Part shown: piece by piece, positions 1 to 32,440 of the stretch
Numbering within the stretch: position 1 is the stretch's first letter
Layout of the letters: every line of letters begins with the position of its first letter
Origin: Octopus bimaculoides
Lineage: Eukaryota
Assembly: GCF_001194135.2 (NCBI RefSeq)
Contig: NC_069004.1
Location: 2,486,359 to 2,518,798, forward strand
Direction of reading: 5' to 3'
Length of the DNA: 32,440 bases
The notes under the pieces: model-generated
The model's input: only the letters and a program-made list of their open reading frames with translations
Databases searched by the model: none
Told to the model about the DNA's origin: nothing
Position numbers and translations under genes: made by a program

Positions 1-801
1 AGTTGTGTGTGGTTTTATGTTGTTTATGATAATCCAGACGTCCACCCCACTATTAGTGAAGAAGAACGTTCGTACTTAAAAAAGACAATAAAATGTGAAA
101 ATGCAGTTAAAAATGTACCGTGGAAACGGCTATTCTTATCACCGGCTGTCTGGGCAATAAACTTTGGTTTGTTTGCATATTCCTGGACGAATATATCTTT
201 CATGGTGTTGCTGCCTTTATATATGAAAGAAGCCTTAAACGTTGATACAACGTCCAACGGTTTAATGTCGTCTGCTCCTTCAGTTGGACAAATCATTGCT
301 TTTCCGTTATGTGGAAGATTTGCAGATTTTTTACGTTCAAAAAAATATCTCTCAACGCGTTCTGTTCGAATTTTATTCCAGACTTTTTCCATGGTGGCTT
401 CAGCAAGTTTATTGATTGTCATAGGATTTCTCAGATGTGACAAAACCGTTGTAATAACTCTGCTTTTGTTTCTCAGTGGAATAACTCTATCCTTTTCCAG
501 TGGTGGTGTTATTGTCAACAATAATGACATCGCTCCAAGTTATGCTGGTATTGTATTTGGAATTGCAAACACTTTTGTCTCAACGGCAGGTTGCCTTAGT
601 TCCATGGCTGCAAAAGCTCTCACCCCAAACGGTACGCAAGAAGAATGGCAGATCGTGTTTGCCTTGTGTGCTGCTATATGTGTATCTGGTGCGATATTAT
701 TTGCAATATTGGTAAAAACAGAGGTCCAAGACTGGGCAAACTGGAGGAGATCTAGCTCCTCTGTTCATCCCAGCGACACAGCTATTAGTAAAATAGCTTA
801 A
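1..801 (+). CDS. SLC17-family (sialin-like) MFS transporter, copy 1; C-terminal half only, 5' part lies outside the window
   Basis: Frame open from position 1 (SCVWFYVVYDNPDVHPTISEEE...) to TAA 799-801. SLC17 motifs: W..VYD.P..HP.IS..E, VPW, LP.Y, NxDIAPSYAG, NT, EW..VF. No intron in the visible part. Confidence 0.93.
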   Translation, partial: SCVWFYVVYDNPDVHPTISEEERSYLKKTIKCENAVKNVPWKRLFLSPAVWAINFGLFAYSWTNISFMVLLPLYMKEALNVDTTSNGLMSSAPSVGQIIAFPLCGRFADFLRSKKYLSTRSVRILFQTFSMVASASLLIVIGFLRCDKTVVITLLLFLSGITLSFSSGGVIVNNNDIAPSYAGIVFGIANTFVSTAGCLSSMAAKALTPNGTQEEWQIVFALCAAICVSGAILFAILVKTEVQDWANWRRSSSSVHPSDTAISKIA

Positions 802-900
802 CTACGTCACTGAATATTTTTGTCATATTGCAAATGGCATCAATATTGTCATGTAGTAGTCCATAGGTATGTGTTATAAGTACCTAAGTATTTATATCAA

Positions 901-1011
901 TATCAATATATNNNNNNNNNNNNNNNNNNNNNNNNNNNNNNNNNNNNNNNNNNNNNNNNNNNNNNNNNNNNNNNNNNNNNNNNNNNNNNNNNNNNNNNNN
1001 NNNNNNNNNNN

Positions 1012-1053
<42 letters not shown>

Positions 1054-1056
1054 CTA
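901..1056. repeat. (TA)/(CA) microsatellite flanking a 100-N gap between convergent copies 1 and 2
   Basis: Directly visible. Confidence 0.9.
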
Positions 1057-1069
1057 TGTATTACATTAG

Positions 1070-2533
1070 TTAAACTGTTGTAATTCTATTCATTTCTCTG
1101 GGAGTAACAGCTGCTCTGGATCCTTCAGACCTTTCCCAGTCTTGGATTTCTGTTCTCACTAAGATTGCAAATAGTATTGCACCACATAAACATATAGAAG
1201 CACACAGAGCAAACACGATCTGCCATTCTTCTTGTGTACCGTTTGGGGTCAAAGCTTTTGTAGATAAGGAACTAATACTACCAGCCATTGAGCAAAAGGT
1301 GTTAGCAATTCCATATATAACACCAGCATAACTTGGAGCGAAGTCAATATTGTTGACGATGACACCACCACTAGAAAATGATAGAGTTATACCACTGAGA
1401 AACAAGAGGATAGTTATCAGAACGGTTAGATCACATGTCAGAAAGCCTACGCTTATCAGCAGACAAGCTGATGTAACCAAAGAAAAGGTCTGGAATAAAA
1501 CTCGAACTGAATGAGTTGACACGTATTTCTTTGAACGTATAAAATCTGCAAATCTTCCACACAACGGCAGAGCAATGATTTGTCCAATCGAAGGAGCAGA
1601 CGACATTAAACCGTTGGATGCTGCTTTAACTTTTAAAGTTTCCTTCATATATAGAGGCAGCAACATCTGGAAACATAAATCCGTCCAGGAATAAGCGAAG
1701 AAACCGAAGTTGATTGCCCAGACAGCAGGTGAAAGCAACAGCCGTTTCCATGGTACTTTTTGAACTACCTTTTCACTTATTACAGTTCTCTTTAAGTGAG
1801 AACTTTCTTCTTCACTGATAGCGGGATGGGCATCTGGATTATCATAAGCCACATAAAACCATACAGTGCTAAATACTAACCATGATCCACCAAATACATA
1901 AAATATAGAACCCCATCCATTGTCAAATCCATAAACACAAAGGTAACCAGATATTGAAAGGCCTACAACACTCCCAAGAATTTGACCAGCATATGTAATC
2001 GCAACAAATAAACTTATCTCATCTGGAGGGATCCAACGTCCAAATAAAGAGTAAATCGCAGGAGACAACGGTCCTGATACTGCACCCGTTAATATTCTTA
2101 GAATAAGAGTAAAGTAACCACTAATTCGAGATAAACTTGGGTGAAGAATGGTCAAAATCGATGCTGATAAAAGCGAACCTCCTAGAACTCTTTTCCCACC
2201 ATATTTGTCTGCCAAAATTCCACCCAAAATATTAGTTGCTATATATCCGTAGAAGTATCCAGCCAATATGTTTGATTGTAGAGTACTGCTCCATTCTAAT
2301 TCCCCTTCATAATTTTGGTTTAGTGAGTGATTATCTAAACCGGAACACTGCTGGTTCACTGTAGTAAACTTAATTTCCTCAGTTGTACGATTGGGAGTTT
2401 TCAACATACAAACAAATGCCATACTTAAATCAACTCTTAATGTTTGCATCAGAAGAAAAGCAACTGTACAGGCATAACATAATCTCCATCGACATGAAGA
2501 ATAACACTTTATACAACGAGTAAATTTCGACAT
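1070..2533 (-). CDS. SLC17-family (sialin-like) transporter, copy 2, intact, 487 aa from MSKFTRC
   Basis: Uninterrupted ORF with LRVDLS (TM1), EW, GYFYGY, GG.LADKYGGK (MFS motif A), GW.SIFY.FG, YDNP..HP.IS, DFAPSYAG. ATG 2533 chosen by homology with the other copies; the ORF-track start 2599 is not ATG and lies beyond a putative splice acceptor. Confidence 0.93.
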   Translation of the reverse strand: MSKFTRCIKCYSSCRWRLCYACTVAFLLMQTLRVDLSMAFVCMLKTPNRTTEEIKFTTVNQQCSGLDNHSLNQNYEGELEWSSTLQSNILAGYFYGYIATNILGGILADKYGGKRVLGGSLLSASILTILHPSLSRISGYFTLILRILTGAVSGPLSPAIYSLFGRWIPPDEISLFVAITYAGQILGSVVGLSISGYLCVYGFDNGWGSIFYVFGGSWLVFSTVWFYVAYDNPDAHPAISEEESSHLKRTVISEKVVQKVPWKRLLLSPAVWAINFGFFAYSWTDLCFQMLLPLYMKETLKVKAASNGLMSSAPSIGQIIALPLCGRFADFIRSKKYVSTHSVRVLFQTFSLVTSACLLISVGFLTCDLTVLITILLFLSGITLSFSSGGVIVNNIDFAPSYAGVIYGIANTFCSMAGSISSLSTKALTPNGTQEEWQIVFALCASICLCGAILFAILVRTEIQDWERSEGSRAAVTPREMNRITTV

Positions 2534-2569
2534 TATTATGCCCTTTCTATTAATTCTCACAATATTTTG

Positions 2570-3640
2570 CTGGAAGTTAATTGTTTGAAAGTATATCAAA
2601 CTGTGAGTGGTGTAAATTGTAAAAGTGTAAACGAAGACTAGAAGATAATAATTACAGTTTGAGAACTTATTCCATTGCTTTGTTAATTTTTTTGATTTGT
2701 TTAAGACGATTTCATCACATAAAAGCTGTTTTTACAGATTTAGTGCAGTTACATCTCACAGTATATTGGTACACTTTACTATCGATAAACATGAATGCTA
2801 TTTACCAGTCACTGTAACTGATACAGTTTTATCAATGCAGTCATTGTATTGATAAGCATCAGTTATGATCGTTTGGTAACATATTTAGTCTGTCCTTTGC
2901 TTACGAATAAAAGAAAAATGCATCAGTGAAGATAAGAGTGTAATCAAAAAATAAAGTAACTGTGAAGGGAGAGAATTGTGACAGTAAGTTAGAGAGAATA
3001 CCAATTCAGAGATTCTGTTGGGACAGGAATTAATGCCGCCACTTTCAATTCTTTCTGTGTAAACTGAATGTATAAGGACCTCGCACATGCATAAGAATCT
3101 GTTGAAAGGATTGAGGTAACCGACTGGTTATTCAAAGACGGGTGTTCAATTCCAGTTGGCCCCTTTCTTTAATAATATTCTTTCTAAAATCTTGGTGTAG
3201 CTGCGATATAGAATGGTAGAAAAGTCTTAGAATGATGGGTCTGCAATGTGGTTTGTGTTTGTTGATATGTTTAATTAAATTTTATATTAATCCTGGATAT
3301 GTATGGTGGAGCTTACATTGCAGTTCCTTTCTCATGTTGAGTCGTACCATGAAATTTCAGCTTTAAGGAATATTAGTTCAGTGAGAAATGTCGGTGGAAA
3401 GAATTGGTGAAGTTGAGAAACAAAGTTCTTCGAATATTTCTATACGCCTCTTTATCTTCTTAATTCTGGCAAGAACCAATCGATTGTAGTGCATTAACTG
3501 AAATGTAAGAAATCAATAATAAATCATTGAGATCAATATTATATTTTCTTTTCTTGATAACATTAACAATATTATTGATAATTCATACACCTAATGATTA
3601 TATATCGACCTGATAATGTTATATATTTGTCAGTATTATA
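2570..3640 (-). repeat. Duplicated 5' non-coding block of subgroup-A genes (homologous to 5940-7030 and 12560-13555)
   Basis: Shared blocks such as gttgaaa..gtaacc(g/t)a.t.gttatt....gatgtatgttcaat.cc and gaattggt...gttga.aa..aagttctt...tcga.tgt.gtgcat...ctgaa...aatcattga in all three copies, aligned by eye. Confidence 0.85.
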
Positions 3641-3650
3641 CAACTGAAGG

Positions 3651-3788
3651 TCTTTACGTTCTGAGTTCAAATTCTACCGAGGTCGACTTTGCCTTTCATC
3701 CTTTCGGGGTCGATAAATTAAGTACCAGTGGCGTACTGGGGTCGATCTAATCGACTAGCCTCCTCCCCCAAAATTTCGGGCCTTGTGC
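3651..3788 (+). mobile_element. Octopus-type tRNA-derived SINE, 5'-truncated
   Basis: gagttcaaattc B-box-like motif + gaggtcgactttgcctttcatcctttcggggtcgataaattaagtaccag body. Many further copies occur in this window. Confidence 0.85.
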
Positions 3789-4226
3789 AACGCTTTGGCG
3801 GGGATCAAATGTCGTATAAGGGACTCACATGGCATTGTCAATGACTCATTTCAATGATTCTTTCTAGCAACGGCTTTGCTTGTAGACGAGGCTATCATCT
3901 CGCCAGCACTTCATGTAGGTACTTAGCTCGCATACTATTCAGCTAATTCAATTAGCATTGATTAAACTCCAGCTGATTAGAAAAGGGGAGCACTTTGCAA
4001 ATTCATGTTATAATCCAATAGACATATTATATGCTTCACACAATGTATAACAACAACAACAATAATAAACAACAATAATGATTCAAATGAGGAAAAGAGA
4101 AATTCAAATTGATGATCGGATCGTTTCAATAAACGAAAACTTTTATTCCATAACACACATATACAAATATGTAATACATTCAACATATGTAACAGAAGAT
4201 AATTATTGCTCAAACGTAGGAAGAAA

Positions 4227-4364
4227 AACATAGCAACGGCATGGATTGATTACCAAAAGGCATGATAGTGTGCCACACTCATAGATCCTAGAATGGCTCG
4301 AGACGTTTAGGATAGCTGAGAATGTTGTCCACCTCCTAAAAACAGTATTCCAAAATGAAGAACT
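4227..4364 (+). mobile_element. R4/Dong-like non-LTR retrotransposon RT fragment (degenerate)
   Basis: Translates with frameshifts and stops to NIATAWIDYQKA(Y)DSVPHS*ILEWLETFRIAENVVHLL, matching the family motif NL..AWIDY.KA.DSVPH.WI. Confidence 0.75.
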
Positions 4365-4512
4365 CTATTAAAATCAGCCCAAGACAAGCTTGTGAAGCCA
4401 ACATATACACGCACCTATATATTAAGGAAAATATTAAGACCCTTTCAGTGAATTTTGAGATGAAAATAATGACGTAAAAAACTAATGTAGACATAACAGA
4501 AAAGTGGACAGC

Positions 4513-5893
4513 TTATACTGTTGTGCTGTTATTTGTCTCGTTTGGATGATCCGATGAGCTACATCCTTCAGAAGCTGCTCATTCTTGGATTTCTCCTCTT
4601 GCCAATATTACATACAATATTGCGCCAAACACACATATACCGGCACACGAGACTAATGCAAACTGCCATTCTTCTTGTGTACCATTGAGGGTTAAAGCTT
4701 TTGTAGACAAGGAACTAAAACTTCTAGACATTACGGCAAACGTGTTAGCAATTCCAAATACAACACCAGCATAACTTGGAGCAATGTCATTGTTGTTGAC
4801 GAGAACACCACCACTGGAAAATGATAAAGTTATACCACTGAGAAATAAAAGGAGAGTTATTTGAATGGTTTGGTAACATCTGAGGAATCCTATGGCAATC
4901 AACAGACATGCTGAAGTAACAAGAGAAAATGTTTGGAATGAAACTCGTACAGAACGAGTTGACAGATATTTCTTCGAACGTAAAATATTTGCACATTTTC
5001 CACATAATGGCATAGAAATAATTTGTCCAACCGAAGGAGCAGACGACATGAAACCGCTGGAGGCTGAATTGACCTTTAAGGCTTCTTTCATATATAGAGG
5101 GAGCAATGTTTCGAAAATTATGAACGTCCAGGAATAAGCGAACAAACCGAAGATGATGGCCCAAATAGCAGGGGAAGAAAGCAGTCGTTTCCAAGGTATT
5201 TTTTAAACTAGTCTTTTACTTATTACAGTTCTCTTCAAGGAAGCACGTTCTTCTTCGCTGATAGTGGGATGGACGTCTGGATTATCATAAACAACATAAA
5301 ACCACACACAACTAAACAATAACGATATCCCACCAAATACATAAAATATAGAACCCCATCCGTTATCAAATCCATAAACACAGAGGTAACCTGACGTTGA
5401 AAGACCTACAACAGTGCCTAGAATTTGACTAGCAAATGTAAACCCAATCGATAAACTAATTTCTTGTGGAGGGAACCAACGTGCAAATGAGGAGTGTATT
5501 GCTGGGGGAACAACTCCTGATGCTATACCTGTTAATATTCTTAGAACAAGCATATAGTACCCACTAGTTCGCGATAAACTTGGTTGAAGAATGGTCAGAA
5601 TGGATGCAGAGAGAAATGAACCACCAAGAACTCGTTTACCACCATATTTGTCTGCCAATAAACCACCCAAAGAAGCAGTTGCTAGATAGCCATAGTAGTA
5701 CCCAGCTAATATGTTTGCTTGTAAGGTGTCGCTCCATTCGAATTCTCCTTCAGAATTTCGAATAACTGAATGACTATTTAAACCAGAACAATGTTGGTTA
5801 TTTGAAGTAATGTTAACTTCCTCAGTTGTACGATTGGGTGTTTTCAACATGCATACAAAAGCCATGCTTAGATCAACTCTTAAATTTCGACAT
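4513..5893 (-). pseudogene. SLC17-family pseudogene, copy 3
   Basis: Collinear with copy 2. ATG 5893 is followed by an 83-nt deletion giving MSKFKS*. In-frame CAA>TAA at 5203-5205 and TGG>TGA at 4579-4581. The ancestral tail (AASEGCSSSDHPNETNNSTTV*) ends at TAA 4513-4515. Confidence 0.92.
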
Positions 5894-7794
5894 TATTATG
5901 TCCTTCCGACTGAATCTCTCAATGTATATATCGTAAGCCTGAAACTTAAGAGTATATTAAAAAGTGAGTGATGTAAATTGTAAATATTCAAACAAACACT
6001 AACAGACAGTTACTGCAGTTTAACAAATTATTCCTTCGATTTGTTTGCCATGATTGATTTCATTATATTAAAAATGCTTATTTTGTCTTTAAATAGTATT
6101 TTTTTCATGGGATGAAAATATGCTCATTCAAAATTATGGTTAAGATGTCGTAGTACAGTAATAATTCACAAGATTTTGGTATAATTATTATTGATAAACA
6201 TGCAAAGCGTTTATCGATTATTGGAAAGATAACCATATGGCAGTTATGGTTAATTTAGTAACTTATTTTGCTTCTCCTTTACTTAGAAATAGAAAATATT
6301 ACATCACAGCCAGAATACGATAAAACAAAATAACAGTTAAAAGTGTAGAATTGTGACAGTAAGACACCGAGACCGCAAGTTCTAAGGTTATTTTACTATT
6401 GTCATGTTCGGGACAGGTGTTATTTCAGACGTTGCCGTGTTCTGTAAGTAAGAGAGGTCACACGTGAGAAACCGTTGAAAGATCTGTAGTAACCGATTAG
6501 TTATTGGAAGGTGTATGTTCAATCCCACTTGGCTCTTTGATTTGTTTAATAACATTCTCTGTAAAATCCCAGTGTAGTTGCGATATAGAATGCTCCGTTT
6601 GCAAAAGGATTTGCATTCTTTGACCTGCTTAATTATATTTTATATTAGTTTAATGTACCTGTATAGAGGCGTTTACAATGTAGTTTCCATTTCAGGATGA
6701 GTCGTTCCCATGTAATTCAATCCTTGTATATAAAATCTGGTTGAAACTGAAGATCCATCTTGAGGCAATGGTAGTTCAATGACAAATGACAGTAGACAGA
6801 ATTGGTAGAGTTGTGAAATAAAGTTCTTTGAGTATTTCTTTACAACTCTTTATATTCTTGGTTCAGGCAAAAATTTATCGACTGTGGTGCATCTCTGAAA
6901 TCTAAGAAATCAATAGTAAATCATTGAAATAAATTTTATGCGTTCTGAAATTAATAATATCATTGATAATTTATACACTTGAGGATATTATGTACACCTG
7001 ATAATATCAAATAACTGATAATATCATGCATCTAACGATGTTATATACCTAATAATTTTTGATAGCACTAGGCAACAAAGATTTTATTACAGAAGACCTA
7101 GCTAATTTCGGTTTGCTGACTTCAAATCTAAGACTAGATTTTTTCTGTCATATCTAGATTTTATATAGAATATAAATCACGTTGTAAAATTTCCTATAAC
7201 TCCCAGATTTTGGTTTTAATCGGCTTAACGCTAATAATATGAAACTTGCTTTTTAAGGTTAAAGTAATTTTTGTTTGCCCACTATATTAGTGGCCTGATG
7301 GAATGGATTGGCTTTCGCTAAGATCCAAACGAATGAACACTGTTCATTGATTCTAGTACAGCTAACCTTAAAGCTGTATTACTGCACAACATCAATGAAA
7401 AACCTTCGTCTCTGTTCACTAATTATTTAAGTACTAGCGGGACCCGCGAATATTTCACAGAATTAATGGTAAACTTATTGGGTTATTTTTAAAAACCTGA
7501 ACGCGTAACCTGTGTTTTGTCTGTATGAAAAGATAGTCGCTCATCTGCTAATCATTGAAAAGGGAAATTGGAATACGTTGATTACTTAATGCACTTTATA
7601 TATACACTTTATATACTTTATGCACAACTTTATAGATTTAATACACAGCACTCATAAAATAAATATTCATTCTTATTTTTCCATTTCCCCCATAAACAAA
7701 AGAAAATCCCGTACATATGATACAACCTGTAGTTAAACTGAATATATTTGCCATGTAAATAAGCGTGAATATTTCACGGAATTGTACGTGGGTG

Positions 7795-7900
7795 CGAGAG
7801 AGAGAGAGAGATAGATAGAGAGAGGGGAGAGGGAGAGAGAGAGGGAGGGAGAGAGAGAGATATGCCTTGGTGTGTGTGATTGTGTAAGTGTGTGTGTGAA
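7795..7900. repeat. (AG)n/(TG)n microsatellite
   Basis: Directly visible. Confidence 0.95.
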
Positions 7901-8213
7901 TAGGAGCGAGTGACTGACATCCTCACAAACACTATGAAATAGAGAAGTCAGCTAACAACATATTGTCTTCGAAGACTTGTGTGAGGGGTCCCAACCCCAA
8001 AATAAGCAAAATACCTGAAAAAAGTGCACGCCATTGATATGTGTCTTTAATTTTCAATAACGTGCAATGTTATTAAAAAACATTTATATATTTCAAGCAT
8101 ATATTTGTACGACAGTGCGTCACGAAAACTATATATATAATTTGACAGAAAACAACAGACGAAGACAAACAGATGCATTAGTTTAACTTAACGCTCGGGA
8201 AAAATGAAGAAGT

Positions 8214-8249
8214 CTTTTACGTTTCGAGCCTACGCTCTTCGACAGAAAG
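8214..8249 (-). ncRNA. Minimal type-I hammerhead ribozyme-like motif, copy a
   Basis: Minus strand: CUUU-CUGUCGA-A-GAGC(GUAG)GCUC-GAAAC-GUA-AAAG. 4-bp stem I, 4-bp stem II, palindromic ACGU in place of stem III. Core has U where canonical A6 is expected. Confidence 0.65.
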
Positions 8250-8893
8250 GAATAAGAGGGAAAAAAATGGAGAGAGAATGACAAAAATAGGTTTGAGAAA
8301 AACTGTGCATATATATATATATATATATCAATGTAAGACCCAAGAGTTGAAGTGTAGGAAGAAAGTGGTTTATTGATCGTGTGTGTGCGTGTGTATGTGG
8401 ATTTTCCCCCGTATTTTAGCATGGTAAGCTGAAAAAAAAAATTTTATCTTTCACGGTAGGCAGCCAGTGTTGCCAGGTATGCGAATAAAATGCAAGAGTT
8501 AAGGAAGGGAGCAGATGATATCNNNNNNNNNNNNNNNNNNNNNNNNNNNNNNNNNNNNNNNNNNNNNNNNNNNNNNNNNNNNNNNNNNNNNNNNNNNNNN
8601 NNNNNNNNNNNNNNNNNNNNNNNNNNNNNNNNNNNNNNNNNNNNNNNNNNNNNNNNNNNNNNNNNNNNNNNNNNNNNNNNNNNNNNNNNNNNNNNNNNNN
8701 NNNNNNNNNNNNNNNNNNNNNNNNNNNNNNNNNNNNNNNNNNNNNNNNNNNNNNNNNNNNNNNNNNNNNNNNNNNNNNNNNNNNNNNNNNNNNNNNNNNN
8801 NNNNNNNNNNNNNNNNNNNNNNNNNNNNNNNNNNNNNNNNNNNNNNNNNNNNNNNNNNNNNNNNNNNNNNNNNNNNNNNNNNNNNNNNGAAGT

Positions 8894-8929
8894 CTTTTAC
8901 GTTTCGAGCCTACGCTCTTCGACAGAAAG
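8894..8929 (-). ncRNA. Minimal type-I hammerhead ribozyme-like motif, copy b
   Basis: Identical to 8214-8249. Confidence 0.62.
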
Positions 8930-29825: not shown

Positions 29826-31381
29826 ATGTCAAAAATTACCAGGTGCATTAAACAATACTCATCGTGTCGTTGGAGGTTATGCTATACTTGTTTAGCAGCT
29901 GTTCTCCTCTTAACAGCATTACGAGTTGACATTAGCATTGCTTTTGCTTGTATGCTGAAAACAACCAACAGTTCATTTCAAGAAGTTAATCATACTGGAA
30001 TAAAGGAAGAATGTCCAGGGTCGGAGAATCAGTTACCAGATAAAACATTTGAAGGCGAGTTCGAATGGAGTAACTCTTTACAGTCCCACATGNNNNNNNN
30101 NNNNNNNNNNNNNNNNNNNNNNNNNNNNNNNNNNNNNNNNNNNNNNNNNNNNNNNNNNNNNNNNNNNNNNNNNNNNNNNNNNNNNNNNNNNNNNNNNNNN
30201 NNNNNNNNNNNNNNNNNNNNNNNNNNNNNNNNNNNNNNNNNNNNNNNNNNNNNNNNNNNNNNNNNNNNNNNNNNNNNNNNNNNNNNNNNNNNNNNNNNNN
30301 NNNNNNNNNNNNNNNNNNNNNNNNNNNNNNNNNNNNNNNNNNNNNNNNNNNNNNNNNNNNNNNNNNNNNNNNNNNNNNNNNNNNNNNNNNNNNNNNNNNN
30401 NNNNNNNNNNNNNNNNNNNNNNNNNNNNNNNNNNNNNNNNNNNNNNNNNNNNNNNNNNNNNNNNNNNNNNNNNNNNNNNNNNNNNNNNNNNNNNNNNNNN
30501 NNNNNNNNNNNNNNNNNNNNNNNNNNNNNNNNNNNNNNNNNNNNNNNNNNNNNNNNNNNNNNNNNNNNNNNNNNNNNNNNNNNNNNNNNNNNNNNNNNNN
30601 NNNNNNNNNNNNNNNNNNNNNNNNNNNNNNNNNNNNNNNNNNNNNNNNNNNNNNNNNNNNNNNNNNNNNNNNNNNNNNNNNNNNNNNNNNNNNNNNNNNN
30701 NNNNNNNNNNNNNNNNNNNNNNNNNNNNNNNNNNNNNNNNNNNNNNNNNNNNNNNNNNNNNNNNNNNNNNNNNNNNNNNNNNNNNNNNNNNNNNNNNNNN
30801 NNNNNNNNNNNNNNNNNNNNNNNNNNNNNNNNNNNNNNNNNNNNNNNNNNNNNNNNNNNNNNNNNNNNNNNNNNNNNNNNNNNNNNNNNNNNNNNNNNNN
30901 NNNNNNNNNNNNNNNNNNNNNNNNNNNNNNNNNNNNNNNNNNNNNNNNNNCGTCGTTAGGACAATTCATATTTTTACCATTATCAGGAAAACTTGCAGAT
31001 GTTATACTTTCCAAGAATTATCTGTCAACTCGTTCAGTCCGAGTAATATTCCAGTCTATCTCTCTTGGTGGATCAGCATCTCTGCTTATTGTCATCGGAT
31101 TTCTGGAATGTGATCAGACTATTTTAACAGGAATCCTTTTTTTCCTCTCTGGCTGTGCCGTGGCATTTTATTCTGGCGGCTTCCTGGTAAACCATATCGA
31201 CGTTGCTCCCAGATATGCTGGAGTTTTATACGGATTTACCAATACATTTGCATCGATAAGTAGTATCTTATGCCCTTTAACGGTTAAAGCTCTCACACCA
31301 AACGGTACTCGAATCGAATGGCGAACAGTGTTGATCATGAGTGGCGCCTTCTCTTTCTGTGGTGCGTTGATTTTCGCGATA
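29826..31381 (+). CDS. SLC17-family transporter, copy 6 (subgroup B); gaps at 30093-30950 and 31382-31539, stop not located
   Basis: ATG 29826 MSKITRCIKQ...LRVDIS...EFEWSNSLQSHM. After the gap the frame reads SLGQFIFLPLSGKLADV...NHIDVAPRYAG...EWRTV...IFAI with no stops. Collinear with copy 5. Confidence 0.88.
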
Positions 31382-31609
31382 NNNNNNNNNNNNNNNNNNN
31401 NNNNNNNNNNNNNNNNNNNNNNNNNNNNNNNNNNNNNNNNNNNNNNNNNNNNNNNNNNNNNNNNNNNNNNNNNNNNNNNNNNNNNNNNNNNNNNNNNNNN
31501 NNNNNNNNNNNNNNNNNNNNNNNNNNNNNNNNNNNNNNNATATAAAAGAAATAACACAAGCGGGTTGATGTTCACTTCAGCTGCTTGACATGTTATTTAT
31601 TTATTGATG

Positions 31610-31615
31610 AATAAA
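31610..31615 (+). promoter_or_regulatory. Candidate polyadenylation signal AATAAA for copy 6, preceded by overlapping ATTTA motifs
   Basis: AATAAA just downstream of the last gap, with ttatttatttatt at ~31593-31605. The AT-rich background makes chance occurrence plausible. Confidence 0.3.
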
Positions 31616-32440
31616 ACAATTACATCATGAAAATTAAAAAAAAAACAACAAAACAAAAACGTTTTTTCAAGCTGAATTAAAACTTAAAATTAAAAATTGG
31701 TTTCAGAAAAAATATGAAGATATGGATTGTATGTTGATCTTCTGATTTTGGCAACAACTAAGGGAGAGAATCTGTACCGAAGCATAAGTGTATGCTTGTG
31801 TGGGTGTGTGTTTGTTTGTTAGTGTGTGTGTATTTATGCGTACGTGCATTTATGTATGTGTGTGTTTTTATACATATATAAACAGAAATGACTCTCACGA
31901 ATGCAGCATTAATTTTTTAGGTCGTTGAATTTTTCTCAACAGGCCAATAGACGGATTGAATAAACCTATCAACAATGAACCTATAATGATTACTGGAAAC
32001 AGCTGCTAGTCAAATTTACTGCAATAAAGAAAAATATTTAATGACCATTATTTATAACTTGCATCATATATGTATATAAATATATATTTTTATAACATTA
32101 AAATCCAATGCCTGTATTTTAGCGGAAGCTTTACAATGTGGAGAAAAATACTTCTCCCAAACAGGAGCTGTTAATTTGCACAGTTCCCTGCCATCGAACA
32201 TTCTCATTGGAAATTGCTAATTGACATTATCTATAAGTGTATTATTTATTTGATCATGGGACAACCGAATGCAAGCCTAATTTATTCTGATCCTTCCGCA
32301 ACTTTTTGACAAACTGGAATATACAAATATCGTCGACTGGTGAGATTGCCTCGTTTTTACATTCGCCTCGCTCCTACCTCTCTCATGACGGAATACTCAG
32401 CTTATGGAATACTTAATTAATATGATGATCCACATGTTTG

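What the first reader, a model, noticed from the sequence alone, without database searches (positions are those of the whole stretch)
29826..31310. Patchwork gene conversion between inverted, divergently oriented copies 5 and 6
Counted by hand against the reverse complement of copy 5. N-terminus/TM1: 39 mismatches in 126 nt plus one codon indel. 29956-30092: 137 nt identical to 18158-18294. 30951-31063: 113 nt identical to 17372-17484. 31064-31177: 22 mismatches in 114 nt. 31178-31259: 82 nt identical to 17176-17257. Next ~42 nt: 10 mismatches. Sharp alternation of 0% and 20-30% divergence is a gene-conversion signature; the copies form an inverted pair ~11 kb apart. Inference: TM1, TM9 to early TM10, and TM11 escape homogenisation, consistent with selection keeping substrate-facing helices distinct. 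The copy 6 N-terminus (MSKITRCIKQYSSCRWRLCY) resembles subgroup-A copy 2 more than copy 5.
Basis: partly seen in the sequence, partly recalled or inferred. Interest (0 to 1): 0.7.

Follow-up and report, generated by a model that had tools for sequence, protein, structure and literature searches.

The report
Patchy gene conversion between sialin paralogs
Two neighbouring, head-to-head copies of an octopus sialin-like transporter gene share three perfectly identical stretches set in 20-30% divergent sequence, which is the ordinary footprint of recent gene conversion; two of the stretches end at a gap in a short-read assembly, so their full extent is unconfirmed.

Summary
The counts are correct. 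Copy 6 (29826-31381, +) against copy 5 (17135-18421, -) gives 43/127 mismatches, then 0/137, the gap, 0/113, 22/114, 0/82 and 10/41. Each identical run beats 100,000 permutations, and no other paralog pair in the window shares more than 44 identical bases.

The window is Octopus bimaculoides chromosome CM046624.1, inside the known tandem expansion of intronless SLC17A5/sialin-like genes.

Comparison with the O. sinensis ortholog of copy 5 shows tree conflict. In the divergent segments copy 5 groups with its ortholog and copy 6 sits outside. In the identical tracts copy 6 carries copy-5-type sequence, including substitutions made after the species split. Synonymous divergence is 0 in the tracts and 0.63 outside them.

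The best reading is recent, patchy interlocus gene conversion from copy 5 into copy 6 (about 0.7).

As written, the 858-N gap breaks the frame; a copy-5-length fill of 673 nt would restore it. A gap at exactly this place is what a collapsed two-copy repeat produces in a short-read assembly, but no independent data were available.

The copy-2-like N-terminus of copy 6 is an ancestral retention.

This is a new example of a well-known process.

The parts
17135..18421 (-). Copy 5. An intronless sialin-like (SLC17A5-like) MFS transporter gene covering codons 1-429; its 3' end lies in the gap 16654-17134. It is the inferred donor.
   Evidence: Pfam MFS_1 E=2e-47. It is 91.9% identical in DNA to the O. 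sinensis sialin-like gene XP_036368725.1. That ortholog matches the human sialin structures at E=4e-99.
17485..18157 (-). The 673 nt of copy 5 that correspond to the gap in copy 6 (TM2 to TM7/8).
   Evidence: Coordinates follow from the alignments. This is ordinary coding sequence that assembled without trouble in copy 5.
29826..29955 (+). Copy 6, segment A: N-terminus and TM1, unconverted.
   Evidence: 43/127 mismatches to copy 5 and 39/130 to the O. sinensis ortholog, against 8/127 between copy 5 and that ortholog. dS is 1.03. 14-18 informative sites group copy 5 with its ortholog and none group copy 5 with copy 6.
29956..30092 (+). Copy 6, tract B: the TM1-TM2 loop, identical to copy 5 at 18158-18294, ending at the gap.
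   Evidence: 0/137 mismatches to copy 5 and 10/137 to the O. sinensis ortholog. This loop is among the most variable parts of the family (36% between copy 5 and copy 2).
30093..30950 (.). Assembly gap of 858 N (estimated length) inside copy 6.
   Evidence: It breaks the frame as written. The homologous stretch of copy 5 is 673 nt and would keep the frame.
30951..31063 (+). Copy 6, tract C: TM8 to early TM9, identical to copy 5 at 17372-17484, starting at the gap.
   Evidence: 0/113 mismatches to copy 5 and 3/113 to the O. sinensis ortholog.
31064..31177 (+). Copy 6, segment D: rest of TM9 plus TM10, unconverted.
   Evidence: 22/114 mismatches to copy 5 and 20/114 to the ortholog, against 6/114 between copy 5 and the ortholog. 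dS 0.35, omega 0.53.
31178..31259 (+). Copy 6, tract E: the TM10-11 loop and first half of TM11, identical to copy 5 at 17176-17257. It lies inside a contig, with copy-6-specific sequence on both sides.
   Evidence: 0/82 mismatches to copy 5 and 4/82 to the ortholog.
31260..31381 (+). Copy 6, segments F and G: second half of TM11 through TM12, unconverted. The contig ends at the gap 31382-31539 before the stop codon.
   Evidence: F has 10/41 mismatches to copy 5. G has 19/81 to the O. sinensis ortholog; copy 5 is in a gap here. The frame is open throughout (translation).

Best explanation
Copies 5 and 6 are old paralogs, duplicated before the O. bimaculoides / O. sinensis split. They belong to the octopus tandem cluster of intronless sialin-like (SLC17A5-like) transporter genes and lie head to head, 11.4 kb apart.

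Recently, and after the species split, copy 6 was partly overwritten with copy 5 sequence by non-allelic (interlocus) gene conversion. The inferred mechanism is a break in copy 6 repaired from copy 5 on the same chromosome without crossover.

What is readable is two or three identical tracts, B, C and E. B and C are probably the two ends of one tract of about 0.9 kb that spans the gap. A 114-nt island of native copy 6 sequence (D) separates C from E. This requires either two events or one event with patchy heteroduplex repair or template switching.

Shown here: the mosaic, its statistical significance, identity at silent sites, the tree conflict and the polarity (copy 5 type). Inferred: the repair mechanism, the continuity of B and C through the gap, and that the assembly is correct at these points.
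For: (1) The three identical runs (137, 113 and 82 nt) each exceed every one of 100,000 permutations, also on polymorphic sites only. They are unique to this pair.

(2) Silent sites: dS is 0 in the tracts and 0.63 in the pooled unconverted segments. The orthologous dS between copy 5 and the O. sinensis gene is 0.21. Tract B lies in one of the family's most variable parts.

(3) Tree conflict: A and D have 14-18 and 5-6 sites grouping copy 5 with its O. sinensis ortholog. B, C and E together have 7 sites grouping copy 5 with copy 6 and none against.

(4) Polarity and timing: the shared tract sequence is 2.7-7.3% from the O. sinensis ortholog, the normal orthologous distance for copy 5. It carries 7 substitutions that are derived in the bimaculoides lineage.

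(5) Tract E lies inside a contig between copy-6-specific sequence on both sides. The longest exact match within D is 24 nt, so a switch between the two copies there is unlikely.

(6) The gap in copy 6 falls on ordinary coding sequence that assembled cleanly in copy 5. That is what a collapsed exact two-copy repeat gives in a short-read assembly. The contigs of this assembly come from the 2015 shotgun assembly, with Hi-C added later (PMC9068888).

(7) Gap size: 858 N against 673 nt expected is a 27% excess. Copy 5's own 3' gap shows a similar excess, 481 N against about 393 nt in O. sinensis, or 22%.

(8) Conversion between adjacent inverted paralogs is well documented (PMC3966223).
Against: - No independent sequence of copy 6 could be obtained. 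No other protein in the 5.8-billion-protein collection matches copy 5 or copy 6 above 63% identity except the O. sinensis ortholog.
- Two of the three tracts stop at a gap, so up to 673 nt of the supposed tract is unread and the frame is broken as written.
- No copy 6 ortholog was found in O. sinensis, either within 10 kb upstream of the copy 5 ortholog or among called proteins. The native copy 6 sequence of the tracts is therefore unknown.
- Segment F behaves oddly: copy 5, not copy 6, is the outlier there.
Confidence: 0.7

Rival explanations
1. Assembly artefact. Copy 6 is really divergent throughout, and the identical tracts are copy 5 reads or k-mers pulled into the copy 6 contigs during contig extension or gap closing in the short-read assembly.
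For: - Tracts B and C abut the 858-N gap. Their lengths (137 and 113 nt) are on the scale of a short read.
- The contig 30951-31381 is only 431 nt long and has gaps on both sides.
- The assembly is a short-read draft scaffolded with Hi-C, described as gap-rich and fragmented (PMC9068888; PMC10925132).
- No independent copy 6 sequence was found.
Against: - A copy that was 20-30% divergent throughout would assemble as unique sequence and would leave no gap in plain coding DNA.
- Each junction between divergent and identical sequence lies inside a contig.
- Tract E is bracketed by copy-6-specific sequence, and the longest shared exact match in D is 24 nt. Two erroneous switches within 82 nt would be needed.
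- The orientation, order and spacing of the two copy 6 contigs fit one gene.
Confidence: 0.2
2. Inverse history. Copy 6 is a recent duplicate of copy 5, specific to O. bimaculoides, and its divergent segments A, D, F and G were later overwritten by one or more other paralogs.
For: No copy 6 ortholog was seen in O. sinensis. Divergence falls into three tiers, about 33%, about 19-24% and 0%.
Against: - No donor exists. Among all family members retrieved from O. bimaculoides and O. sinensis, the best non-copy-5 matches are only 75% (A), 70% (D) and 55% (F+G) at protein level.
- Copies 1-4 are 31-46% different in DNA.
- There is no homology between the flanks of copies 5 and 6 beyond about 25 nt upstream of the ATG. 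A recent duplication would have had to start almost exactly at the coding sequence.
Confidence: 0.06
3. No exchange at all. The identical tracts are simply the most strongly constrained parts of the protein.
For: Tract E encodes a conserved motif (VNHIDVAPRYAG..TNTF) that has no amino-acid change between copy 5 and the O. sinensis ortholog.
Against: - Roughly 80 synonymous sites show 0 differences, where about 34 would be expected at the pS of 0.425 seen outside the tracts.
- The ortholog differs at 17/332 sites in the same tracts.
- Tract B is among the most variable parts of the family.
Confidence: 0.01

Closest known systems
Interlocus (ectopic) gene conversion between adjacent paralogs, e.g. 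C. elegans hsp16 inverted repeats, hsp70-7/hsp70-8 and fog-2/ftr-1 (review PMC3966223)
   Same: Linked paralogs a few kb apart, with inverted orientation tolerated. Short-to-kb tracts of identity lie in otherwise diverged genes. Transfer is non-reciprocal and polarised. Detection rests on runs of identity and tree conflict.
   Different: Only one haplotype from one short-read assembly is available. There are no population data and no confirmation of the tract that runs into the gap.
Homogenisation of cephalopod tandem gene arrays (protocadherins) proposed by Albertin et al. 2022 (PMC9068888)
   Same: The same genome and the same kind of lineage-specific tandem expansion. Those authors also invoke gene conversion there to explain species-specific clustering of paralogs.
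   Different: That proposal rests on tree shape across whole genes. Here discrete tract boundaries are seen within one gene pair, and the family is different (sialin-like transporters).
Human sialin SLC17A5 (PDB 8DWI, 8U3D, 9AYB) and VGLUT2/3
   Same: Full-length homology: the copy 5 ortholog matches sialin at E=4e-99 over residues 16-469. It has the 12-TM MFS_1 fold. The TM1 arginine in LRV(D/N)L aligns and is present in copies 5 and 6.
   Different: The octopus genes are intronless, tandemly amplified and roughly 40% identical to sialin. Their substrate and cellular location are unknown. Copy 6 is only partly read.
Adaptive gene conversion among newt sodium-channel paralogs (PMC8476164)
   Same: Short conversion tracts move specific transmembrane segments between paralogs of a membrane transport protein.
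   Different: That study ties the conversions to a functional phenotype (toxin resistance). Here there is no evidence that the conversion, or its absence in some segments, is adaptive.

Membership tests
Interlocus gene conversion | Runs of identity between paralogs significantly longer than expected from the overall density of differences | tested here: met
   Runs of 137, 113 and 82 nt. None of 100,000 permutations reached them, on all sites or on polymorphic sites only.
Interlocus gene conversion | The identity extends to silent sites, so constraint cannot explain it | tested here: met
   dS is 0 in the tracts and 0.63 outside them. The ortholog differs at 17/332 sites in the same tracts.
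Interlocus gene conversion | Tree conflict: paralogs group within a species in the tract, and orthologs group across species outside it | tested here: met
   Quartet site counts with the O. sinensis ortholog and copy 2 or copy 4 as outgroup. A gives 14-18 sites for copy 5 with its ortholog and 0 for copy 5 with copy 6. B+C+E give 7 sites for copy 5 with copy 6 and 0 against.
Interlocus gene conversion | Both copies are shown to carry the tract in the real genome (independent reads, long reads or PCR) | not testable with these tools
   No reads or alternative O. bimaculoides assembly were reachable. Protein searches found no independent copy 6.
Interlocus gene conversion | Non-reciprocal transfer with an identifiable donor and acceptor | tested here: inconclusive
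   The tract sequence is of copy 5 type (2.7-7.3% from the copy 5 ortholog), which points to copy 5 as donor. No copy 6 ortholog is available to show what was replaced.
SLC17 / sialin-like MFS anion transporters | MFS_1 domain with 12 transmembrane helices | tested here: met
   Copies 4 and 5 hit PF07690 at E=2.5e-51 and 2e-47. The hydropathy segments are consistent with 12 helices; TM2 was not resolved. The 143-aa fragment of copy 6 gives no Pfam hit on its own but is 84-88% identical to copy 5 and its ortholog.
SLC17 / sialin-like MFS anion transporters | Full-length sequence homology to characterised SLC17 members | tested here: met
   The copy 5 ortholog matches human sialin at E=4e-99, VGLUT2 at 1e-80 and bacterial DgoT at 6e-11.
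SLC17 / sialin-like MFS anion transporters | Anion (sialic acid or acidic amino acid) transport activity | not testable with these tools
   No functional data. The substrate of the octopus expansion is unknown.
Intact protein-coding gene (copy 6) | Uninterrupted reading frame from start to stop | tested here: inconclusive
   The 89 + 143 readable codons are open. The frame across the 858-N gap is broken as written and would be restored by a copy-5-length fill. The stop codon lies in the second gap, 31382-31539.

The most novel reading that the evidence does not exclude
Copies 5 and 6 undergo recurrent conversion. The three divergence tiers (0%, about 20% and about 33%) would be layers of old and recent exchange. 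On this reading, selection repeatedly removes converted alleles in TM1, TM10 and late TM11, keeping two transporters with distinct substrate pockets inside an otherwise homogenised pair. That would make this locus a natural map of specificity-determining helices in the octopus-specific sialin expansion.
Probability: 0.07. Interest if true: 0.5.

Novelty: new member of a known kind. Interest (0 to 1): 0.27.

Why it matters
If real, this shows that the octopus-specific sialin-like cluster is still exchanging sequence between paralogs. Such exchange would blur gene trees and duplication dates for this expansion and can create chimeric transporters.

In practice the locus is a warning. In the short-read O. 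bimaculoides assembly, recently converted paralogs appear as gaps and truncated gene models. Copy 6 has no usable model, and the RefSeq model for copy 5 bridges its gap into unrelated sequence. Family counts and selection analyses based on that assembly will be biased at such places.

Gene conversion between linked paralogs is otherwise textbook biology.

Tried and rejected
- A protein search with the 143-aa C-terminal fragment of copy 6 returned nothing. The word-index search seems unsuited to short queries, so it gave no information.
- Search for a copy 6 ortholog in O. sinensis. There is no match in the 10 kb upstream of the copy 5 ortholog, and synteny is lost after about 600 nt because of repeats. 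None of the called O. sinensis family proteins matches the native segments of copy 6. The region more than 10 kb upstream could not be fetched; the nearest looked-up gene lies 91 kb away.
- Conversion of the copy 6 N-terminus from copy 2: rejected. DNA distance is 31%, the same as to any other family member.
- A swap of segment F between copies 5 and 6 by mis-threading through the shared 82-nt tract: considered and rejected. It makes the fit to the O. sinensis ortholog worse, because G is 23.5% divergent.
- Shared flanking homology that would indicate a recent segmental duplication: none found.
- The 2015 genome paper could not be read. The statement that sialins are an expanded family in octopus therefore rests on a review (PMC6062618).
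- No structure was predicted, because the tool returns no coordinates from which cavity-facing residues could be scored.

Full report
**What the window is.** The copy 5 protein is encoded at GCA_001194135.2, chromosome CM046624.1 of Octopus bimaculoides. Window position 1 corresponds to record position 2,486,359. The window holds six intronless paralogs of one MFS transporter family:
- copy 1: 1-801, +, cut by the window edge
- copy 2: 1070-2536, -
- copy 3: about 4579-5893, -
- copy 4: 11061-12521, -
- copy 5: 17135-18421, -, with its 3' end in the gap 16654-17134
- copy 6: 29826-30092, then gap 30093-30950, then 30951-31381 (+), then gap 31382-31539

Copies 4 and 5 hit Pfam MFS_1. The O. sinensis ortholog of copy 5 (P0002, XP_036368725.1, 'sialin-like') matches the solved human sialin structures over its full length at E=4e-99, and VGLUT2/3 more weakly. 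Database names for relatives are 'sialin-like' or 'slc-17.2-like'. A review lists sialins among the gene families expanded in octopus (PMC6062618). The cluster itself is therefore known.

| Segment | Window coordinates | Mismatches to copy 5 |
|---|---|---|
| A | 29826-29955 | 43/127 (39-43, depending on alignment) |
| B | 29956-30092 | 0/137 |
| gap | 30093-30950 | unread |
| C | 30951-31063 | 0/113 |
| D | 31064-31177 | 22/114 |
| E | 31178-31259 | 0/82 |
| F | 31260-31300 | 10/41 |

The start codons are 11,404 nt apart and the genes are head to head (pairs I5-I7). The 'one codon indel' is really a start-codon shift. Where copy 6 and the O. sinensis gene have ATG, copy 5 has ACG preceded by an in-frame TAG, so copy 5 starts at the next ATG.

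**The gap, tested first.**
- The left flank ends exactly on a codon boundary (Met89, 30090-30092).
- The right flank begins with the last two bases of a Pro codon, and the frame resumes at 30953.
- A fill of length 1 mod 3 is therefore needed. The 858 N are 0 mod 3, so the frame is broken as written: the ORF listing runs through the N and stops at 30959.
- Copy 5 has 673 nt (1 mod 3) between the homologous points, which would keep the frame.
- Gap lengths here are only estimates and appear inflated. Copy 5's own 3' gap is written as 481 N, while the O. sinensis sequence between the same anchors implies about 393 nt, a 22% excess. The copy 6 gap is 27% longer than 673 nt.
- Continuity and frame across the gap therefore remain unknown, but they are compatible with an intact gene.

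**More than chance, and not constraint.**
- With 75 mismatches in 614 aligned sites, none of 100,000 permutations gave a longest, second-longest or third-longest run as long as observed. The same holds when only the 285 sites polymorphic among family members are used (runs of 65, 40 and 32 polymorphic sites).
- No other pair of paralogs in the window shares an exact match above 44 nt.
- Synonymous divergence between copies 5 and 6 is 0 in the tracts. Outside them it is 1.03 (A), 0.35 (D) and 0.78 (F), or 0.63 pooled.
- Tract B encodes the TM1-TM2 loop, among the most variable parts of the family (36% between copy 5 and copy 2).

**Tree conflict, polarity and timing.** The O. sinensis locus (L001) carries the orthologs of copy 5 and copy 4 in the same order.
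- In A and D, copy 5 is 5-6% from its ortholog, while copy 6 is 18-34% from both.
- With copy 2 or copy 4 as outgroup, 14-18 sites in A and 5-6 in D group copy 5 with its ortholog. None (A) and 1-2 (D) group copy 5 with copy 6. Together with a dS three to five times the orthologous value, this places the duplication before the species split.
- In B, C and E the shared sequence is 2.7-7.3% from the ortholog, which is the normal distance for copy 5. Seven sites group copy 5 with copy 6 and none disagree. Seven of the 17 differences from the ortholog are derived on the bimaculoides side.
- Copy 6 therefore carries copy-5-lineage sequence acquired after the split, and copy 5 is the inferred donor.
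- Zero differences in 332 nt, against 17 to the ortholog, put the transfer in roughly the last fifth of the time since the split, or later. This is my calculation.

**Real or artefact?** The contigs of this assembly come from the 2015 short-read shotgun assembly, with Hi-C added later (PMC9068888). A later paper calls that assembly gap-rich, with fragmented gene models (PMC10925132). I could not reach reads or another O. bimaculoides assembly. The protein collection holds nothing copy-6-like. The argument is therefore indirect.

Points in favour of a real exchange:
- A uniformly divergent copy 6 would have assembled as unique sequence. Instead there is a gap in plain coding DNA that assembled cleanly in copy 5. 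That is the expected outcome when an exact repeat longer than a read is present twice and is placed once.
- All four junctions between divergent and identical sequence lie inside contigs.
- Tract E is flanked by copy-6-specific sequence on both sides, and the longest exact match within D is 24 nt.
- The two copy 6 contigs have the order, orientation and spacing expected of one gene.

Points against:
- B and C stop at the gap after 137 and 113 nt, about a read length.
- The C-to-G contig is only 431 nt long.

I put real conversion at about 0.7, artefact at about 0.2, and the remainder on alternative histories.

Hydropathy and the alignment to sialin place the segments as follows:

| Segment | Protein region |
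|---|---|
| A | N-terminus + TM1 |
| B | TM1-2 loop |
| C | TM8 to early TM9 |
| D | rest of TM9 + TM10 |
| E | TM10-11 loop + first half of TM11 |
| F | second half of TM11 |
| G | TM11-12 loop + TM12 |

In the MFS fold (general knowledge), TM1, 2, 4, 5, 7, 8, 10 and 11 line the cavity, while TM3, 6, 9 and 12 are peripheral. The spared segments include the peripheral TM9 and TM12. The converted tracts include cavity-lining TM8 and half of TM11. Omega in the spared segments is 0.39 pooled (0.33, 0.53 and 0.21), which indicates purifying selection. There is no positive evidence that selection shapes the tract boundaries. Two events, or patchy repair, are sufficient to explain the pattern.

The N-terminus of copy 6 is indeed closest in protein to copy 2 and its O. 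sinensis ortholog (73-75%). In DNA, however, it is 31% from copy 2, 31.5% from copy 4 and 34% from copy 5. The MSK..SCRWRLCY motif is shared by nearly all family members. It is copy 5 and its ortholog that have the derived N-terminus.

**Loose ends.**
- Divergence between copies 5 and 6 is three-tiered. A is as far from copy 5 as from subgroup-A genes. D, F and G are at about half the inter-subgroup distance. B, C and E are at zero. This may reflect older rounds of exchange.
- In F, copy 5 is the outlier: 10/41 to its ortholog, against 5/41 for copy 6. F lies right at the edge of copy 5's gap. I have no firm explanation.
- No copy 6 ortholog was found in O. sinensis. The region beyond 10 kb upstream could not be read.

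**Comparison and verdict.** This behaves like ordinary interlocus gene conversion between linked paralogs, which is known to occur in either orientation (PMC3966223). Gene conversion has already been invoked for another tandem family in the same genome (PMC9068888). Three defining features were tested and met: long identical runs, silent-site identity and tree conflict. Confirmation that both copies truly carry the tracts could not be tested. It is a new example of a known process in a known gene expansion, of modest interest. Its main practical value is to flag how converted paralogs degrade short-read assemblies and gene models.

Noticed in passing
window 18413-18433 (-): The first ATG of copy 5 has become ACG, preceded by an in-frame TAG, so its ORF starts one codon later than in copy 6 and the O. 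sinensis ortholog (MMKISG...).
   Followed up: yes
window 17135-17175 (-) = 31260-31300 (+): In the last 41 nt before its 3' gap, copy 5 differs from its O. sinensis ortholog at 10/41 sites, while copy 6 differs at only 5/41. Elsewhere copy 5 is 3-8% from the ortholog. Possible causes are exchange with a third paralog, a contig-end problem, or conversion in O. sinensis.
   Followed up: partly
window 4579-5893 (-): Copy 3 looks like a pseudogene. Relative to copy 2 it lacks about 83 nt just after MSKF (a frameshift that removes most of TM1). It has an in-frame TAA at codon 258 (CAA in copy 2) and a premature TGA at codon 466. A UniProt model (P0042) splices around the stop. The O. sinensis counterpart (P0065, 295 aa) is also truncated, but at a different point.
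   Followed up: partly
window 16654-17134 and protein P0121 (XP_014787305.1): The older RefSeq model for copy 5 bridges the 3' gap by joining 'ILSPLS' to 56 residues of unrelated sequence. The true C-terminus (about 60 aa, judging from the O. sinensis ortholog) is unread.
   Followed up: partly
window 16654-17134 vs L001:11291-11686; window 30093-30950 vs 17485-18157: Two estimated gap lengths exceed the homologous sequence by 22% (481 N against about 393 nt) and 27% (858 N against 673 nt). Gap sizes in this scaffold may be systematically overestimated.
   Followed up: partly
window 11061-12521 (-), around the TM10-11 loop: Copy 4 lacks one codon (GGVL-NNSD) that is present in its O. sinensis ortholog (GGVLVNNSD) and in all other copies.
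   Followed up: no
window 28265-29192 (-): There are ORF fragments with weak, below-cutoff Pfam hits to a mariner-type transposase (Transposase_1, E=0.01) and an HTH domain (E=0.007). They may be a decayed DNA transposon about 630 nt upstream of the copy 6 start.
   Followed up: partly
window 3636-3783, 16323-16483, 26298-27089, 27807-28108; L001:19192-20611: A repeat family of about 120-150 nt (SINE-like?) is scattered through the cluster, including an inverted pair at 26694-26828 / 26943-27077. In O. sinensis it forms a tandem array of about eight units of about 184 nt between the orthologs of copies 5 and 4.
   Followed up: no
window 8523-8888, 13628-14226, 23562-24217: The other large gaps are flanked by TA/CA microsatellites, unlike the two gaps inside copy 6 and the one at the 3' end of copy 5, which sit in or next to coding sequence. 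This suggests two different causes of gaps: low-complexity sequence and paralog repeats.
   Followed up: partly
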